Shown here: positions 1-64,000 of the stretch, piece by piece
How positions within the stretch are numbered: position 1 is the first letter of the stretch
Layout of the letters: every line of letters begins with the position of its first letter
Assembly: GCA_964291675.2 (NCBI GenBank)
Contig: OZ219866.1
Coordinates: forward strand, 768,001 to 832,000
Direction of reading: 5' to 3'
Length of the DNA stretch: 64,000 bases
From: Alphaproteobacteria bacterium
GTDB lineage: Bacteria > Pseudomonadota > Alphaproteobacteria > MPNO01
Translations under genes and position numbers: made by a program
Notes under the pieces: model-generated
What the model was told of the DNA's origin: nothing
The model's database searches: none
What the model saw: the letters and a program-made list of their open reading frames with translations, nothing else

Positions 1-2
1 TC

Positions 3-371
3 AACGCCAGCTCACGCAGCCTGTCCGCGCGGGCGCGGCGCCACGGTGCGGAACAGATCGGGCTCCCCGCCCCGGTGGCGTTCGAGCTCTACTACGGCGC
101 CTTCAAGAGCCGCGAGGGGAGCCGGAACCTCGGCCATCTCGACCGGATGGCGTTCGAGATCGTCCCCTTCGACGCGGCCGACGCGCGCGCGGCCGGCGTG
201 ATCCGCCGCGATCTCGAGGCCAGCGGGATGCCGATCGGCCCCTATGACGTGCTGATCGCCGGCCAGGCCCGGGCGCGGAATTTGGTGCTGGTCACCGCCA
301 ATACGCGCGAATTCGAGCGGGTGGACGGGTTGAAGCTCGAGGATTGGTCGACTCCCATGCCGGATGGTTGA
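3..371 (+). CDS. vapC: PIN-domain VapC-family toxin, 5'-truncated by the window edge
   Basis: Frame is open from the window start. Motifs ELYYGA, PFD..DA..AG.IR..LE..G.PIGPYD.LIAGQA....L.LVTAN.REF.RV.GL.LEDW are typical of VapC. Confidence 0.9.
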   Translation, partial: NASSRSLSARARRHGAEQIGLPAPVAFELYYGAFKSREGSRNLGHLDRMAFEIVPFDAADARAAGVIRRDLEASGMPIGPYDVLIAGQARARNLVLVTANTREFERVDGLKLEDWSTPMPDG

Positions 372-417
372 TCGGCCGTACCCCCGGTCAATTCGACGGG
401 GGGCGCCAACTTGCCGG

Positions 418-446
418 TTGGCCGGGAGGGGGCGAGCGGCGATAAT
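418..446 (+). promoter_or_regulatory. Putative sigma70 promoter of the AhpD/Mo-hydroxylase operon
   Basis: TTGGCC (418-423), 17-nt spacer, GATAAT (441-446); GAGGA RBS before ATG 473. Confidence 0.5.
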
Positions 447-472
447 CCGGGCGCCCACACGAGGATCGCGCC

Positions 473-1117
473 ATGCCCAATATCCGCATGCTCGACATCG
501 ACGAGCTCAAGGCGGGCAAGCTCCGCCCGCTGGTCAACAAGGCGCTGCGCCACCGCGCGCCCGACCCCGCCTTCCACGCCATGCTGGGCCACAGCCCGGA
601 CGTCGCGCGCACGATGTATCTCGCCTGGGGCGCGGTGTTCAACACCGGGCGGATCGACCACAAGCTCAAGGAAATCATCCGCGTCCAGCTCTCGCGGATG
701 GCCGCGTGCCGCTATTGAGGCAATGTCAGGTCTGCTTCGGCGAAGCAGCAGGGACTGACGGAAGAGACCATCGACGAGGGCATCGAATCCCATGCGTCAA
801 GCGACCGCTTCACCCCGGCCGAGAAGGTCGCGCTGCGCTACTCCGAGCTGATGGGGAGCGCGCCGGACAGGGTCGATGCCGCCCTCTACGCGGCGCTCGC
901 GGAGCACTATTCGGTCGAGGAGATCGTCGAGCTCGGCGCCTTCGTCGGCTTCAACGTCGGCTACCACACCTTCTTCGGGACGCTCGACTTCTACCCGATG
1001 TTCACCCCCGACGGTCGGCTTGTCGACCAGGCGGAGTCGCGGCGGATCTACGGCGAGACCCCGGTCTCGCTCAACCGGGGAGCGCTCGCGCGCGCCACCG
1101 GGGAAGCCGCCGAATGA
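473..1117 (+). CDS. AhpD/carboxymuconolactone decarboxylase-like selenoprotein (214 aa, Sec82 in C-R-Y-U)
   Basis: ORFs 473-718 and 851-1117 share a frame and are separated only by TGA 716-718. Read-through (GNVRSASAKQQGLTEETIDEG...RFTPAEK.ALRY) aligns without gaps to the downstream paralogue. A hairpin follows the TGA. Confidence 0.85.
725..759 (+). promoter_or_regulatory. Bacterial SECIS-like hairpin 3' of the UGA
   Basis: GTCAG(725-729)/CTGAC(755-759) lower stem; CTGCTTC(732-738)/GAAGCAG(742-748) upper stem; apical loop GGC starts about 20 nt after the UGA. Confidence 0.7.
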
Positions 1118-1662
1118 GCCTCCGCGGCACGCTCCCGCCGGTGCCTCGCGCGGCGATCGACGACCCGAAGCTCCAGGCGCTGATCGCGCGCTCGGAAGAG
1201 ACCGGCATCGCGGACTCGCGGTTCGTCCGGCTGCTCGCGCATGTGCCGGGCTATGCCGAGGCGCTGCACGACGCGCTCGACCGCTCGCTGATGGAAGGCG
1301 CGGTCGATCACAAGCTCAAGGAGATCGTCCGCGTCCAGCTCGCCCGGCTCGCCGGCGATCCCTACTTTTCCGCCTTCCGCTCGAAGCGGGCGCTGGAGGA
1401 CGGGCTAACCGAGGAGCGGATCGAGGCGGGGAGCGGCGATTTCGAGACTGACGCGCGCTTCACCCCCGCCGAAAAATGGGCGCTCCGCTACGGCTGGCTG
1501 ATGTACCGGGAGCCCGGGAAGGTCGACAAGGCGTTCTACGACGAGGGCAAAGCGCACTACTCCGAAGCCCAGATCGTCGAGCTCGGCGCCTTCATCGCCT
1601 TCCACTACGGCATGCAGATCTTTCTCGGCACCCTGGACCTGCCCGAAGAAGAAGGTGGCTGA
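1114..1662 (+). CDS. AhpD/CMD-like protein lacking the redox CxxC (DPYF instead), 182 aa
   Basis: ATGA overlap with the upstream stop; DHKLKEIVRVQLARLAG, GLTEERI, RFTPAEKWALRY and HYSEAQIVELGAF mirror the upstream gene. Confidence 0.85.
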   Translation: MSLRGTLPPVPRAAIDDPKLQALIARSEETGIADSRFVRLLAHVPGYAEALHDALDRSLMEGAVDHKLKEIVRVQLARLAGDPYFSAFRSKRALEDGLTEERIEAGSGDFETDARFTPAEKWALRYGWLMYREPGKVDKAFYDEGKAHYSEAQIVELGAFIAFHYGMQIFLGTLDLPEEEGG

Positions 1663-3964
1663 GACGCGGGTCGAGGATCCGCCGCTGCTGCGCGGGCGGG
1701 CCCGCTTCGTCGACGACATCCATCTGCCCAAAACCCTGCACGCGGCGTTCCTGCGCAGCCCGCTTGCGCATGCCGGGATTGCGGGCATCGACAAGAGCGC
1801 GGCCGAGGCGGCGCCTTGCGTGCACGCGGTGTGGACGCTCGACGATCTCCGCCCCCATCTCGCCGCCCACCGCCTCGTCGTCGGCCTGCCGAGCCCGTCC
1901 TACCGCCAGCACCGCGACCGGCCGCTGCTCGCCGACGGCGAGGTCGTCCATGTCGGCGAGGCGGTGGCGATGGTCGTTTCCGCCTCGCGCTACGCGGCCG
2001 AGGACGCGGCGACGCTGGTCGATGTCGCCTACGAGCCGCTCCCCGCCGTCGCCGACTGCCGCGACGCGCTGGCGCCGGAGGCGCCGCCCGTCCATCGCGG
2101 CGCCGACCACAACCTGCTCGCCGAGCTCGCCATGGAATTCGGCGACGTCGAGGCGGCGTTTGTCCGCGCGCACCGCATCTTCGCCCTGAATCTCTCCGTC
2201 CATCGCGGCGGCGGCCACTCGATCGAGGGGCGCGGCGCGCTCGCCCGCCACGACCCGGTCGACGACCTTCTGACGCTGTGGAGCTCGACCCAGACGCCGC
2301 ATGCCGGGCGCGACGCGATCGCCCGCATGCTGGGCCGCGGGACCCGCCGCGTCCGCGTCGTCACCCCGGCGGTCGGCGGCGGGTTCGGCCCCAAGCTCGT
2401 GACCTACCCGGAAGAGGTCGCCGTCGCGCTCGCATCCGTGCTGCTCGACCGGCCGGTCAAGTGGATCGAGGACCGGCGCGAGCACTTCGTCGCCAGCACC
2501 CAGGAGCGCGACCAGCACTGGGACATCGAGGCCGCGTTCGACACCGGGGGCCGCATCCTCGGGGTCCGCGGGACCATGCTGCACGATCACGGCGCCTATA
2601 CCGCGCGCGGCGCCAATCTGCCCTACGAGTCGGCGCTTACCGTGACGCTGCCCTACGACGTGCCGGCCTACCGGCTCACGGCCCGGGCGGCGCTCACCAA
2701 CAAGGTGCCGGTCACCCCGGTCCGGGGCGCCGGTCACCCGCAGGCGGTGTTCGCCATGGAACGCCTGCTGGATGCGGCGGCGGACGGGCTCGGCATCGGC
2801 CGCGCGGCGATCCGCGAACGCAACCTGATCGGCCCCGAACGCATGCCCTGCACCCGCCCGCTGGAGACCCGGGGCGGGCGCAAGGTGGTGCTCGACTCGG
2901 GCGACTATCCGGGCTGCATGAAGGCGGCGCTCGATGCCGCGGACTGGGACGGTTTTGCCGCCCGGCGCAAGGCGGCGAAGATGCTCGGGCTCGCGCGCGG
3001 CATCGGGCTTGCCAATTTCGTCAAGGGAACCGGGCGCGGGCCGTTCGAATCGGCCGCCGTCGCCATCGACCCGGCGGGCACGGTGTCGGTCGCTTCCGGC
3101 GCCGCCGCGATGGGCCAGGGGATCGAGACCATGCTCGCCGGCATCGTCGCCGAGACGCTCGGCTGCGACCGCGATCTGGTCAGGGTCACGGCGGGGGATA
3201 CAGGCGCGATCGCGCTCGGCATTGGCGGGTTCAACAGCCGCCAGGCGGTGACCGCGGGGAGCTCGGCCTTCAACGCAGCGCGCCGGGTACGCGACAAGGC
3301 GCTCGCCGTCGCCGCGCATCTCCTGGAGGCGGCGCAGGAGGATCTCGAAATGGCGGGCGGCGAGGTCCGGGTGCGTGGCGCGCCCGATCTCAGCGTCCCA
3401 CTCGGCCGGCTCGCCGAGACCGTGGGGGGCACGCCGGGGGTGACGCTGCCGGCGGGGATCGCGCCCGGGCTCGCGGCGGACGAATACACCGTGCTCGACG
3501 ACATGCCGTTCGCCAATGGCAGCGCGGTCGCGGAGGTGCAGATCGATCGCGAGACCGGGCACGCCGCCATCCATCGGCTCACGGTCGCGCACGATTGCGG
3601 GCGCATCGTGAACCGGGCGATCGTCGAAGGCCAGATCGTGGGCGGCGCGGCGCACGCCGTCGGCAACGCGCTCTATGAGTGGATGGGGTTCGACGACGAC
3701 GCCCAGCCGCTCACCGTGACGCTCGCCGACTACCTGCTGCCGGGTTCGACCGACGTGCCGAGGGTCGCTACGGTGCACATGGAATCGCCGAGCCCGCTCA
3801 ACCCGATCGGGGTCAAGGGGGTCGGCGAATGCGGCACCGTCCCCACCGCCGCCGCCATCGCCGCCGCGATCGAGGATGCGCTCGGCCTGCCCGGCGGCAC
3901 CGTGCAGCGCGTGCCGCTCGCCCCCGCCGACATCGGGAGGCTTGCCCGTGACCATACGCTTTGA
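1655..3964 (+). CDS. Xanthine dehydrogenase/CoxL-family molybdopterin-binding large subunit
   Basis: RVEDPPLLRGRARFVDD, VGGGFGPK, PVRGAGHP, MGQG, GVKGVGE motifs. Confidence 0.92.
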   Translation: MAETRVEDPPLLRGRARFVDDIHLPKTLHAAFLRSPLAHAGIAGIDKSAAEAAPCVHAVWTLDDLRPHLAAHRLVVGLPSPSYRQHRDRPLLADGEVVHVGEAVAMVVSASRYAAEDAATLVDVAYEPLPAVADCRDALAPEAPPVHRGADHNLLAELAMEFGDVEAAFVRAHRIFALNLSVHRGGGHSIEGRGALARHDPVDDLLTLWSSTQTPHAGRDAIARMLGRGTRRVRVVTPAVGGGFGPKLVTYPEEVAVALASVLLDRPVKWIEDRREHFVASTQERDQHWDIEAAFDTGGRILGVRGTMLHDHGAYTARGANLPYESALTVTLPYDVPAYRLTARAALTNKVPVTPVRGAGHPQAVFAMERLLDAAADGLGIGRAAIRERNLIGPERMPCTRPLETRGGRKVVLDSGDYPGCMKAALDAADWDGFAARRKAAKMLGLARGIGLANFVKGTGRGPFESAAVAIDPAGTVSVASGAAAMGQGIETMLAGIVAETLGCDRDLVRVTAGDTGAIALGIGGFNSRQAVTAGSSAFNAARRVRDKALAVAAHLLEAAQEDLEMAGGEVRVRGAPDLSVPLGRLAETVGGTPGVTLPAGIAPGLAADEYTVLDDMPFANGSAVAEVQIDRETGHAAIHRLTVAHDCGRIVNRAIVEGQIVGGAAHAVGNALYEWMGFDDDAQPLTVTLADYLLPGSTDVPRVATVHMESPSPLNPIGVKGVGECGTVPTAAAIAAAIEDALGLPGGTVQRVPLAPADIGRLARDHTL

Positions 3965-4835
3965 GGAGATCGGCGAGCGGCTGCGCGCCTTCCGGCTCGG
4001 CTCGGGGCTGAGCGCCGACGAGATCGCCGCCCGCATCGGCATCTCGCGCACCGCGCTCTACCGCTTCGAGAAAGGCCGGGTGGCGAAGATCGACGCGCTG
4101 GAAAAGCTCGCCGAGCTGCTCGACGTGTCGCTCCCGACCCTGCTCGGCGTCGGCGTCGAATATGTCGGCTCGGCGGTCAGCTTCTTCGAGCGGCTGCGCC
4201 AGATCGAGGCGACGGCGGAACACATCGTCGTGCTGGCGGGCCCGGTCTCCTTCCTGCTGTCGAGCGACGACTTCGTCGACACGCTGGAAGACGTGCTCGG
4301 CGAGAGCATCCCGGATGGCGGCGACGGGCGCGCCCGCGGCCTCGACCAGCTGGGCGAGCTGATGTCCATCCTGCGCCGGCGCAAGGAGACCTATCGCGAG
4401 CGCCGCCCGGGCGTGCTCAACCTGATCTCCGAGGCGGAGATGGGGCGGTTCCTGAGGAATGGCCTGGTCGGCCGCCTCGACCTGCCATCCGCCGTTCGCG
4501 ACGAGCGGCTTGCGCTCGCGCGCCGCGAGGCGCTGCATCTGGTGCGGCTGATGGAGGACGAGCCGATCGGCGTCCAGATCGGCCTCGTCCCCTCGACCCT
4601 GCCGCCGACCAGCTTCCAGATCTTCCGCCAGCCCGGCCGCAGGGTGCTGACGCTGAGCCCGTTCCGCCTCGGCGAGCAGCCCAACATCCACGCCGGGGTG
4701 GCGATGATCACCTCGGCACCCGAGGCGCTGGCGCTGCACGAGAAGACGGCGGAAGATTTGTGGCGCCGTGCCCGCAAGGGCCCGCGGGCGGCCGCCGCCA
4801 TGCGCGACCTGATCTCCCGCCACGCCCCGGGCTGA
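3948..4835 (+). CDS. XRE-family HTH transcriptional regulator with large C-terminal domain
   Basis: GTG 3948 after GGGAGG; IGERLRAFR..SGLS.DEIAARIGISRTALYRFEKG helix-turn-helix. Confidence 0.85.
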   Translation: MTIRFEEIGERLRAFRLGSGLSADEIAARIGISRTALYRFEKGRVAKIDALEKLAELLDVSLPTLLGVGVEYVGSAVSFFERLRQIEATAEHIVVLAGPVSFLLSSDDFVDTLEDVLGESIPDGGDGRARGLDQLGELMSILRRRKETYRERRPGVLNLISEAEMGRFLRNGLVGRLDLPSAVRDERLALARREALHLVRLMEDEPIGVQIGLVPSTLPPTSFQIFRQPGRRVLTLSPFRLGEQPNIHAGVAMITSAPEALALHEKTAEDLWRRARKGPRAAAAMRDLISRHAPG

Positions 4836-4851
4836 GGCGGGGCGCGAGTCT

Positions 4852-6162
4852 TCAAAAGCTGTAGACGAGGCTCCCGCCGATAAAGCTGTCGCGCCGCGTG
4901 TCGTGGATGGGGTCGTCGGGGTCGACGGCAAGAAAGACGGTGCCGTCGACCTTGGCGTCCCAGCTGTCCGAGAGGTTGCGCTTGACCTCGAATCCGAGCG
5001 CGTAGGTCTGGTAATCGGCATCGGCGATCAGGCTGGCCACGAGCTGGGTGCCCTCGACGTCGTTGAGGGCGAGGCGGCCGGCGACGAAGATCTCGTTCTG
5101 GAACTGGTCGGGCGAACGGCGCCCGCGCTCGTCGTAGCTCCACTCGGCGAGCACGCTGATATCGGCGTTCGACTCGAATACCCCGCCGAAGGTGTATTCG
5201 AAGCCGGCAACGAAGGCCCGGTAGTCGCGTCCTTTGCCCAACAGGTCGGCCGGAGGATCGGGCAGGGCCGGTGCGCCCTCGCGGTGGATGGCCTCCAGCT
5301 TCAACAGCCACGACTCCAGGGTGAGCTGGGCGTCGAGCCCGAACTGGCGGATCTGCGCGTAGTGCGGCACCAGGCGGTGCGGCACCGGGACGAAGCCGCC
5401 CATCCCGTCCGGCGCGATCCGGAAGGACGGGCGCAGCGACGGTTCGCGGGCGGTGCCGTCGAACAGGCTGAGCCCGAGATCGAGCGGCCCGAAGCTCCGG
5501 CTGAAGCGCGCGGCGAGGTCGACATGCCATTCCTCGGCCGCGCTCTCATAGGTCACCCGGCGCTCGTCCACCGTGAGTCCGCCGCGCAGCCGCCCGCCGG
5601 GCCCGGGCAGGGTGCGCTCGCGGTGCAGCGGCAGCACGAAGAACTCCAGCGTCCCCCACCCCGCCGTCCAGGTCAGATGGGCCATGAGCTGGCCCAGCGC
5701 GATCTCCTCGTTGGGGTGCTCGACCAGGTCGGCCTGGTTGACGATGTTGACCAGATGGTGGAATTCGGTCACCCCCCAGAACACCCGGTCGAAGCCGAGC
5801 CGTGCCTCCCACTCGCCCTCGCCGAGCTCGCCGAAGGCCAGCAGATAGGCCTCGCGCAAATCGGCGTGGGTGCGGTAGGCATCGGCGCTGTCGTAGCGGT
5901 AGAACGGCGTCAGGATGAAGCTCGCCCCGCTCTCGTGGTCGAGATGGAGCGTCGACTGCGCCGTGTAGCCGAGCGTCGCGTCCCGCTGGCCGGGATGCGC
6001 GGCTTCCTCGGGGAACCAGCGCCCTTCGAGCGCAAGCCGTCCGGAGAGCGACATGGCGAGCCCACCGGTATCGGCGGCGGCGGCGGCGGCGAGGACCGCC
6101 CAGGCGACGCCGATGGCAGCGGCGGCGGCGCTGCGGCGGCGGGACCGGCGCGTCAGCGGCAT
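4852..6162 (-). CDS. Secreted/outer-membrane beta-barrel-like hypothetical protein
   Basis: Basic then hydrophobic signal-like N-terminus; DLREAY, VFWGVTE, DIVNQ-like segments; aromatic C-terminus (..LVYSF). Confidence 0.7.
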   Translation of the reverse strand: MPLTRRSRRRSAAAAAIGVAWAVLAAAAAADTGGLAMSLSGRLALEGRWFPEEAAHPGQRDATLGYTAQSTLHLDHESGASFILTPFYRYDSADAYRTHADLREAYLLAFGELGEGEWEARLGFDRVFWGVTEFHHLVNIVNQADLVEHPNEEIALGQLMAHLTWTAGWGTLEFFVLPLHRERTLPGPGGRLRGGLTVDERRVTYESAAEEWHVDLAARFSRSFGPLDLGLSLFDGTAREPSLRPSFRIAPDGMGGFVPVPHRLVPHYAQIRQFGLDAQLTLESWLLKLEAIHREGAPALPDPPADLLGKGRDYRAFVAGFEYTFGGVFESNADISVLAEWSYDERGRRSPDQFQNEIFVAGRLALNDVEGTQLVASLIADADYQTYALGFEVKRNLSDSWDAKVDGTVFLAVDPDDPIHDTRRDSFIGGSLVYSF

Positions 6163-6322
6163 GAACTGCCCAACGGTTCAGGAGTTCCGTGCATCTGCAA
6201 CGGCGGAATCATACCCGCCTTCGCCTTTCTTGGCACTCGGGTTCGGCCTTGCGCGGATTTGCGGATGCCGGAGGGTCCGCTGCTGCTCGGGCTGTCCGGC
6301 ATCCGCCGGCGTGACGGCCCGG

Positions 6323-6814
6323 CTAGTCCGAGCGGGGGATTCTCGTCCATGCGCCGCCGCTCCAATACAGCAGAAAAGAGGATTTCCGGTAATCCGTGAA
6401 CTCGATGGTTTCGCGGTTCAGCCCGATCTCCTTCGGTTTCCCCGCGTCGCAATCCGGACCTTCCCCCGTGGCGCACGACGTGGGACGGGTGCCGCGGGGA
6501 ATCGTCCTGATCCCGTAATTGGCGAGCGCCCCGATCCCGCCCAGCTCGAAGATGGTGGACAGCCGGGTTCCGCCGTCGACGCAGGCCACCAGTGCCAGGG
6601 CGCCCGTTCTTTCCAGGAAGAACGCCTTGTCGAGGTTGCCGTCGCCATCGAAATCGCCGACCGCAATCAGGCCTCCGGACCCCGGGACGGCGCCGGGCGC
6701 ACGCTCCTTCACGCGATGGGCGGCGACCCCGTCGCACGCCCGCAGGTCCGGCGGTCCCGCGACCCAGACACCGAGTGCGAGCGACAACGCGAGCGCGGCT
6801 CTGCTGACTCTCAT
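6323..6814 (-). CDS. Secreted hypothetical protein with one FG-GAP/VCBS-like Ca-binding loop
   Basis: Signal-like N-terminus; VGDFDGDGNLD motif; four Cys. Confidence 0.6.
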   Translation of the reverse strand: MRVSRAALALSLALGVWVAGPPDLRACDGVAAHRVKERAPGAVPGSGGLIAVGDFDGDGNLDKAFFLERTGALALVACVDGGTRLSTIFELGGIGALANYGIRTIPRGTRPTSCATGEGPDCDAGKPKEIGLNRETIEFTDYRKSSFLLYWSGGAWTRIPRSD

Positions 6815-6988
6815 GGCGGATGCGTTCCCCGGTTCGCGGCTTCCCGGCGGCCGGCGCCGACAGGCAAGGCCCGCCCGCTCTGAGTGGTTATACTACTTCA
6901 GGCAGAAGCGCTACCGGCTCTCCGTGTTGCGGCGCGGCGGGACCCGTCCTATTGCCATGCCAACGGGGTAAGGGTATCGGGTGCCGCA

Positions 6989-7930
6989 ATGATACTGGTG
7001 ACCGGAGGGGCCGGTTTCGTCGGCTCCAACCTGATCGCGGGGCTGGAAGCGCGCGGGCATCGCGGGATCGCCGTCTGCGACCGGCTGGGCGCGGGTGCGA
7101 GATGGCGGAACCTCGCCCGGCGCGCCGTCGGCACCGTGTTCCCGCCGGAGCGGCTGAGCGGTTTCCTCGACGAGTCCGGCGGCGGCGTCGAGGCGGTGTA
7201 CCATATCGGGCTCCACGAAGGCGGCGGGGATGTCGACCGCATGCTGGAGTCCGGCTACCACGCGGCGGCCGAGCTGTGGGCGTGGTGCGCCGCGAACGGG
7301 GTGCGCTTCTTCTGGGCCTCGACCGCGGAGACCTATGGCGACGGCAGCGCCGGGTTCGACGACGATATCGACGAGGTCGCGCTCGCCCGGCTGGTTCCGT
7401 CGACCGCGCGGGGCTGGGCCAGGCATTTGTTCGACCGCGCGGTGGCGCGCACCGTCTCCGCCGGGTCGCCGCGCCCGCCGCAATGGGCCGGGCTCAAGCT
7501 GTTCGACGTCTACGGGCCGAACGAGTACCACAAGGACGAGCCGTCCCTGCCGCTGATGCTGTGGCGCGGCACGGCCCCGCCCGGGATCGATCGCGGGACC
7601 CGGCGCGACCTGGTGTGGATCGGGGATTGCGTCGCCGTGATGCTGTGGCTGCTCGACAACAAGGAGGTCAGCGGTTTGTTCAATGTCGGGACCGGACAGG
7701 GCCGGCGCATCGGCGAGGTCGCGGCCGCCCTGGGCGCGGCTGCGCGCCGCGAGGTCGGGCTTCCGGCGGACACGACACCGGAAACGCCCCGCGTGCGGTT
7801 TCGCCATTCCACCGAAGCCCGGATGCAGCGGTTGCGCAGCGCCGGGTACGACGAAGCATTCCTGCCGATCGAGGACGGCATCGGTCGCTATGTCGGAGAG
7901 TTTCTCTCCCGCGGCGAAGCCCATCTGTAG
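6989..7930 (+). CDS. HldD/RfaD-like NAD-dependent epimerase, divergent
   Basis: MILVTGGAGFVGSNL, TYGDG..GFDD, PPQWAGLK.F.VYGPNEYHK, SGLFNVGTG; catalytic YxxxK is replaced. Confidence 0.8.
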   Translation: MILVTGGAGFVGSNLIAGLEARGHRGIAVCDRLGAGARWRNLARRAVGTVFPPERLSGFLDESGGGVEAVYHIGLHEGGGDVDRMLESGYHAAAELWAWCAANGVRFFWASTAETYGDGSAGFDDDIDEVALARLVPSTARGWARHLFDRAVARTVSAGSPRPPQWAGLKLFDVYGPNEYHKDEPSLPLMLWRGTAPPGIDRGTRRDLVWIGDCVAVMLWLLDNKEVSGLFNVGTGQGRRIGEVAAALGAAARREVGLPADTTPETPRVRFRHSTEARMQRLRSAGYDEAFLPIEDGIGRYVGEFLSRGEAHL

Positions 7931-7936
7931 GCCGGG

Positions 7937-8731
7937 GTGACGGTGTACGCGATCGCCTTTCCCGCCATCGACCCGGTCGCCGTCGAGATCGGACCGCTGG
8001 CGGTCCGCTGGTACGCGCTCGCCTATGTGGCGGGAATCCTCCTCGGCTGGCGCTACATGATCGTCCTCGCGCGGCGATCCCCGGCCGGGGTCGCGCCGCG
8101 CGATGTCGACGACTTCGTGCTGTGGGCGACGCTCGGCATCGTGCTCGGCGGACGTCTCGGCTACGTGCTTTTCTACCGGCCCGGCGACTACCTGGCGGAC
8201 CCGCTCTCCGCCTTCGCCCTGTGGCAGGGCGGGATGTCGTTTCACGGCGGTCTGTGCGGCGTGGTGCTCGCCGCCTTCGTCTTCGCCTGGCGGCGCGGCG
8301 TTCCCTGGCTCGCGCTCGGCGATTTGGTGAGCGCGGCGGCGCCGATCGGCCTGTTCTTCGGCCGGCTCGCCAACTTCGTCAACGGCGAGCTCTACGGACG
8401 GCCGACGACGGTGCCCTGGGGCATGGTGTTCCCCGGCGCCGGGGCTGCGCCGCGCCATCCGAGCCAGCTCTACGAGGCGGCGCTCGAGGGGCTGGCGCTG
8501 TTCGCGCTCTGCGCCGGCGTCGTCTTCCTGCTGCGCGGGCTGGAGCGGGCGGGCCTGGTCGCCGGCGTGTTCCTCGCCGGCTACGCCGTCGCCCGAATGG
8601 CGGCGGAGCTGTTCCGCCAGCCCGACGCCCATCTCGGCTTCCTGATCGGCGGGGCGACGATGGGCCAGCTGCTCTCGGTCCCGGTGCTGCTCGCCGGTGT
8701 CTGGCTGGTCTGGCGGGCGCGGCCCCGATGA
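7937..8731 (+). CDS. lgt: Prolipoprotein diacylglyceryl transferase
   Basis: VRWYALAY, GGRLGYVLFY, WQGGMSFHGG, GRLANFVNGEL, RHPSQLYEA. Confidence 0.97.
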   Translation: MTVYAIAFPAIDPVAVEIGPLAVRWYALAYVAGILLGWRYMIVLARRSPAGVAPRDVDDFVLWATLGIVLGGRLGYVLFYRPGDYLADPLSAFALWQGGMSFHGGLCGVVLAAFVFAWRRGVPWLALGDLVSAAAPIGLFFGRLANFVNGELYGRPTTVPWGMVFPGAGAAPRHPSQLYEAALEGLALFALCAGVVFLLRGLERAGLVAGVFLAGYAVARMAAELFRQPDAHLGFLIGGATMGQLLSVPVLLAGVWLVWRARPR

Positions 8732-9801
8732 CCCCGCTCGGCCTCCGACTGCGCGACAGGATCGCGCGAAGCGGGCCGCTTCCGGTGGCCGAGTTCATGG
8801 CGGCGGCGAACGGCGATCCCGAGCACGGCTACTACGCCCGGCGCGACCCCCTCGGCGGCGCGGGCGATTTCATAACCGCGCCGGAGATCAGCCAGGTTTT
8901 CGGCGAGCTGATCGGCGCCTGGTGCGCCGTCGCCTGGCGCGGCATGGGCGCGCCCGGGCGGGTGCTGCTGGTCGAGCTCGGCCCCGGGCGGGGCACGCTG
9001 ATGGCCGATCTGCTGCGCGCCACGCGTCGCGTCGCGGGGTTCCGCGAGGCGCTCGACATCCGCCTCGTCGAGACCAGCCCGGCGCTTGCGCGGCTCCAGA
9101 AGGACGCTCTCGGCGGTGCCGCGGCGGCCTGGCACCATAGCCTCTCGGAGCTGCCGGAGGGTCCGCTGCTGCTCGTCGCCAACGAGTTTTTCGACGCCCT
9201 GCCGGTCGAGCAGTATGTCGCGCGGCGGGACGGCTGGCACCGCCGCGCCGTCGCCGCGGACGCCGAGGTGTTTCGCTTCGTCGACGGTCCCCGCGTCGAC
9301 GATCCGCCCACATGCGGCTTGCCGGCGGACGGCGAGATCCGCGAGACCAGCCCGCAATCCGTCGCCATCGTAAGCGAGATCGCCACCCGGCTCGCCGCGG
9401 GACGCGGGGCCGCGCTGATCGTCGACTACGGCTATGCCTCTCCCGCGACCGGAGAGACGCTGCAGGCGGTGGCGCGGCATCGCTACGCCGACCCGCTGGC
9501 CGCGCCCGGCGAGGCCGATCTGAGCGCGCATGTCGATTTCGCGGCTCTTGCCCGGGCGGCGCGGGCGGCGGGGGCGTGCTGCCACGGACCGGTGCCGCAG
9601 GGCGAATTTCTGGATCGTCTCGGCATCGGCGCGCGGATGGGCCGGCTGATCGCGGCGGCGGAACCGGGTCAGCGCGAGGCGATCCGCACCGCCTGCCGGC
9701 GGCTGACCGGTGAGCGGGCGATGGGCGGGCTGTTCAAGGCGCTCGCTCTGACCGATCCGCACTCGCCGGTGCCGGCCGGTTTCGAGGCAGCCGGGCGATG
9801 A
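8728..9801 (+). CDS. MidA/NDUFAF7-family SAM-dependent methyltransferase
   Basis: GYY..RDPLG..GDFITAPEISQ.FGELIG, VELGPGRGTLM, ANEFFDALP, DLSAHVDF; ATGA overlap with lgt. Confidence 0.93.
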   Translation: MTPLGLRLRDRIARSGPLPVAEFMAAANGDPEHGYYARRDPLGGAGDFITAPEISQVFGELIGAWCAVAWRGMGAPGRVLLVELGPGRGTLMADLLRATRRVAGFREALDIRLVETSPALARLQKDALGGAAAAWHHSLSELPEGPLLLVANEFFDALPVEQYVARRDGWHRRAVAADAEVFRFVDGPRVDDPPTCGLPADGEIRETSPQSVAIVSEIATRLAAGRGAALIVDYGYASPATGETLQAVARHRYADPLAAPGEADLSAHVDFAALARAARAAGACCHGPVPQGEFLDRLGIGARMGRLIAAAEPGQREAIRTACRRLTGERAMGGLFKALALTDPHSPVPAGFEAAGR

Positions 9802-10571
9802 CGCCGCCGTTCGCGAAAGGGCAGGCGCTCGACGGGCTCGACGGTATCCGGCACGGTTTTTTCGGCCGCTCCGGCGGCGTGTCGGACGGGGTCTATGCGT
9901 CGCTCAATTGCGGCCCCGGCTCGGCCGACGACCCCGAAGCGGTGGCCGAGAACCGCGCCCGGGCGGCGGCGGCGCTCGGGCTGCCCGCCGAAGCGCTCTA
10001 CACCGCCCGCCAGGTGCACGGCACCGAGGCGATCGTCCTCGACGCCCCCGGCGCGCCGCGCCGCACGGGGGATGCGCTGGTCACCGCGACGCCGGGGGTC
10101 GCGCTCGGAATCCTCACCGCGGACTGCGCGCCGGTGCTGCTCGCCGATCCCGGGGCCCGTATCGTCGGCGCCGCGCATGCCGGCTGGCGCGGCGCGCTCG
10201 CAGGCGTGCTGGCCGCGGCGGTCGCGGCGATGGAGGCCAAGGGGGCCGCGCGCGGCCGCATCCTGGCCGCCGTCGGCCCCTGCATCGGCCAGCCCTCCTA
10301 CGAGGTCGGGCCGGAGTTCCGCGCGCGCTTCGAGGCCGAAGACCCGGCCAACGCGCGCTGGTTCGCCGAGCCGCGCCCCGGCGCTCGCCCGCATTTCGAC
10401 CTCGAAGGCTATGTCGCGGCGCGCCTGGAGGCGCTCGGGATCGCCGGCGTCAGCGTCGCCGGCATAGACACCTGCGCCGCGGAGGAAAGCTGTTTCAGCC
10501 ATCGTCGCGCCCGTCTGCGCGGGGAGGAGGGCTATGGGCGGGCGCTGTCCGCGATCGCCCTGGCGGGGTGA
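9798..10571 (+). CDS. pgeF: Peptidoglycan editing factor PgeF (YfiH family)
   Basis: RHGFFGR.GGVS, SLNCG, QVHG, TADCAPVL, HAGWRG, VGPCI, FSHRR. Confidence 0.93.
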   Translation: MTPPFAKGQALDGLDGIRHGFFGRSGGVSDGVYASLNCGPGSADDPEAVAENRARAAAALGLPAEALYTARQVHGTEAIVLDAPGAPRRTGDALVTATPGVALGILTADCAPVLLADPGARIVGAAHAGWRGALAGVLAAAVAAMEAKGAARGRILAAVGPCIGQPSYEVGPEFRARFEAEDPANARWFAEPRPGARPHFDLEGYVAARLEALGIAGVSVAGIDTCAAEESCFSHRRARLRGEEGYGRALSAIALAG

Positions 10572-10577
10572 GGACGG

Positions 10578-10652
10578 GTGCCGCATCTGATCGTCTTCGT
10601 GCTGGTCTGCCTGCTGGGCCTGCTGGGCCTGCTGGCAACATGCGTGCTGTGA
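10578..10652 (+). CDS. Putative 24-aa single-TM small protein (MPHLIVFVLVCLLGLLGLLATCVL)
   Basis: GTG start 6 nt after the pgeF stop, GC3-rich codons, almost entirely hydrophobic; its TGA overlaps an in-frame GTG of the next gene (GTGA 10649-10652). Confidence 0.5.
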   Translation: MPHLIVFVLVCLLGLLGLLATCVL

Positions 10653-11533
10653 CGCGGGGCGCCGCCCTCGCGCTCGCGCTCGCCATCCTTGCCGCCTGCC
10701 AGCCGCTGCCGCGGCCCTTCGCGCCGACCGACCGGGGTGGAGCCGCGACCGCGGTCCCGGGCGAGGACGCCTGGGGCGTCGCCCTCCGCCCGGTCTCCGG
10801 CATGGCCCCCGGGCCGTCCGCCGACTTCACCGCATCCGTGGTCGCGGCGCTCGGCCGACGCGGCGTGCCGGCCGCGGTATCCGGCGGCCTCCCGCGCGGC
10901 GCGCTGCTCTACGGCGCGGCCGAGACGCGACCGCTCGGCGGCGAACGCCTCGGCATCGCCATCGCCTGGACGGCGTTCGCTCGCGACGGGCGCGGGCTCG
11001 GCCTCCATCGGGTCGTCGCCGAAGCGCCGCGGCACGACTGGGAGAGCGCCGCCGCGCCGTTGCTGGAGCGGCTCGCCGCGCAGTCGGCGGACGGGATCGT
11101 CGCCCTCTTGCGTCCCGCGGCGCCGGTCCCGCACCGAGCCGGCCCCGCGATCCGGGTGGTCTCCGTCGCCGCGCCCCCCGGCCTCGACGGGGAGATCCTG
11201 CGGCGCGCGACGGTCGATGCGATGCGCGCGGCCCGCATCGGCGGCTCCGCGAGCGACAAGCCAGGCCACCGCCTTGCCGCGGCGGTGTCGCTCGGCCCCG
11301 TCTGGCGCGGGCAGCGCCGTCTCCGGGTCGAGTGGCGGCTCGACGATGCCGCCGGCGGGCGGGTCGGCGCGATGGTTCAGGAGAACGGCGTGGCCGAGGA
11401 AACGCTCGCGGCGGACTGGCCGGCCCTGGCGCGGCTGATCGCCCGGGCGGCGGTCGACGAGCTCGGCGGGCTGCTGGCGCGGGCGGGCGGAAGCGCGGCG
11501 GCGCCGGTTGACGGGCCTACCCGGCGACCCTAG
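10640..11533 (+). CDS. Hypothetical lipoprotein (alternative start GTG 10649)
   Basis: Lipobox ILAA-C followed by QPLPRPF. Confidence 0.75.
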   Translation: MRAVTRGAALALALAILAACQPLPRPFAPTDRGGAATAVPGEDAWGVALRPVSGMAPGPSADFTASVVAALGRRGVPAAVSGGLPRGALLYGAAETRPLGGERLGIAIAWTAFARDGRGLGLHRVVAEAPRHDWESAAAPLLERLAAQSADGIVALLRPAAPVPHRAGPAIRVVSVAAPPGLDGEILRRATVDAMRAARIGGSASDKPGHRLAAAVSLGPVWRGQRRLRVEWRLDDAAGGRVGAMVQENGVAEETLAADWPALARLIARAAVDELGGLLARAGGSAAAPVDGPTRRP

Positions 11534-11640
11534 ATTGCGCGCTCCCGGAGCCAGGGAGTGGAGCAAGCGCCCCAGGGTGTCCGCCAGTCCGCGCGATGCG
11601 CGCACTGGCGCGTAACGCGTTGGGGGCGAGGAATCCTGCG

Positions 11641-12990
11641 ATGTTCGACGGGCTGAGAACCAGGTTCGAGGACGTTTTCGACCGCCTCAAGCGGCGCGGC
11701 GCGCTGTCCGAGGGGGACGTTTCGGCCGCGATGCGGGAGATCCGCATCGCCCTCCTGGAGGCCGATGTGGCGCTCCCCGTCGTCAAGGAGTTCACCGACA
11801 CGGTGAGCGCCGAGGCGGTCGGCCAGGACGTGCTGCGCTCGATCAATCCCGGCCAGATGGTGGTCAAGGTGGTGAACGACCGCCTGGTCGAGATGCTCGG
11901 CGCAAGCTCCGAGGGCATCGACCTCGCCGCGGCCCCGCCGGTGGCGGTGATGCTGGTCGGGCTCCAGGGCTCGGGCAAGACGACCACGACGGCGAAGCTC
12001 GGCAAGCGGCTGGCGGGCCAGGACCGCAAGAAGGTGCTGATGGCCTCGCTCGACGTGCGCCGTCCCGCGGCGCAGGAGCAGCTCGCCGTGCTCGGCGCCC
12101 AGGCCGAAATCGCCACGCTGCCCGTCATCCCGCTGCAGACGCCGCGGATGATCGCCGACCGGGCGATGGAGACCGCGCGGAAGGAGGGCTACGACGTGGT
12201 CCTGCTGGACACCGCCGGCAGGCTCGCCATCGACGATGCGCTGATGGACGAGGCGGCGACGATCGCCGATGCCGCTTCGCCCAGGGAAACCCTGCTGGTC
12301 GCCGATGCGATGACCGGCCAGGACGCGGTGGCCACGGCGAGCGCCTTCCACCGGCGCCTCGGCCTCACCGGCATCGTATTGACCCGGGTCGACGGCGATG
12401 CGCGCGGCGGCGCGGCGCTCTCGATGCGGGCGGTGACCGGCTGCCCCATCAAGCTGCTCGGCACCGGCGAGGGGCTCGATGCGCTGGAGCCGTTCCACCC
12501 CGACCGCATCGCGTCGCGCATCCTCGGCATGGGCGACGTCGTCAGCCTGGTCGAGAAGGCGCAGGAGACCATCGCCGAGGAAGAGGCCGAGAAGCTCGCC
12601 CGCAAGATGCAGAAGGGGCGGTTCGACTTCGACGACCTGGCCAAGCAGCTGCGCCAGATCCGCACCATGGGCGGGCTCGGCGGCATCGCCCAGCTCCTGC
12701 CCGGTGTCGGCAAGATGCAGAAGCAGCTCGCCAACGCCAATGTGGACGAGGCGGTCCTGGTGCGCCAGGAGGCGATCATCTGCTCGATGACGCCGACCGA
12801 GCGGCGCCGGCCCGAGATCATCAAGGCCTCGCGCAAGCGGCGCATCGCCGCCGGTTCCGGCGTCACCGTCCAGGACGTCAACCGGCTGATGAAGCAGTTT
12901 CAGGAAATGAACCGCATGATGAAGAAGATGAACCGGCTCGGCCGGAAGGGGCTGATGCGCGGCGGGATGCCGCCGATGATGCCTGGATAG
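11641..12990 (+). CDS. ffh: Signal recognition particle protein
   Basis: LLEADV, GLQGSGKTTT, DTAGR, DGDARGGAALS, PDRIASRILGMGD, Met-rich tail. Confidence 0.98.
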   Translation: MFDGLRTRFEDVFDRLKRRGALSEGDVSAAMREIRIALLEADVALPVVKEFTDTVSAEAVGQDVLRSINPGQMVVKVVNDRLVEMLGASSEGIDLAAAPPVAVMLVGLQGSGKTTTTAKLGKRLAGQDRKKVLMASLDVRRPAAQEQLAVLGAQAEIATLPVIPLQTPRMIADRAMETARKEGYDVVLLDTAGRLAIDDALMDEAATIADAASPRETLLVADAMTGQDAVATASAFHRRLGLTGIVLTRVDGDARGGAALSMRAVTGCPIKLLGTGEGLDALEPFHPDRIASRILGMGDVVSLVEKAQETIAEEEAEKLARKMQKGRFDFDDLAKQLRQIRTMGGLGGIAQLLPGVGKMQKQLANANVDEAVLVRQEAIICSMTPTERRRPEIIKASRKRRIAAGSGVTVQDVNRLMKQFQEMNRMMKKMNRLGRKGLMRGGMPPMMPG

Positions 12991-13008
12991 GCCCGGGAAA
13001 GGAGAAAC

Positions 13009-13356
13009 ATGGCCCTCAAGATCAGACTCGCGCGCGGCGGCGCCAAGAAGCGCCCGTTCTACCGCATCGTGGTCGCCGACTCGCGCAGCCCGCGCGACGG
13101 CCGCTTCATCGAGCGGCTCGGCACCTACAACCCGATCCTCGCCAGCGACCACCCGGACCGCGTGGTGCTCAAGGAGGATCGCATCCGCCACTGGCTCGAC
13201 CGCGGCGCCAAGCCGAGCGACCGGGTGGCGAAGTTCCTCGGCCGGGCCGAGATCGTCCCGATGCCCGCGCCGCGCGACAACCCGATCAAGAGCCGCCCCA
13301 AGAAGAAGGCGCAGGAGCGGTTGAAGGCGGCGGAGGAAGCGGCGGCGGAGAGCTGA
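13009..13356 (+). CDS. rpsP: 30S ribosomal protein S16
   Basis: [35 protein letters not shown]. Confidence 0.98.
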
Positions 13357-13447
13357 GACGGCTGCGCGACGCCGCGAGCCCGCCGGGCGCGGCCGCGCCG
13401 CCAAGGTCTCGACGCTTGCCGTCGAGGGCGCGGCCCGGACCGGGCGG

Positions 13448-13975
13448 GTGTGCGTCGGCGCCGTCGCCGGGGCGCATGGCGTGCGCGGCGAGGTGCGGGT
13501 CCGCAGCTTCACCGAACGGCCGGAGGACATCGCGGCCTACGGGCCGCTGGAGGACGAGGCGGGCGGCCGGGTCTTCGTGCTTGCCCTGACCGGGCGGGCG
13601 CGCGGCCTGCTGACCGGATCGATCGAGGGCATCTCCGGGCGCGAGGCGGCCGAGGCGCTGCGCGGCACAAGGCTCTATGTCGACCGGGACCGGCTGCCGG
13701 CGCCGGCCGACGAGGACGAGTTCTACCACGCCGACCTGCTGGGACTGGCGGCGGTGGACGGCGACGGAAAGCTGCGCGGCCGGGTGGCGGCGATCCTGTC
13801 GGCGGGCGATGCGGCGGTGCTGGAGATCGATCCCGGCGGCGGGGACACGCTGCTGGTGCCGTTCACCCGGGAGCACGTGCCAGAGATCGACGTCGCGGCG
13901 GGGCGCATCGCGATCGACCCGCCCGAAGAGCCCGGCGAGACGGTGCGGGAAGACGAGGACGATGGGCGCCGGTGA
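13448..13975 (+). CDS. rimM: Ribosome maturation factor RimM
   Basis: [29 protein letters not shown]; position in the rpsP-trmD operon; exact start uncertain. Confidence 0.93.
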
Positions 13976-14696
13976 CAAGACGCCGTTCGCGGTCCGCGTG
14001 CTCACCATCTTTCCCGCGATGTTCCCGGGTCCGCTCGGCCATTCGCTCGCCGGCCGGGCGCTGGAGGACGGAATCTGGGGTCTGGAAACAGTGGACATTC
14101 GGGACTTCGCGCGCGATAAACACCGCTCCGTCGACGACACCCCCTTTGGCGGGGGCGCGGGGATGGTGATGCGGCCGGACGTCGTGGGGGACGCGCTCGC
14201 GGCGGTCGCCCGGTCCGGTACGCCGCTGATCTATCTCAGCCCGCGCGGACGGCTGCTCGATCAGGCGCGGGTTCGCGCTCTGGCCTCCGGGCCCGGGATG
14301 AACCTGCTCTGCGGCCGTTTCGAGGGCGTCGACGAACGGGTGCTCGAGGCGTACGAAGTCGAGGAGCTCAGCCTCGGCGATTTCGTGCTGTCGGGGGGCG
14401 AGCCGGCGGCGATCGCGCTGATCGACGCCTGCGTGCGGCTGTTGCCGGGCGTCGTCGGGCAGTCGGAGTCGCTGGCCGAGGAGAGCTTCGCCGGCGGGCT
14501 GCTGGAGTACCCGCACTACACGCGCCCGCGCGAATGGCGGGGCCGCGCGGTGCCCGAGGCGTTGTCGAGCGGGCATCACGAGCGGATCCGCGAATGGCGC
14601 ATGGCCGCCGCGGAACGCGCGACACGGGAGCGCCGGCCGGATCTGTGGCGGCGCTACCGGCAGAGGACGGAAGGGTTGGACGATGAACGTGATTGA
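13962..14696 (+). CDS. trmD: tRNA (guanine-N1)-methyltransferase
   Basis: [47 protein letters not shown]. Confidence 0.97.
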
Positions 14697-15120
14697 GCAG
14701 ATCGAAGCCGAGCAGATCGCCAGGCTCACCTCGGAACGGCCGATACCGGCATTCGCCCCGGGCGACACGGTGCGCGTCCACTTCAAGGTCGTCGAAGGCT
14801 CGCGCGAGCGAATCCAGGTCTATGAGGGGGTGGTGATCGCGCGCACCTCCAGCGGGGTGAGCTCCGCCTTCACGGTGCGCAAGATCTCCTACGGCGAAGG
14901 CGTCGAACGCGTGTTCCCGCTCTATTCGCCGCGCATCGACCGGATCGAGGTGGTGCGTCGCGGCAAGGTACGGCGCGCCAAGCTCTATTACCTGCGCAGC
15001 CGGCGCGGCAAGCGCGCGCGGATCGCCGAGAAGGTGGACCGCAGGCCGGACGCGGCGGATACGCCGCGCGAGGCCGGGGCGGCAGCAGCGGCCGAACCGG
15101 CGGCAACCGACGGAGAATAG
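14683..15120 (+). CDS. rplS: 50S ribosomal protein L19
   Basis: [44 protein letters not shown]. Confidence 0.98.
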
Positions 15121-15175
15121 ACCGGCTCCGCGGCCCCGCCCGGCCGCGCCCCGGCCAAATCGAGGAGGGCGCTCG

Positions 15176-16582
15176 ATGGCGCAACCGAAGACCCTGTTCG
15201 ACAAGATCTGGGACAGCCACGTGGTCGACGTGCAGGAGGACGGCACCTGCCTGCTCTATATCGACCGGCAGATCATCCACGAGATCACCAGCGCCCAGGC
15301 CTTCGAAGGGCTGCGCGCGGCCGGACGCACGGTGCGCCGGCCGGAGGCCCAGCTCCTGGTCCCCGACCACAACGTGCCGACCACGGACCGCTCGCTCCCC
15401 ATCGAGAACGAGGAGTCGCGCATCCAGATCGAGCTTCTCAAGGAGAACGCCGAGGCCTTCGGCCTGCCCTATATCGAGCTCGACGACATCCGCCAGGGCA
15501 TCGTCCACGTGATCGGCCCCGAGCAGGGCTTCACCCTGCCCGGGCTGACCATGGCGTGCGGCGATTCGCACACCTCGACGCATGGCGCCTTCGGCTGCCT
15601 CGCCTTCGGCATCGGCACCTCCGAGGTCGAGCACGTGCTGGCCACCCAGTCGCTGATCCAGCGCCCGGCGCAGAACATGCGCGTCACCGTCGACGGGGCG
15701 CTGCCGCCGGGCGTGGTGGCGAAGGACCTCGCGCTCGCCATCATCGGCGCGATCGGCACCGCCGGCGGCACCGGCTGCGTCATCGAGTATGCCGGCAAGG
15801 CGGTCGAGGAGCTGTCGATGGAAGGGCGCATGACGCTCTGCAACATGACCATCGAGGGCGGCGCGCGGGCCGGTCTCGTCGCCCCCGACCGGACCACGTT
15901 CGACTACGTCAGGGGCCGCCCGATGGCGCCCAAGGGCGCCGCATGGGAGCAGGCCGAGGCCTTTTGGCGGACGCTGCCCTCCGATCTCGGCGCCGAGTAC
16001 GACAAGGAGGTCGCCATCCCGGTCGACAGCATCGAGCCGCAGGTGACCTGGGGGACCAGCCCGGAGATGGTGCTGCCGATATCGGGCTCGGTGCCCGACC
16101 CGTCCGGCGAGGAGGACGGCAACCGCAAGCGCTCGCTGGAGCGCGCGATCGACTATATGGGGCTGTCCGCCGGCCAGGCGCTGACCGACATCCGGGTCGA
16201 CAGGGTGTTCATCGGCTCCTGCACCAATTCGCGCATCGAGGATCTCCGCGCCGCCGCCGCCGTGGCCGAGGGGCGCAGCGTCGCCGACGGCGTTCACGCG
16301 ATGGTGGTGCCGGGCTCCGGTCTGGTGAAGCACCAGGCCGAGGAGGAGGGGCTCGACCGGGTGTTCAAGGAGGCCGGGTTCGACTGGCGCGAGCCCGGGT
16401 GCTCGATGTGCATCGCGATGAACGGCGACATGCTGGCGCCGGGCGAGCGCTCGGCGTCTACGTCGAACCGCAATTTCGAGGGCCGCCAGGGGCCCGGCGG
16501 GCGCACCCATCTGATGAGCCCCGCGATGGCCGCCGCGGCCGCGGTCAACGGCCATCTGAGCGACCACCGGGACCTGATCTAG
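15176..16582 (+). CDS. leuC: 3-isopropylmalate dehydratase large subunit
   Basis: [57 protein letters not shown]. Confidence 0.98.
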
Positions 16583-16595
16583 GGAGCGCTTAGCG

Positions 16596-17201
16596 ATGGA
16601 GAAGTTCACCACCCTCGAGGGCATCGCCGCCCCCTTCCCGATGGTCAACGTGGACACCGACCGGATCATCCCGGCGCGGTTCCTCAAGACCATCAAGAAG
16701 ACCGGGCTCGGCAAGAACCTGTTCAACGAGCTGCGCTACGACGCGGACGGCTCGGAGAAGCCCGACTTCGTGCTCAACAAGCCGGCCTACCGCGAGGCCA
16801 GGATCCTGGTCGCCGGGGACAATTTCGGCTGCGGCTCGTCGCGCGAGCATGCGCCCTGGGCGCTGGTCGATTTCGGCATACGCTGCGTCATCGCGCCGAG
16901 CTTCGCCGACATCTTCAACAACAACGCCTCGAAGAACGGCATGCTGCTGATCGCGCTGCCGCAGGAGACGGTCGACAAGCTGATGGAGGACGCGGACAAG
17001 GGCGGCAACGCGCGCCTCTCGGTCGATCTGGAGAAGCAGCGGATCGTCCGCCCGGACGGCGAGACCATCGATTTCGACATCGACCCGTTCAAGAAGCACT
17101 GCCTGCTCAACGGGCTCGACGACATCGCGCTGACCCTGCAGAAGGACGACAAGATCAGCGCCTTCGAAGGCGCGCGCAAAGCCGCCCAGCCCTGGGCCTG
17201 A
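16596..17201 (+). CDS. leuD: 3-isopropylmalate dehydratase small subunit
   Basis: [30 protein letters not shown]. Confidence 0.98.
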
Positions 17202-17208
17202 CGCCGCG

Positions 17209-18321
17209 ATGGCCGCCAACAAGAAGCTGCTGATCCTGGCCGGGGACGGCATCGGCCCCGAGGTGATGGGCGAGGTGCGCCGGGTCATCGACTGGATGGA
17301 CCGGCGCCGCCATGTGAGCTTCGACGTTGCCGAGGCGCTGGTGGGCGGCGCGGCGATCGACGAAGAGGGCGGGCCGATCTCGGACGCCACGATGGACGCG
17401 GCGATGGGCGCCGATGCGGTGCTGCTGGGCGCCTGCGGCGGCCCCAGATGGGCCGATGTCGCCTTCGAGATCCGCCCCGAGGCGGGGCTCTTGCGCCTGC
17501 GCAAGGACCTGGAGCTGTTCGCCAATCTGCGCCCGGCGCTGGTCTTCGACGCGCTGGCCGAGGCGTCGACGCTGAAGACCGAGCTGGTCGCGGGGCTCGA
17601 CATCCTGATCGTCCGCGAGCTCACTGGCGGGGTCTATTTCGGCGAGCCGCGCGGCATCGAGACCCTGGCGGGCGGCGAGCGCCGGGGCGTCAACACGCAG
17701 GTCTACACCACCTCCGAGATCGTCCGCGTCGCCCGCGTCGCCTTCGACCTCGCGCGCAAGCGCGGCAACCGGGTGTGCTCGGTCGAGAAGGCGAACGTGA
17801 TGGAGAGCGGCCTGCTGTGGCGCGAGGAGGTCACCCGGCTGCACCGGGGCGAATACGCCGATGTCGAGCTGTCGCACATGCTGGCCGACAATTGCGGCAT
17901 GCAGCTGGTGCGCGCGCCCAAGCAGTTCGACGTGATCGTCACCGACAATCTGTTCGGCGACATGCTGTCGGATGTCGCATCGATGCTCACCGGCTCGCTC
18001 GGCATGCTGCCCTCGGCCTCGCTGGGACCTGCGGATTCTTCGGGGCGGCGGCGGGCGCTGTATGAGCCGATCCACGGCTCGGCGCCCGACATCGCCGGCG
18101 AGAACAAGGCCAACCCGCTCGCCACCCTACTCAGCTTCGCGATGATGCTGCGCTACTCCTTCGACATGGAGGAGGACGCGCTGCTGGTCGAGCGGGCGGT
18201 CGAGCGGGCGCTCGCCCGGGGGCTGCGCACCGGCGACATCATGCAGCCCGGCATGACCGCGGTCTCCACCGCCGGGATGGGCGAGGCGGTCACCGAGGCG
18301 CTGGACGCGATGGCGGCTTAG
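17209..18321 (+). CDS. leuB: 3-isopropylmalate dehydrogenase
   Basis: [45 protein letters not shown]. Confidence 0.98.
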
Positions 18322-18401
18322 GCCCTTCCGACGCGCCGGAGTCGCCATGGCGCAGACAGGAACGATGCCGTCCGTCTTTCGTTCCTTCGGCGAAAGTCCG
18401 G

Positions 18402-19163
18402 CTAATGACCGCCGCGTACGAATCCGTGGGGATCAATATTCGTATAGCAGTTGAATTTCCGTATTCCTGCCTCAGAGCGGACATGGAATTCTCCATTCTT
18501 GGAATGCCTCACGTCAAAATGAAAACCGTCGGGAAGTCGAAAGGTGAATTTGCGGCGGCGCCATTCTGGAAGACCATGCGAGCCATGGTGAGCGCCGTGA
18601 CAAAAGATCAGTTCCAGGCGGTCGTGCCAACAGCCGCGGCTTCTATGCCGGTCACGGAAACGCCTTATGGTCTGCTCGACCGCATGGAGGTCGTCCCTTT
18701 CCCGGTTGACGTTGCGTGCCCGGGACCAAGCGTCCTTTACCGATGGCTCGGCTTCGAAAACGGTTTCCGGCAGGAGCAGCGGGGACCCGATCCCGGGCCG
18801 TACCCTGGCGCGCCATTCTTCCTCGAATTCCATGCACGCGTTGAAGGCTTCGAAAAACACTTCTTGGCCGAATTTGCGTGACAACTCGCGCGGCAGCCAT
18901 GTCGCGCGGTAACACCGGCGAGCCAATTCTCCGAAATTGGGACGCTCGCTTTCGCGATCGTGGGCGAGAAGAAGATGCACGCCCGCGTCGGGGGCGCAAT
19001 CGGCCTCCTTCATGACTCGAGACCATATGCCCGAGAGATCTGCGCGTCCGTGATCGCGACTCGGTATTGATTTGATCGTCCATCCCGCGCGGGCGGGGCG
19101 ACTTTTCGCGCGCCGATGGGTCCCAAGTGGGATGCCGGCGACGATCACGTGCGGATCGGTCAT
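18402..19163 (-). CDS. Hypothetical protein (253 aa), His-rich C-terminal domain, unknown family
   Basis: ATG 19163 overlaps the stop of the upstream gene (ATGA); HGAHHGSHG, DGFHFDV and YTNIDPHG segments; lower GC than flanks. Confidence 0.75.
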   Translation of the reverse strand: MTDPHVIVAGIPLGTHRRAKSRPARAGWTIKSIPSRDHGRADLSGIWSRVMKEADCAPDAGVHLLLAHDRESERPNFGELARRCYRATWLPRELSRKFGQEVFFEAFNACMEFEEEWRARVRPGIGSPLLLPETVFEAEPSVKDAWSRARNVNRERDDLHAVEQTIRRFRDRHRSRGCWHDRLELIFCHGAHHGSHGLPEWRRRKFTFRLPDGFHFDVRHSKNGEFHVRSEAGIRKFNCYTNIDPHGFVRGGH

Positions 19164-19951
19164 CCCCCTTTGCGCTGGGACAACAGCGCCTCGATCGCCC
19201 GAAATGGTATGCGAAGGTCGCGAATTTCTTCGGCAGTCAGATAGGGAACAAGGCGGGCCAGGGTTTGATGAGGCGAATCCGCCGTTCCGGCGCGCCGAAA
19301 CCAGGCCGTGCGTACGGTCAAGCCGTGGCCTTTCGCCCATTCCCTTACGCGGGCAGCCACCGTTCGGCTTTGCCATGCGGTCCATTTGGGGAAGACGCCT
19401 CGGCTCGACGCTTCCCGTCGAAATTCCGAAAGTGGATTGGATGATCCGTTCAGCGCGTCAATCAACGGCCCTTGGACATCGGACGGCAGCGTGGCGACAA
19501 AGTTCCGGCGGTCTTCGACCAGGCCACTCAGGGTCACGCTCTCCACCTCGATGGAGGCGCCTTCCGCCTCATTCTCCGGCACGAACCTGTCGCTATTCGG
19601 CAAGTAAACGAAAGGAAGGGGCGAGACCCGTGTGAACGCCTCATACACGTCCTTTCGCAAACCTTGGTGGCCGAGTTCGGCCCCAATTCGCGGCGCATCG
19701 TTCGGAATGCGCGCGCCCTGTATGCCGACCAGGACATCGCTGCCCGGGCGAGCCCGCATGTCGATGTCGTCGACTCGGCGCACCAGCGTCGAAAAGGAAT
19801 CGGGCGACTCGGCGACATGTCTAGCCACATCGAATCCTCGGTCGTTACCGAGCGCGACCATTCGCTGGCGCAGTTTCGCGCCGGGGACCATTTTCGAATC
19901 GGCGTCAAGGCTGCGGAGCGCCTCCATTACAAGGCTATCCCAGTCGTCCAT
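19160..19951 (-). CDS. Hypothetical protein (263 aa), unknown family
   Basis: GGAGG RBS at 19958-19962, globular-looking composition, lower GC than flanks, coupled to the next gene. Confidence 0.8.
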   Translation of the reverse strand: MDDWDSLVMEALRSLDADSKMVPGAKLRQRMVALGNDRGFDVARHVAESPDSFSTLVRRVDDIDMRARPGSDVLVGIQGARIPNDAPRIGAELGHQGLRKDVYEAFTRVSPLPFVYLPNSDRFVPENEAEGASIEVESVTLSGLVEDRRNFVATLPSDVQGPLIDALNGSSNPLSEFRREASSRGVFPKWTAWQSRTVAARVREWAKGHGLTVRTAWFRRAGTADSPHQTLARLVPYLTAEEIRDLRIPFRAIEALLSQRKGG

Positions 19952-19978
19952 GGCGCGCCTCCGGGACTTGGCGAATAC

Positions 19979-20015
19979 AAAAACGGGCTCGATGGATTGG
20001 CCATCGTGCCCGTTT
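19979..20015 (-). terminator. Intrinsic terminator inside the leader of the two-gene cassette
   Basis: Minus strand AAACGGGCACGATGG-CCAAT-CCATCGAGCCCGTTT with the T-run continuing TTGTATT; lies 28 nt before ATG 19951. Confidence 0.7.
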
Positions 20016-20160
20016 GGTCAATGATTCTGCTTGCCTATGCGGCTGCTGGGACAACAAGGGTCCGCTCGAAAGTTAGGCCCGGCAAGCCAGCCTAACAGAG
20101 GGGACCGTCCGGACAGCCCTGGATTCCCCCGCACGAGTGAGTCGATTAAAGAGGAATCGC
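19979..20160 (-). ncRNA. Putative structured non-coding/leader RNA (~180 nt)
   Basis: Bounded by the promoter and terminator; stems at 20122-20129/20151-20158, 20072-20078/20090-20096 and 20057-20064/20110-20120. Confidence 0.5.
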
Positions 20161-20164
20161 GAAA

Positions 20165-20193
20165 AACCTATGAACCGGTTACCAAATTGTCAA
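20165..20193 (-). promoter_or_regulatory. sigma70 promoter with palindrome in the spacer
   Basis: TTGACA (20193-20188), 17 nt, TAGGTT (20170-20165); AACCGGTT palindrome at 20173-20180. Confidence 0.7.
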
Positions 20194-20239
20194 GAGACTG
20201 GACCCAAGGGGTGACGTGTGCGCTTCGTAGCCCGCCGGT

Positions 20240-21544
20240 TCAATTCTTCGTCATCTGCTGCGGCAGGTAGGTGGCGATCTCGGGGAAGACGACCAGCAGC
20301 ACCACGCCGATCTGCAACAGGATGAAGAAGGGGAACGCCGCGCGGGCGATCTGCAGGATGTTGCGCCCGGTAAGCCCCTGCAGGACGAACAGGTTGAACC
20401 CGACCGGCGGGGTGACCTGCGACATCTCGACCACCAGCACCAGATAGATGCCGAACCATATCGGGTCGATCCCCGCTTCCTGGATCATCGGCAGGATGAT
20501 CGAGGTGGTGAGCAGCACCACCGAGATGCCGTCGAGGAAGCAGCCGAGAACGATGAAGAAGACCGTCAGCGCCGCGATCAGCCCGTAGCGGCCGAGCTCC
20601 ATCTCGCCGATCCACTGCGCCAGCGAGCGCGGGATCCCGGTGAAGCCCATGGCGATGGTCAGGAACGACGCGCCGACGAAGATGAAGCTGATCATGCAGG
20701 TGGTGCGCGTCGCCCCCATCAGGCTGTCGGCAAGCACCTGCCGGTTGAGCCCGCCGGTGCCCCAGGCCAGCGCGAGCGAGCCGAGCACGCCGACCACGGC
20801 GGCCTCGACCGGGGTGGCGATGCCGAGATAGATCGAGCCCAGCACGGCGACGATCAGCAGGATGGTGGGCAGCAGGCGGCGGGACTCGTAGATCTTGCGC
20901 CAGATGGTGAACCGCTCGTCGCTCTTCGGGATGCGGGACGGGTTGACCAGCGCCCACAGCATGATGAAGCCCATGAACAGCGCCATCAGCATGACGCCCG
21001 GCAGAATGCCGGCGATGAACAGCCGGGCGATCGAGAGCTCCGCGGCGACGCCATAGACGATCAGGATGATCGACGGCGGGATCAGGAAGCCGAGCGTGCC
21101 GGAGCCCGCCAGCGTCCCGATCGACATGCGCTCGTCATAGCCGCGCCCGTGCAGCTCGGGGATCGACATGCGCCCGATGGTCACCGCCGTCGCCGCGGAG
21201 GACCCGGAAATCGCGGCGAAGATGCCGCAGGCGACCACGTTGACGTGCAACAGCCGGCCGGGCAGTCGCGTCACCCAGGGCGCGATGCCGCGGAACATGT
21301 CCTCCGACAGCCGCGTGCGGAACAGGATCTCCCCCATCCAGACGAACAGCGGCAGCGCGATCAGCGAGAACGGGGTGGTCGAGCCCCAGGTCGTGGTCGC
21401 CAGCACCGAGCCCGCCGGCGCGGTGGTGAACGTCATCATCGCGAACACCGAGACGCCCACCAGCGACAGCGCCACCCAGAGCCCCGAGCCGAGCAGCAGC
21501 AGGAGGACGAAGGTCAGCACCAGCGCGATCGAGAGGATGTCCAT
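20240..21544 (-). CDS. dctM: TRAP transporter large permease
   Basis: LIALPLFVWMGEIL, FAAISGSS.AT, GTLGFLIPPSI, TPPVGFNLFV. Confidence 0.95.
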   Translation of the reverse strand: MDILSIALVLTFVLLLLLGSGLWVALSLVGVSVFAMMTFTTAPAGSVLATTTWGSTTPFSLIALPLFVWMGEILFRTRLSEDMFRGIAPWVTRLPGRLLHVNVVACGIFAAISGSSAATAVTIGRMSIPELHGRGYDERMSIGTLAGSGTLGFLIPPSIILIVYGVAAELSIARLFIAGILPGVMLMALFMGFIMLWALVNPSRIPKSDERFTIWRKIYESRRLLPTILLIVAVLGSIYLGIATPVEAAVVGVLGSLALAWGTGGLNRQVLADSLMGATRTTCMISFIFVGASFLTIAMGFTGIPRSLAQWIGEMELGRYGLIAALTVFFIVLGCFLDGISVVLLTTSIILPMIQEAGIDPIWFGIYLVLVVEMSQVTPPVGFNLFVLQGLTGRNILQIARAAFPFFILLQIGVVLLVVFPEIATYLPQQMTKN

Positions 21545-21553
21545 GAAGGCGCC

Positions 21554-22090
21554 CTAGCTCTCGTCGCCCAGCCTGAGCGCCCGGACGGCCTCGTCGCCGT
21601 CCCGTTCGGCGTATTGCGGCGTCCGCCCGCTCAGCATGACGACCAGCTCGTCGACGAAGGCGATCGCCAGCACCACCAGGCCCAGCGCGAGACCCGATTG
21701 CGGGATCCAGAGCGGGGTCTTGATCAACCCCTGGCCGACCTCGCCGAACACGAAGGTCTCGTAGGCGAAGGCGCAGAAATGCCAGGCGAAGTAGATGCTG
21801 AGCAGGGTGCCCAGCACGAGGCAGAAGAGCTCCAGCGCATGGCGCATCCGCGGCGGCACGCGGAGCAGCAGGATCGACACGCGGATGTGCTCGCCGCTGG
21901 TCAGCGTATAGGCGAGGCCGAGGAAGATCGCCGAGGCGAGGCAGTAGCCGGCGAACTCGGTGGCGGCAGGGATCAGCACGCCCGCCATCCGGCCGACGAT
22001 CTCGGCCAGGATGGCGAGCGCGATGCAGACGATGAACGCGGCGGAGAGGACGCCGCAGCCGCGATAGAGCCCGTCGAGGAGGCGTCTCAC
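21554..22090 (-). CDS. dctQ: TRAP transporter small permease
   Basis: Four TM segments, GEHIRV, TPLWIPQ; lies between dctP and dctM. Confidence 0.92.
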   Translation of the reverse strand: MRRLLDGLYRGCGVLSAAFIVCIALAILAEIVGRMAGVLIPAATEFAGYCLASAIFLGLAYTLTSGEHIRVSILLLRVPPRMRHALELFCLVLGTLLSIYFAWHFCAFAYETFVFGEVGQGLIKTPLWIPQSGLALGLVVLAIAFVDELVVMLSGRTPQYAERDGDEAVRALRLGDES

Positions 22091-22112
22091 ATCGTCATGC
22101 GCGAACCGGCGC

Positions 22113-23090
22113 TCAGTTGGACGCGCGGTAGGCGTCGAGGATCTTCTTGCCGTCCGGCCCCGCCTGGGACAGCCAGTCCTCGACCATCCTCGCGCCGGCC
22201 GCGCGCAGCCCCTTCATCAGCCCGGGCTTGGGCGGCACCACGGTGAGCTTTTCGGCGAGCTTCGCGGTCATCTTGGCGGTCTCGTTGGCGCTCATCTCCC
22301 AGCCCCTGGGCTCGGCCCGGGCGGCGGCGTCGAGCACGGCCTTCCGCGTTGCCTCGCCGAGCCGCCGGAAGGCGCGCGTGTTGACGATGACCATGTTCTT
22401 GCCGAGCCCGGCGCGGGTGTCGTGGTAGTGGGTGAGGTAGTCCCACGACTTGGTCAGCACGCCGGTGGTGGCCGAGGTGATCATCGCATCCACGATGCCG
22501 GTGGAGAACGCCTGCGGGATGTCGACCAGCTGCACCGTCGTCGGCACCGCGCCGACGGCGGCGGCGTAGCGCGAGATGGTGGCGTTGTAGGCGCGGAACT
22601 TGAGCCCCTTGAAGTCGTCGGCGCTCTTCAACTCCATCTTGGCGTAGAAGCCCTGGGGCGGCCAGGGAACCGAATAGAGCAGCGTCAGCCCCTTCTTGGC
22701 CAGCCGGCTCGCGATGAAGGGCTTCGAGACCTGCCACAGCCGCTTGGCCTGGTCGTAGCTCTCGGCGAAGAACAAGAGCGAGTCGACCTCGTAGACCCGG
22801 TCCTCGTTGGCGAGCAGCGAGACGATGGTCTCGCCCATCTGGATCTGGCCGCTCTGCACCGCGCGGTGGATCTCGGGCAGCTTGTAGAGCGACTGCGCGC
22901 TGTGCACGGTGATCTTGAGATCGCCCTTGGACGCCTCGGCGATCTCGTTCGCGAACTGATGGATGTTCTTGGTGTGGAAGAACGGATCCGGATAGGCGGT
23001 CGCCATGTTCCACTGCTGCGCGGCGAGCGCGCCACTGGCCGCGAGAACGACCGCGAGCCCGGCCGCGACCGCCGAAATCCTGAGCTTCAT
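22113..23090 (-). CDS. dctP: TRAP transporter substrate-binding protein
   Basis: Signal peptide from MKLRIS; LYSVPWPPQG, DFKGLKFRAYN, TGIVDAMITS. Confidence 0.93.
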   Translation of the reverse strand: MKLRISAVAAGLAVVLAASGALAAQQWNMATAYPDPFFHTKNIHQFANEIAEASKGDLKITVHSAQSLYKLPEIHRAVQSGQIQMGETIVSLLANEDRVYEVDSLLFFAESYDQAKRLWQVSKPFIASRLAKKGLTLLYSVPWPPQGFYAKMELKSADDFKGLKFRAYNATISRYAAAVGAVPTTVQLVDIPQAFSTGIVDAMITSATTGVLTKSWDYLTHYHDTRAGLGKNMVIVNTRAFRRLGEATRKAVLDAAARAEPRGWEMSANETAKMTAKLAEKLTVVPPKPGLMKGLRAAGARMVEDWLSQAGPDGKKILDAYRASN

Positions 23091-23229
23091 TTCCGAATCC
23101 TTCCTTGCCGAGTGGCGAAACGGGGATTGTTCCACCGCCACCGGGGAGGGTCAACCGCCGGCGCTTGCCCGCCGGCCCGGGGCAGGTTATCCTGCGCGGG
23201 ATTGCAACCCTCTGTCGAGGTGCGTGTCG

Positions 23230-23451
23230 ATGAAGAAGACCCTCGCGATTGTCGCCGCTGCTGCGTTTGCGGCCGCGATTTCGTCCCCGGCGCTTGCCTG
23301 CATGTACAGCAAGATGGTCTCGACCGAGACGCAGACGCCGATCACGACTGCGCTCAACACCCAGCCGTCGACGCCTGCCCCCGCGGTTCAGCCGATCGAG
23401 CCGGAGACCGAACCGGCCACGGCGAAACCCGAGGCCAAGTCCGACAGCTAG
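23230..23451 (+). CDS. Small secreted protein (73 aa), Pro/Thr/Glu-rich
   Basis: GAGG RBS; MKKTLAIVAAAAFAAAISSPALA-C signal peptide; low-complexity mature part. Confidence 0.75.
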   Translation: MKKTLAIVAAAAFAAAISSPALACMYSKMVSTETQTPITTALNTQPSTPAPAVQPIEPETEPATAKPEAKSDS

Positions 23452-23536
23452 CGGCGGCGCTTCGGCGCGGAACGGGACCCGGCCCCGCGCCGGGCGGTAT
23501 GGCTCGCCCGCGGGCGGGCCGGGAGAGGGTTTCTGC

Positions 23537-24562
23537 ATGGGCTACAAGGTTGCCGTCGCCGGCGCGACCGGCGCGGTCGGGCGCGAGATTCTGCAATGTC
23601 TCGCCGAGCGCGCCTTTCCGGTCGACGAGCTGGCGGCGCTCGCCTCCGAACGCTCGGTCGGCCGCGAGGTCTCGTTCGGCGAGGACGACGTTCTGCCGGT
23701 CGGCGATCTCGCCGGCTTCGATTTCGCCGGCTTCGACATCGCGCTGTTCTCGCCGGGGGCCAAGGTGTCCGCCGTGCATGCGCCACGCGCCGCCAGGGCG
23801 GGCTGCGTGGTGATCGACAACACGTCGCAGTTCCGCATGGACCCCGACGTCCCTCTGGTGGTGCCGGAGATCAACCCGCAGGCGCTGGCCGCGCCGAAGC
23901 GCAACATCGTCGCCAACCCCAACTGCTCGACCATCCAGATGGTGATGGCGCTCAAGCCGCTGCACGACCTCGCCAGGGTGCGGCGGGTGGTCGTCGCCAC
24001 CTACCAGTCGGTCTCGGGTTCCGGCAAGTCGGCGATGGACGAGCTGTTCAACCAGACCCGCGGAATCTACGTCAACGAGCAGGTGAAGAACGAGCAGTTC
24101 ACCAAGCAGATCGCCTTCAACGTGATCCCCCATTGCGACGTCTTCATGGAGGACGGCGAGACCCGTGAGGAGTGGAAGATGGCGGTCGAGACGCGCAAGA
24201 TCCTCGACCCCGGCATCAAGGTGACGGCGAGCTGCGTCCGCGTGCCGGTCTTCGTCGGTCACGGAGAGGCGGTCAACGCCGAGTTCGCGCGCCCGATCGA
24301 GGTCGAGGCCGCCCGCGAGGCGCTGTCCGAGATGCCGGGCGTGGTCGTCGTGGACCACCGCGCCGACGAGGGCTACGTGACCCCCGCCGAGTGCGCCGGC
24401 GAGGACCAGGTCTATGTCAGCCGCATCCGCCGGGACCCGACGGTCGCGCACGGGCTGAGCTTCTGGGTGGTGTCCGACAATCTGCGCAAAGGGGCGGCGC
24501 TCAACGCGGTGCAGATCGCCGAGCTGCTGACCGGGTCACGCGCGCTGCTGCCGGCGGCGTGA
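23537..24562 (+). CDS. asd: Aspartate-semialdehyde dehydrogenase
   Basis: VAGATGAVG, NPNCSTIQ, TYQSVSG, CVRVPVFVGH, DNLRKGAALNAVQIAE. Confidence 0.98.
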   Translation: MGYKVAVAGATGAVGREILQCLAERAFPVDELAALASERSVGREVSFGEDDVLPVGDLAGFDFAGFDIALFSPGAKVSAVHAPRAARAGCVVIDNTSQFRMDPDVPLVVPEINPQALAAPKRNIVANPNCSTIQMVMALKPLHDLARVRRVVVATYQSVSGSGKSAMDELFNQTRGIYVNEQVKNEQFTKQIAFNVIPHCDVFMEDGETREEWKMAVETRKILDPGIKVTASCVRVPVFVGHGEAVNAEFARPIEVEAAREALSEMPGVVVVDHRADEGYVTPAECAGEDQVYVSRIRRDPTVAHGLSFWVVSDNLRKGAALNAVQIAELLTGSRALLPAA

Positions 24563-24579
24563 AACCGAGGGAGGGAAGG

Positions 24580-24867
24580 ATGGTCGTCGAGATCGCCACG
24601 ATTTACGTCAACCCGGACGACGAGGCCGCCTTCGTCGAGGGGTTCGCGGCCGGCGCCGACATCCTGCGCCGCCAGAAGGGCTGCCGGGGGATGCGCTGGG
24701 GCAAGCGGGTCGAGCCCGAGCTCGCCTACATGATCGCGGTCGAGTGGGACAGCATCGAGGACCACTTCGCCTTCCGCGAGACCGAGGATTACAAGACCTT
24801 CGGTTCGAAGTTCCGCGATTGTCTTGCGAAACCGCCGGAGGTCTTCCATTTCGAGCCGCGCGGCTAG
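24580..24867 (+). CDS. Antibiotic biosynthesis monooxygenase (ABM) family protein
   Basis: 95 aa, VEWDSIEDH..FR, PPEVFHF; strong RBS. Confidence 0.85.
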   Translation: MVVEIATIYVNPDDEAAFVEGFAAGADILRRQKGCRGMRWGKRVEPELAYMIAVEWDSIEDHFAFRETEDYKTFGSKFRDCLAKPPEVFHFEPRG

Positions 24868-24897
24868 GCGGCCGCTTCGCGGCCGCTCAGGGTGAGG
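24868..24897. repeat. Palindromic REP-like intergenic element remnant
   Basis: GCGGCCGC-TTC-GCGGCCGC followed by TCAGGGTGAGG; single copy seen in this window. Confidence 0.4.
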
Positions 24898-24907
24898 GCG
24901 GGGCGGG

Positions 24908-25420
24908 TTGGCCGACAGGACCCCCTCTTCCCGAGCGGGCGCGCAGGCGCCGCATCGAGGGACGCCCGCCCTGCCCCGCGACCCCGTCGCCGGCATCCTG
25001 CTGGCGGCGTCGCTGCCGTTGCTGATCGCCGGGCTGGTCATGCCGGCGCTCTCGGTCACCCGCTTCGTGGTGTTCGGCGAGACCTGGTCGATCCTCGACG
25101 GCGTGCTCGCCTTCTGGTCCGACGGGCGCTACGCGCTGTTCGCGCTGGTCTTCCCGTTCTCGGTGGTGCTGCCCCTCGGCAAGGTGGCGATCGGCATCTG
25201 GGCCTGGCTGGCGGCGGCGCCCGGGGGATCGTTGCCCGGCCGGGCTGCGGGCGGCCGGGTCTCGCGCTGGTCGATGCTCGACGTCTGCATCGTGGCGCTA
25301 CTGGTCGTCGCCCTCGAAGGCAGCCTGCTGACCACCGCCGACATCCACGCCGGCCTGGTGGTGTTCGCCATCGGCATCGCCGTCTCGACCGTCGCGACCT
25401 ATCGCCTGGTGCAGCGCTAG
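24908..25420 (+). CDS. Paraquat-inducible protein A (PqiA)-like membrane protein
   Basis: SILDGV..FW..G, FSVVLP.GK, RWSMLDV..VALLV; start uncertain. Confidence 0.8.
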   Translation: MADRTPSSRAGAQAPHRGTPALPRDPVAGILLAASLPLLIAGLVMPALSVTRFVVFGETWSILDGVLAFWSDGRYALFALVFPFSVVLPLGKVAIGIWAWLAAAPGGSLPGRAAGGRVSRWSMLDVCIVALLVVALEGSLLTTADIHAGLVVFAIGIAVSTVATYRLVQR

Positions 25421-27631
25421 CCCGGCCGGGGAGATCGGAACCCGGGCCGACGCCGCCTGCCATCCCATGGCGCGGGCGACGGCGTTCCAGATCGCCGCGG
25501 GCGGCGCGATGGTCGCGCTCTCGCCGACGCCGCGGATGCCGAGCGGGTTGGTGGGAGACGGGGTGTCCTGCTCGACGAGGCACAGGACAGGCGCGCCGTC
25601 GGCGGCCGGCGCGAGATAGTCGGCCAGCGTCAGGGTGAGCGGCTGGCCGTCGGGCGCGAACCTCATCTCCGTCAGCAGCGCGTTGGCGATGCCCTCGACC
25701 GCCCCGCCCGCGACCTGGCCGCGGACGATCGCCGGGTTGAGCGCCCGGCCGATATCGTGGCCGACCGTATAGTCCAGGATCTCGACCGAGCCGGTCTCCG
25801 GATCGACCGCCACCCGCGCCGCATGCACCGAGAAGGCGAGCGTCGCCGGCTCGTCGGCGTGCCAGACGGTCGCCGCTTCGAGCCCCGACCCGCCGTCGAA
25901 CAGCGCCCCGCCCGGGGCGACGGCGCGCGCCGCATCGTCGATCCCGAGCCCGCTGTCGGTCCCGTCGCGCCGCAGGATGCGGCCGGCCGCGATGTCGAGC
26001 GCGGCGGGGTCGTCCTGCAGCAGCCGCGCGGCGATCGCCAGAATCCGCGCGCGCAACGCATTCGCCGCCTCGAAGACCGCGCTGCCCCCCATGATCGCAC
26101 CCCGGCTCGCGAACGCGCCGCGCCCGAAGGGGACAAGCGCCGTGTCGCCGAGCGCGACCGAGACCCTCCCGATATCCGCGCCCAGCGCCTCGGCCGCAAT
26201 CTGGGCGAAGCTCGTCGCCTGTCCCTGCCCCTGCGAGCTCATCCCCGAGGCCACGCGGATTTCGCCCGACGGGTCGATGCGGATGGAGGCCGACTCGAAG
26301 TTGACCACGCCCGAGACATCGACCCCGCCCGCCAGCCCCCAGGCCGTCCGCACCCCGCCGGGCCGCGCCTCGACCGCCTCGTCATATCCGCTTTGCGCCA
26401 GCACCCGGTCCAGAAGCGCGGGGAAGTCGCCGCCGCGAAAGGCGAAATCGGCGCCGCCGAACCCGGTTCCCGTCGCATGGGGCAGGTCGTCCGGGCGCAC
26501 CAGGTTGGCCCGCCTGAGCCGGGCCGCGTCGATGCCGAGCGCGCTTGCGGCGCGGTCGACCAGGGTCTCGATGGCGAGCGCGGCCTCGGGCTGGCCGGCG
26601 CCGCGATAGGTCGCCGCCGGCGTCTTGTTGGTGCCGACCGCCAGCACCTCGACCGAGAAATCGGGGATCCGGTAGGCGCCCGGGATCAGCGCGCCGCACA
26701 GCTCGCCCGTCGCGATACCGCTGGTAAACACGTAGGCCCCGACATCGAGCACCACCCGCGCGCGCAACGCCTCGAAGCGTCCGTCGGCGGCGAGGCCGAG
26801 CTCGAGCGCGACGTCGATGCCGCGCGAATGGGCGGTCGCCAGCATGTTCTCGCGCCGGTCCTCGATCCACTTGACCGGGCGGCCGAGCACGCGGCTCGCC
26901 TCGGCCAGCACGACCTCCTCGCCGTAGCAGCGCGACTTGGCGCCGAATCCGCCGCCCACGTCCTCGCAGACCACCCGGACGGCGCTTTCCGGGAGATCGA
27001 GCAGGGAGGCGAGGTTCTCGCGCACGTTGTAATGCGCCTGGGTGGAGAGCCGGACGGTCAGCCTGCCGCGCGCGCGGTCGAAATCGGCGACGGCGCCGCG
27101 GGTCTCGAGCGGCAGCGGGATCTGCCGCGCGAAGCGGCTCTCGTGGCCGACGCGCCGCGCCGCGCGGGCCAGCGCGCTTGCGGCATCGCCGCGCTCGTAA
27201 GAGAAGCGGGCGGCGACGTTGCCGGTCCAGGAGTCATGGAGCGCCGGTGCGCCCGCTTCCAGCGCCGCCGCGGTCCCGGCGACCGGGTCCAGCGGGCGGT
27301 AGTCGACCTCCACGAGGGCGGCGAGATCCTCCGCCCGGTAGGCGTCGTCGGCGACCACCAGCGCCACCGGCTCGCCGACATAGCGCACCCGCCCGGCTGC
27401 GAGGAAGGGCTGGGTCCCGCCGCGGATCGCCTTGTGCCAGTAGCGCACCACGAAGTCCCGGTCCGCGAAGGGGAGATCGGCGGCGGCGAGCACCAGCCGG
27501 GCGCCGGCCGCCAGCGCCGCCGAGGGATCGATGCCGGCGATCGCGGCGTGCGGGTGCGGGCTGCGGAGGAAGACCCCGTGCAGCATGCGGGGGAGGCCGA
27601 CATCGTCGACGAAGCGCGCCCGGCCGCGCAA
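25298..27631 (-). CDS. Xanthine dehydrogenase/CoxL-family molybdopterin-binding large subunit (both termini atypical)
   Basis: LRGRARFVDD, DVGGGFGAK, TYRGAGQP, QGQG, GAFASR, GIRGVGE. Confidence 0.88.
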   Translation of the reverse strand: MRGRARFVDDVGLPRMLHGVFLRSPHPHAAIAGIDPSAALAAGARLVLAAADLPFADRDFVVRYWHKAIRGGTQPFLAAGRVRYVGEPVALVVADDAYRAEDLAALVEVDYRPLDPVAGTAAALEAGAPALHDSWTGNVAARFSYERGDAASALARAARRVGHESRFARQIPLPLETRGAVADFDRARGRLTVRLSTQAHYNVRENLASLLDLPESAVRVVCEDVGGGFGAKSRCYGEEVVLAEASRVLGRPVKWIEDRRENMLATAHSRGIDVALELGLAADGRFEALRARVVLDVGAYVFTSGIATGELCGALIPGAYRIPDFSVEVLAVGTNKTPAATYRGAGQPEAALAIETLVDRAASALGIDAARLRRANLVRPDDLPHATGTGFGGADFAFRGGDFPALLDRVLAQSGYDEAVEARPGGVRTAWGLAGGVDVSGVVNFESASIRIDPSGEIRVASGMSSQGQGQATSFAQIAAEALGADIGRVSVALGDTALVPFGRGAFASRGAIMGGSAVFEAANALRARILAIAARLLQDDPAALDIAAGRILRRDGTDSGLGIDDAARAVAPGGALFDGGSGLEAATVWHADEPATLAFSVHAARVAVDPETGSVEILDYTVGHDIGRALNPAIVRGQVAGGAVEGIANALLTEMRFAPDGQPLTLTLADYLAPAADGAPVLCLVEQDTPSPTNPLGIRGVGESATIAPPAAIWNAVARAMGWQAASARVPISPAGLALHQAIGRDGRDGDADGEHHQAGVDVGGGQQAAFEGDDQ

Positions 27632-27689
27632 GAGCCGCGCGTCCTCCTTGCGCGCGACCGAGCGGCCGATCGCCGGGGAGGATGCGCCG

Positions 27690-28151
27690 TCAGATCCCTC
27701 CCGGCCGTTCGTCCGCGCTCGCCTCGGAGAAATGGACGTGCACCACCCGCCAGGCGCCGTCCTCCTTGTGGAACACCATCGTCGAGCGCGAGACGAAATC
27801 GCTGTCGTGCAGAGCGCTCGGCCGCTCGCCCTCGCCGACCCAGCGCAGCCGGGTCCTGCGGTGGCACCAGATCACCGCGATGTCGTCGCCGACCGTGCCG
27901 CCGATGTCGTAAGGCGTCCAGGCGCCGGTCTCCAGCTTGCCGGCATAGAACTTCCACAGCCGGATCCAGTGCTCGCGCCCGACATAGGTGTGGCCGTTGA
28001 GGTTGAAGAAGGTCGCCCGGTCGGCGCCGCTCCATATCCCCTCCAGCGCCCGCCAGTCGAACGAGGCGTTGGCCTCCAGATAGGCGGCGTGCAGCGCCAG
28101 CAGGGTCTTGCGGTCGGCCTCGCTGCCGCCGATCGGCCCGGCCTCGGTCAT
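27690..28151 (-). CDS. NTF2/SnoaL-like (DUF4440-type) protein
   Basis: 153 aa; FFNLNGHTYVG.EHW, SRSTMVF.KEDG.WRVVHVHFS. Confidence 0.85.
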   Translation of the reverse strand: MTEAGPIGGSEADRKTLLALHAAYLEANASFDWRALEGIWSGADRATFFNLNGHTYVGREHWIRLWKFYAGKLETGAWTPYDIGGTVGDDIAVIWCHRRTRLRWVGEGERPSALHDSDFVSRSTMVFHKEDGAWRVVHVHFSEASADERPGGI

Positions 28152-28313
28152 CGCCGCCTCCCTCGCCGTCCTGGGGCGCGGAGTGTAGGGCGCGCGCAAC
28201 CGAAGTTGAAGCGGAGGCCGGTTGTCGGCGGCGGGAGGCGCACCTATAAGGGCCGGCATGGCGCGCTGGCCGAAACCGCTGAAAGCGCTCGCGACAATCG
28301 GCGAGCAGCCCCG

Positions 28314-29201
28314 GTGAGCCGTCCGATCCGCCCGCGGCGCAGCGCGCTCTACATGCCTGGCGCCAATGCCCGCGCGCTGGAGAAGGGGCGGAGCCTCGCC
28401 GCCGATGTGCTGATCATGGACCTCGAGGACGGCGTGCTGCCCGACGCCAAGGCCGAGGCGCGGGACCGGATCGCCGGCGCGCTCGCCGAGGGCGGGTACG
28501 GCGCGCGCGAGATCGTGGTGCGGGTCAACGGCATCGGAACGGCGTGGTTCGCGGACGACCTGGCGATGGCCGCGACCGGCGGCGCCGACGCGGTGCTGCT
28601 CCCCAAGGTCGAGGACCCGGCGACGGTCGCGCGCGCCGCGGCAATTCTGGAGGCGGCGGGCGCCCCGCCGGCGACGGGCATCTGGTGCATGCTGGAGACG
28701 CCGACGGGCATCCTCGACGCGCGGCCGATCGCGCGCGCCCACCCCCGCATGGCGGCGCTCACGCTGGGCACCGCCGATCTGTCGAAGGCGCTCAACGCCG
28801 ACCTCCACGCCCCGGACCGGCTGCCGCTTCTGACCAGCATGGGGCTCTGCGTGCTTGCCGCGCGCGAGGCCGGGCTCGCGGTGCTGGACGCGCCGCATTT
28901 CGACCTCGCCGACGACGCGGGCTTCGAGGGCGCCTGCCGCCAGGGCCGGGCCTTCGGCTTCGACGGCAAGTCGCTGCTGCACCCGAAGACCATCGCCGTC
29001 GCCAACGCCGTGTTCGGCCCGTCCGAAGCCGATATCGCCTGGGCGCGGCGCATCGCCGCCGCCTGGCGCGACGCCGCCGCCGAGGGCAGGGGGGTGACGC
29101 TGGTCGACGGCAAGCTGATCGAGTCCCTCCACGTCGAGGAAGCCGAGCGCACGCTGGCGCTCGCCGACGGCATCGCCGCGCTGGAGCGGGAGGCGGGGTA
29201 A
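28314..29201 (+). CDS. CitE/HpcH-family CoA ester lyase (malyl-/citryl-CoA lyase-like)
   Basis: RPRRSALYMPG.N.RALEK, DLEDGV, VRVNG, GFDGKSLLHP, VDGKLIE.LH. Confidence 0.92.
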   Translation: MSRPIRPRRSALYMPGANARALEKGRSLAADVLIMDLEDGVLPDAKAEARDRIAGALAEGGYGAREIVVRVNGIGTAWFADDLAMAATGGADAVLLPKVEDPATVARAAAILEAAGAPPATGIWCMLETPTGILDARPIARAHPRMAALTLGTADLSKALNADLHAPDRLPLLTSMGLCVLAAREAGLAVLDAPHFDLADDAGFEGACRQGRAFGFDGKSLLHPKTIAVANAVFGPSEADIAWARRIAAAWRDAAAEGRGVTLVDGKLIESLHVEEAERTLALADGIAALEREAG

Positions 29202-29258
29202 GGGGGGTCGGGCGCGCGCCGGTTCCGGCTCGCATGCGCGTGCACGAGCACTATCCGA

Positions 29259-29756
29259 TCAAGGATCGATCGCCTTGCGCGCGGAGGCTACGGGCCATGC
29301 CAGGACCAGAGGATCGACCGGCGAACCCAGAAAGCCCAGATGCCGGTAGAAGCCCGCCGCATCGCTGTCGAGGGCGTGGACGAGCAACGCCCTGATGCCG
29401 GCGATCTCGGCGGCCTTCAGGGTCCGCAAGATGGCATCCCGCACGAGGCCGCGCGCGATTCCCATGCCCTGATGGGAACGGGCAACCGCCAGACGGCCCA
29501 TCAGCATCACCGGGATCGGATCGGGCATGTTGCGTCTGATCCTTCCCGGCATGTCCCGGTGCCGTGCAGAACCGGCGGCCAGACAGTAATAGGCGACGAC
29601 AACGCCCTTGTCGCAGACGACATAGGTGCGCGAGCCGCCCTCGCGCTCGTTCCTGAGAGCGCGGGCTCGCAACCAGGTGTCGAGGCTCGGCTGGCCGCTG
29701 TCGAAACCTGCCGATACATGATCGGCGGAGATTGGCTCCGGCCCGGTCAGCGGCAT
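29259..29756 (-). CDS. GNAT acetyltransferase toxin (TacT/AtaT type)
   Basis: FDSG..SLD.WLR.RAL.N, RRNMPDPIPV.LMGRLAV, GIRALLVHAL...A..FY. Confidence 0.92.
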   Translation of the reverse strand: MPLTGPEPISADHVSAGFDSGQPSLDTWLRARALRNEREGGSRTYVVCDKGVVVAYYCLAAGSARHRDMPGRIRRNMPDPIPVMLMGRLAVARSHQGMGIARGLVRDAILRTLKAAEIAGIRALLVHALDSDAAGFYRHLGFLGSPVDPLVLAWPVASARKAIDP

Positions 29757-29766
29757 GTCCGGACGG

Positions 29767-30051
29767 TCACCTGTCCCAGGGCGGCGGAGTGTTCAGCGTG
29801 CGGCGCATTTCTTCGCTCGGCTCGGCCGGCGCATCGAGCATGGCCTCGAACGCCGCGTATGACGCTTCGTCGAGGTCGAACAGGCGCTGGTCGAGCAGCA
29901 CGTTCTCCGAGGCTTCGCGCATCGTGTCGAGGACGAACTCGGTGCGCGACTTGCCCAGGCGCTTCGCAGCGCGGTCGATCAGCGCCTTCTGTTCCGCCGA
30001 GGCGCGCAGATTGATCGTCTGGCTCTGCCGGGCTTGCTCTGGCACCGCCAT
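29767..30051 (-). CDS. DUF1778 ribbon-helix-helix antitoxin (TacA/AtaR type)
   Basis: TINLRA..EQK.LIDRAA..LGKSRTEFVL, LLDQRLF.LD, PPW. Confidence 0.92.
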   Translation of the reverse strand: MAVPEQARQSQTINLRASAEQKALIDRAAKRLGKSRTEFVLDTMREASENVLLDQRLFDLDEASYAAFEAMLDAPAEPSEEMRRTLNTPPPWDR

Positions 30052-30085
30052 GGGGGCCTCGCTCCATGTCTTTGTGTAACTACGA

Positions 30086-30116
30086 TGTATATACAGACGG
30101 TTCGGTCCAGCGTCAA
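30086..30116 (-). promoter_or_regulatory. TA operon promoter with palindromic operator over the -10
   Basis: TTGACG (30116-30111), 17 nt, TATATA (30093-30088); perfect palindrome TGTATATACA at 30086-30095. Confidence 0.6.
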
Positions 30117-30221
30117 CCGAAACCCACCTCCAATCCGTCCCGCCGCCTTTCGCCCGGCCAATTTGACTTGCCCCCGGTCCCGGTCTAAACCGGGCCGCCG
30201 CCTCCAGCAGGGTCAGCGTCG

Positions 30222-30620
30222 ATGAGCAACCGGGACAGGCCGCTCTCGCCCCACCTCCAGGTCTACCGGCCGCAGATCACCTCGGTGCTGTCGATCGCCC
30301 ACCGCGCGACCGGGATCGTGCTGGCGGCGGGGTTGATCCTGCTGCTGTGGTGGCTCGCCGCGGCGGCGTCGGGGGCGGACGCGTTCGCCACCGTGCAGGA
30401 AGCCGCCGGGTCGTTTCTCGGCCGGCTGTTCCTGTTCGGCTGGACCTTCGCGCTGTTCTACCATCTGTGCAACGGCATCCGGCACCTGTTCTGGGACATG
30501 GGGCGGGGCTTCGAGCTCGCCACCGTCTCGCTGACCGGCTGGCTGGCGCTGGGCGGGGCGGTGGCTCTGACCGGGCTCTCCTGGGTGCTCGCCTACGCCG
30601 CCATGGGGGCGTTTCGATGA
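30222..30620 (+). CDS. sdhC: Succinate dehydrogenase cytochrome b556 subunit
   Basis: RPLSPHLQVYR.QITS.LSI.HR.TG, HLCNGIRHLFWD.G.GF. Confidence 0.97.
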   Translation: MSNRDRPLSPHLQVYRPQITSVLSIAHRATGIVLAAGLILLLWWLAAAASGADAFATVQEAAGSFLGRLFLFGWTFALFYHLCNGIRHLFWDMGRGFELATVSLTGWLALGGAVALTGLSWVLAYAAMGAFR

Positions 30621-30997
30621 GCCTGCGCACGCCGCTCGGCCGGGCGCGCGGGCTCGGCTCGGCCAAGGACGGGACCGCGCACTGGTGGGCGCAGCGCCTG
30701 ACCGCCATCGCCCTGGTCCCGCTGGTGCTCTGGTTCGCGGTCTCGCTGATCATACTGACCGGCGCCGACCACGAGACGGTGACCGCGTGGCTCGGGAACC
30801 CCGCCGCGGCGGTGTTCATGCTGCTGCTGATCCTCGCCGGGTTCCACCATGCCCAGCTCGGCATGCAGGTGGTGATCGAGGACTACGTGCACACGGAATG
30901 GCTCAAGCTCACTTTGCTGATCGCGGTCAGGTTCGGCGCGGTCGCGCTCGGAATCGGCGCCGCCTTCTCGGTCCTCAAGCTCGCGCTCGGAGGCTGA
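30617..30997 (+). CDS. sdhD: Succinate dehydrogenase membrane anchor
   Basis: [35 protein letters not shown]. Confidence 0.97.
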
Positions 30998-31001
30998 CCC
31001 G

Positions 31002-32795
31002 GTGGCCGGAGCCTACGAGATCGTCGACCACAGCTACGACGTGGTGGTGATCGGCGCCGGCGGGGCGGGGCTGCGCGCGACCTTCGGCATGGCGGTCAAG
31101 GGGCTCAAGACCGCCTGCATCACCAAGGTCTTCCCGACCCGCAGCCACACCGTCGCCGCCCAGGGCGGGATCTCCGCGGCGCTCGGCAATATGAGCGAGG
31201 ACGACTGGCGCTGGCATTTCTACGACACCGTCAAGGGCGCCGACTGGCTCGGCGACCAGGACGCGATCGAATTCATGTGCCGCGAGGCGATCCCGGCGGT
31301 GATCGAGCTCGAACATTACGGCGTGCCGTTCTCGCGCACCCCGGAAGGCAAGATCTACCAGCGCCCGTTCGGCGGCATGACCACGCGCTACGGCGAGGGG
31401 CCGCCGGCAAGGCGCACCGCCGCCGCCGCCGACCGGACGGGGCATGCGATCCTGCACACGCTCTACCAGCAGTCGCTGCGCCACGACGCGGAGTTCTTCA
31501 TCGAGTACTTCGCGCTCGACCTGATCGTCGACGATTCGGGCGCGGTGCGCGGTGTCATGGCGTGGAACCTCGACGACGGCACCATCCACCGCTTCCAGGC
31601 GCAGATGACGGTGATCGCGACCGGCGGGTACGGGCGGTCCTATTTCGCCTGCACCGGGGCGCATACCCAGACCGGCGACGGCAACGCGATGGTGCTGAGG
31701 GCGGGGCTGCCGCTCGAGGACATGGAGTTCATCCAGTTCCACCCGACCGGGATCTACGGCGCCGGCTGCCTGATCACCGAGGGGGTGCGCGGCGAGGGCG
31801 GCTATCTCACCAACGCGCAAGGCGAGCGCTTCATGGAGCGCTACGCCCCCAACGTGAAGGACCTCGCCTCGCGCGACGTGGTCTCGCGTGCGATGACCGT
31901 CGAGATGCGCGAGGGGCGCGGCGTCGGCGAGCACGGCGACCACATCCACCTGCATATCGAGCATCTCGACGCGAAGGTGATCGCCGAGCGCCTGCCCGGC
32001 ATCTCCGAGACCGCCAAGATCTTCGCCGGCGTCGACGTAACCCGCGAGCCGGTGCCGGTGCTGCCGACCGTCCACTACAACATGGGCGGGGTGCCGACCA
32101 ACCACCTCGGCGAGGCGCGCGCGCCGGCCAACGGCGCGGTCGAAGCGGCGGTGCCGGGGCTGATGGCGATCGGCGAGGCGGCCTGCGTCTCGGTGCACGG
32201 CGCGAACCGGCTGGGCTCGAACTCGCTCCTCGACCTCGTCGTGTTCGGCCGGGCGGCCGCCAATCGCTGCGTCGACATCCTGGAGCCCGGCGCGTCGCAG
32301 CCGCCGCTCCCCGCCGATGCCGGGGAGAGCGCGCTGGCGCGGCTCGATTCCCGCCGCCATGCCGAGGGCGGCACACGCTGCGCCGCGCTGCGTCTCGAAA
32401 TGCAGCAGATCATGCAGCGCCACTGCGCGGTGTTCCGCACCGGCGAGATCCTGGGCGAGGGCAAGGCGAAGCTCAGGAAGGTCTGGGAGGGGTGCGCAGA
32501 CATGTCGGTGTCCGACCGCTCGATGATCTGGAACTCGGATCTCGCCGAGGCACTCGAATTCGACAACCTGCTCGCCCAGTCGGTGGTCAGCGTCGACGCC
32601 GCGCTCGACCGTGAGGAGAGCCGCGGCGCGCATGCCCGCGAGGATTTCCCGGAGCGCGACGACGAGAACTGGATGAAGCACTCGCTGATCTGGCTCGATG
32701 CCGACGGACGGTCGAGCATCGAATACCGGCCGGTGCACACCAACACGATGACCAACGAGGTCCAGGCGGTGCCGCCGCAGGACCGCGTCTACTGA
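31002..32795 (+). CDS. sdhA: Succinate dehydrogenase flavoprotein
   Basis: [41 protein letters not shown]. Confidence 0.98.
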
Positions 32796-32808
32796 TCCCG
32801 GAGTCGCC

Positions 32809-33588
32809 ATGGCCGAGTTCGCGCTGCCCGCCAATTCGAAGATCCGCAAGGGGAGGGACCACGCCGCGCCCGAAGGCGCCAGGCGGCCGAAGAGGTTCAG
32901 GGTCTATCGCTGGGACCCGGATTCGGGCGAGACGCCCCGGATCGACCGCTACACCGTCGACCTCGACGATTGCGGGCCGATGGTGCTCGACGCGGTGATC
33001 AAGATCAAGAACGAGGTCGATTCGACGCTCACCTTCCGCCGCTCCTGCCGCGAGGGGGTTTGCGGCAGCTGCGCGATGAACATCGACGGCACCAACACGC
33101 TCGCCTGCACGCGGTTCATCGACGACATCAGGGGCGACGTGAAGATCTACCCCCTGCCGCACATGCCCGTGGTCAAAGATTTGGTGCCGGACCTCACGGA
33201 TGCCTATGCGCAATACGCCGCGATCGAGCCCTGGCTGAAGACCGAGACCCCGGCGCCGCCCGACGCCGAGCGCCTGCAATCGCCGGAAGAGCGCGAGAAG
33301 CTCGACGGGCTGTGGGAATGCATACTCTGCTTCTGCTGCACCACGAGCTGCCCGAGCTACTGGTGGAACGGCGACCGCTATCTCGGCCCGGCGGCGCTGC
33401 TCCAGGCCCATCGCTGGATCGCGGATTCGCGCGACGAGCACACCGGCGAGCGACTGGACGCGCTGGAGGACCCGTTCCGGCTCTATCGCTGCCACACCAT
33501 CATGAACTGCACCAAGACCTGCCCCAAGGACCTCAACCCGGCCCGCGCCATCGGCGCGATCAAGCAGCGCATGGTGGCCAGGCGTTAG
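32809..33588 (+). CDS. sdhB: Succinate dehydrogenase iron-sulfur subunit
   Basis: [38 protein letters not shown]. Confidence 0.98.
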
Positions 33589-33612
33589 GGGGCCGCGCCC
33601 CGTCCCCGCGCT

Positions 33613-35259
33613 CTACGCCGAGATCTCGGCCATCCGCGCCACCACCCGCTCGGCGAGGCGGCGGCGGTTGACCCGCATGGTCTGGCCGCGCGGGAAATCG
33701 GCGAAGCGTTCGACGCGGACCGGGAACTTGTAGCGCGCGAGCCCGCGGGCATCGAGGAAGTCGGTCACCTCGCCGAGCGCGATCCCGTCCCCGCCGCTGG
33801 CGATCACGCAGAGGCAGGGCACCTCGCCCAGCGTCCCGTCGGGGATGCCGACGACCGCCGCCTCCAGGATCTTCGGGTGCTCGGCGAGGATGCTCTCGAG
33901 CTCCAGCGGGAAGACGTTCATGCCGCCCCGGTTGATCATCTCCTTGATGCGCCCGACCAGGGTGACGTAGCCGTCCTCGTCGATCGTCGCCACGTCGCCG
34001 GTGCGGAACCAGCCCTCCTGGCCGAGCGTCCCCCACGCCTCGACCGTGGCCTCCGGGCTGCGGAAATAGCCCGAGGCGGTCGCCGGGCCGCGGATCCACA
34101 GCTCGCCCGCCTCGCCGGCGGGGAGCGGTTCTCCCGCCCCGTCGACGACGCGGATCTCGCCGCCGTCCATCACCCGGCCGATGGAGGGGCCGAGGCGGAT
34201 CTCTCGGGGGTCGTCGATCCCCACCTGGCCGAACGAGCAGGCCTCCATCGCCCCGCCCGCCTTGACCACCGGGCAGCCGAGCCGTTCCTCCGCCAGCTCG
34301 ATCACCGCCGGCGGCAAATTGGCCGAGCCGGTGCGGATCACCCGGAGCGAGGCGGTGTCGTGGTCGCCGAGCAGGGGCGAGTCCGCGAGCCGGGCGAGGA
34401 TCGCCGGCGCGGTCATGATCGCGCTCACCCGCTCGCGCTCGATGGCGGGCAGCAGGGCTTCGGGCGAGAACCCGTCGGTCAGCACGAACCGCGCCCCGGT
34501 CAACAGCCAGCCGCTCCAGGCGTGGAATCCCGGCCCGCCCGACATCGGCACGAAGCCGCCGATGACGTCGTCCGCCGTCACCCCCATCCGCGCGGCCACC
34601 CCCTTGCCCCATAGCAGCTCCTGCTGCTCCGGCCGTTCGACCAGCTTGGGCGTGCCGGTGCTGCCCGAGGTCACCACCAGCTTGGTCACCTCGTGCGGGC
34701 CGTAGCGCCGGTCCTCGCCGGGGACCGGGGCGGCGCTCTCCGCCGCGGCGTCGAGCGAGACCGGGATGCAGTCCGCCGCATCCGCGCCGGGATCGACGAC
34801 GACCACGTTCATCTCCCCGTGGCGCTCGCGCACCGCGCGGGCCAGCGCCACCATGTCGCTGCCGCGGAAGCGGCCCGGCACCACCATCGCGCCGGGCTCC
34901 AGCAAATCGACCACCGCCTCCAGCTCGGCGCCGCGCCAGACCACCGGCACATAGGCGGCGAGCAGCCCGAGGCGTTTGAGCGAGAGCCGCATCAGCGACT
35001 CTTCCACCGAGTTGGCGAGCTGGAGGACCACCGGCGTGTCGCGCCGGAGCCCCATCCCGGCGAGCGTCCGGGCGAAGCCCTCGACCGCCGCCAGCGCCTC
35101 GCGCCAGGTCAGCCGGCGGCGCGCATCGACGATCGAGATTTCGTCCGGCCGCGCCGCCGCGTGGGCTTCGAGGAGGTCGAGGGTGGTGGTGTCGGTCCAG
35201 TAGCCCGCGCGCCGCCAGTCCTCGATCATGTCGGCGGTGAAGCGGGTCGGCGGGGCCAT
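33613..35259 (-). CDS. Class I adenylate-forming enzyme (acyl/aryl-CoA ligase-like)
   Basis: TSGSTGTPK, GWFRTGD, GRIKEMINRGG.N, EHPKI.EAAVVG.PD..LGE. Confidence 0.92.
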   Translation of the reverse strand: MAPPTRFTADMIEDWRRAGYWTDTTTLDLLEAHAAARPDEISIVDARRRLTWREALAAVEGFARTLAGMGLRRDTPVVLQLANSVEESLMRLSLKRLGLLAAYVPVVWRGAELEAVVDLLEPGAMVVPGRFRGSDMVALARAVRERHGEMNVVVVDPGADAADCIPVSLDAAAESAAPVPGEDRRYGPHEVTKLVVTSGSTGTPKLVERPEQQELLWGKGVAARMGVTADDVIGGFVPMSGGPGFHAWSGWLLTGARFVLTDGFSPEALLPAIERERVSAIMTAPAILARLADSPLLGDHDTASLRVIRTGSANLPPAVIELAEERLGCPVVKAGGAMEACSFGQVGIDDPREIRLGPSIGRVMDGGEIRVVDGAGEPLPAGEAGELWIRGPATASGYFRSPEATVEAWGTLGQEGWFRTGDVATIDEDGYVTLVGRIKEMINRGGMNVFPLELESILAEHPKILEAAVVGIPDGTLGEVPCLCVIASGGDGIALGEVTDFLDARGLARYKFPVRVERFADFPRGQTMRVNRRRLAERVVARMAEISA

Positions 35260-35280
35260 CGGCGGAGGCGCTCGGGGGCG

Positions 35281-35541
35281 TCAGAGCCGGGGGTCGAAGC
35301 GGCAGGTGCGTTGCAGCCGGGCCAGCAGCGCGCGCCATTCCTCGTCGGTATAGCGCCGCGGCTCGACGCGGATCGCCTCGACCGGGCAGTCGAACTCGCA
35401 GAGGAAGCAGCCCTGGCAGTCCTCGGCGTAGACCGCGCTTGCCTTGCCGTCCCGCATGCGGATCACGTCGGTCGGGCACGAGTCCACGCAGGCGCCGCAG
35501 CCCGTGCAGACCCTCTCGTCGATGCTGAGCGCGACATGCAC
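35281..35541 (-). CDS. 2x[4Fe-4S] ferredoxin, AprB-like
   Basis: CTGCGACVDSCP and CQGCFLCEFDCP; GTG 35541 after a CAGGAG RBS. Confidence 0.9.
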   Translation of the reverse strand: MHVALSIDERVCTGCGACVDSCPTDVIRMRDGKASAVYAEDCQGCFLCEFDCPVEAIRVEPRRYTDEEWRALLARLQRTCRFDPRL

Positions 35542-35546
35542 CGGCG

Positions 35547-37256
35547 TCAGCTCCTGAAGAAGGGGTGGAGGATTTTGCTGCGCTCCGGCATCCGGTGGTG
35601 CTCGTCGTCCGGAATCGGCTCGTCGAACAGGTCGAGCGCGCCGTTGCCGCCGATGCGCGCGAAGGTGTATTTGAGCCAGTTCTCGTTGTCCATGTAGGGG
35701 TAGTCCTCGCGCAGCACGTTGCCGCGGCTCTCGGTGCGGCGGCGCACCACCTCGACCGAGATCTCCATGCATTGCAGGAAGTTCCGCATGCCGAGCACCT
35801 TGGCGAGGTCGTGCGGGTCGTGCGCCTTCATGGTGGGCACCAGCCGGCCCCTGATGTCGCGCACCCGGCTGAGGATGTTGTCGAGCCGCTCTTGGTTGAG
35901 GATCTCGGTGATGTCGGTGCCGTAGAGCCCTTCGAGCTCGTCTCGGGTGGCGCTGAAACCGTTGTCGCCGGTTCGCTCCAGCGGCTCCAGGGTCTCGCGG
36001 GCGAGGCGGTCGACCTGGGCCTCGACCGCCTCGGCCGGGGGCGCCCCCCTGGCCGCGGCGCCGCCGGTCCCGCCCGCATGCCAGCCGCCCACCGCGCACA
36101 AATTGAGCGCCTGGGCGAGCCCCATGAAGCCGCCGTCGGACGTGTTGCCGGCGGCATAGAGCCCGGGCAGCGTCGTCGACCCGTCGCCCGCCACCCTGAT
36201 GCCGGCGCCGCCGAGCGTGCCGCTCTGGAAGGGCAGCATGGTGACGAACGGGATGCGGTCCCTGCTCGGGTCGTAGCCGGCGCGCTCATAGGTGTTGAGC
36301 ACGATGGGGACGACCTGCTTGTAGAGCCTGAGGTTTTCGGGCGTCAGATGGGTCGCGTCCTTGTAGACCGGCCCGCGCCCCGCGCCGTATTCGCGGATCA
36401 CCGCGCGGGCGAGGCGGAAGCGGCGGATGCGGTCGCCGCCGGCGATCTCGGTGCCCTCGCCGTTGCAGAAGCGGACCCCGAGCCCGGCGCCCATCTCGAG
36501 CCCCGGGGCGGAGAAGAACTCGGCCGGGATCACCCCCCAGCCGGCCAGAAACTCCATCTTCGAGAGCTGGGCGCCGGCACGGTAGGCCGCCGCCACCCCG
36601 TCGCCGGTACAGTTGACCGGCATGCCGTGGAAGCCCGCGCCGGCGCGCGGGTAGGGGATGTGCACCGGCCCGGTGCAGAGGATTGTCGATGTCGCGCGGA
36701 AGACGTGGATCTCGCCGTCCACCGTGCCGACGCCGAGCGCGCCGACGACGCGCCCGCCGGTCGGGTGCTTGCCGTCGGAGGTCAGCAGCTCGGTAACCAT
36801 GACGCGGTTGACCGTCTCGACGCCGCGCCGCAGGGTCTCGTTCCTGAGCGCCATCATGAATTGCGGGCCGCCCTCGGCCATCATCGCGTTGACCGGGAAC
36901 AGCGGCCCGACCGCCATGTCGACGCGCTGGATCTTGCCCTTGTCCTTGATCCACTTGACGCCCCAGCGGTCCATCGCCAGCAAGAGGTCGCCGGTCACCC
37001 GGATGCCCTTGCGCAGCGCGGTGACGTTGACCATCGGGTTGGTGTGCGCCTTGACCCAGCGGTCGAGGTCGTCGCCCTCCATGTAGGCCTGGAAGACGCC
37101 CGAGGCGAGCGCGCTGGTGCCGCTCCGCCCGAAGAACCCCTTGTCGACCAGCAGCACCCGTACCCCGGCCTCGCTCGCCCGGATCGCCGCGCAGGCCGCC
37201 GCCACGCCGCCGCCCACCACCAGAACGTCGGCCTCGTGAACATGGGTCTCGGGCAT
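35547..37256 (-). CDS. SdhA/FrdA/AprA-superfamily FAD-binding oxidoreductase
   Basis: ADVLVVGGG, GRSG, TGDG.A.AYRAGA....MEF, TTLPGLYAAG, RTESRG...REDYP..DN..W. Confidence 0.9.
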   Translation of the reverse strand: MPETHVHEADVLVVGGGVAAACAAIRASEAGVRVLLVDKGFFGRSGTSALASGVFQAYMEGDDLDRWVKAHTNPMVNVTALRKGIRVTGDLLLAMDRWGVKWIKDKGKIQRVDMAVGPLFPVNAMMAEGGPQFMMALRNETLRRGVETVNRVMVTELLTSDGKHPTGGRVVGALGVGTVDGEIHVFRATSTILCTGPVHIPYPRAGAGFHGMPVNCTGDGVAAAYRAGAQLSKMEFLAGWGVIPAEFFSAPGLEMGAGLGVRFCNGEGTEIAGGDRIRRFRLARAVIREYGAGRGPVYKDATHLTPENLRLYKQVVPIVLNTYERAGYDPSRDRIPFVTMLPFQSGTLGGAGIRVAGDGSTTLPGLYAAGNTSDGGFMGLAQALNLCAVGGWHAGGTGGAAARGAPPAEAVEAQVDRLARETLEPLERTGDNGFSATRDELEGLYGTDITEILNQERLDNILSRVRDIRGRLVPTMKAHDPHDLAKVLGMRNFLQCMEISVEVVRRRTESRGNVLREDYPYMDNENWLKYTFARIGGNGALDLFDEPIPDDEHHRMPERSKILHPFFRS

Positions 37257-37626
37257 GGGGGTTTCCCGCCGCGGGTTGGGGCTTCGGTGGTACCGGCTGG
37301 GTCGGGGGGTGTCAAACGCGGCCGCGGCCGGCCGCCGGATGCCGGATGTCACCGTCTTCCGCTGCCCGGTTTCCTTGCCGCGGCCCGCCCCGCGATCCCG
37401 GAATTCCGCTGCCCGAGCCGCCCCGCAGCGCGGGGAACCGCGCTTTCCCGGTCGGGGTGACGAAGGAGACCATGTCCGGATCGCCGAGGGCGACCGCGAC
37501 CAGGGGCGGTTCGTCCAGCGCGGCCACGCTCCAGGTCGGCCTCGTGCCGCATGCGGTACGCGTCGGGCTCCTCGGAAGCGGTCGTCCGGTGCCAGCCGCA
37601 GATGATGTACGCGGAATTCCGGCTGC

Positions 37627-38802
37627 TCAGGACTCGTAGGGCAGGCCGGCGTACTGCTCGGCGAGCGATGCCTGCGCATGGTCCGAGATCGACAGGTATT
37701 CGAGCTCGTTCTCCCTGCTGCGCTGATCGAACTCGGTGTCGTCCGGAAACCGGTGCAAGAGATTGGTCATCCACCAGGACAGCCGCTCGCAATGCCAGAC
37801 CCGCCGGAGCGCCATGTCCGAGTAGTCATCGAGGTAACGGTCGCAGCCGGCCTTGTAGTGCTCGACGAGGGCCCGGGACAGGTAGAACACGTCCGAGAAG
37901 GCGAGGTTCAGCCCCTTGGCGCCGGTCGGCGGCACCAGGTGGGCGGCGTCCCCGGCCAGAAACAGCCGGCCGTGGCGCATCGGCTCGCTGACGAAGCTGC
38001 GCAGCGGCGCGATCGACTTCTCGATAGTCGGACCGGTCACGATCGCGTCGGCGATCTCGCTCGGGTAGCGGGATTTGAGCTCCTCCCAGAAGCGATCGTC
38101 GGGCCAGTCCTCGATCCGGTCGTCGAGCGGGCACTGGATGTAGTAGCGGCTGAGCATGGGGTTGCGCTGCGACGCCAGCGCGAAGCCCCGCGGGTGGCTG
38201 GCGTAGACAAGGTCCTCCAAAGGCGGCGTCTCGGACATCACCCCGAGCCAGCCGAACGGGTAGACCTTCTCGTAGACCCGCGTGAGGTCGGCCGGCATAG
38301 ACGGTCGGCTGACGCCGTGCTTGCCGTCGCATCCGGCGATGAAATCGCAGTCGATGCGCTCGGGCCTGCCTTCGCGCTCGAAGGTGACATGCGGCGACGC
38401 GCCGGTCAGCCCGTGGAGTTCGACGTCGTCCACCTCGTCCAGGATCTCGCCCCCGGCGGCTTCGCGGGCGGCGTACAGGTCTTCCGTGATCGCCGTCTGG
38501 CCATAGGCCATCATGCTCTTGCCGGTGTGTTTCCTGGTGTCGATGAAGAAGCGCCCGCGCCCGGCCCAGGCGATCGCGGCGCCGTCATGGACGTGCCCCT
38601 CCCGGTCCATCCGCTCGCCGAGACCGACATCGCGCAGCAGCTTCACCGAACCCGCTTCCAAGACGCCGGCGCGGATACGCTTCATCACATGCGCCCTGGA
38701 GCGGCTTTCGAGGACGATGCTCTCGATCCCCTCCAGATGCAGGATGTGGGACAGCAGAAGCCCGGCAGGGCCGCCACCGATCACCGCCACCTGAGTTCTC
38801 AT
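37627..38802 (-). CDS. pobA: 4-hydroxybenzoate 3-monooxygenase
   Basis: MRTQVAVIGGGPAGLLL, RIRAGVLE, YGQT, IAGCDG, YPFGWLG, EKSIAPLRSFV, GDAAH.VPPTGAKGLNLA, AEQYAGLP. Confidence 0.95.
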   Translation of the reverse strand: MRTQVAVIGGGPAGLLLSHILHLEGIESIVLESRSRAHVMKRIRAGVLEAGSVKLLRDVGLGERMDREGHVHDGAAIAWAGRGRFFIDTRKHTGKSMMAYGQTAITEDLYAAREAAGGEILDEVDDVELHGLTGASPHVTFEREGRPERIDCDFIAGCDGKHGVSRPSMPADLTRVYEKVYPFGWLGVMSETPPLEDLVYASHPRGFALASQRNPMLSRYYIQCPLDDRIEDWPDDRFWEELKSRYPSEIADAIVTGPTIEKSIAPLRSFVSEPMRHGRLFLAGDAAHLVPPTGAKGLNLAFSDVFYLSRALVEHYKAGCDRYLDDYSDMALRRVWHCERLSWWMTNLLHRFPDDTEFDQRSRENELEYLSISDHAQASLAEQYAGLPYES

Positions 38803-38955
38803 CGGCCTCTCCTTTGCAGCCCGGCCATGACGAAGCTCGAATTTACAGAAACCCTTCGATTTGCATAATTTCTCTTGTCGAAGCGGCATGCGGGAAACGC
38901 CGGCCCCGCTCAACCATCGGAGCGCGATCCCGCCCGCCAACGCAGGGAGGAAGAG

Positions 38956-39966
38956 ATGAGAGCACATTCATGCTTGCGGTCAGCAGGTATCGCGCTCGCC
39001 GGCGCGATCCTCGGGTTTTCCGGCGCGGCAATCGCCCAGGACATCAAGATCGGGCTGATCATGGAGGCCCGGCCCGCCGAGCAGCCCTGGAGCGCGGCGA
39101 TATTCGATTCGGCGGAAAAGCTGAAGCAGGAGGACAAGGGGGTTTCCTTCGCCCAGTCCTTCAAGGCCTTCGATCCGACCTCGGCGGAGCCGATCGCGCG
39201 CCAGCTCCTGGCCGACGGCCACAAGGTCATGGTGATGCACAGCTTCGCGCTGAACGACGTCGCCCACAAGCTGGCCGAGGAGTTCAAGGCGATTCCGATG
39301 TCGGTCAGCAGCTTCGATCCCCCGGTCCAGCCCAACCTGACCATCGCCACCGCTAGCTATCTCCAGATCGGCTATTCCAACTGCTGGCTGCTGGCGAAGC
39401 TCTCGAAGTCCGGCAAGATCGGGTTCGTCGGGGCCATGCCGATCCCCTACGCCACCGAGCTCCAGCTCGGATGCGAGCTCGGCGCCAAGGCGGCGCGCGG
39501 CGACGCCGAGGTGCTGGCGGCCTACAGCAACAGCTTCGTGGACCAGCAGGCGACAAGGGAACAGGCGCAAGGCGTGGTCGACCGCGGGGCGGACACCTTG
39601 TTCCCGGCCTCGGCCACCCAGGACTCGCTCGGCGGGTTCCAGCTTTGCGAGCAGGCGAAGATCCCCTGCGCGGGCTGGGCGAGCGACGCGCGGCGCTACT
39701 CCCCCAACTACGCCGCAGCCTCGGCGGTGGTCGACTGGACCGTCATGCTCAAGGAGTTCGTCAAGCAGGCGCGGAGCGGCAAGCTGTCGGCGACGACCTT
39801 CGATGCGACGTTCCAGAACGGCGGCCTCGCGCCGCAGCCGTTCGAGGGCGCCTCGGCCAAGATCGTGCCGGCGGACGTGCAGGCCGGGTATCTCAAGGTG
39901 GTGGCCGACCTCAAGCAGGGGAAGATCGAGCTGCCGAAGAGCAAGGCCCACCCCTGCTGCCCGTAG
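38956..39966 (+). CDS. BMP-family ABC transporter substrate-binding protein
   Basis: Signal peptide; SKSGKIGFVGAMPIP, GAKAA, SAVVDW; followed by an ATPase and two permeases. Confidence 0.85.
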   Translation: MRAHSCLRSAGIALAGAILGFSGAAIAQDIKIGLIMEARPAEQPWSAAIFDSAEKLKQEDKGVSFAQSFKAFDPTSAEPIARQLLADGHKVMVMHSFALNDVAHKLAEEFKAIPMSVSSFDPPVQPNLTIATASYLQIGYSNCWLLAKLSKSGKIGFVGAMPIPYATELQLGCELGAKAARGDAEVLAAYSNSFVDQQATREQAQGVVDRGADTLFPASATQDSLGGFQLCEQAKIPCAGWASDARRYSPNYAAASAVVDWTVMLKEFVKQARSGKLSATTFDATFQNGGLAPQPFEGASAKIVPADVQAGYLKVVADLKQGKIELPKSKAHPCCP

Positions 39967-39993
39967 TCGCCCGGCTCACGCGGCTTGTCCGGC

Positions 39994-41511
39994 ATGGAGG
40001 CGTCGCGGCAGCCCGGTCCTGACGACGACTCCGACGAACCGGGTGGCGTAAGATTTCGCGCCCGCCTGCGTGGCATCTCGAAGGCGTTCGGTGCCACGCA
40101 GGCGGTACTCGATGCCGACCTCGATGTCCGCGCGGGCGAAATTCACGCGCTGCTCGGAGAGAACGGGGCGGGCAAGACCACGCTGATGCGCGTGCTGGCG
40201 GGCATATTGCGCGCGGATGCCGGCAGCATCGAGATCGACGGCGAAGCCGTGCAGCTGCGCGGCCGGATGGACGGCGCCCGGCGCGGAATCGGGTTCGTGC
40301 AGCAGCATTTCGGCCTCATCGAGGAAATCAACGGCGTCGGGAACTACCTGCTCGGCCATCCCCGGCTCGGCGCCTGGCTTCACGTCGAGAGAGCCCGCGG
40401 CGAACTCCGGAGAACTGCCGCGGAGCTGGCGCTCAATGTCGATATCGACAGCCCGATATCGGACCTGACCGTCGGCGAACGCCAGCGGCTCGAAATCCTG
40501 ATCGCGCTGGCGACCGGCGCCGACGTGCTCGTTCTCGACGAGCCCACCGCCGCGCTCGGCAGCGCGGAGGTAGCGGTTCTCGAACGCGTGCTTCGCCGGC
40601 TGACCGGGCAGGGCAGGAGCGTGGTCTATATCACCCACAAGCTGCCCGAGGTGATGGCCTTCGCCGACCGCGTCACGGTCATGCGCCGGGGACGGGTTGT
40701 CGCGGACCTCGCGGGCGAGGCGCTGGACGCCGGCGACCTTACCCGGGCGATGATCGGCCAGCTCCCGGAACGATCGAAAGTGTCTCGCCTGGATCCCGGC
40801 AACCTGGTGCTCGCCTTGCAGGGCGTCGGCGTTGCAGCCTCGGAGACCGGACGTGGCCTGTTCGATATCGACCTTGAGGTGTGCGCGCACGAAGTCGTCG
40901 GGATCGCCGGCATCTCGGGCAACGGCCAGGACGTTCTCGCGGAACTCCTCTGCGGCCTGATGGAACCGGAGTCGGGCAGGATCGTCACACGGCCGGGCAC
41001 TGTCGCCTACATCCCCGAGGACCGGTCCAGAGACGCACTCGCGCCGACCCTCTCCGTCGCCGACAACGCCATCGTCCACCGGCATCGCGACCCCTCGCTG
41101 AGGCGAAGCGGTCAGCTCGCCCCGACTCTGGTGGGAGAGTTCGTCGCCGGCATCGTCGCCGCGGGTGCCGTGCAGGCCGCGTCCGCGGAGTCCAGCGTGT
41201 CCGCCCTCTCCGGCGGTAACCAGCAGAGGCTGGTGGTCGCGCGGGAGCTCGAGCGGCGGCCGGAATTGATCGTCGCCCACAACCCCTATCGCGGCCTCGA
41301 CATCGGCGCGGCGGGTGACGTTCGCCAACGCCTGCTCGCGGCGCGGGACCGCGGAAGCGGCGTGGTCCTGATCAGCCCGGACCTCGAAGACCTGTTCGAC
41401 ATCGCCGACCGGATCCTGGTGATTTCCCGCGGCCGCATCGTCGGCGACTTCGACCCGCGGCGCACCACCGCGCAAGAGGTCGGCGCGCTGCTGGGAGACG
41501 CGGGACAGTGA
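39994..41511 (+). CDS. ABC transporter ATP-binding protein (two-domain sugar/nucleoside type)
   Basis: LLGENGAGKTT, LTVGERQRLEI, LDEPT, YITHKL, LSGGNQQ; start uncertain. Confidence 0.92.
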   Translation: MEASRQPGPDDDSDEPGGVRFRARLRGISKAFGATQAVLDADLDVRAGEIHALLGENGAGKTTLMRVLAGILRADAGSIEIDGEAVQLRGRMDGARRGIGFVQQHFGLIEEINGVGNYLLGHPRLGAWLHVERARGELRRTAAELALNVDIDSPISDLTVGERQRLEILIALATGADVLVLDEPTAALGSAEVAVLERVLRRLTGQGRSVVYITHKLPEVMAFADRVTVMRRGRVVADLAGEALDAGDLTRAMIGQLPERSKVSRLDPGNLVLALQGVGVAASETGRGLFDIDLEVCAHEVVGIAGISGNGQDVLAELLCGLMEPESGRIVTRPGTVAYIPEDRSRDALAPTLSVADNAIVHRHRDPSLRRSGQLAPTLVGEFVAGIVAAGAVQAASAESSVSALSGGNQQRLVVARELERRPELIVAHNPYRGLDIGAAGDVRQRLLAARDRGSGVVLISPDLEDLFDIADRILVISRGRIVGDFDPRRTTAQEVGALLGDAGQ

Positions 41512-42548
41512 AACCCGCCGCCGGACTCTCCGATCCCGCCCGGCTGGCGCTCGGCCTCGCCGCGGCCGTCGTCGCGATCGTCGCCATCGGCGCCGGGCTG
41601 TTCGCGCTCGGCGATGCTGATCCCTTCGTCGCCTTCCGCGCGATGTATCGCGGCTCGTTCGGAAGCTGGGTCAGCTTCGGCGAGACGCTGATCCGCTTCG
41701 CCCCGGTTACCCTGATCGCGCTCGGCCTGGTGCCGTCGCTGCGCATCGGGCTGTTCAACATCGGCGCGCCCGGGCAGATCGGTCTCGGCGCATTGTTCGC
41801 GACGCTCGCCGGTCTCGCTCTGGGTGGGGCGCCGCCATCCGTCTCGATTCCCGTGACCTTCGTCGCCGCGGCGGCGGGCGGCGCCCTGTGGGCGCTCGGA
41901 CCGGGCTTGCTGCGCGCCTGGTTTCGGGTGAACGAGATCCTGTCGACGCTGGTGTTCAACTTCCTCGCGCTCTACCTGCTGCAATACCTGCTGACCGGCC
42001 CGCTGCACGGCTACCGATCCAACATCGCCCAGTCGGACCCGCTGCCCAAGGAGGCCTGGCTCCCCGTCGTCATCGAGGGAACCCGGGCGCATGCGGGCCT
42101 GTTCGTCGTCCTGGCCGCCATCGTCGGGCTCTGGCTGGTGCAGCGCAGCCCGCTCGGCTACCGCTTGCGGCTGTTCGGCGCGGGGCCGAACCTTGCACGG
42201 CAGGCGAAGGTGAGCGGCCCGCTTCTGATCGTCTGGACGATGTGCGTCGGGGGCGCCGCGGCGGGGATCGCGGGGTGGATGCAGGTCGCGGGCGTCGATC
42301 ACCGGCTCTACGACACCGTCGCCGATCCGATCGGCTATATGGGCCTCTTCGCCGCCCTGCTCGGGGTGCTGCATCCGGTCGGCATCTTCTTTTCCGGGCT
42401 GGTCTTCGCCGCGCTGCTCCGCGGCGGCGAGTCGCTCCAGATCGGCGCCAACGTCTCTCCCGAGATCATCAGCGCGCTCGTCGGGCTCATCCTGCTGCTG
42501 CTTGCCGCCCGCTCGGGCCGTTTCACCAGAGCGAGCCGGGAAGCCTGA
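41508..42548 (+). CDS. ABC transporter permease (nucleoside/purine type)
   Basis: GLFNIGA.GQ, VNEILSTL.FN; multiple TM segments. Confidence 0.9.
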   Translation: MKPAAGLSDPARLALGLAAAVVAIVAIGAGLFALGDADPFVAFRAMYRGSFGSWVSFGETLIRFAPVTLIALGLVPSLRIGLFNIGAPGQIGLGALFATLAGLALGGAPPSVSIPVTFVAAAAGGALWALGPGLLRAWFRVNEILSTLVFNFLALYLLQYLLTGPLHGYRSNIAQSDPLPKEAWLPVVIEGTRAHAGLFVVLAAIVGLWLVQRSPLGYRLRLFGAGPNLARQAKVSGPLLIVWTMCVGGAAAGIAGWMQVAGVDHRLYDTVADPIGYMGLFAALLGVLHPVGIFFSGLVFAALLRGGESLQIGANVSPEIISALVGLILLLLAARSGRFTRASREA

Positions 42549-43462
42549 TGTTCTTCGAGAGCATGCTCGAAGCAGGGGTGAGGCTGACCGTGCCGTTGCT
42601 GCTGGTCGCGCTCGGCGAGCTGATCGCCGAACGCGCCGGCGTGATCAATATCGGTCTCGAAGGCAAGATGGCGGCGGGCGCCTATGCCGGTTTCGTCGTC
42701 ATGGCGGGAACCGGCGACCCCTGGGCGGCGGCGCTCGCCGCCGTGCTGGCCGGTGCCGCCGTATCGGCGGTGATGGCGGGTGTCGCGATCTGGGGCCAGG
42801 TCAACCAGATTCTGGTCGGCTTCGCGCTCTTCATCATGGTGCCCGGGCTGGTCGCGTTCCTCTACCAGCAGCACACCACGACCCTGGTGGTCACGCCGGC
42901 GCTGGACCGCCTGTCGCTCCCCGGGCTGAGCGAGTTGCCGTTCATCGGCGGCGCGTTCTTCTCGCAGAACGGCTTCTACTACGGCGTCGTCGTGCTCTGC
43001 CTGCTGGTCTGGGTGTGGATGCACCGCACCCGCTTCGGCCTGTCCGTGTCGGCCTGCGGGCACGATCCCGAGGTCGCGCTCTCCAAGGGGATCGCGGTGC
43101 GCTGGGTCCGGACCCAGGCGACGCTCGCCTGCGGCGCGCTCGCCGGATTGGGCGGCGCGGCGCTGACCGTCGGCGCGCTGGGCTCGTTCAGCCCGGGCGT
43201 CACCGGCGGGCGGGGGTTCGTCGCGATCGCCATCGTCATACTGGGCCGCTGGAGCGTTGGCTGGACCGTGCTCGCCGCGCTGGCGATCGGGCTCTCCGAC
43301 GCGCTGAGGCTACGCCTGGGCAGCCAGGTGGACTTCCCGGTGCAGCTGCTTGCGATGCTGCCCTGGCTCGTGGTGCTGGTCATGTTGATAGCGGGCGCCC
43401 GCTTCGCGAAGATGCCCCGGGCGCTGGGTCGCAATGTCGGCGCGGCCCAGTCGGTGACCTGA
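42548..43462 (+). CDS. ABC transporter permease (nucleoside/purine type)
   Basis: GELIAERAGVINIGLEG, GRGFVAIAIVILGRW, P.ALG. Confidence 0.9.
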   Translation: MFFESMLEAGVRLTVPLLLVALGELIAERAGVINIGLEGKMAAGAYAGFVVMAGTGDPWAAALAAVLAGAAVSAVMAGVAIWGQVNQILVGFALFIMVPGLVAFLYQQHTTTLVVTPALDRLSLPGLSELPFIGGAFFSQNGFYYGVVVLCLLVWVWMHRTRFGLSVSACGHDPEVALSKGIAVRWVRTQATLACGALAGLGGAALTVGALGSFSPGVTGGRGFVAIAIVILGRWSVGWTVLAALAIGLSDALRLRLGSQVDFPVQLLAMLPWLVVLVMLIAGARFAKMPRALGRNVGAAQSVT

Positions 43463-43531
43463 CGGAGTCGTCATGGCCCAACTCGACCCGATACTCCCGA
43501 CCGCGCGGTCCCGCGAGACCGCGGACCGCCG

Positions 43532-45886
43532 ATGACCGTCCGTCCCAACAAGCTGATCGGCGCCCGCGTGCGCCGCCGCGAGGACCCCAAGTTCCTGCGC
43601 GGCCGGGGCCGCTACACGGGCGATGCGCAACCGCCCGGGATGCTGCATGTCGCGTTCTTCCGCAGCGACGTGCCGCACGCCAACATCGTAGACGTCGCTG
43701 TCGATCCCGCCCGCGACGTTCCCGGTGTCGTGGGCGTCTTCACCGCCGAGGACATCTCGCGGCTGGTCCGGCCCATCTCGGTCGAGGTGACCATGCCCGG
43801 CTACCAGGGTTGCGATTATCCGGTTCTCGGGCGCGACAAGGTGTGTTTCGTCGGCCAACCCGTCGCCGCGGTCGTCGCCCGGACGCGCTACGAGGCCGAG
43901 GACGGGGTGGCGGCAATCGCCGCGGAATACGAACCCCTGCCGCCGGTGATCGATGTCGACCGCGCTTCCGAGCCGGGCTCGGCGACGATTCACCCCTCGG
44001 TGCCGGACAATCTCTTCAACCACTTCACGCTCGCGGAAGGAGATGTGGAGGGGGCGTTCGCGCGGGCGGATCGCCTCGTGGAGCTGGAGATCCGGAACGG
44101 CCGCTGCGCCCAGGCGCCGCTGGAGAACCGTATCGTCGTCGCCGAGTGGGACGAGCTCTACGAAGAGCTGACGGTGACGGTCTCCCACCAGGCGCCGCAT
44201 CTCTTCCGCACCGGGCTCGCGGAATTCCTGGATCTTTCCGAATCCCGCATCCGCGTCGTCTCGCCGGATGTCGGGGGCGGGTTCGGCGGCAAGCTCACCG
44301 TCTACCCGGAGGACCTGGCGACCTGCGCGCTGTCGCGAATGGTCGGCAAGCCCGTCTGCTGGAGCTGCGACCGGCGCGAGGACCTGTTGACGACGATGCA
44401 GGGCCGCGAGCAGCTTCACCGGATCGCCGCCGCGGTCGACGACGACGGGCGGGTGCAGGGCGTTCGGGTGACGATCAAGGCCAGCAACGGCGCCTTCCCG
44501 ATCTGGCCGATGTCGGCCGGGCTGGATTCCGGCCAGGCGTCGGAGAACGTGACCGGTCCCTACGACATTTCGAACTACGAGCGCGACGTCTACGCCGTCG
44601 CCACCAACAAGGCGCCGATGGGTCCTTATCGCGGAGTCGGGCGGGTTGCGGCGTGTTTCGCCATCGAGCGCATGATGGACGAGATCGCGCACCTTCTGGA
44701 CCTCGATCCGCTCGAAGTGCGGCGGCGCAACGTGGTGCGCAACTACCCGTACACCACCCCGGCCGGGCTGCGTTTCGAGAGCGGCAGCTCGGCCGAAGCG
44801 CTGGATCAGATGGAGCGGATCCTGGATCTGGCCGCGCTGCGCGAGGAGCACGAGCGCCTGCGCGCGAGCGGGGTTTACCGCGGAGTGGGCTTTGCGGCGA
44901 TAGTCGAGCACACCGCGCTCGGGCCGGACGAGGTCTCCAGGAAGGGCATCGACATGGTGCTGGGGATGGAGTCCGCCTGCGTCCGGGTCGAGCCCGACGG
45001 GACGATCACGGCGATCATGGGCACTCACAGCCAGGGCCAGGGCCACGAAACCACCTTCGCCCAGGTGATCGCCGACGAGTTCGGCATTCCCCTGGAGCGG
45101 GTGAAGGTCCGCTTCGGCGACACCTCCGTGGTGCCCTACGGGCTCGGGACCTGGGCGAGCCGCAGCCTGGTCTATGGCGGCGGCGCGGCCGTGCTGGCGA
45201 GCCGCGACGCGATGGCGAAGGCCGTCCGGATCGCCGCGCACATTCTGAACGTCGAGCCGCTCGCGATGACGTACCGGGACGGCGCCGTCGTGCTCCGCGA
45301 TGACGCTGCTACCGCCATGACGCTCGAGGAGATCGCGCGCATCGCCAACCACCGCGCCAACCGGCTACCCGAAGACATCGATCCCGGTATCGAGGCGACG
45401 CGCCGCTACCGCGCGCCCGATCCGGGAACCTTTTCCAACGCGCTGCACGCCGCCGTGGTCGAAGTCGATCCGCGGACCGGCGCCGTCGACATCCTCCGCT
45501 ACGTCGTGATCGAGGATTGCGGCACGGTGGTCAATCCGACGATCGTCGAGGGCCAGCTGCATGGCGGCATCGCGCAGGGCATCGGCCAAGCGCTCTACGA
45601 GCATGCCGTCTACGACGAAGAAGGCCACCCGCGCGCGGTGACTCTTGCCGACTACGTGATCCCCGCGGCCGGCAGCATGCCGCGGATCGAAATCCATCAC
45701 CGGGAGAGTCCCTCGCCTCGCAGCATCGGCGGGTTCAAGGGCATGGGAGAAGGCGGCGCCGTGAACCCGCCGGCCGCGATCGCCAACGCCGTGACCGATG
45801 CGCTCAGGCCCTTCGGGATCAAGGCGAACCGCACGCCTATCCAGCCGGGCTGGATCGTCGGTGCCGTGACCGCGGCGCAGGCGTAG
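43532..45886 (+). CDS. Xanthine dehydrogenase/CoxL-family molybdopterin-binding large subunit
   Basis: IGARVRRREDP, DVGGGFGGK, PYRGVGR, HSQGQGHET, GTWASRS, FKGMGEGG. Confidence 0.93.
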   Translation: MTVRPNKLIGARVRRREDPKFLRGRGRYTGDAQPPGMLHVAFFRSDVPHANIVDVAVDPARDVPGVVGVFTAEDISRLVRPISVEVTMPGYQGCDYPVLGRDKVCFVGQPVAAVVARTRYEAEDGVAAIAAEYEPLPPVIDVDRASEPGSATIHPSVPDNLFNHFTLAEGDVEGAFARADRLVELEIRNGRCAQAPLENRIVVAEWDELYEELTVTVSHQAPHLFRTGLAEFLDLSESRIRVVSPDVGGGFGGKLTVYPEDLATCALSRMVGKPVCWSCDRREDLLTTMQGREQLHRIAAAVDDDGRVQGVRVTIKASNGAFPIWPMSAGLDSGQASENVTGPYDISNYERDVYAVATNKAPMGPYRGVGRVAACFAIERMMDEIAHLLDLDPLEVRRRNVVRNYPYTTPAGLRFESGSSAEALDQMERILDLAALREEHERLRASGVYRGVGFAAIVEHTALGPDEVSRKGIDMVLGMESACVRVEPDGTITAIMGTHSQGQGHETTFAQVIADEFGIPLERVKVRFGDTSVVPYGLGTWASRSLVYGGGAAVLASRDAMAKAVRIAAHILNVEPLAMTYRDGAVVLRDDAATAMTLEEIARIANHRANRLPEDIDPGIEATRRYRAPDPGTFSNALHAAVVEVDPRTGAVDILRYVVIEDCGTVVNPTIVEGQLHGGIAQGIGQALYEHAVYDEEGHPRAVTLADYVIPAAGSMPRIEIHHRESPSPRSIGGFKGMGEGGAVNPPAAIANAVTDALRPFGIKANRTPIQPGWIVGAVTAAQA

Positions 45887-46043
45887 CCGAGCGGAGACGA
45901 CGGGCAGGCGCCTGCGGGGCGCCATGCGATTCTTCCGGTCGGGAACGGTCGTCGCCAATCGGGCGGCCGGCGCGAGGGTCTCCTGAAGAACCCGGGGAGC
46001 GTCGGGCGATTCGGGGCTGACCGGCGCGGTGCGAAAAAGGGGA

Positions 46044-46119
46044 TGGTGCCGCCTGTAGGACTCGAACCTACGACCCCCGCATTACGAATGCGATGCTCTA
46101 CCAGCTGAGCTAAGGCGGC
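46044..46119 (-). tRNA. tRNA-Thr (anticodon CGT)
   Basis: GCCGCCTTAGCTCAGCTGGTAGAGCATCGCATT-CGT-AATGCGGGGGTCGTAGGTTCGAGTCCTACAGGCGGCACCA; 76-nt cloverleaf with encoded CCA. Confidence 0.97.
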
Positions 46120-46165
46120 GGCTGGGTGGTGTTACAGCAAATCGCCCGGCCGGTCCATATCGGGG

Positions 46166-47575
46166 TCAGCGTCGCGCCGGGCGGGTCTCTGCGAAGGCGG
46201 CGTCTTCCGCCGGCACGGGCACCGGGGCCTCGACCAGCGCGGTGTCCCGGGCCTCGGACTCCGCCGGACCCGCCTCGCGGACGTGCTCGGGCGTCGCCCA
46301 GGCGAGGCTCGCGAAGGCCTCGCAGCGCCCGCAGACCGGCGTCCAGTGGCGCCATGCCGCGCCGCAGTCGCCGCACACCCAGGCCCGGTCCGGCACCGCG
46401 GCGGCGGCCGCCAGCAGCCAGCGCCTCGCCGCCTCGGTGTCGCCGTGCTCGGCCTCCTCGGCGTCGGCGCGCAGCCGGCAGAGCCTGGCGTCGCGCCGCC
46501 CGGCGGCCTCGGCCTGGTCGAAATGCCGGCGCGCGGTGGCCCACAGCCCGGCTTCCACCGCGGCGGCGGCGAGCGCGAGATGGCTCTCGGCGTGGCTCGC
46601 GTTATGCGCCGCCAGCCGTTCCATCCGCCGCATCCGGGCGATCGCGTCGTCCTCGCCGTTGATCGTGAGGTAGAGCCGGGCGAGCTCCGGATGCGGGGTG
46701 TGCGCCCAGGCGTCCTGGATCAGCCGCGCCGCCTGGCGCCTGCGCCCGCCGCCGATCAGCAGCCCGGCCTGGCGCAGCGTGGCGGGCAGGAAGTCGGGGT
46801 CGAGGCTGCCGGCGCGCCGGGCGAAGTCGAGCGCCGCCCTGGCCTCGCCCGCCTCCCCCGCGGCGCCCGAGCAGGCGAGCAGTACCACCACCCGGCGCCG
46901 CCTGCCGTCCTCGCCGGTGAGGATGCCGTGCCGGATCGCCGCCTCCAGCGTGGTCAGCGCCTCGCGCCACAGATTGCACCGGATCTGCAGGTCCATCAGC
47001 GTGGTCGCGGCCCAGGGCGTTTTGGGCCGGATCGCGTAGGCGCGCCGCGCATAGTCGAGCGCCGCCGCCTCGTCGCCCTCCTTGCGCGCGGCGAGGACCA
47101 GCCCGCGCAGCCCGAGAAAGGCGGTCTCCGGCTGCTCCAGCATGTCGGCGAAGTGCCTGCGCGCCGCCGCCTCGTCGCCGACCAGCTGGGCCGCCTGCGC
47201 GGTGAGCAGCTTGGTGAGCGGCGGATCGCCGAGCAGCTTCTCGGCCCGCGCGGCGAGCTTGCGCGCCTCCTCGCCCTCCCCGGCCGCCACCGCGACCAGC
47301 CCCCGCGTCAGCGTGCGGTAGCCCTTCTCGCGCCGCGCCATGCGCCGCCAGAACAGGAGCCTGCGCGGCACCCGCCACACCGCCCAGGCGGCGCGGTAGA
47401 GGATCGCCGCGGCGACCGCGATCGCGGCGATGGCGCCGATCAGCAGCGCGACCGTCGAATCCACCCGCCAGCCGCGCCATTCGAGGATGAGCGTCCCCGG
47501 GTTGTCGGCAAGCCAGGTGGCGGCGGCGATCAGCGCGGCGATGGCGACCGCCCAGACGATCAGGCGGCGCGTCAT
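46166..47575 (-). CDS. HemY-N/TPR membrane protein of the alphaproteobacterial hemCD cluster
   Basis: WLADNPG....W.G.RV, LTRGLVAVAAG, LL.AQAAQ..GD, FLGLRGL, C-terminal W.C..C...W.PVC..C..F..L.W. Confidence 0.88.
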   Translation of the reverse strand: MTRRLIVWAVAIAALIAAATWLADNPGTLILEWRGWRVDSTVALLIGAIAAIAVAAAILYRAAWAVWRVPRRLLFWRRMARREKGYRTLTRGLVAVAAGEGEEARKLAARAEKLLGDPPLTKLLTAQAAQLVGDEAAARRHFADMLEQPETAFLGLRGLVLAARKEGDEAAALDYARRAYAIRPKTPWAATTLMDLQIRCNLWREALTTLEAAIRHGILTGEDGRRRRVVVLLACSGAAGEAGEARAALDFARRAGSLDPDFLPATLRQAGLLIGGGRRRQAARLIQDAWAHTPHPELARLYLTINGEDDAIARMRRMERLAAHNASHAESHLALAAAAVEAGLWATARRHFDQAEAAGRRDARLCRLRADAEEAEHGDTEAARRWLLAAAAAVPDRAWVCGDCGAAWRHWTPVCGRCEAFASLAWATPEHVREAGPAESEARDTALVEAPVPVPAEDAAFAETRPARR

Positions 47576-48813
47576 CCCCCGCCCCCCTCGGCGAAACGCG
47601 CGACCGCCAGGCTGCCGAGCCGGGCGATCGCCGCATCGGCCGCCGCGCGCGCCGCCGCCGCCCGGCGCCAGTCGCCGAACACCCGGGCGGGGGCGCCGTC
47701 GAGCGCATCGAGCATCTCGGCCGCGGCGGCGAGGTCGCCCACGGCGAGCCGGACCTCGGCGCGCGCGACCACCGCGAGCGCGCCCTCGCCCTCGTCGGCC
47801 CCCTCGCCCACCCGGCGGACCGTCACCACGCGGGACAGGCGGGCGGCGGTGCGGTCGAGCCAGTCGCCGTCCTCGGGGGCGAGGGCTGCCTGCGCCGCCC
47901 GGGCGGCGAGCGCCGGGAATTCGCTCTCCAGCGCGGCGCGGGTCGGCACGCCGTCGGGCGCCAGGAGGGTGAGCGGTGCCGCGGCCTCCGCGATGGTGGC
48001 GTCGCCGCCCGCCGCAGCGAGCACCAGCCGGAGCTCGGCATCGAAGGGGCGCGATCCCGAAGCGGCCGCGCGCAGCTGACCGACGGCGAGCAGCAGGGCA
48101 TCCCCCTTGCGTGTCCCTTCGGCCGCGGCGAGGCGCTTCAGCTCGGCCTCGATCCCGTCGACCCGGGAGCCGGCCGCCCGAACCCGGTCGGCCAGCTCCG
48201 GATCGCCCGCGGCTTCGAGCGCCGCCTCCAATCGCGCGATCCGCGCCTCCATTCGGGCGAGCGCGTCGTCGGTGCGCGCATCCGCCGCCGGCGTTCCCCC
48301 CGCGGACGGCGGAGCGGCAGCCAGCGCAGCGATCCGGCTGGCCAGCGCGTCGACCCGTTGCGCCAGCGGCGCGATGCGCGCATCCGGCGGCGGGGGGCGC
48401 GGCGCCGGGCGGGTTTCGAGCGCCGCGATGCGCTTCCCCAGCCGCGCGGCGTCCGAATGCGGCATTGCGGCAGCCGCCGTGGCCGCGGCCGCGGCGATCC
48501 GTCCGTCGAGCCGGGCGACCGTGCTCTCCAGCGCCTCTACGCGCATGGCGAGCCGGGTCAGCGCCGGGTCCGGCGGGGTCTCGCCGCCCGCAAAGATCTC
48601 CGTCACCGCGCGCGGCATGACGGTTTCGATCACCGGCCAGCCGATGACCATGGCAGCGACCGCGACGACCGCCCCCGCCGCCCACATCGCCCGGCGCCGC
48701 CAGCGCGCGAGCGGCGGATCGGCACCGGCGCCCCAGGGCTGCGGATCGTTCCGGTTCCCGGTCTCGGTCGCCGCATCGTCCGGCGGCTCGATCGATGGAT
48801 CGCGTTCGGCCAT
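47572..48813 (-). CDS. COG4223 mitofilin/Mic60-like protein
   Basis: N-terminal TM, long coiled coil, G.PF..EL, GVPT...L...F, VARAE..L..GDL..A, W; lies between hemD and the HemY-like gene. Confidence 0.82.
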   Translation of the reverse strand: MAERDPSIEPPDDAATETGNRNDPQPWGAGADPPLARWRRRAMWAAGAVVAVAAMVIGWPVIETVMPRAVTEIFAGGETPPDPALTRLAMRVEALESTVARLDGRIAAAAATAAAAMPHSDAARLGKRIAALETRPAPRPPPPDARIAPLAQRVDALASRIAALAAAPPSAGGTPAADARTDDALARMEARIARLEAALEAAGDPELADRVRAAGSRVDGIEAELKRLAAAEGTRKGDALLLAVGQLRAAASGSRPFDAELRLVLAAAGGDATIAEAAAPLTLLAPDGVPTRAALESEFPALAARAAQAALAPEDGDWLDRTAARLSRVVTVRRVGEGADEGEGALAVVARAEVRLAVGDLAAAAEMLDALDGAPARVFGDWRRAAAARAAADAAIARLGSLAVARFAEGGGG

Positions 48814-48814
48814 G

Positions 48815-49567
48815 TCAGACGCCCATCCCGTCTTCCTGCCGCCGGTCCTCCAGCGCCGCCGCGACCGCCGCCAGCAACGATTCGAGCTCTGGCCGGGCGG
48901 CGCGCCGGACCGCGCGCCAGGGGAGCGCCGCCGCCGCCTCGGCGACCCGGGCGGACAGGCAGATCGCCGCGATGCGGGCGCACCAGGCTTCCGATCCGTC
49001 CCGCCCCAGCGTGCCGGCGAAGGCCCGGGCCGCGCCGGCGGAGAAGAACAGTGCGAGCGCGATGCCGCCCGCGGCGAGAAGCGCGCGGACGCCGACGGGC
49101 AGCGGCAGCGGCACCGTCCGGTAGAGCGCCTCCGGCGCGGCGTCGAAGCCTTTGTCGGCCAGCGCCCGGCACAGCGCGTCCCCGGCCGCCTCGCCGGCGG
49201 CATGCACCAGCCTGCCGCAGGCAGGATCGAGCATCCGGGCGGCGAGGCGGGCGAGGTCGCACGCATCGCCGCCCGCGCTCGCCACCGGGCGGAAACCCGC
49301 CGCGCGGGCGAGCGCGGCGGTGGCGTCGCCGACCGCGAGCACGGGGATGTCGCGCGCCGCCGTCGCGCCGGCGAGCGCGCGCACCCCGTTGCGGCTGGTC
49401 GCGAGCAGGCTCTGCACGCCGTCGAGATCGAGCGGCGGACGCGCCGCGATCTCGATCCTGGTCGCCGGCGCGACGACCGGCTCGATCCCCATCGCCGCCA
49501 GCCGCGCAGCGGTCTCGGCCGCGTCCTCGGCGGGCCGGGTCACCAGAGCGCGCAGCGGTTCGGCCAT
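48815..49567 (-). CDS. hemD: Uroporphyrinogen-III synthase
   Basis: LVTRP, TSRNGV, AVGDATA..AR..GF, LYRT, FFS. Confidence 0.92.
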   Translation of the reverse strand: MAEPLRALVTRPAEDAAETAARLAAMGIEPVVAPATRIEIAARPPLDLDGVQSLLATSRNGVRALAGATAARDIPVLAVGDATAALARAAGFRPVASAGGDACDLARLAARMLDPACGRLVHAAGEAAGDALCRALADKGFDAAPEALYRTVPLPLPVGVRALLAAGGIALALFFSAGAARAFAGTLGRDGSEAWCARIAAICLSARVAEAAAALPWRAVRRAARPELESLLAAVAAALEDRRQEDGMGV

Positions 49568-49574
49568 CGCCGCC

Positions 49575-50516
49575 TCACCCGCCCGCGAAATGGGCCGGGG
49601 TGGCGCGGGCGCGGAGCTCGCGCGCCGCATCGGCGCCGAGCGCCGCCGCATCCGCCCGTCCGCCGCCGCGCACGGCCTCCAGCAGCTCCGCGCCGTCCGG
49701 GCGGACCAGGATGGCGCGCAGCGAGATCGCCTCCTCCCGCGGCACGGCAAGCGCGGCGATCGGCGTTCGGCAGGACCCGTCGAGCCCGGCGAGCAGGGCG
49801 CGCTCGGCGGCGGCGGCGTCCGCGCTCTCGGCATCGTCGATGGCGCGCAACCGCTCGCGGACGGCGGCGTCGCCGGCGCGGCATTCGATGCCGACGATCC
49901 CCTGGCACACGGCGGGCAGCATCTCGTCAGGCTGTAGCACGGCGTGCGCCTTGTCGGCGAGGCCGAGGCGGTGGAGCCCGGCGAGCGCCAACAGGGTGGC
50001 ATCCGCCTCGCCCGCCGCGAGCTTGCGCAGCCGGGTCTCGACATTGCCGCGGAACGGGATTACGGCGAAGTCGGGGCGGGCATGGCGCAGCAGCGCGCCG
50101 CGCCTGAGCGAAGCGGTGCCCACCCTGGCCCCTTGCGCGAGACCGGCGAGACCGTCCGCTCCGGCATCCGCGTCGGCCGCGATCAGGACATCGCGCGGGT
50201 CGGCGCGCGGCAGCATTGCGCCGATCGCGAGCCCGTCCGGCAGACGGGTCGGCATGTCCTTCATCGAATGGACCGCGATGTCGATCCGCCCGTCCAGAAG
50301 GGCCTCCTCGATCTCCTTGGTGAACAGCCCCTTGCCGCCGATCGCGGCGAGCGGGCCCTGCAACATGCGGTCGCCCGTGGTATGGATGGCCTCGAAGACG
50401 ATCGCGCCCGGCTCGCGCAGCGCGGGATCGGCCGCGGCCAGGCGGCGGCCCACCTCGTCGGCCTGCGCCCGGGCGAGCGGGCTGGCACGTGTTCCGATCC
50501 TGATCCGTGCGCTCAT
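49575..50516 (-). CDS. hemC: Hydroxymethylbilane synthase
   Basis: RIGTR.SPLA..Q, GGKGLFTKEIE, AVHSMKDMP, RGNVETRL.KL, LDGSCRTPIA. Confidence 0.97.
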   Translation of the reverse strand: MSARIRIGTRASPLARAQADEVGRRLAAADPALREPGAIVFEAIHTTGDRMLQGPLAAIGGKGLFTKEIEEALLDGRIDIAVHSMKDMPTRLPDGLAIGAMLPRADPRDVLIAADADAGADGLAGLAQGARVGTASLRRGALLRHARPDFAVIPFRGNVETRLRKLAAGEADATLLALAGLHRLGLADKAHAVLQPDEMLPAVCQGIVGIECRAGDAAVRERLRAIDDAESADAAAAERALLAGLDGSCRTPIAALAVPREEAISLRAILVRPDGAELLEAVRGGGRADAAALGADAARELRARATPAHFAGG

Positions 50517-50602
50517 CGCGGACCGCATAGAATGGGAAATGGGATCATAGGCGAATCGATGTCAAACAACGCCGACAAGCTGCGCAGGGCACGCGCCGCC
50601 CG

Positions 50603-51637
50603 ATGAGCCTGGTGCTCGGCATCGAGACGAGCTGCGACGAGACCGCGGCGGCGGTGGTCGACGACCGGCGGAGAATCCTCGCCGACGTGGTGCGCGGCCA
50701 GCTCGACGCCCACCGGGACTATGGCGGGGTGGTGCCGGAGATCGCCGCGCGCGCCCATCTCGAGGCGGTCGACCTCGTGGTCGCGCGGGCCATGAAGGAT
50801 GCCGGGATCGGTTTCGATGCGCTCGACGGGGTGGCGGCGACCGCCGGGCCCGGGCTGATCGGCGGCGTCATCGTCGGCGCGATGACCGGAAAGGCGATCG
50901 CCGCCGCGCACGACCTGCCGTTCCTCGCGGTCAACCATCTCGAAGCCCATGTGCTGACGGCGCGGCTGACCGATGCGGTCGACTTCCCCTATCTCGCGCT
51001 GCTGGTCTCGGGCGGACACTGCCAGTTCGTCGCGGTCGCGGGCGTCGGGCGCCACCGCCTGCTCGGTTCGACGGTCGACGACGCGGCGGGCGAGGCGTTC
51101 GACAAGGTGGGCAAGATGCTGGGGCTCGGCTATCCCGGCGGGCCGGCGGTCGAGCGCGCGGCGGCGGGCGGCGATCCCGCGCGCTTCGCCCTGCCCCGTC
51201 CGCTGCGCGGCAGGCCGGGCTGCGATTTCTCCTTCTCCGGCCTCAAGACCGCCCTGCGCCACGCCGTCGAGGCGCTGCCGCCGGGCCCGCTCGCGGACGC
51301 CGACATCGCCGATCTCTGCGCCGGCTTCCAGGAGGCGGTGGCCGATGCGATGGCCGACCGCACCGCGAACGCGATCGCGCTCTTCCGCCGTCAGTGCCCC
51401 GGCGGGGAGACCCTGGTGGCCGTCGGCGGGGTCGCGGCCAACCAGGCCCTGCGCACCCGTATCGAGAGCGTCGCGCAAGAGCACGGCCTGGCCTTCGTCG
51501 CGCCGCCGCCGCGGCTCTGCACCGACAACGCGGCGATGGTCGCCTGGGCCGGGATCGAGCGCCTCGCGCTCGGCCTCGCCGACGGGCTCGACTTCGCCCC
51601 CCGCCCGCGCTGGCCGCTAGAAGAGCTCGCCGGATGA
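50603..51637 (+). CDS. tsaD: tRNA N6-adenosine threonylcarbamoyltransferase
   Basis: [50 protein letters not shown]. Confidence 0.97.
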
Positions 51638-52842
51638 CCGGCCCGCTCGACGGTTTTCGCGTGCTCGACCTGAGCTCGGTCGTGCTCGGCCCCTTCGCCA
51701 CCCAGGTGCTGGGCGACCTCGGCGCCGAGGTGATCAAGATCGAGTCCCCGGAAGGCGACACCACGCGCAGCACTGGGCCCGGCCGCTCGCCCGGCATGGC
51801 GGCGCTGTTCATGGGGGTCAACCGGAACAAGCGCTCGGTCGTGCTCGACCTCAAGCAGGCGGCGGCCCGGGACGCGCTGTGGCGGCTGATCGACGGCGCC
51901 GACGTGTTTCTCCACTCGATCCGCCCGCAGAAGCTCGCCCGGCTCGGCTTCGGCCACGAGAGCGTGTGCGCGCGCAACCCGCGCATCGTCTATGCCGGGC
52001 TGCACGGCTACCGCACCGACGGCCCCTATGGCGGCCAGCCCGCCTATGACGACGTGATTCAGGGGCGCAGCGGCAGCGCCGATCTGATGGCCCGGCTGGT
52101 CGGCGAACCGCGCTACATGCCGACCATCATGGCCGACAAGACCTGCGCCCTGGTCGCCGCCTATGCGGTGATCGCCGCCCTGCTTCAGCGCGAGCGCAGC
52201 GGAAGCGGCCAGTTCGTCGAGATCCCGATGTTCGAGACCATGGCCGCGTTCAACCTGACCGAACACATCTACGGCCGCGCCTTCGACCCGGCCGAGGCGG
52301 AGATGGGCTACCCGAGGGTGCTGGTGCCGTGGCGCCGCCCCTACCCCACGGCGGACGGCTATATCTGCATGCTCGCCTATACCGACGAGCAATGGCGCCG
52401 CTTCTGGCGCGAGGTCGGCCGGCCGGAGCTGATCGACGATCCGCGGTTCGACTCGCTCAAGAGCCGGAGCGACAACATCGACGAGGTCTACCGCACCGCC
52501 GGGGAATGCCTGAAGGGGCGGGGCAGCGCGGAATGGGCGGCGGTCTTCGAGCGCCTGGAGATCCCCGCCGCCCCGGTGACCTCGCTGGAAGGGCTGATGC
52601 AGGACCCGCATCTTGACGCGGTCGGGTTCTTCCAGCGCCGCACCCATCCGAGCGAGGGCGGGGTGGTGTTGACCGACCCGCCGGTCCGGTTCTCCGCGAA
52701 CGGGGCGGGAATCCGGCGGCTGCAGCCGCGGCTCGGCGAGCATTCCGCCGAGGTGCTGGAAGAGGCCGGGCTGGACGAAGCCGAGATCGCCGCGTTGTTC
52801 GCCGCCGGCGCCTCCATCGACGGGCGAGCGCAAGGAGAGTGA
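51634..52842 (+). CDS. CaiB/BaiF family III CoA-transferase
   Basis: [48 protein letters not shown]. Confidence 0.93.
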
Positions 52843-52843
52843 G

Positions 52844-53314
52844 ATGAAGACCATCGGCATCGGCTTCTACTGGGACGAGCTCGCCATCGGCGACCGCTTC
52901 CGCACGCTGAACCGGACCATCACCGAGCCCGACATCGTGGGCTTCATCGGGGTCACCGGCATGGTCGAGACGATCTTCACCGACCTCTCGTTCAGCGAGT
53001 CGGGGCACGGCGCGATCCAGGGCCGGGTGGTGCCGGCGGCCTGCACCTACACCATCATCGAGGGGCTCTTGTGCCAGTCGGCGATGCAGACCACCGGGCT
53101 CGCGCTGCTCGAGGTAGAGAAGAAGGTGCTGAAACCCGTCTTCGCCGGCGACACCGTCCACGCCGAGGTCGAGGTCACCGCGATCCGCCCGACCAGCAAG
53201 GGCAACCGGGGCATCGTGACCACGACCAACGACGTGATCAACCAGAAGGGCGACACGGTGATTTCCTACCGCGCCGTCCGCATGATGGCGGGCAGGCCGG
53301 AGGACGGGGGATAG
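52844..53314 (+). CDS. MaoC-family (hotdog) dehydratase
   Basis: RTITE.DI..F...TG, PVFAGDTV, NQKG..V. Confidence 0.88.
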   Translation: MKTIGIGFYWDELAIGDRFRTLNRTITEPDIVGFIGVTGMVETIFTDLSFSESGHGAIQGRVVPAACTYTIIEGLLCQSAMQTTGLALLEVEKKVLKPVFAGDTVHAEVEVTAIRPTSKGNRGIVTTTNDVINQKGDTVISYRAVRMMAGRPEDGG

Positions 53315-53327
53315 CGCGGCCGCCCGC

Positions 53328-53801
53328 TCAACGCTTGCAGCCGTCGGCGTTCACGCGGAGGTATTGCTCGACGAACCCGCCCAGATGTTCCGCTATCGAG
53401 TCCATTATGTATTCCGGGCTTCCGCCATGCGTGCCGGTGCTGCCGGAGATCCAGGTCGCGGCGGAGCCTTCTTCGCCCGATGCCGGATCCTTCAGCCATT
53501 TCCGGTACTCGATGCCAACATGGAAGGCGGGACCCACCACGCTCACGCGGACGTCGAGATACGCCAGGCCGTCGGGGTCGTAGATGCCCGCCGCCCCGAG
53601 CCTGCGGCGCACGGCGGTCGCGATCGCCTTTTCCGTCAGGCCGATGCCGGCAGGGCCTCCGGTCGCGCTCTCGACCACCAGGTCGATCGGCCGGCAGTCG
53701 TTCCACAGCTCGAAACGGGCCTCCGCAGGTACGGTCGCCGGCCAGGCCGGCGCGGCGGCGAGCAGCGCGAGGGCAGCGAACGGGACGGTCGGGCGCAGCA
53801 T
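53328..53801 (-). CDS. Secreted hypothetical protein with N- and C-terminal Cys
   Basis: Signal peptide; FELWNDC near the N-terminus and YLRVNADGC at the end. Confidence 0.75.
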   Translation of the reverse strand: MLRPTVPFAALALLAAAPAWPATVPAEARFELWNDCRPIDLVVESATGGPAGIGLTEKAIATAVRRRLGAAGIYDPDGLAYLDVRVSVVGPAFHVGIEYRKWLKDPASGEEGSAATWISGSTGTHGGSPEYIMDSIAEHLGGFVEQYLRVNADGCKR

Positions 53802-53940
53802 GCGGCCACTATATCCGGTGCCTCCGGGCTCGCGTAGGCGGCGCAGCCCGGTGTGCCGCGAACTGGAATGCCGGCGCGAAAGCGCCTATATTCAACCGGA
53901 AGTTGTCGCGTCGGGACGACGCGGGGAGGCGGCCGGTCCG

Positions 53941-54411
53941 ATGGATCTCGCGCAGGCGATCGACGCTGGCGTGCCCTTGGCCGCCATCATGGTGCCGGCC
54001 TTCGTTATCGGCTTCGGCGCCATCTGGCTGGCGATGCACACCGGATTCAACAATATACGGGTCGAATTCGCAGACCTGCGGCGCGAATTCGGCGGGCTGC
54101 GCAGCGAGGTGCACGGCGAGATCGCCAGCCTGCGCGGCGAGATCGGCAGCCTGCGCAGCGAGCTGCACGGCGAGGTGGCCAGCCTGCGCGGCGAGGTGGG
54201 TGAGCTGCGCGGCGAGGTGGGTGAGCTGCGCGGCGAGGTGGGCGAGCTGCGCGGCGAGGTGGGCCGTTTGCGCGACGAGGTGAGCGACTTGCGGAAAGAC
54301 CTCCGCAGCCTCTCCGAAAGGGTCGATGGCATCGCTGAGCGCGTCGCCAGGATCGAAGGCCGGCTCGACGCGCGGGACACCGCCACCCCGCCGGTTCCGG
54401 CGGGAGAGTGA
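53941..54411 (+). CDS. Membrane-anchored coiled-coil repeat protein (156 aa)
   Basis: GGGGAGG RBS; hydrophobic N-terminal segment, LRGEVGE heptads, ERVARIEG end. Confidence 0.75.
   Translation: MDLAQAIDAGVPLAAIMVPAFVIGFGAIWLAMHTGFNNIRVEFADLRREFGGLRSEVHGEIASLRGEIGSLRSELHGEVASLRGEVGELRGEVGELRGEVGELRGEVGRLRDEVSDLRKDLRSLSERVDGIAERVARIEGRLDARDTATPPVPAGE
54097..54267 (+). repeat. Intragenic tandem repeats (54-bp x2 overlapping 21-bp x4)
   Basis: 54097-54150 is similar to 54151-54204; CTGCGCGGCGAGGTGGGYGAG units start at 54184, 54205, 54226 and 54247. Confidence 0.9.
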
Positions 54412-54517
54412 CTTTCGCCGGGCGATGGTCCGGCTCTCGGCACATGGTCCCGAATTACCGATTTGGCAAATCGCGGCTTCGCGCTAGAGTCGGGGCAGAA
54501 ACCATTTCGGGGAGCGA

Positions 54518-55021
54518 ATGATGCAGAAATCCGAAGCCGCCCGCGGCCGCGGGATCGTCTTGCAGCCGGGCGAAGGGCGTTCGTTCTGGCAGCCGGTGCC
54601 GGCCAACGGTTTCGCGGAACCCCGGCTGGTGCCGGGAGCGACCGAGTTCGACGGCATGTCGCTCGGCTTCCAGACCATCGCGCCGGGGAGCTATGTGCGC
54701 GAGCACAGCCACGACGACCAGGTCGAGCTGCTGGTGGGCTTCTCCGGACGCGGTACGGTGAAGGTCGACGGGGTGCCGCACCCCATGGTGCCGGGGACGA
54801 CCTGCTTCCTCGGCTACGACGTCAAGCACCAGATCATCAACGAGACCGACGAGGACCTGGTGATGGTCTGGGTGATCGCGCCGGCCGGGCTGGAGGAATT
54901 CTTCGAGGTCATCGGCCGGCCGCGCGAGGAGGGCGAACCCGCGCCCGAACCCTTCCCGCGCCCGGTCGACACCGAAGCGATCGACCAGCGGAGCGGCATG
55001 AACGCCACGGCGGAGGCCTAG
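54518..55021 (+). CDS. Cupin domain protein
   Basis: PG..VREHSH..Q.E, G.G...VDG, H...N, WVIAP.GLE.FF. Confidence 0.88.
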   Translation: MMQKSEAARGRGIVLQPGEGRSFWQPVPANGFAEPRLVPGATEFDGMSLGFQTIAPGSYVREHSHDDQVELLVGFSGRGTVKVDGVPHPMVPGTTCFLGYDVKHQIINETDEDLVMVWVIAPAGLEEFFEVIGRPREEGEPAPEPFPRPVDTEAIDQRSGMNATAEA

Positions 55022-55822
55022 ATGCCGAAGGTCGATATCGGCGATGCGGAGATCTACTACGAGGAGGCGGGCAGCGGGCCGGCGCTGATGCTGGTGCCCG
55101 GGCTCGGCGGCAACGGCTCGTTCTGGGCCAGGCAGGTCGCGGCGTTCAAGGACGACTTCCGGGTGATCGTCCACGACCACCGGGGCGCCGGGCAGAGCAC
55201 CTACTCGCCGATCCGCTATTCGGTCGACCAGATGGCCGCCGACGTCCTCAAGCTGATGGACGCGCTCGGTATCGACCGGGCCCATTTCGTCGGCCATTCG
55301 ACCGGCGGGGCGATCGGACAGACCATCGCCCAGGACCACCCGGACCGGCTCAAGACCTTGGGGCTGAGCGCCACCTGGGCCGGGTCGGACGCCTATTTCC
55401 GTCGCTGCTTCGAGCTGCGCAAGGCGCTGCTCGAGACCTTCGGGCTGGAGCGCTACACCGAGATGACGGCGCTGGTCCTCAACCCGCCCTTCTGGGTGGT
55501 CGAAAACGACGGGGCGATCTCCGAAGCGGGGAAGGCGGCGCCCGGCAACAGCCCGCCGGTCGAGATCATGATCAGCCGGATCGACGGGATCATGGCCTTC
55601 GACCGCCGCGCGCGGATGGGCGAGATCGCCATGCCGACGCAGATCATCGTCGCCCGCGACGACATGGTGACGCCGATCCACATGACCGAGGAGCTCGCTT
55701 CCGGGATCCCGCATGCCGAGACGGCGGTGCTGGAGCGCGGCGGCCATTTCGTGCCGATCGTGCTGCCGGAGGACTACAACCCGCCGGTGCTCGACTTCCT
55801 GAGGAGGCACCGCGACCTCTGA
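55022..55822 (+). CDS. Alpha/beta hydrolase, RutD-like
   Basis: PGLGG.G.FW..Q, DHRG.G.S, GHSTGG nucleophile elbow, GGHF. Confidence 0.88.
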   Translation: MPKVDIGDAEIYYEEAGSGPALMLVPGLGGNGSFWARQVAAFKDDFRVIVHDHRGAGQSTYSPIRYSVDQMAADVLKLMDALGIDRAHFVGHSTGGAIGQTIAQDHPDRLKTLGLSATWAGSDAYFRRCFELRKALLETFGLERYTEMTALVLNPPFWVVENDGAISEAGKAAPGNSPPVEIMISRIDGIMAFDRRARMGEIAMPTQIIVARDDMVTPIHMTEELASGIPHAETAVLERGGHFVPIVLPEDYNPPVLDFLRRHRDL

Positions 55823-55843
55823 GCGGGCAGGAAGCGGCGTGCG

Positions 55844-57277
55844 GTGAGACGGATCGGCATTCTCGGCGCCGGCGCCTGGGGCACCGCGCTCGCCGCGGTC
55901 GCCCGCGAGGCCGGGCGCGATGTCGTGCTGTGGGCCAGGCGCGAAGACCATGCGCGCGCGATCGCCGAGACCGGCCGCAACGATGCCTACGGAGACGTCG
56001 GTCTCGGCCCCGGGATCGCCGCGACCGCCGACCTGGCGGAAGCAGCGGCGGCCGTCGACGCCGTGCTGCTGGCGGTGCCGGCCCAGGCAGTGCGCGAGAC
56101 CTGCGCGCGCACCGCCCCCCATCTCGCGCCGTCGGTGCCGGTCGCGGTCTGCGCCAAGGGCATCGAACGCGACAGCGCGATGACGATGAGCGAGGTCCTC
56201 GGCGAGGCGCTTCCCGCCAACCCGGTGGCGATCCTGTCGGGACCCACCTTCGCCGGCGAGGTGGCGCGCGGGCAGCCTGCCGCGGTCACGCTGGCTTGCC
56301 GCGACCATGCCCTTGCCGAGGCGCTGGCCGGCGCGCTGGCGACGCCGGCCTTCCGGCCCTACCACTCGGACGATGTGGCGGGCGCCGAGATCGGCGGCGC
56401 GGTCAAGAACGTGCTCGCCATCGCCTGCGGCATCACCGAGGGGCGCGGGCTCGGCGAGAACGCGCGGGCGGCGCTGATCACCCGCGGCCTGGCCGAGATG
56501 ACCCGGCTCGCCCGCGCCCGCGGCGGCCGGGCCGAGACCATGATGGGTCTGGCCGGGCTCGGCGACCTCGCGCTGACCTGCGCCAGCCGGAGCTCGCGCA
56601 ACTACAGCCACGGGGTGGCGCTCGGCGCCGGAAGGAAGCCGGCGGACAACGCGGTCGTGGAGGGCGTGCCGACCTCGGCCGCGCTCGCCCGCCTCGCCGG
56701 GCGGCATGGCGTCGAGATGCCGATCGCCGAAGCGGTGGCGGCGATCCTCCATCGCGGCGCCGATATCGACGCGGTGATCGCCGGCCTGCTCGCCCGGCCG
56801 CGCCGCGCCGAGGCATGGCCGGCATCGCCGAGCGTGGTATCGCAGCGGATCGGGAGACGAGAGATGGCGTACTGGCTGTTCAAATCCGAGCCCGGCGCCT
56901 GGTCGTGGGACGACCAGGTCAAGGCCGGCACCGCCGAATGGGACGGGGTTCGCAACTACCAGGCCGACAACAACATGAAGGCCATGAAGCTGGGCGACCG
57001 CGGGTTCTTCTACCACTCGGTCGATGCGCGGGAGATCGTGGGCGTGGTCGAGATCGTGCGCGAGCACTACCCCGACCCGACCGACCCCAAGGGCCGGTTC
57101 GGCATGGTCGACGTGAAGGCGCTGGTGCCGGTTGCCTCCCCGGTGACGCTCGCCGACATCAAGGCCGAGCCGGCGCTCTCCGGCATGGCGCTGGTGCGCC
57201 AGTCGCGGCTCTCGGTGAGCCCGGTCAGCGACGAGGAATGGACGCTGATCTGCAAGATGGCGGGCATCGAGGCGTGA
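55844..57277 (+). CDS. gpsA: NAD(P)H-dependent glycerol-3-phosphate dehydrogenase, in frame with downstream EVE domain
   Basis: GAGAWGTALA, CAKGIE, SGPTFA, GGAVKNVLAIACG, GLGDL.LTC...SRN; no stop after RPRRAE (56812). Confidence 0.9.
   Translation: MRRIGILGAGAWGTALAAVAREAGRDVVLWARREDHARAIAETGRNDAYGDVGLGPGIAATADLAEAAAAVDAVLLAVPAQAVRETCARTAPHLAPSVPVAVCAKGIERDSAMTMSEVLGEALPANPVAILSGPTFAGEVARGQPAAVTLACRDHALAEALAGALATPAFRPYHSDDVAGAEIGGAVKNVLAIACGITEGRGLGENARAALITRGLAEMTRLARARGGRAETMMGLAGLGDLALTCASRSSRNYSHGVALGAGRKPADNAVVEGVPTSAALARLAGRHGVEMPIAEAVAAILHRGADIDAVIAGLLARPRRAEAWPASPSVVSQRIGRREMAYWLFKSEPGAWSWDDQVKAGTAEWDGVRNYQADNNMKAMKLGDRGFFYHSVDAREIVGVVEIVREHYPDPTDPKGRFGMVDVKALVPVASPVTLADIKAEPALSGMALVRQSRLSVSPVSDEEWTLICKMAGIEA
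56864..57277 (+). CDS. EVE domain protein (own RBS and ATG inside the gpsA frame)
   Basis: MAYWLFKSEP..WSW, WDGVRNYQA, GD..FFYHS, SRLSV.PV. Confidence 0.88.
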   Translation: MAYWLFKSEPGAWSWDDQVKAGTAEWDGVRNYQADNNMKAMKLGDRGFFYHSVDAREIVGVVEIVREHYPDPTDPKGRFGMVDVKALVPVASPVTLADIKAEPALSGMALVRQSRLSVSPVSDEEWTLICKMAGIEA

Positions 57278-57591
57278 CAACGCTCTGCGCGCTCGCCGAC
57301 ATCGCCGATCCGGGCGGCAAGGGGTTCGTGCTGGAGGACGGCAGGCGGATCTTCGTGATCCGCCGCGGCGGGGTCGTCCGGGGCTACCTCAACGCCTGCC
57401 CGCATCAGGGCGTGCCGCTCGACTGGCGTCCCGACGTGTTCCTGAGCGTCGACAAGTCGGTCATCCAGTGTTCCACCCACGGCGCGCAGTTTCGCATCGA
57501 GGACGGCGAATGCCTCGCCGGGCCGTGCCTGGGCGCCGCGCTGCGCGCGGTCCCGGTGGCGCTGGCCGGCGGTATGGTGGTGGCGGGCTGA
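57274..57591 (+). CDS. Rieske [2Fe-2S] ferredoxin-like protein
   Basis: N.CPHQG, CSTHGAQF...DG.C..GPC; GTGA overlap with the upstream stop. Confidence 0.9.
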   Translation: MTTLCALADIADPGGKGFVLEDGRRIFVIRRGGVVRGYLNACPHQGVPLDWRPDVFLSVDKSVIQCSTHGAQFRIEDGECLAGPCLGAALRAVPVALAGGMVVAG

Positions 57592-57667
57592 GGCGGACGG
57601 TCGGTCTTCTTGTCACCCTTCGGGATCGACCCCATAATCGCCGCGCCACGAACAGGGGGTCACGGTC

Positions 57668-59608
<1,941 letters not shown>

Positions 59609-59617
59609 CGCCGGCCC

Positions 59618-60139
59618 ATGGCCCGGCCCGAACCGGCGGACTGGTCGCGCCGCCTGTTCGACCTCCTGGTCGAGGCGGGGGTGACGCTGTTCGCCTACGT
59701 TCCCGATGCCGGCAACCAGGCGCTGATCGACCTCGCCGAGGCGGGCAACGACACGCGGGCGGTGCTGCTGTCGAGCGAGCAGGAGGGTATCGCGCTCGCC
59801 GCCGGCGCCGATCTGGTGGGCGCCCGCGCGGTCGTCTGCATGCAGTCCTCGGGCGTCGGCAACTGCCCCAACATGCTGTCGTTGATCGGCGGCGGCCGCT
59901 TCCCGTTGCTCGCGATCGTGACCATGCGCGGCGATTACGGCGAGATGAACCCGTGGCAATACCCGATGGGCCGCGCCGTGGGACCGGTGCTCGAGGCGAT
60001 GGGCATCCTGTCCTACCGGGTCGAGGGGCCGGGCGACCTGGAGGCGGCGGCGCGCGCGGCGATCGACGCGGCGTGGCGCGGCGGCCAGGGCACCGCCCTG
60101 GTGCTGTCGCAGCGCTTCCTCGGCGCCAAGCCGTTCTGA
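59618..60139 (+). CDS. Sulfopyruvate/phosphonopyruvate decarboxylase-like alpha subunit (TPP PYR domain)
   Basis: YVPD, E.EGIA..AG..L.G, MQSSGVGN, TMRG..GE.NPWQ.PMG. Confidence 0.85.
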   Translation: MARPEPADWSRRLFDLLVEAGVTLFAYVPDAGNQALIDLAEAGNDTRAVLLSSEQEGIALAAGADLVGARAVVCMQSSGVGNCPNMLSLIGGGRFPLLAIVTMRGDYGEMNPWQYPMGRAVGPVLEAMGILSYRVEGPGDLEAAARAAIDAAWRGGQGTALVLSQRFLGAKPF

Positions 60140-60155
60140 GGAGGCGCGGCGGGCG

Positions 60156-60746
60156 ATGACCGGGGCGGGACTCGATCGCAGGGAGGTGCTGGGCGCGCTG
60201 TTCCCCGACCCCGCGCGGTATCTGATGGTGGCAGGGCTCGCGGGATCGGCGCGCGACGCCGCGGCCCTGACCGGCGAGGCGGATTACCTGTTCGCCTTCG
60301 GCGGCGCGATGGGCGGGGCGGTGCCGATGGGACTCGGCATGGCGCTCGCCGCGCCGGACCGGCTTGTGGCGGTGATCGCCGGCGACGGCGAATTGCTGAT
60401 GAATGCCGGCGCGCTCGCCTCGGTCGCTTCGGCGATGCCGGAAAACCTGTCCATCGTCTGCATCGACAACGGCCGCCACGGCGAGACCGGCGGCCAGCTC
60501 GGCCATACCGCGCGGCGCACCGACCTCGCCCTTCTGGCGGAGGGGGCGGGCCTGCCCTCGACGATGACGGCGGCGGACGGCGCCGGGCTCGCCGCCGCCG
60601 CGGACTTCCTGGAGACCGCCCCCGGCCCCCGCTTCGTCTGCGTGCGCGTCCGGCCCGGCCCGCCGGCCGAGTACCGCCGGAGCTGGGATCCCGCCGAGGG
60701 CCGCCTGCGCTTCCGCCGCGCCTTCGACGCGGCGAGGCGAGCGTGA
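60156..60746 (+). CDS. Sulfopyruvate/phosphonopyruvate decarboxylase-like beta subunit (TPP PP domain)
   Basis: GAMG.A...GLGMALA.P, GDGELLMN, DNG..GETGGQ. Confidence 0.85.
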   Translation: MTGAGLDRREVLGALFPDPARYLMVAGLAGSARDAAALTGEADYLFAFGGAMGGAVPMGLGMALAAPDRLVAVIAGDGELLMNAGALASVASAMPENLSIVCIDNGRHGETGGQLGHTARRTDLALLAEGAGLPSTMTAADGAGLAAAADFLETAPGPRFVCVRVRPGPPAEYRRSWDPAEGRLRFRRAFDAARRA

Positions 60747-60933
60747 CCGGCTCGCGCCGGCCGCCGAGCCGGGGCGCGGTTTCGCGGTCGGGGGCCGCTT
60801 CTCCTGCGACGATTCGGCCGCCCCGGGTTTAGCCTTACCGGTGGACGCAGGGCCGGTCTTGCGGTCTTTTCCGTCACCCCGGCACGTTCGCTTCCGGCCG
60901 CCGGGGTGCCCAACCCGCGACCGGGGACGCAGA

Positions 60934-62271
60934 ATGGATGGCAAGCGCGCATCCGGGCGACGCAAACCGCGCGCGGTCGCCCATACGCTGCTCAATGCGG
61001 TGCTGCTCGACCGGATGCCGCTCGACCGGGCGCTCGCGGACTCGTCCGACTTCGCCGCGCTCGACGAGCGCGACCGGGCGCTGGTGCGCCATCTGACGGC
61101 GACGGTGCTCAGGCGCCTCGGTCAGATCGATGCGCTGCTCGCCGCCTTCATGCGCCGGGGTCTGCCGCGCCGCGCGGCCTCGGCGCAGAACGCTCTCCGG
61201 CTGGGCGCCGCCGATATCGTCTTCCTGCGCACCCCGGCCCATGCCGCGGTCAACGAGGCGGTGTCGCTGCTCGCGGCACCGACCGCGCGGCGCTATCGCG
61301 GGCTCGCCAACGCGGTTCTGCGCCGGCTGGTGCGCGATGGAGCGCGGCTGAGGGCGTCGCAGGACGCAGCCCGTCTCAACACCCCGGACTGGCTCTGGCG
61401 GAGCTGGGCCGCGGCCTATGGCGAGGCGGCGGCGCGGGCGATCGCGGAGGCCCACCTGGCCGAGCCGCCGCTCGACATCACCGTCTCGGCGACGCCCGAA
61501 GACTGGGCGGACTGGCTGCACGCCGCGGTGCTTCCGACCCGCAGCCTGCGCCGCGCTCCGGCGCCGGTGGAAAGCCTGCCGGGCTTCCGCTCCGGCGGCT
61601 GGTGGGTGCAGGACGCGGCCGCGGCGCTCCCCGCCCGAATCCTGCTGGCCGGGATCGGGGACCGGCTGGAGGACCGGCGTATCGCCGATCTCTGCGCCGC
61701 GCCCGGCGGCAAGACCGTTCAGCTCGCGGCGGCGGGAGCGCGGGTGACCGCGCTCGACATTTCGCCGCGCCGGCTGGAGCTCGTCGCCGCAAGCCTCGAC
61801 CGGCTCGGTTTCACGGCGGAGCTGGTCGCGGCCGATTTGCGCGCGTGGACCCCGCCCGCGCCGCTCGATGCGGTGCTGCTCGATGCGCCCTGTACCGGCA
61901 CCGGCACGATCCGCCGCCGCCCGGACGTCGCACGAAACAAGACCCCGGCCGACCTGGCCCGGATGGCCGACCTCCAGCGCGCGCTGCTCGGCGCCGCGGC
62001 GAAGACCGTGCGGCCTGGCGGCCGGCTGGTCTACGCGGTCTGTTCGCTCCAGCCAGAGGAGGGGCCCGAGCCGGTGGAAGCCTTCCTCGCCGCCTGCCCC
62101 GCCTTCCGGCGCCTGCCGATCGCGGCGGACGAGGTGACCGGCATCGGTCCTTTCCTCGCCCCGAACGGCGATGTCCGCACGCTTCCCTCCGATCTCCCCG
62201 GACAGGGCGGGATGGACGGATTCTATGTCTGCCGACTGGAACGCCGCAGCGGCGCGGCCGCGCTCTCCTGA
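60934..62271 (+). CDS. rsmB: RsmB/Sun-family RNA m5C methyltransferase
   Basis: NusB-like N-terminus (LANAVLR), WWVQD.AA, DLCAAPGGKT, LDAPCTGTGT.RR.PD, VY.VCSL..EEG, DGFY. Confidence 0.9.
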   Translation: MDGKRASGRRKPRAVAHTLLNAVLLDRMPLDRALADSSDFAALDERDRALVRHLTATVLRRLGQIDALLAAFMRRGLPRRAASAQNALRLGAADIVFLRTPAHAAVNEAVSLLAAPTARRYRGLANAVLRRLVRDGARLRASQDAARLNTPDWLWRSWAAAYGEAAARAIAEAHLAEPPLDITVSATPEDWADWLHAAVLPTRSLRRAPAPVESLPGFRSGGWWVQDAAAALPARILLAGIGDRLEDRRIADLCAAPGGKTVQLAAAGARVTALDISPRRLELVAASLDRLGFTAELVAADLRAWTPPAPLDAVLLDAPCTGTGTIRRRPDVARNKTPADLARMADLQRALLGAAAKTVRPGGRLVYAVCSLQPEEGPEPVEAFLAACPAFRRLPIAADEVTGIGPFLAPNGDVRTLPSDLPGQGGMDGFYVCRLERRSGAAALS

Positions 62272-62279
62272 CCGGATTT

Positions 62280-62777
62280 TCATACGAGGAACCCGGATGG
62301 CCGACGACGCGGCGCGCCTCGTCCTGGAAGACGGGACGACGCTCGCCGTCCGAGCCTGGCAAAACTACCGCGAACGCCCGCCGGCGGCGCCCGATTGGGG
62401 ATCGTTCGGCGCTGGATACAGGTATCGAAAACAGAATCGACGTATCGCAGTTTCGCCGGAGCCAGAGCTTTCAACATTCGCACAATCGCACGGGAGCCGT
62501 CGTCCAGAGCGCTTCGGGCAAGCGCCGGCACATCGCCTTCCGCCACCGCCGCATCGAGTTCCGCGTGGCGAAATACTTTCCGCTTCAGCACGAGCGAACC
62601 TTTGAGTTCCCGCGTCCTCTCACTGTAGCGGCGGCCGAAATGCCGGATTTCCTCGGCGTGAAGATCGCGGACGACATCCCAGAGAACGCGGTCGCGGACG
62701 GCGATGCCGGCCAGGACCTCGTAAGGCGAAGCTACGCGGTCGTGACCGCTCTCGTCCACGAACGGGACCCATGCCAT
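62280..62777 (-). pseudogene. Truncated DUF3800-like protein remnant
   Basis: Starts FVDESG..., then ELKG; protein-like sequence stops near 62410 and the frame continues as Arg/Pro/Gly-rich antisense sequence. Confidence 0.6.
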
Positions 62778-62887
62778 CCGGTCAGGCTGTCAGCGCTCCC
62801 GACCGGCCGCAAGAACCGCCGCCACCTGGAGCCCCGGCGGACGCCTAATCTGTTGCTGCGACTCTGTGAAGCTGTTACCAAGTCCAG

Positions 62888-63553
62888 GTGCCCCGAGCGG
62901 TAAGAATTGCGCCGTCCATCCTCTCGGCCGACTTCGCGAGGCTGGGCGCGGAGTTGCGCGCCGTGACCGATGCGGGCGCGGATCTCATCCATGTCGACGT
63001 CATGGACGGGCATTTCGTTCCCAACATCACCATCGGCCCGGGCGTGGTGAAGGCGCTCAAGCCGCACTCCGCCCTGCCCTTCGACGTGCATCTGATGATC
63101 GCGCCTGTCGACCCCTTCATCCCGCAATTCGCCGCCGCCGGCGCCGACATCGTAACCGTCCATGCAGAGGCCGGGCCGCATCTCCATCGCAGCCTCGCGC
63201 TGATCCGCGAGCAGGGCTGCAAGGCCGGGGTCTCGCTCAACCCCTCGACCCCCGCCGCGGCGGTCGCCCCGGTGCTGGACGCGGTCGACCTGGTGCTGGT
63301 GATGAGCGTCAACCCGGGCTTCGGCGGGCAGTCCTTCATCGAGAGCCAGCTCGACAAGCTGGGCGCGCTCAGGCGCATGATCGACGACAGCGGCCGCGAC
63401 ATCGCGCTCGAGGTCGATGGCGGAATCAACCCCGAGACCGCCCGGCGGGCGGCCGGGGCGGGCGCGGATATCCTGGTCGCCGGCACCGCCGCTTTCTCGG
63501 GCGGCGAGCCGGCCTATGCGGAGAACATCCTCCGCCTGCGCGGCGATGCCTGA
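62888..63553 (+). CDS. rpe: Ribulose-phosphate 3-epimerase
   Basis: [49 protein letters not shown]. Confidence 0.98.
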
Positions 63554-64000
63554 CGGCGGCGCCGCCGCGGCCAGGACAGCCGGCGCCCGGCCGGTGCGCG
63601 GGCGGCGCCGCAACCCGGTGCGCCTGGCGCTCCACCGCCTGGAGCGCCTGACCGTCCGGCGCGTGATCTATTCCCTGGCGACGGTCTGGTTCAACGGGCT
63701 GTTCTACCGCCGCACGCTCGGCGGGCGCTACGGCAAGGGTCTCGCCCACGCGCCCCGGGAAGCCTGGCTGGGCGACGCCAGGCGGGGCTCGGCGGTGCTG
63801 CGGCGGGAATACGCCTTCGCCGGCCACGCCGAGACCGAGCCGGGCGATCCGTGGCGCGCCGCCGACGCGCCGCAGGCCTGGACCGCGGCGCTGCACGGCT
63901 TCGACTGGCTGCGCGACCTGCGCGCCGTCGGCGGCAGGACGGCGCGCGATCACGGCCGCGAGATGGTGGAGGACTGGCTCCGGCGCGAGGACCGCTGGCA
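63546..64000 (+). CDS. Heparinase II/III-like protein, 3'-truncated by the window edge
   Basis: ATG overlaps the rpe end; GD..RG...L...Y.FAG and [13 protein letters not shown]; usual neighbour of rpe in alphaproteobacteria. Confidence 0.75.

Follow-up and report, generated by a model that had tools for sequence, protein, structure and literature searches.

The four overlapping genes near the start of the window (the 64,000-nucleotide stretch of DNA that was analysed) probably bring together, through one insertion, two modules that are separate elsewhere: a predicted Sestrin-like heterodimer of a selenocysteine (Sec) and a Cys-less CMD/AhpD protein, and an ordinary molybdenum (Mo) hydroxylase large subunit followed by an XRE regulator. 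The AhpD pair is the robust unit of the locus, and the four-gene order is one inherited event, yet one that has long been retained. CxxU CMD/AhpD selenoproteins themselves have been known since 2005, with no function assigned in the available portions of the sources (PMC1088965, PMC2398784, PMC13188914); the present analysis adds the gene fusions, the link to thioredoxin and the history of two modules. The features are presented in Table 1.

Table 1. Features of the four-gene stretch and its upstream region (positions in the window).
Feature	Positions	Strand	Basis or remark
Candidate operator, inverted repeat GCCAAC-N6-GTTGGC	405..422	.	Overlaps -35 hexamer; sequence; partly kept in genus
Sigma-70-like promoter TTGGCC-17-GATAAT	418..446	+	Motif scan; spacing common to 11 other genus genomes (by eye)
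Gene 1, CMD/AhpD-family selenoprotein, 214 aa, C79-x-Y-U82-GNVRS	473..1117	+	ATG start, TGA stop
In-frame UGA, putative Sec82	716..718	+	TGA conservation; aligns with second Cys of PA0269 CxxC
SECIS apical hairpin, 6-bp stem, loop GGC	733..747	+	Comparative pair counts
Gene 2, Cys-less CMD/AhpD paralogue, 182 aa	1114..1662	+	Conserved D82/F85 replace C79/U82
Gene 3, xanthine-oxidase-family Mo-hydroxylase large subunit, 769 aa	1655..3964	+	GTG start
Gene 4, XRE-family regulator, 295 aa	3948..4835	+	GTG start; HTH_3/HTH_31 domain

Gene 1 contains one in-frame TGA, which yields the motif C79-R-Y-U82. Among the matches listed, the codon is TGA in all 142 loci where it is visible and never encodes Cys, and in alignments U82 falls on the second Cys of both PA0269 and the CxxC homologues L206-L210. 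The W found at this position in full-length matches P0125-P0129, P0131 and P0143 was taken as the gene callers' Trp for UGA, and these were rejected as natural variants. Five of the six pairs of the SECIS stem are kept in 123/123 distinct sequences among the matches listed, and the sixth in 119; the third codon positions of the hairpin are nearly fixed, and its closing pair swaps between C-G, T-A and T-G. Support for the element is taken from this comparative pair count in place of single-sequence folding, which was not significant (z of -0.6 to -0.9). The genome also carries selA, selB, selD and tRNA-Sec (selC), all above the cut-off. Given the invariant TGA, the SECIS-type stem and the Sec machinery, the UGA is more than a chance codon, and the first-pass annotation's reading of gene 1 as a Sec protein is confirmed at the level of sequence, Sec being the residue that would be incorporated at position 82.

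Genes 1 and 2 are both members of PF02627 (44.2 and 26.6 bits, respectively, against a gathering cut-off of 23) and are 44% identical to each other. Gene 1 remains below the cut-offs of TIGR00778 (16.3 vs 27.8 bits) and TIGR01926 (33.4 vs 81.8 bits), as well as that of the YciW-related (seleno)protein NF053654 (62.6 vs 310 bits), for which the fusions described below score 94-101 bits. The nearest solved sequence relatives are the tetrabromopyrrole debrominase Bmp8 (6ohi/6ohj) and the AhpD protein PA0269 (2ijc, 7xw1), whose CxYC aligns with CxYU. Both carry a His after CxxC, whereas gene 1 has V85/R86 there, with R86 in 142/142 loci among the matches listed where PA0269 has His; N161 and H165 are invariant in gene 1. 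C82 is among the catalytic residues of Bmp8. Gene 1 thus retains the canonical AhpD dyad as C79-x-x-U82 and lacks the canonical proton-relay His, in place of which stands R86, and hence peroxidase activity is not assured. The 182-aa reading frame of gene 2 is indeed free of Cys, as had been claimed. It has D82-x-x-F85 in place of the CxxC/CxxU dyad, and this dead site is itself conserved among the matches listed (D82 in 147/148, F85 in 143/148, R89 in 148/148 and S90 in 146/148).

Pair loci were found with the gene-2 profile, and are therefore selected by gene 2; there are 157 among the matches listed. The Sec gene lies upstream of gene 2 in 148 of these, and seven lack upstream DNA. On inspection, the order is the same in L109 and the distant L110, which conform although left out of several locus counts (including the 0/120 given below). 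The two AhpD genes are adjacent in all 150 informative loci among the matches listed, and sel genes occur in 17 of the 157. Seen from gene 1, 16 orthologues are present in 61 related genomes, each with a gene-2 match beside it, as is likewise the case in genomes G193 and G345; gene 1 without gene 2 was never found in these 18 genomes (16 of the 61 plus the two). Since the pair is present in only 2/400 other genomes sampled from the class and 0/400 from the phylum, the search for an unpaired gene 1 covers those 18 genomes.

Natural fusions of gene 1 to gene 2 are found in two of 148 loci among the matches listed (L038 and L079), and the fusion proteins P0130, P0133-P0137 and P0142 have differing linkers. 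A further candidate, L063, was dropped, given its translation shows a second TGA at residue 206. Loss of a stop codon or an error in sequencing could produce such fusions, but the linkers of P0130 and P0132 are related, and P0134, P0135 and P0142 represent 11-20 member sequences, which speaks against an artefact. The structure predicted for a fusion from another organism has a pLDDT of 86.6 and a pTM of 0.86, with a disordered linker. It was folded from alignment A3, which has only nine rows over the second domain, as alignment A4 misplaced gene-2 rows on the gene-1 half. The best structural match of the model is Sestrin2 (5cuf), with a Z of 23.3 and an rmsd of 3.3 over 286 residues, covering both domains; Sestrin2 also ranks first in a second structural search. 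Taken together, the constant adjacency, the natural fusions and the confidently predicted two-domain fold support the active/inactive AhpD hetero-oligomer suggested earlier.

Human Sestrin2 (5cuf, 5dj4), like fused AhpD dimers of bacteria in which one domain is Cys-less, comprises two AhpD-like halves, the first active (C-x-Y) and the second dead but conserved, and any AhpD-like dimer resembles Sestrin, according to the accessible parts of PMC4674687 and PMC11429811. This pseudo-dimer architecture of active plus dead AhpD-like domains is found here in the natural fusion model only. Unlike Sestrin2, the pair is usually encoded by two genes and has Sec with a resolving Cys, the identity is 10-13%, and gene 2 has no DDYDY. 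The sestrin Pfam family is not among the matches of 27 members, and Sestrin2 is absent from the PDB profile search. The likeness suggested by the model would be one of common architecture, with descent not implied. The pair offers a clean case of the route proposed for Sestrins, from a homodimer to active and dead halves and then to repeated fusion.

A thioredoxin, mostly with the motif CVPC, lies directly upstream of the pair in 29 of 118 loci among the matches listed, and nowhere else there. The two proteins likely form a heterodimeric Sec/Cys-less reductase that is recycled by thioredoxin. In such an enzyme, U82 would attack an oxidant such as an organic hydroperoxide or a comparable small electrophile, C79 would resolve the U82 adduct to a selenenyl-sulfide, and thioredoxin would re-reduce the latter; the gene 2 product would complete the AhpD-type dimer and shape its single active site. 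A search of this genome yielded no thioredoxin dedicated to the pair, and a housekeeping TrxA would therefore serve. Should the heterodimer work as a unit with its own thioredoxin, expression of the Sec protein by itself might not give a functional enzyme; in that case, the set for an assay is now defined as genes 1 and 2, or a natural fusion, plus the CVPC thioredoxin, such as the one at L077:6997-7323. The Sargasso Sea/GOS selenoproteins named “CMD domain-containing protein” or “AhpD-like 2” (pfam02627, CxxU) and “AhpD-like 1” (COG2128), compared by Pfam domain and motif only, share PF02627, CxxU and a UGA with SECIS; the Cys-less partner, fusion and dedicated thioredoxin present here are not mentioned in the available text on them. 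Literature searches, which returned sources in part, yielded neither a description of a Sec/Cys-less pair nor an AhpD-Mo operon.

Gene 3 comprises PF01315, PF02738 and PF20256, with its motifs STQ, GGGFGPK, PVRGAGH and KGVGE intact, so that both GGGFGxK and the catalytic Glu in KGxGE are present. These domains and Moco/catalytic motifs are common to 7dqx (6-hydroxypseudooxynicotine dehydrogenase), 8uem (CoxL) and 1t3q (quinoline 2-oxidoreductase); 7dqx and 1t3q are heteroaromatic hydroxylases among the nearest solved large subunits. Gene 3 is below every NCBIfam equivalog cut-off, including those of Form I aerobic CO dehydrogenase (TIGR02416, 470 vs 991 bits) and of the selenium-dependent Mo hydroxylases (TIGR03311, 252 vs 830 bits). 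The loop motif of Form I aerobic CO dehydrogenase, AYxCSFR, is seen in the 8uem alignment, whereas gene 3 has PVRGAGH instead, without the Cu-binding Cys of CoxL. The claim that the operon has no 2Fe-2S or FAD subunit genes extends further than was stated, no Fer2_2 or FAD_binding_5 gene being found within about 167 kb on the contig. Given 29 of the 44 large subunits in the genome are orphans, i.e., have no S/M genes within 2.5 kb, the missing S/M genes are unremarkable. M and S orthologues are encoded in trans (65% and 77% identity), and the large subunit would likely take M/S from elsewhere in the genome, such as the candidate subunits at C1:388977-390318 or C2:2341377-2342694. Sharing of M/S among large subunits is published for Sulfolobus tokodaii GAOR2/3, likewise a stand-alone large subunit with M/S encoded elsewhere, in the available part of PMC4726530.

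In other lineages gene 4 is linked to TPR-pyrK-pyrD, and XRE is present in 52 of the 61 related genomes, versus 16 for the pair. Among 20 XRE loci, a pyrD-like gene is found in 20/20, a large-subunit orthologue placed before XRE in 9/20 and the AhpD pair in 0/20. In a tree built without six loci of the genus and three duplicates, orthology of gene 3 to the large subunits linked to XRE in other families has a support of 0.993. Most loci examined in family f3 have an orthologous large subunit with neither S/M nor the pair directly upstream, and the g2/g3 XRE loci of family f1 have neither pair nor large subunit. At L216 the order is M-S-L-XRE, and the pair here occupies the M/S position. By its context, the Mo module may hydroxylate an N-heterocycle in a pyrimidine/orotate-linked pathway.

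Outside the family, the Mo subunit lies directly downstream of the pair in 0/120 loci among the matches listed, a count that left out four loci more than 80% identical, which were treated as own-family; XRE is likewise absent from the outside pair loci among the matches listed. Any large-subunit match occurs in 6/55 long outside loci among the matches listed, distant or partial and placed upstream or convergently. Their full-length large subunits sit in other tree branches, and these six are taken as background in Mo-enzyme-rich genomes. The four-gene order is found in the window and in 13 of the 15 pair-bearing relatives, at identities as low as 69% and with start and stop codons overlapping. 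The two exceptions are G011, whose contig ends inside gene 3, and G015, in which the pair and XRE are kept and gene 3 is a frameshifted remnant left by an in-place deletion; since another large subunit, 62% identical, is encoded elsewhere in G015, the Mo activity need not be lost there. In G008, a 2.3 kb insert separates genes 2 and 3.

The first-pass annotation had suggested that the pair may serve the Mo enzyme, and this part is not supported. Loci with the pair and no Mo subunit exist, as do loci with the Mo subunit and no pair, but no locus was found in which one AhpD gene stands without its partner. A role of the pair as redox partner or cofactor-maturation factor is not supported, given the 0/120 outside loci, the 0/20 XRE loci and the in-place loss in G015. 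The labile-Se cofactor genes yqeB and yqeC had 0 matches in the 93.7%-complete genome, and a separate XdhC is encoded. A downstream catabolic step, also suggested there, may yet apply in this lineage. Because they occur apart elsewhere, the modules are likely neighbours and not one machine. Most likely, the pair was inserted once before the Mo module in the g1/g4/g5 ancestor and has been co-transcribed since. The four-gene operon, as one lineage's juxtaposition, is of lesser weight, and the XRE-pyrK-pyrD-Mo-hydroxylase module merits pursuit in its own right.

The retained order, with its overlapping genes, and the absence of both pair and large subunit from the g2/g3 XRE loci of f1 would also suit a lineage-specific coupling in g1/g4/g5, in which the heterodimer and the Mo hydroxylase share a pathway with no physical binding. 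The heterodimer would perform the step before or after, for instance by reductively dehalogenating a heteroaromatic or by reducing its N-oxide or peroxide. Searches of solved structures with the gene-2 and fusion profiles gave the debrominase Bmp8 as the best sequence relative (E of 3e-9 and 1e-11, respectively), and heteroaromatic hydroxylases are among the nearest solved relatives of gene 3. However, the coupling is a single evolutionary event, breached by the G015 deletion and the G008 insert and missing from the 120 other loci among the matches listed, and the Bmp8 His has no match in gene 1; we regard it as rather unlikely. Similarly doubtful is the broader proposal of a seleno-Sestrin-like enzyme split over two genes, in which a Sec subunit with a non-canonical Arg86/His165 site and an inactive yet conserved partner make up one reductase, possibly a relative of Bmp8 that acts as a deiodinase-like dehalogenase. 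Recruited in this lineage to the operon of the Mo hydroxylase, it would break down halogenated or oxidised N-heterocycles with the latter.

Direct binding of the hetero-oligomer to the large subunit, as an electron acceptor replacing S/M or as a sulfido/selenido maturation factor, is suggested by the pair sitting where L216 has M and S, by the lack of S/M genes nearby and by the translational overlap. Yet in most f3 loci examined the orthologous large subunit does without both S/M and an upstream pair, orphans abound in this genome with M/S orthologues in trans, XdhC is present without yqeB or yqeC, and the Sec sits in a CxxU redox motif, which makes binding very improbable. The fixed D82, F85, R89 and S90 of gene 2 might instead indicate more than a scaffold, namely a regulatory or ligand-sensing subunit like Sesn-C of Sestrin2, which would tune the Sec subunit or link it to XRE; the functional Asp406/Asp407 of Sestrin2 also lie in a degenerate site, as the accessible part of PMC4674687 has it. 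With no sestrin Pfam match and no XRE in the pair loci outside the family, this is improbable. The reading of two modules joined by one insertion is thus the one retained.

The reading frames and their overlaps (1114-1117 for genes 1/2, 1655-1662 for genes 2/3 and 3948-3964 for genes 3/4) match the four overlapping genes first described, as does the single candidate promoter, with one sigma-70-like site found versus 0.2 expected. By eye, TTGG[CA]C-17-GATAAT is present in the 11 other genomes of the genus and is not kept in the three g4/g5 loci shown. The contigs of RNA run X1 cover all bins and include pieces across the gene 2/3 and gene 3/4 junctions, though the library may contain DNA and a contig is no proof of a transcript. 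The motif scan gave no terminator-like site inside the four-gene stretch, and the four genes are likely a single transcription unit.

The four reading frames, the three overlaps and the promoter-like site of the operon, re-read from the sequence, all match the description in the first-pass annotation, and reading the frame of gene 2 bears out that it has no Cys. In profile searches, genes 1 and 2 alike passed the PF02627 cut-off, and gene 3 scored under each NCBIfam equivalog cut-off, its nearest relatives being 6-hydroxypseudooxynicotine dehydrogenase, CoxL and quinoline 2-oxidoreductase. Contigs from an RNA run, whose library may contain DNA, span the gene 2/3 and gene 3/4 junctions.

Locations of the operon genes and other features (G000, genome of the window, with contigs C1 and C2; L numbers, fetched loci; G008 and G193, compared genomes)
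Feature	Location	Strand	Remarks
VapC/PIN gene	window 3-371	+	upstream flank
Gene 1, CMD/AhpD-family Sec protein	window 473-1117		single TGA at 716-718 read through, giving C79-R-Y-U82-GNVRS
Hairpin	window 733-747		6 bp, loop GGC
Gene 2, Cys-less paralogue	window 1114-1662		44% identity to gene 1
Gene 3, Mo-hydroxylase large subunit (L)	window 1655-3964		xanthine-oxidase family
Gene 4, regulator	window 3948-4835		XRE-type
DUF1302-like gene	window 4852-6162	-	downstream flank, convergent
Orphan large subunit	window 25382-27652	-	
Orphan large subunit	window 43574-45847	+	
Best FAD (M) and 2Fe-2S (S) subunit orthologues	G000:C1:388977-390318		65%, 77%
TPR-pyrK-pyrD	G000:C2:2747730-2750892		
Second AhpD-like gene	G000:C2:1413405-1413974	-	in-frame TGA, C-P-F-U motif; 26% identity to gene 1
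Distant-subfamily Sec gene	L110:8001-8914		C-D-Y-U-GSQRS; shortened Cys-less paralogue with AGDP comes next
Tandem Sec/Cys-less/second Sec genes	L100:7378-9276; G193:C5:88889-90787		
Thioredoxin subfamily	L077:6997-7323		CVPC, TGVDRRQVL
Insert between genes 2 and 3 in G008	L198:6140-8490		HD-domain and nucleotidyltransferase-like proteins by eye; defence-cassette-like

The Sec gene and the Cys-less gene together are the unit. Among the matches listed, fetched by the gene-2 profile from genomes (at least 77 loci) and metagenomes (at least 80), the Cys-less gene is preceded by the Sec gene in 148 loci, and seven loci are uninformative on pairing, having no upstream DNA; L109 and the distant-subfamily L110 present the same order. 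In the reverse check, all 16 gene-1 orthologues from 61 related genomes adjoin gene 2, as do both class-level gene-1 matches. Given D82, F85, R89 and S90 are fixed at its dead site among the loci listed, gene 2 is not decaying. One database protein of 181 aa (P0145) joins a gene-1-type N-terminus to a gene-2-type C-terminus, with the crossover in the common KEIIR stretch, and is either a deletion or an assembly chimera.

The genome of the window has tRNA-Sec, selA, selB and selD. Among the matches listed, the Sec codon is TGA in all 142 loci in which it is visible, with no Cys variant at this position, and C79 is invariant across the gene-1 loci; W at the Sec position in database proteins was taken as a miscall. 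Five hairpin pairs are conserved in 123/123 distinct sequences listed and the sixth in 119 of these 123, the closing pair swapping among C-G, T-A and T-G; third codon positions are nearly invariant within the hairpin and variable in its flanks. Folding the window sequence alone gave no significant fold in the hairpin region. The selenoprotein kind of gene 1 is already known, CxxU CMD/AhpD selenoproteins being catalogued in the accessible parts of PMC1088965, PMC2398784 and PMC13188914 (section 9).

The Mo subunit, in turn, belongs with the XRE gene, which was found in 52 of 61 related genomes. Twenty XRE loci were picked from genomes that lack the pair: all have a pyrD-like gene nearby, nine have a gene-3 orthologue (56-60% identity) directly upstream of XRE, and none has AhpD genes. 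The order in L216 is M-S-L-XRE-TPR-pyrK-pyrD, and gene 3 and its orthologues in the window lineage's own family are sister to the XRE-linked large subunits (tree support 0.993). The XRE-TPR protein-pyrK-pyrD (class 1B) unit is conserved in L216-L235 and in the window's genome, frequently behind a Mo large subunit, and possibly represents an undescribed pyrimidine or N-heterocycle pathway. The distant L234 again brings together in one cluster a different large subunit, XRE, pyrK/pyrD, M and S.

The operon probably combines a thioredoxin-recycled Sec/Cys-less heterodimer with an independent Mo hydroxylase/XRE module, ahead of which the pair would have been inserted once. Genes 1 and 2 would form a 1:1 heterodimer with a single active site, in which U82 would reduce a small oxidant, C79 would resolve and a thioredoxin would recycle; separately, gene 3 would hydroxylate an N-heterocycle, with M and S acting in trans and XRE exerting control. 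Two observations count against this two-module reading: the four-gene order is retained over three genera, down to 69% identity and with codons overlapping, and the pair occupies ahead of gene 3 the position of M and S in L216. The order reflects one event, with selection for co-expression possible, and a coupling of the pair and the Mo enzyme in one pathway, in the window's lineage, is unlikely.

The first-pass annotation had proposed that an active/inactive AhpD hetero-oligomer may serve the Mo enzyme as redox partner, cofactor-maturation factor or downstream catabolic step. Gene neighbourhoods uphold the pair itself, always adjacent in the informative loci listed, but not its link to the Mo subunit: outside the family, a large subunit lies behind the pair on the same strand in 0/120 loci among the matches listed, and the 20 XRE loci picked likewise lack AhpD genes. 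Direct service to the Mo enzyme is very improbable, and a sensing role for gene 2, whose dead site is conserved, hardly more probable.

Among the matches listed, the pair's commonest neighbour is a thioredoxin of a distinct type, in most cases CVPC, whose gene lies immediately upstream in 29/118 loci; sel genes are present in 17/157. In L077 and 28 other loci among those listed, this subfamily stands directly upstream of the Sec gene only, and CVPC thioredoxin genes are often beside selA, selB or selD. The dedicated thioredoxin was not found in the window's genome, where the same queries gave only a TrxA-like and one other generic thioredoxin. Whereas AhpD and Bmp8 have a relay His, gene 1 has R86 there, and its N161 and H165 are invariant among the loci listed, which suggests that its substrate may be something other than a simple peroxide.

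Genes 1 and 2 are joined in frame in L038 and L079, and seven further database proteins are fusions with linkers unlike one another; a fusion called in L063 was false and was dropped. The predicted structure of the L038 fusion (pLDDT 86.6, pTM 0.86, linker disordered) has human Sestrin2 as top structural match over both domains (Z 23.3, rmsd 3.3, 286 residues), and Sestrin2 ranked first again in another structure search. In the accessible parts of the sources, Sestrin2 is built of an active and a dead AhpD-like domain (PMC4674687), fused bacterial AhpD dimers with one half Cys-less are described (PMC11429811), and any AhpD dimer resembles Sestrin (both). Although the architecture is alike, profile searches gave no sestrin match at sequence level; the likeness is one of common architecture, not of family membership. 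In the parts of the searched literature that were accessible, no description of the obligate dead partner, the fusions or the dedicated thioredoxin was found.

Of 44 full-length CoxL-like large subunits in the window's genome (4.8 Mb), which also gives 16 Fer2_2 matches and 14 FAD_binding_5 matches, 29 are orphans, with no S or M gene within 2.5 kb; besides gene 3, two orphans lie in the window. Sharing of M and S among large subunits is published for Sulfolobus (PMC4726530, accessible part). XdhC is present in this genome, in which yqeB and yqeC were searched and not found. In the single-contig genome G015, the pair and XRE are retained around a frameshifted gene-3 remnant, with a 62% gene-3 copy elsewhere, and in G008 a 2.3 kb insert separates genes 2 and 3.

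Follow-up and report, generated by a model that had tools for sequence, protein, structure and literature searches.

The window analyzed here is a stretch of 64,000 nucleotides, C2:768001-832000 of a 4.8 Mb genome in 2 contigs. As seen from the sequence and its translation, positions 473-1117 of the forward strand form a single frame of 214 codons, and the sole interruption of this frame is the TGA at 716-718, which is codon 82. Translation table 11 yields two ORFs from the same interval, 473-718 (81 aa) and 851-1117 (88 aa). The first-pass annotation of this DNA had proposed that the ORF track cuts one gene in two and that this TGA is the lone interruption, and both points were confirmed from the ORF list and the frame. 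The gene starts at ATG 473 and ends at the terminal stop TGA 1115-1117. The choice of ATG 473 is supported by the N-terminus M-P-N-I, which was near-invariant in an alignment of 34 orthologues. The read-through product is predicted to contain ...A-A-C79-R-Y-U82-G-N-V-R-S..., with selenocysteine (Sec, U) at the position of the TGA. A paralogue follows directly, with its ATG and the selenoprotein stop overlapping in ATGA. The start of a Mo-hydroxylase gene in turn overlaps the stop of the paralogue. The features of the locus are as follows.

461..465, + strand: Shine-Dalgarno-like GAGGA, read from the sequence, 7 nt ahead of ATG 473
473..1117, + strand: predicted AhpD/CMD-fold selenoprotein gene, 214 aa, with C79-x-x-U82; assigned by PF02627, an AF2 model and Foldseek
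707..709, + strand: TGC codon of Cys79, the proposed resolving Cys of CxxU and the sole Cys of the protein; invariant in 34/34 orthologues and aligned with the first Cys of CxxC in PA0269 AhpD and in Bmp8
716..718, + strand: UGA almost certainly read as selenocysteine U82; TGA in 82/82 distinct orthologues, Cys in 4/4 distant homologues, and the second Cys of CxxC in solved AhpD-family structures
732..748, + strand: candidate bacterial SECIS on comparative evidence; 7-bp stem (732-738 with 742-748) and GGC apical loop (739-741), 13 nt past the UGA
1114..1662, + strand: paralogue without the redox motif (G-D-P-Y-F vs A-C-R-Y-U; no Cys in this genome's copy), 43-44% identity to the selenoprotein
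1655..3964, + strand: Mo-hydroxylase large subunit (xanthine dehydrogenase/CoxL family) with Pfam Ald_Xan_dh_C, MoCoBD_1 and MoCoBD_2; best NCBIfam score 715.6 vs a cut-off of 950 bits

The TGA had been placed by the first-pass annotation inside a C-R-Y-TGA version of the AhpD-type redox motif, and we found that it does align with the second Cys of CxxC. The same annotation had described the read-through product as aligning without gaps to the adjacent paralogue. This was correct for the stretch that it quoted, but over the full length gaps appear at the two ends. The stops of the neighbouring genes at 371, 1117 and 1662 are all TGA. Since TGA is an ordinary stop in three neighbouring genes, the code is not reassigned here.

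Conservation of the TGA was investigated at two depths. Within the order, 41 genomes were searched, the own genome included, and 16 orthologues with 75-100% identity were found: one in the own genome, one in each of the 11 other species of the genus, and four among the family's 8 other genomes. TGA stands at codon 82 in each of these 16 orthologues, all of which have at least 75% identity. A wide scan of one genome per species across 185,579 species gave 253 relatives, and the best 80 of these 253 were kept. TGA was found at codon 82 in 80/80 of the kept loci, 77 by pattern and 3 by inspection. The 96 loci from both searches were pooled; 14 were duplicates of the same genomes, and the codon was the identical TGA in all of the 82 distinct sequences that remained. 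Among the best 80 of the 253 relatives, the orthologues with TGA span MAGs of Defluviicoccus, other Rhodospirillales, Hyphomicrobiales, Burkholderiales, Nitrospinota, Acidimicrobiia, Chloroflexota and Tectomicrobia. The closest relatives are Defluviicoccus with 91-94% identity. Within the same 80, many loci come from marine Rhodospirillaceae MAGs, and sponge-associated and marine MAGs are frequent among the carriers of the gene. Many holders of the gene are sponge and marine symbionts that live among organobromine compounds.

The residue at position 82 differs between close and distant homologues. The four best stop-free matches (L037-L040), with 32-35% identity, read K-C-E-[FY]-C-G-N-Q-R-S, and Cys stands opposite the TGA in 4/4 of them. 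Judged from the alignment, this is a classical Sec/Cys pair. The close relatives showed no Cys form in the 82 distinct sequences (best 80 of the 253 relatives in the wide scan). This apparently Cys-less status of the close relatives may be a new detail.

The stretch behind the TGA carries a coding signal up to 1117, as had been claimed. Among the 16 close orthologues, the variable sites at codon positions 1/2/3 numbered 25/14/59 over the 81 codons upstream of the TGA and 33/32/91 over the 118 codons downstream of it. Downstream of the TGA, synonymous changes equalled or outnumbered non-synonymous changes in 14 of 15 pairwise comparisons; the exception was L035 (24 vs 25). The persistence of third-position variation past the TGA indicates that this stretch is translated. 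The TGA was also present in public data from other studies, where contigs of 4 independent runs (2 DNA and 2 RNA-library) span 716-718. Among the differences listed for these contigs there was none at 716-718, and polymorphisms at 724 and 728 were listed; a further 104 differences lie outside this list. As contigs, the 4 runs show that the TGA-bearing sequence is present in DNA and RNA libraries and do not speak to transcription or its level.

We then considered the RNA just past the TGA. A bacterial SECIS is expected to be a stem-loop just past the UGA with a G in a small apical loop, and the hairpin at 732-748 has this layout. In an alignment of 64 distinct 57-nt sequences, 92.0% of cells were paired in the register of this hairpin, as against 29.7-70.7% when the 3' partners were slid by 1-3 columns. 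The pair of columns 21-35 was U-A in 49 sequences, C-G in 15 and unpaired in none of the 64. Its 5' member is the synonymous third position of a Ser codon, and a change of its 3' member converts Gln to Arg or Gly. The coupling of a synonymous Ser site with a Gln/Arg/Gly site is hard to attribute to constraint on the protein. When these columns were left out of the DNA tree, the U-A/C-G state was seen to switch at least 3-4 times along it, and 3 of the switches were forced by well-supported branches. Among the eight pairs in the 64 sequences, this type of change on both sides was found in one alone, and four pairs never vary. U731 is able to pair with 749, by wobble or A-U, in some relatives.

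Codon usage pointed to the same segment. Conserved degenerate codons were defined as those whose amino acid is kept in at least 95% of sequences (n=68). Codons 88-91 (734-745, the upper stem and loop) were the sole 4 of these 68 with a single codon in all 82 sequences. The mean codon entropy was 0.16 bits for codons 87-91 vs 1.13 bits at the other conserved codons. The 12-nt core does not vary, even between Alphaproteobacteria and MAGs of Chloroflexota and Actinomycetota. As a negative control we took the corresponding part of the paralogue: R-S-x-x-A is kept in its protein, yet six Arg codons and three Ser codons are used freely. There was no hairpin at the equivalent place in the adjacent paralogue, and no comparable hairpin after the Cys codon of the Cys-type homologue.

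The thermodynamic signal was small. The stability of the single sequence was not significant against shuffles (z = -1.30 for 47 nt and 0.12 for 75 nt). The conserved hairpin alone gave -8.1 kcal/mol, and the minimum-free-energy fold of the own sequence gave -15.3 kcal/mol in a register shifted by 3 nt. The 3-nt-shifted register was rejected, as it pairs in just 70.7% of cells and double changes are absent from it (slide +3). The structure proposed by RNAalifold for the 64 sequences pairs the UGA itself with the loop; it is weak (-3.0 kcal/mol), has no covariation and was likewise set aside, and the hairpin at 732-748 was not recovered by this program. A search of Rfam gave no relevant family for the region at E <= 10. 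Because the energy is weak whereas covariation and synonymous invariance are strong, the case for a SECIS is comparative and not energetic. By these comparative sequence data, the 732-748 hairpin is under RNA-level selection and is a candidate SECIS.

A Sec codon calls for the machinery to decode it, and the first-pass annotation had named selA, selB, selC and selD as the genes to be sought. All four were found in the genome.

C2:2840351-2841709: selA, 565.5 bits, above the curated cut-off
C2:2838438-2840312: selB, 455.7 bits over model positions 1-578 of 581, above the curated cut-off
C2:2837316-2837407: selC, tRNA-Sec, 76.7 bits, above the cut-off; called tRNA-SeC by ARAGORN, with anticodon tca (UCA)
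C2:1869115-1870017: selD, 314.4 bits, above the curated cut-off

The other Rfam match above the cut-off in the tRNA-Sec search was tRNA-Ser. The same genome carries a second CxxU gene, with a similar 6-bp stem and a G-rich loop 11 nt past its UGA.

The protein belongs to the AhpD/CMD superfamily and lies outside every curated subfamily tested. Pfam CMD (PF02627) matched residues 45-123, spanning the TGA, with 44.2 bits vs a cut-off of 23. No NCBIfam model reached its cut-off. The best NCBIfam match was NF053654, YciW-related (seleno)protein, with 62.6 bits vs a cut-off of 310 over residues 34-161. The peroxidase-related enzyme model TIGR01926 scored 33.4 bits vs 81.8, and the AhpD core domain model TIGR00778 scored 16.3 bits vs 27.8; of the latter motif, the E-x11-CxxC part is present with Sec for the second Cys and the His part is absent. 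An AF2 model based on 34 orthologues had a mean pLDDT of 78.7 and a pTM of 0.75, and the mean pLDDT around the active site (residues 81-90) was moderate, at 69. Foldseek gave 11 matches at E <= 0.001, and those listed have the AhpD/CMD fold (AhpD PA0269, Bmp8 and several 'peroxidase-related' proteins). Both the AF2 model and Foldseek thus agree with the all-helical AhpD fold. E67, C79 and U82 were invariant in 34/34 orthologues, and in the sequence profile E67-x11-C79-x-x-U82 aligns on E-x11-C-x-x-C of PA0269. The His that stands four residues past the second Cys in PA0269 is R86 here. R86 was invariant in 34/34 orthologues and is also found in the Cys-type homologues. Since His is replaced by an invariant Arg, AhpD-type chemistry is not simply transferable to this protein.

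The paralogue accompanies the selenoprotein gene throughout the family. Of 80 loci, 79 have a match to it immediately downstream, one of these 79 being cut by the contig end, and at the lone locus without it the sequence ends ~100 nt past the selenoprotein gene. Where the gene model is clean (33 loci), 0-37 nt separate the selenoprotein stop from the paralogue. The motif [AGKRQ]-D-x-Y-F is conserved in the paralogue in place of C-x-Y-U. No second CMD match was found in the flanks of the four Cys-type loci (L037-L040). Among 120 database relatives listed, nine entries of 319-371 aa cover just the C-terminal half of the query. The 3/3 long ORFs examined (P0007, P0009 and P0015) are fusions, in which the C-terminal half of the selenoprotein, from just past the TGA, is followed by a linker and the paralogue domain. 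These fusions indicate that in some lineages the selenoprotein and the paralogue are encoded as one polypeptide. P0007, P0009 and P0015 come from SAR324 and Betaproteobacteria MAGs. Adjacency, the start/stop overlap and fusion together suggest that the two proteins probably form a hetero-oligomer with one active subunit and one inert or structural subunit.

The remaining gene context varied among lineages. Within the family clade to which the window belongs, 11 of the 14 loci have a full-length Mo-hydroxylase gene next to the pair, as against 0 of the 66 remaining loci, so its link to the gene pair is lineage-specific. Clustering of the neighbours of 80 loci gave CoA-transferase III (26), class-III aminotransferase (23) and FAA hydrolase (22), each of them lineage-specific. 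No neighbour other than the paralogue was conserved family-wide among the 80 clustered loci, and therefore gene context yields no function.

Most of the 120 database relatives listed are C-terminal pieces of 118-151 aa, more than 100 in all, named 'hypothetical protein' or 'carboxymuconolactone decarboxylase family protein'. From 14 of the 120 listed entries that were examined, the 7/7 family members that span the site have W at position 82. The simplest explanation for the W entries is that metagenome gene callers translated TGA with a Trp code. The expectation that standard annotation would miss the gene was thus borne out, as the collections hold mainly C-terminal fragments or entries with W at the Sec site.

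The interruption could be taken at face value, with the UGA terminating an 81-residue N-terminal fragment and perhaps a separate, internally started C-terminal protein behind it. Table 11 yields exactly those two ORFs, and the many C-terminal fragments in public collections look like such a protein. Bacterial Sec insertion is inefficient, and for this reason some truncated product is likely in any case. However, the TGA lies inside the Pfam domain, the predicted fold and the redox motif, so that each half alone is an incomplete domain. The fragments begin at differing Met residues, and an internal start is not conserved. The TGA and the frame are kept in 82/82 sequences across phyla, and the site is Cys in distant homologues. 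Termination as the whole explanation is therefore very improbable. Even less credit can be given to a nonsense mutation in a pseudogene, or to a sequencing or assembly error for TGC/TGT. It is true that a single-base change turns TGC or TGT into TGA. However, the same TGA recurs in every one of the distinct sequences, which come from independent assemblies, purifying constraint acts downstream of it, and the 2 DNA and 2 RNA-library contigs that span 716-718 have no difference there among those listed. The suspicion of a sequencing error is contradicted by these runs, and this explanation as a whole is effectively refuted by the comparative data, leaving it almost no probability.

Read-through could also occur without Sec, by near-cognate insertion of Trp or Cys or under a locally reassigned code. 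The seven full-length entries with W at the site are in line with this, as their gene callers evidently saw an open frame under TGA=Trp. However, these entries come from metagenome gene callers and would be best explained by an automatic TGA=Trp table. TGA ends three neighbouring genes, the genome has a complete Sec system, and a hairpin selected at the RNA level follows with the spacing that SelB would require. At the aligned position, homologues have the catalytic Cys and not Trp. This type of read-through is accordingly rated as a shade less probable than termination, and both are highly unlikely. Selenocysteine insertion at codon 82 is the reading that we prefer.

Taken together, 473-1117 is very probably a genuine selenoprotein gene, with Sec insertion itself inferred from sequence comparison, and TGA 716-718 is almost certainly a selenocysteine codon. 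The proposal of a 214-aa, Sec-containing, AhpD-like CxxU protein was supported by conservation of the UGA, by Cys at its position in distant homologues, and by the hairpin, the Sec machinery and the fold. In the mechanism that we propose, the hairpin at 732-748 would recruit SelB carrying Sec-tRNA(Sec), and UGA 716-718 would be decoded as Sec rather than as the chain end. The product would hold a C79-x-x-U82 redox centre. In M. tuberculosis AhpD, the second Cys of CxxC is the attacking nucleophile. As U82 aligns with this second Cys, it would be the attacking residue here. By analogy with AhpD-family CxxC, the U82 selenolate may attack an oxidised substrate, which could be a peroxide, a partner protein oxidised to a sulfenic acid or disulfide, or some other electrophile. 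C79 would then resolve the adduct to an intramolecular selenylsulfide, which would be recycled by cellular reductants. The selenoprotein gene would be translationally coupled to the paralogue, which has lost both redox residues.

A more specific role can be raised as a doubtful possibility. The selenoprotein and the paralogue might form an obligate heteromeric selenoenzyme that reduces a small-molecule electrophile, for example by reductive dehalogenation, instead of serving AhpC-type peroxide defence. A dehalogenase-like role is possible but unsupported; it is considered because the closest characterised sequence relative is a thiol-dependent debrominase, because His is replaced by Arg, and because sponge and marine MAGs are frequent among the holders. 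If true, the protein would be the equivalent, in bacteria and with Sec, of the Cys enzyme Bmp8, and its function would parallel that of the Sec-dependent deiodinases.

The practical outcome is a corrected annotation. One predicted 214-aa selenoprotein should take the place of two fragments here and in the genomes of at least 80 other species. The sharply defined core of the candidate SECIS could seed a covariance or HMM model with which pipelines may call the subfamily. The conserved pairing with a redox-dead paralogue, fused in some lineages, suggests a heteromeric architecture. The family is that of an abundant environmental selenoprotein, and the finding is a modest one, of value for annotation and for the paired-paralogue architecture.

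Several characterised proteins can be set beside this one. The best structural match was AhpD PA0269 of P. aeruginosa (PDB 7XW1 and 2IJC), with a target-normalised TM of 0.81, an rmsd of 2.3 Å and 26% identity. Unlike the present protein, PA0269 has Cys at the Sec position and His at the position of R86, has 145 instead of 214 residues, and has no paired dead paralogue. The best PDB profile match was the debrominase Bmp8 (PDB 6OHI and 6OHJ), a CMD homologue of bromopyrrole biosynthesis, with an E of 2.6e-11 over residues 37-160; PA0269 came next. Bmp8 is of similar size (195 aa), and its C-M-Y-C aligns with C-x-Y-U. However, it has an identity of ~22% and an rmsd of 6.5 Å, is a Cys enzyme, and belongs to a biosynthetic cluster that is absent here. 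M. tuberculosis AhpD is a two-repeat protein that works with AhpC in lipoamide-dependent reduction. Its attacking second Cys fits the Sec at the second position of the present motif, whereas no ahpC is adjacent here. The NF053654 YciW-related (seleno)proteins share the AhpD superfamily and have Sec forms, but the score of the present protein is far under the cut-off and it is not a member.

Selenoproteins of this general kind were described earlier, in agreement with the first-pass annotation, which had pointed to Sec-for-Cys AhpD/CMD-like proteins of environmental bacteria. A 2005 study of the Sargasso Sea reported CxxU selenoproteins that were AhpD-like (COG2128, 27 sequences) or had a CMD domain (4 sequences) (PMC1088965). 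The 2008 GOS study reported 299 sequences of 'AhpD-like 1' (COG2128) with 902 Cys homologues, as the fourth most abundant prokaryotic selenoprotein family, and 70 sequences of 'AhpD-like 2' (pfam02627) (PMC2398784). A 2026 review distinguishes four AhpD-related CxxU families and ties its 'AhpD-like protein' to TIGR01926 (PMC13188914), and BSepDB has an AhpD-like family page (PMC13326102). According to the accessible portions of these sources, the AhpD-like CxxU selenoprotein as a kind has therefore been known since 2005.

As those sources describe them, the AhpD-like and CMD-like selenoproteins of marine metagenomes resemble the present one in the fold family, in CxxU, in a UGA followed by a small hairpin with a G in the apical loop, and in the Cys of distant homologues. 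A difference is that the 'AhpD-like protein' of the review is tied to TIGR01926, which the present protein misses (33.4 vs 81.8 bits). The present subfamily may well be among these published marine families, beside which it was set by description only; an overlap is possible because many of the loci found here come from marine Rhodospirillaceae MAGs. A redox-dead paralogue or fusions were not found mentioned for AhpD-like selenoproteins in the available portions of PMC1088965, PMC2398784 and PMC13188914, whose supplements may list members. In the literature, no experimental study of a CMD-type selenocysteine protein was found, as judged by titles, and none was found that links Defluviicoccus with a selenoprotein. 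Set against the accessible portions of the published accounts, the features that may be new are the position of the protein below every NCBIfam cut-off, the Cys-less close relatives, the 12-nt SECIS core shared across phyla, the replacement of His by Arg, and the paired or fused inert paralogue.

The neighbours of the selenoprotein gene and of its inert paralogue in the window were examined, and three ORFs were recorded.

75-371, + strand: PIN-domain (VapC-like) ORF, directly upstream of the selenoprotein gene
1655-3964, + strand: molybdenum hydroxylase large subunit (CoxL/XdhA family), whose start overlaps the stop of the paralogue
3876-4835, + strand: HTH regulator, the next + strand ORF after the hydroxylase gene

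The PIN-domain ORF was kept in place in 7 of the 11 genus-level loci (L041-L051). The molybdenum hydroxylase fell under every NCBIfam cut-off, the top model being 'CODH_aero_grp5' (715.6 vs 950 bits).

The tree of the selenoprotein gene, read for the best 80 of 253 relatives (L041-L120), was discordant with the taxonomy of the record titles. One Chloroflexota sequence and one from a Nitrospinaceae MAG were nested inside marine Rhodospirillaceae, and Acidimicrobiia clustered with a Nitrospinaceae MAG. The two-gene module could have been transferred horizontally, or binning errors could account for this discordance. The database protein P0022 (181 aa, 54% identity overall) combined a selenoprotein-like N-terminal half with the motif G-D-S-Y-F and a C-terminus as in the inert paralogue. 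P0022 may represent either a single-gene intermediate or a recombinant.

A second gene of the CMD family in the same genome, G000, contains an in-frame TGA; it and genes for selenocysteine incorporation all lie on contig C2.

C2:1413345-1413974 (345-974 of extracted locus L121), - strand: second CMD-family gene, PF02627 match on the read-through
C2:2837316-2841709, - strand: selA, selB and tRNA-Sec, arranged head to tail
295-2589 of extracted locus L010, + strand: selD-bearing ORF of 764 aa, with Pyr_redox_2, AIRS and AIRS_C

In the second gene, the motif around the TGA was C-P-F-U, the read-through product matched PF02627 at 50.5 bits, and a stem of 6 bp, closed by a 5-nt loop rich in G, started 11 nt 3' of the UGA. 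One-TGA matches to this C-P-F-U type were also seen in many relatives when 41 genomes of the order were searched.

The selA, selB and tRNA-Sec genes form a single cluster. A pyridine nucleotide-disulphide oxidoreductase makes up the N-terminal half of the selD-bearing ORF, and selD its C-terminal portion. This ORF is of the Ndh-SelD fusion type, which the GOS paper (PMC2398784) mentions.

Follow-up and report, generated by a model that had tools for sequence, protein, structure and literature searches.

Few toxin or defense modules under the control of an RNA are known, namely those of the ToxIN type, AbiF, and the RNAs of retrons and DRT systems, and several RNA-controlled modules have become tools. 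In type III toxin-antitoxin modules (ToxIN, CptIN, and TenpIN), an RNA lies upstream of the protein gene under a single promoter, with a terminator between the two. The type III antitoxin RNAs are pseudoknotted tandem repeats that the toxin cuts into units of ~36 nt; these small, mobile modules have a patchy distribution. In pairs of the AbiE type, the gene for an enzyme toxin comes after that for a winged-helix antitoxin/regulator, and no dedicated RNA is known. In AbiF/RCd22, a SigA promoter precedes an RNA of ~100 to 130 nt and a Rho-independent terminator, and the toxin gene follows with no second promoter of its own (PMC12373285). [quoted passage not shown]

The locus described here lies in a stretch of 64,000 nt from an alphaproteobacterial contig, OZ219866.1, which we call the window and whose positions are used throughout. 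It is a cassette of 1,918 bp on the minus strand (18322 to 20239), reaching from the leuB stop codon to the stop codon of a dctM-like gene. The initial annotation had read it as having an RNA-antitoxin-like layout, with a promoter, an RNA, a terminator, and then proteins, with the caveats that there are no repeats and that there are two genes instead of one; all of these features, caveats included, were seen. A literature search, which did not extend to supplementary files that may list candidate motifs, found no description of the RNA or of the two proteins, here called A and B.

Insertion site and distribution

The cassette is flanked by leuB, with its stop codon at 18319-18321 on the plus strand, and by a TRAP dctM-like gene, with its stop codon at 20240-20242 on the minus strand. 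In same-genus genomes the leuB and dctM stop codons abut or overlap, and the cassette stretch has no counterpart; B is missing from all 11 same-genus genomes searched. The low GC content that had been remarked between leuB and the TRAP operon is borne out by values of 0.55 to 0.63 over 18350-20300, compared to 0.67 to 0.74 in the flanks, and the third-position GC of the cassette genes is likewise lower than that of the neighboring genes. The architecture is nearly identical in cassettes from Alpha- and Gammaproteobacteria, Spirochaetia, Bryobacterales, and Tepidiformaceae. The empty site in same-genus genomes, the lower third-position GC, and the recurrence in distant lineages together indicate that the cassette is horizontally acquired, as had been proposed. 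It is best explained as a self-contained mobile module in which an RNA of its own accompanies two proteins coupled in translation.

The cassette is rare and patchy, with 16 loci among 185,579 species genomes, 12 of which have full-length A-B pairs. All 10 metagenome loci likewise have A together with B, with two of these loci truncated by a contig end. In each of 18 loci compared, the two genes are separated by -4 to +12 nt. Each lineage has the cassette at another site, where it stands by itself amid housekeeping genes unrelated to it, with no recognizable mobility gene beside it. Broken cassettes account for 4 of the 16 loci; L011 and L016 have lost A and B through deletion or frameshift but retain the promoter, RNA, and hairpin. 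The sole match on plasmids is a truncated and distant relic of B on a Cupriavidus plasmid. One relative, L017, carries the cassette at the same leuB/dctM site, and a comparison of the two gives a dS of 0.53 to 0.55 for the cassette versus 0.14 to 0.17 for the flanks, indicating that the cassette alleles are older than their flanks.

There are no terminal repeats in the cassette and no tandem repeats in 18300-20300 (Tandem Repeats Finder, minimum score of 30); a repeat search returned scattered two-copy families of 12 to 24 nt and nothing else. One exact 12-nt repeat in the window occurs in the RNA at 20045-20056 and again at 19174-19185, at the end of A. As a meaningful pairing it was set aside and treated as chance, the other 13 loci sharing merely 6- to 7-mers. 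A hairpin with a 7-bp stem and no U-run (18359-18385, minus strand) begins 17 nt past the B stop codon and is possibly the 3' end of the operon; L017 has a similar one, and the other loci have no conserved element downstream of B.

The structured RNA

The claim of a non-coding, multi-hairpin RNA on the minus strand was confirmed: the stretch runs for ~184 nt from about 20158 to 19975 and folds with an energy of -75.9 kcal/mol (z = -3.36), and none of 200 shuffled sequences was as stable. Its structured core of 132 nt (20027-20158, minus strand) was modeled as the covariance model R1, which scores 92 to 139 bits in the 16 loci, spread over several phyla, with each hit directly upstream of A-B or of A-B remnants. 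The architecture comprises a P1 hairpin, whose inner stem is P1a, and the helices P2a and P2b, which enclose P4 and then P3. A pseudoknot joins the P3 loop to the 3' tail (CUUGCC with GGCAAG). The nested helices are also given by the minimum-free-energy fold. In the RNA, 94.3% of the cells are paired, compared with 28 to 49% in slid controls, and 16 of the 39 pairs have changed on both sides; this covariation supports the five helices and the pseudoknot. A conserved, covarying upstream RNA, which the initial annotation had named as a check on its proposal, is thus present in the 16 loci. A search of Rfam 15 over 18000-20600 at E-values up to 1 returned no match for the RNA, which we regard as a new family, absent from Rfam 15.

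The RNA has highly conserved unpaired stretches, and its variable loops are just ~6 nt long. Between the window and L017 the RNA core is 93.2% identical, and A and B are 79 to 80% identical, with a dS of ~0.53 to 0.55; judged by its sequence, the RNA is under strong selection. In the 11 genomes searched there is exactly one copy per genome, always at the cassette. A second R1 match in L006 (3660-3796, 17.8 bits) was discarded as spurious, lying inside a Rieske-type gene. A small peptide encoded in the RNA was also rejected, since alignment gaps of 1 to 2 nt break the frame and the substitutions are compensatory.

In cassettes with proteins only 23 to 34% identical, R1 scores reach at most 9.5 to 9.9 bits. 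L012 and L021 have weak R1 matches at the expected place upstream of A, and L023 and L024 have no R1 match there; in L021 and L024 the same architecture is kept with different pseudoknot sequences, as partly read by eye. The RNA therefore co-diverges with the proteins, as one would expect of an interface between RNA and protein more than of a fixed metabolite pocket.

Promoter, terminator, and gene order

A sigma-70-type promoter is predicted at 20165-20193 on the minus strand, with the -35 element TTGACA at 20193-20188, a 17-nt spacer, and the -10 element TAGGTT at 20170-20165, exactly as first annotated. It ends 6 nt ahead of the first base of the RNA in the window, and in all 16 loci an equivalent -35/-10 pair ends 6 to 7 nt before the RNA start; pairs with at least 9 of 12 consensus letters occur in 12 of the 16 loci, compared with 0.3% of shuffles. 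The predicted promoter is positioned to start transcription at the first base of the RNA. A generic scan did not list the TTGACA/TAGGTT site, whose -10 element has 3 of 6 consensus letters, and also missed the terminator, whose stem contains a mismatch.

This terminator is an intrinsic-terminator-like hairpin with a U-rich run (19975-20015, minus strand), made of two 15-nt arms with one A.A mismatch. A hairpin follows the RNA core in all 16 loci, and a strong hairpin was predicted for 14 of them; in L009 and L014 the folded piece was too short for the prediction, and the hairpins were visible by other inspection. The distant loci have a terminator-like hairpin too. Across loci the presence of the hairpin is conserved and its sequence is not, and the linker from the RNA to the hairpin varies in both length and sequence. 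The GGAGG ribosome-binding site of ORF A (19958-19962, minus strand) is six bases ahead of the ATG; it and the terminator had both been annotated at the outset, and both hold. Between the hairpin and A, the generic scan, which also missed the TTGACA promoter, listed no promoter-like site in the window, and in the absence of a second such site before A the two genes would be transcribed by read-through only. Because promoter, RNA, hairpin, and gene pair recur together and the RNA covaries, the whole arrangement is far beyond chance.

The two proteins

ORF A (19160-19951, minus strand) encodes 263 amino acids and ORF B (18402-19163, minus strand) encodes 253, the start of B overlapping the stop of A in the sequence ATGA, so that both reading frames and their overlap are as first annotated. 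The start of B at the overlap agrees with its full-length homologues of 251 to 257 amino acids, which align from residue 1; a 327-residue frame at 18402-19385 was rejected as B, since it merely uses an upstream in-frame ATG. Neither protein could be placed in a family from the letters, and this stands after scans of Pfam, NCBIfam, PADLOC, and PHROGs, in which A and B had no match beyond noise. Sequence profiles of the PDB likewise gave nothing for A or B. For both proteins the dN/dS relative to L017 is 0.31. A predicted complex of A with B scored 0.00, which we count neither for nor against binding.

The AlphaFold2 model of A (mean pLDDT of 82.4) begins with a LOTUS/OST-HTH-like winged helix (approximately residues 1 to 77), continues with a small beta region, and is helical in its C-terminal half. 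The homologues of A form 84 clusters, all unnamed or “hypothetical,” with 25 invariant columns. Foldseek matched the N-terminal ~75 residues to Oskar (5a49), TDRD7, TDRD5, and the two small bacterial NMR structures 2kzv and 2kpm, the matches to the LOTUS domains of Oskar and TDRD7 having a probability of 0.99, a TM-score of 0.66 on the target, and an rmsd of 2.7; the whole-chain E-values were weak (0.2 or worse), and ORC/Cdc6 winged helices stood lower in the list. The OST-HTH profile PF12872 matched neither A nor any of 62 members at E-values up to 1. A search for the OST-HTH family found nothing in genome G000 and a true OST-HTH gene elsewhere in 10 of 11 same-genus genomes; when A1 was aligned with those same-genus domains, hhalign gave a probability of 3.2%, with 35 columns in the expected region (residues 34-71). 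The ESM Atlas returned unnamed clusters only, one of which has OST-HTH on 11% of its members. By fold alone, these models hint that the N terminus of A is a LOTUS/OST-HTH-like domain, a fold of the RNA-binding type, and this domain is the one hint of the ribonucleoprotein that had been proposed.

B has 52 clusters of near homologues, and a profile run against 1.84 billion proteins recovered 247 representatives, of which the 150 listed are 88 to 304 amino acids long. Ten positions are invariant in 71 diverse members (G10, R86, E114, W117, P132, H193, H215, V218, N242, and G247), and B, with conserved His, Asp, Asn, Lys, Glu, and Arg residues of catalytic type, is enzyme-like. Its fold was predicted with a pLDDT of 93.0 and a pTM of 0.88. 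A Foldseek comparison found no match to this fold among solved structures in the PDB (best E-value of 0.017 at a TM-score of 0.2) or among viral models, and the ESM Atlas gave nothing usable. The published signature of Ntox37 is “all-beta; E, [KR], Hx[DH]” (PMC3482391); K205 and H215-x-D217, which lie where B is beta-rich, toward its C terminus, resemble this signature, a lead only. Membership of B in Ntox37 was rejected because neither the profile matches (4 of 71 B-family members match PF15535, with a best E-value of 0.035) nor hhalign of B against two natural Ntox37 domains (probability of 3.4%) was significant.

Functional interpretation

We favor reading the cassette as a toxin-antitoxin-like module of RNA and protein whose layout resembles that of AbiF/RCd22 and ToxIN; this is quite possible, if a little short of probable. 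Most transcripts would stop at the hairpin, so that a short RNA of ~180 nt would outnumber the A-B message. The RNA would bind the LOTUS/OST-HTH-like domain of A, or B, or both, and this binding would keep B, a conserved enzyme-like protein and presumed toxic effector, inactive or under-expressed until loss of the RNA, or its displacement by stress or an invader, set B free. The linkage of the RNA to A-B, the conserved layout, the strong selection on the RNA, and its co-divergence with the proteins argue for this reading, as do the missing antiterminator signal described below, the behavior of a selfish module (lone, patchy, and often broken), the RNA-binding-type fold of A, the conserved residues of B, and the precedent of AbiF/RCd22. 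Against it are the lack of tandem repeats, the lack of defense genes nearby, the insignificant Ntox37 and OST-HTH profile matches, and the fact that the layout is also that of a textbook riboswitch. In addition, two proteins of ~260 amino acids are large for a toxin-antitoxin pair.

A Pfam scan recognized none of 20 flanking genes as a defense or mobility gene. PADLOC gave just two marginal matches, both on one protein, among 10 flanking proteins scanned, and only single, inconsistent weak matches in per-member scans of the A and B families. Viral contigs contained neither A nor the RNA pattern, and phage records contained no B. An anti-phage role, which the initial annotation had raised as a possibility, finds no support in this context; of its RNA-associated toxin/defense module, the layout and the conserved RNA stand and the anti-phage context does not.

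A riboswitch or a protein-responsive leader, neither of them weighed in the initial annotation, is a serious rival to the toxin-antitoxin-like reading. As a new riboswitch, the RNA would let a small molecule control read-through of the hairpin into an enzyme pair related to the ligand, for example, in detoxification or salvage. The order of elements, from the promoter through a conserved structured RNA and a terminator hairpin to the ribosome-binding site and the genes, is the classic one, a pseudoknot and highly conserved unpaired stretches are found in many aptamers, B is enzyme-like, and the RNA occurs in cis only, with one copy per cassette. However, there is no excess complementarity able to form an antiterminator: the 5' terminator arm paired with the 3' half of the RNA plus linker no better than shuffled arms did (mean z = +0.07 over the 16 loci, in a crude test that picked the wrong hairpin in L001 and L008 and covers no other types of expression platform). 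The variable linker also speaks against a riboswitch. Aptamers for one ligand usually keep their pocket, but the conserved junction sequences are lost in the distant cassettes (R1 of ≤9.9 bits), and the cassette acts like a selfish, often broken insert whose protein A has an RNA-binding-type fold. A riboswitch is, we think, unlikely. We consider it still less likely that the RNA is simply a cis-acting leader to which A binds through its winged helix, tuning the termination or translation of A-B with no role in trans, an RNA-level counterpart of the DNA-level autoregulation exerted by antitoxins such as AbiEi. The LOTUS/OST-HTH-like domain would suit such a leader, and so would the order of A before B with a stop/start overlap, as in antitoxin-toxin pairs, the co-divergence of RNA and proteins, and the single RNA per cassette; but feedback alone rarely calls for an RNA of 130 nt, five helices, and a pseudoknot whose identity stays at 93% as that of the genes falls to 79%, and no antiterminator was found.

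There is, finally, a slim chance that the RNA serves as substrate, cofactor, scaffold, or guide of B in a different ribonucleoprotein, one that might, for example, modify RNA, carry out RNA-templated chemistry, or help the cassette itself to spread. The new fold of B with its invariant catalytic-type residues points that way, as do the many phyla reached without a recognizable mobility gene and the higher dS of the cassette than of its flanks in the two leuB/dctM-site relatives. Guide-like complementarity between the RNA and flanking DNA was not seen, however, with shuffled sequences sharing words at least as long in each of 13 loci; nor did the RNA have a conserved antisense match around the start of B, and the short variable loops, the lack of terminal repeats, and the lack of anything conserved downstream of B count against this explanation as well.

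In its fullest form, the toxin-antitoxin-like reading would make the cassette a toxin-antitoxin or abortive-infection module of a new, three-part RNA-protein class, in which a single-copy pseudoknotted RNA of ~130 nt acts as antitoxin or sensor, the LOTUS-like A reads the RNA, and both gate the effector enzyme B, the whole having spread as a 1.9-kb unit across phyla; this is conceivable but on balance doubtful. The cassette brings together three new families at once, an RNA absent from Rfam 15 and two proteins absent from Pfam. If the toxin-antitoxin-like reading is true, a single-unit RNA with a LOTUS-like protein would widen the set of RNA-controlled modules, and bacterial LOTUS/OST-HTH-like domains would gain a concrete candidate RNA partner. 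If the RNA is a riboswitch, it would be a new orphan class on a mobile enzyme pair. With the whole unit only 1.9 kb long and carrying its own predicted promoter, the question is directly testable.

Comparison with known systems

Like a terminating riboswitch, the cassette has a conserved, covarying, structured 5' leader with a pseudoknot, followed by a terminator hairpin and genes. It differs in having no antiterminator signal, in the co-divergence of its RNA with the proteins, and in that its genes are a mobile pair, one of them with an RNA-binding-type fold. The gene pair itself resembles AbiE-type pairs, the first gene encoding an N-terminal winged helix and the second an enzyme-like protein of similar size, with an overlap of a few bases; however, neither protein matches the AbiEi or AbiEii families, and the cassette has a dedicated RNA.

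With the type III modules the cassette shares a terminator between RNA and proteins under one predicted promoter, a pseudoknot, and a mobile, patchy distribution. In contrast to them, its RNA is a single fold of 132 nt with no tandem repeats, neither A nor B matches the ToxN/AbiQ, CptN, or TenpN families, and there is a second protein, A.

From AbiF, the cassette differs in its components. Its proteins have no match to Abi_2, the Abi_2/HEPN family of AbiF; its RNA has no match to the abiF motif RF03085 (Rfam, E-values up to 1, 18000-20600); and it was not found on any prophage or phage record. It has one larger, pseudoknotted RNA and two proteins, compared with the two short abiF motifs and one protein of AbiF (PMC12373285). 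What the cassette, as known from sequence, has in common with AbiF/RCd22 is the order of promoter, RNA, and terminator, with a protein gene that is reached by read-through.

Organization of the cassette

The cassette lies on the minus strand between leuB and a TRAP dctM-like gene. The latter, its upstream neighbor, ends in a minus-strand stop codon at 20240-20242, and leuB, downstream and convergent with the cassette, has its stop codon at 18319-18321. All of the parts named in the initial annotation are present on the minus strand: a −35 hexamer, TTGACA (20193-20188), and, after a 17-nt spacer, a −10 hexamer, TAGGTT (20170-20165); a non-coding stretch of about 184 nt, in which no reading frame is credible, between promoter and ORF A; a hairpin and U-run (20015-19975); a GGAGG (19962-19958) ahead of ORF A; and ORFs A (263 aa, 19951-19160) and B (253 aa, 19163-18402), which overlap by ATGA. 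GC content is 0.55-0.63 over the cassette and 0.67-0.74 on both flanks. The fold of the non-coding stretch (−75.9 kcal/mol, z = −3.36) was equaled in stability by none of 200 shuffles. A generic promoter and terminator scan of the window missed both the promoter and the hairpin, because only three of six letters in the −10 agree with the consensus and a single mismatch interrupts the stem; thus, the two elements are not provable from the window alone, and it is the comparison across loci that proves them. Another hairpin, lacking a U-run (18359-18385, minus strand), sits 17 nt past the B stop; a similar one occurs in L017, a second cassette found at this same leuB/dctM site, and no conserved element was found downstream of B in the other loci.

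Insertion at the leuB/dctM junction

Same-genus genomes were searched at the DNA level with window positions 17300-21300 as the query. The leuB and dctM matches abut in six of them (G015, G016, G017, G019, G021, and G024), overlap by 8 nt in G018, and are 11 nt apart in G014; in G023 the leuB match is followed 5 nt on by an 82-nt match only, to the dctM end, and G022 has the leuB half only, among the matches listed. Since leuB and dctM are adjacent in these genomes, the insert comprises 18322-20239 (1,918 bp), containing the promoter, RNA, hairpin, A, B, about 80 nt past B, and nothing else. B occurs in the window's genome, is absent from all 11 other same-genus species, and gave a single weak, broken match in the other 77 same-order genomes. 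The empty site, together with lower third-position GC in the cassette genes (0.63-0.77; neighbors mostly 0.7-0.95, often 0.85-0.95), upholds the earlier proposal of horizontal acquisition. An unrelated insert of ~1.35 kb occupies the same junction in G020 (L037, C1:1630200-1632000), and this convergent stop-to-stop junction may be an insertion hot spot. In G020 the insert resembles a single long ORF of high GC content, encoded on the opposite strand.

The genes flanking L017 are 94.3% and 94.6% identical to those in the window (dS of 0.14 and 0.17); identity is 78.8% for its A and 79.9% for its B (dS of 0.55 and 0.53). With dS higher in the cassette than in the flanks, the cassette alleles are older than the host split, which suggests that alleles were exchanged here or that the site acquired the cassette repeatedly. 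The dN/dS ratio between window and L017 is 0.31 for A and B alike, indicating purifying selection on both. The RNA core is 93.2% identical between the two, and the promoter flank, the linker and hairpin, and the stretch past B are 62 to 75% identical; no other part of the cassette is as constrained as the RNA core.

Distribution, neighbors, and decay

Homologous clusters in a 5.8-billion-protein collection numbered 84 for A and 52 for B, and all names given were "hypothetical." A scan of one genome per species, covering 185,579 species, returned 16 loci, which their records assign to Pseudomonadales, other Gammaproteobacteria, Alphaproteobacteria, Spirochaetia, Bryobacterales, Tepidiformaceae, Binatia, and Terriglobia. 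Full-length A adjoins B in 12 of these 16, and both genes are present in all 10 metagenome loci, two of which end at contig edges. The A-B junction was measured in 18 loci and ranges throughout from −4 to +12 nt, with a 4-nt overlap in 8.

Elsewhere the cassette is flanked by unrelated genes of housekeeping type: AAA ATPase with VWA CoxE, fumarase with an MFS transporter, AcrB, a Rieske protein, an ABC permease, ThrRS, MacB-type permeases, nitronate monooxygenase, DUF480, AlkZ, and a luciferase-like monooxygenase. In L001:3894-8237 (Pseudomonadales), the cassette sits between AAA ATPase and VWA CoxE-like genes, which are often in one operon, and the downstream gene begins ~11 nt past the B stop. 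No integrase was found among the genes flanking cassettes. PADLOC, run on 10 flanking proteins, gave two marginal matches (E of ~5e-4), both on one protein, and nothing speaks specifically for the suggestion that the cassette is possibly anti-phage.

Among the 16 genome loci, four are broken. The promoter, RNA, and hairpin are retained in L011 and L016, with A and B missing or frameshifted, and L013 holds a B fragment only. In L015, which begins at a contig end, the place expected for the RNA and the A N terminus is occupied by the C-terminal part of an IS110-like transposase (L015:2-328); A is shortened to an ORF of 172 aa, and the B frame (259 aa) remains open. An N-terminally truncated distant B relative, annotated "hypothetical protein," lies on plasmid pMTS3 of the cultured strain Cupriavidus sp. 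P-10 (L051, NZ_AP025174.1:140600-141241); it is 30 to 34% identical to distant family members, has a faint trace of A upstream, and looks like a decayed cassette.

A conserved, covarying RNA

The same non-coding element is found within 400 nt upstream of A in every close locus. Its structure, derived from 14 sequences, comprises a hairpin (P1) that contains an inner stem, two helices (P2a and P2b) that enclose P4 and then P3, and a pseudoknot between the P3 loop and the 3' tail. The covariance model built on it, R1, recovers 16 copies at 92 to 139 bits (the window, L001-L011, L014, L016, L017, and L020). Standard pairs fill 94.3% of 619 cells, compared to 28 to 49% in controls with the 3' partner slid by 1 to 3 columns, as counted on a model-fitted alignment that is biased towards the model's structure. 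Both-sided changes occur in 16 of 39 pairs (slid controls, 2 to 6), the observed covariation score was not equaled in any of 500 shuffles, and the pseudoknot shows covariation in two of its seven pairs. The upstream RNA is therefore conserved and covarying, as the initial annotation had envisaged. It is present once per genome and at the cassette every time (11 genomes searched). Rfam 15 gave no match in 18000-20600 at E up to 1; a tRNA gene (46047-46119, minus strand) is the one element of the whole window to exceed the gathering score. A 12-nt direct repeat, exact in both copies, links 20045-20056, in the 3' strands of P2, with 19174-19185, in the final codons of A shortly ahead of the B start; it is absent from the other 13 loci and so is probably due to chance.

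In all 16 loci, −35-like and −10-like hexamers lie 16 to 18 nt apart and 6 to 7 nt ahead of the first base of the RNA; 12 of these promoters have at least 9 of 12 consensus letters, compared to 0.3% of shuffled upstream regions. A strong hairpin likewise follows the RNA core in 16 of 16, varying in sequence and uneven in the quality of its U-run. The linker between them is 2 to 20 nt long and unconserved in sequence (14 loci with the hairpin correctly picked).

The distant loci (L012, L021/L022, L023, and L024-L026), whose A and B are 23 to 34% identical to those of the window, all have, ahead of A, a promoter-like site, ~170 to 200 non-coding nucleotides, and a canonical terminator. With filters off, R1 matched L012 (9.9 bits) and L021 (9.5 bits) at full length exactly at the expected place and gave no match there in L023 and L024. 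RNAfold and visual inspection indicate that P1, P2, P4, and P3 persist in L021 along with a 7-bp pseudoknot of other sequence and that L024 has a 5-bp and L023 a weak 4-bp pseudoknot; L012 gave no clear structure. The structures retained indicate that the architecture persists while the RNA sequence drifts together with the proteins.

Proteins A and B

The AlphaFold2 model of A has a mean pLDDT of 82.4. By fold (Foldseek, predicted structure), its first ~75 residues resemble LOTUS/OST-HTH domains, matching Oskar 5a49 (probability 0.99, TM-score 0.66 on the target, rmsd 2.7) as well as TDRD7, TDRD5, and two small bacterial NMR structures. The Pfam OST-HTH model did not match A, nor was a profile comparison between the two significant. 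Weak matches to UPF0158, a family for which we know of no function, were seen at residues ~150-214 in 26 of 62 A-family members (best score, 21.0 bits; cut-off, 21.1). Reported RNA targets of LOTUS domains are G-rich and G-quadruplex RNA, and the domains reportedly also occur in prokaryotes (PMC7498356). A true OST-HTH (PF12872) gene occurs in 10 of 11 same-genus genomes (L052-L061; open frames of 265 to 451 aa), and an OST-HTH family search of the window's genome (93.7% complete) found none.

The AlphaFold2 model of B (pLDDT 93.0, pTM 0.88) runs from a small alpha/beta section at the N terminus through a helical middle to a C-terminal section rich in beta structure. The best PDB match by Foldseek had E = 0.017 and TM 0.2, and viral structure models gave no match. 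Relatives found by profile search number 247 among 1.84 billion representative proteins; the 150 listed are 88 to 304 aa long, with no fusions among them. Across 71 diverse members, G10, R86, E114, W117, P132, H193, H215, V218, N242, and G247 are invariant and H63, D181, K205, and D217 nearly so, a pattern that looks enzyme-like. A weak lead from B to Ntox37, an all-beta toxin domain (4 of 71 members at E of at least 0.035), was not upheld by profile comparison (hhalign, 3.4%). Literature searches, exclusive of supplementary files, turned up neither the RNA nor either protein; RNA, A, and B are three new families.

Mechanism and comparison with known systems

One predicted promoter fires at the RNA start, and the hairpin separates the RNA from A. 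The window scan showed no promoter-like site directly before A, so that A and B depend on read-through. The short RNA would then be produced in excess and would act on A, B, or both, holding B in check; the leading reading is that the cassette works like an RNA-controlled toxin-antitoxin module. No conserved antisense match between the RNA and the B start was found, nor any sign of an RNA guide function.

A serious rival is that the RNA is a metabolite riboswitch, or a leader responding to A, that controls A-B. Against a metabolite riboswitch, however, RNA and proteins diverge in step, an antiterminator signal was looked for and not found, A has a predicted fold of RNA-binding type, and the cassette resembles a selfish insert that is often lost. 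These points favor an RNA acting with the proteins over a metabolite riboswitch, although none is decisive.

Judged from its sequence, the cassette, without repeats, known protein families, or an Rfam match, belongs to none of the known families. It differs from type III toxin-antitoxin systems in having neither repeats nor a ToxN-type protein, from AbiF in having no Abi_2 protein, and from AbiE in having no AbiE protein. [quoted passage not shown]
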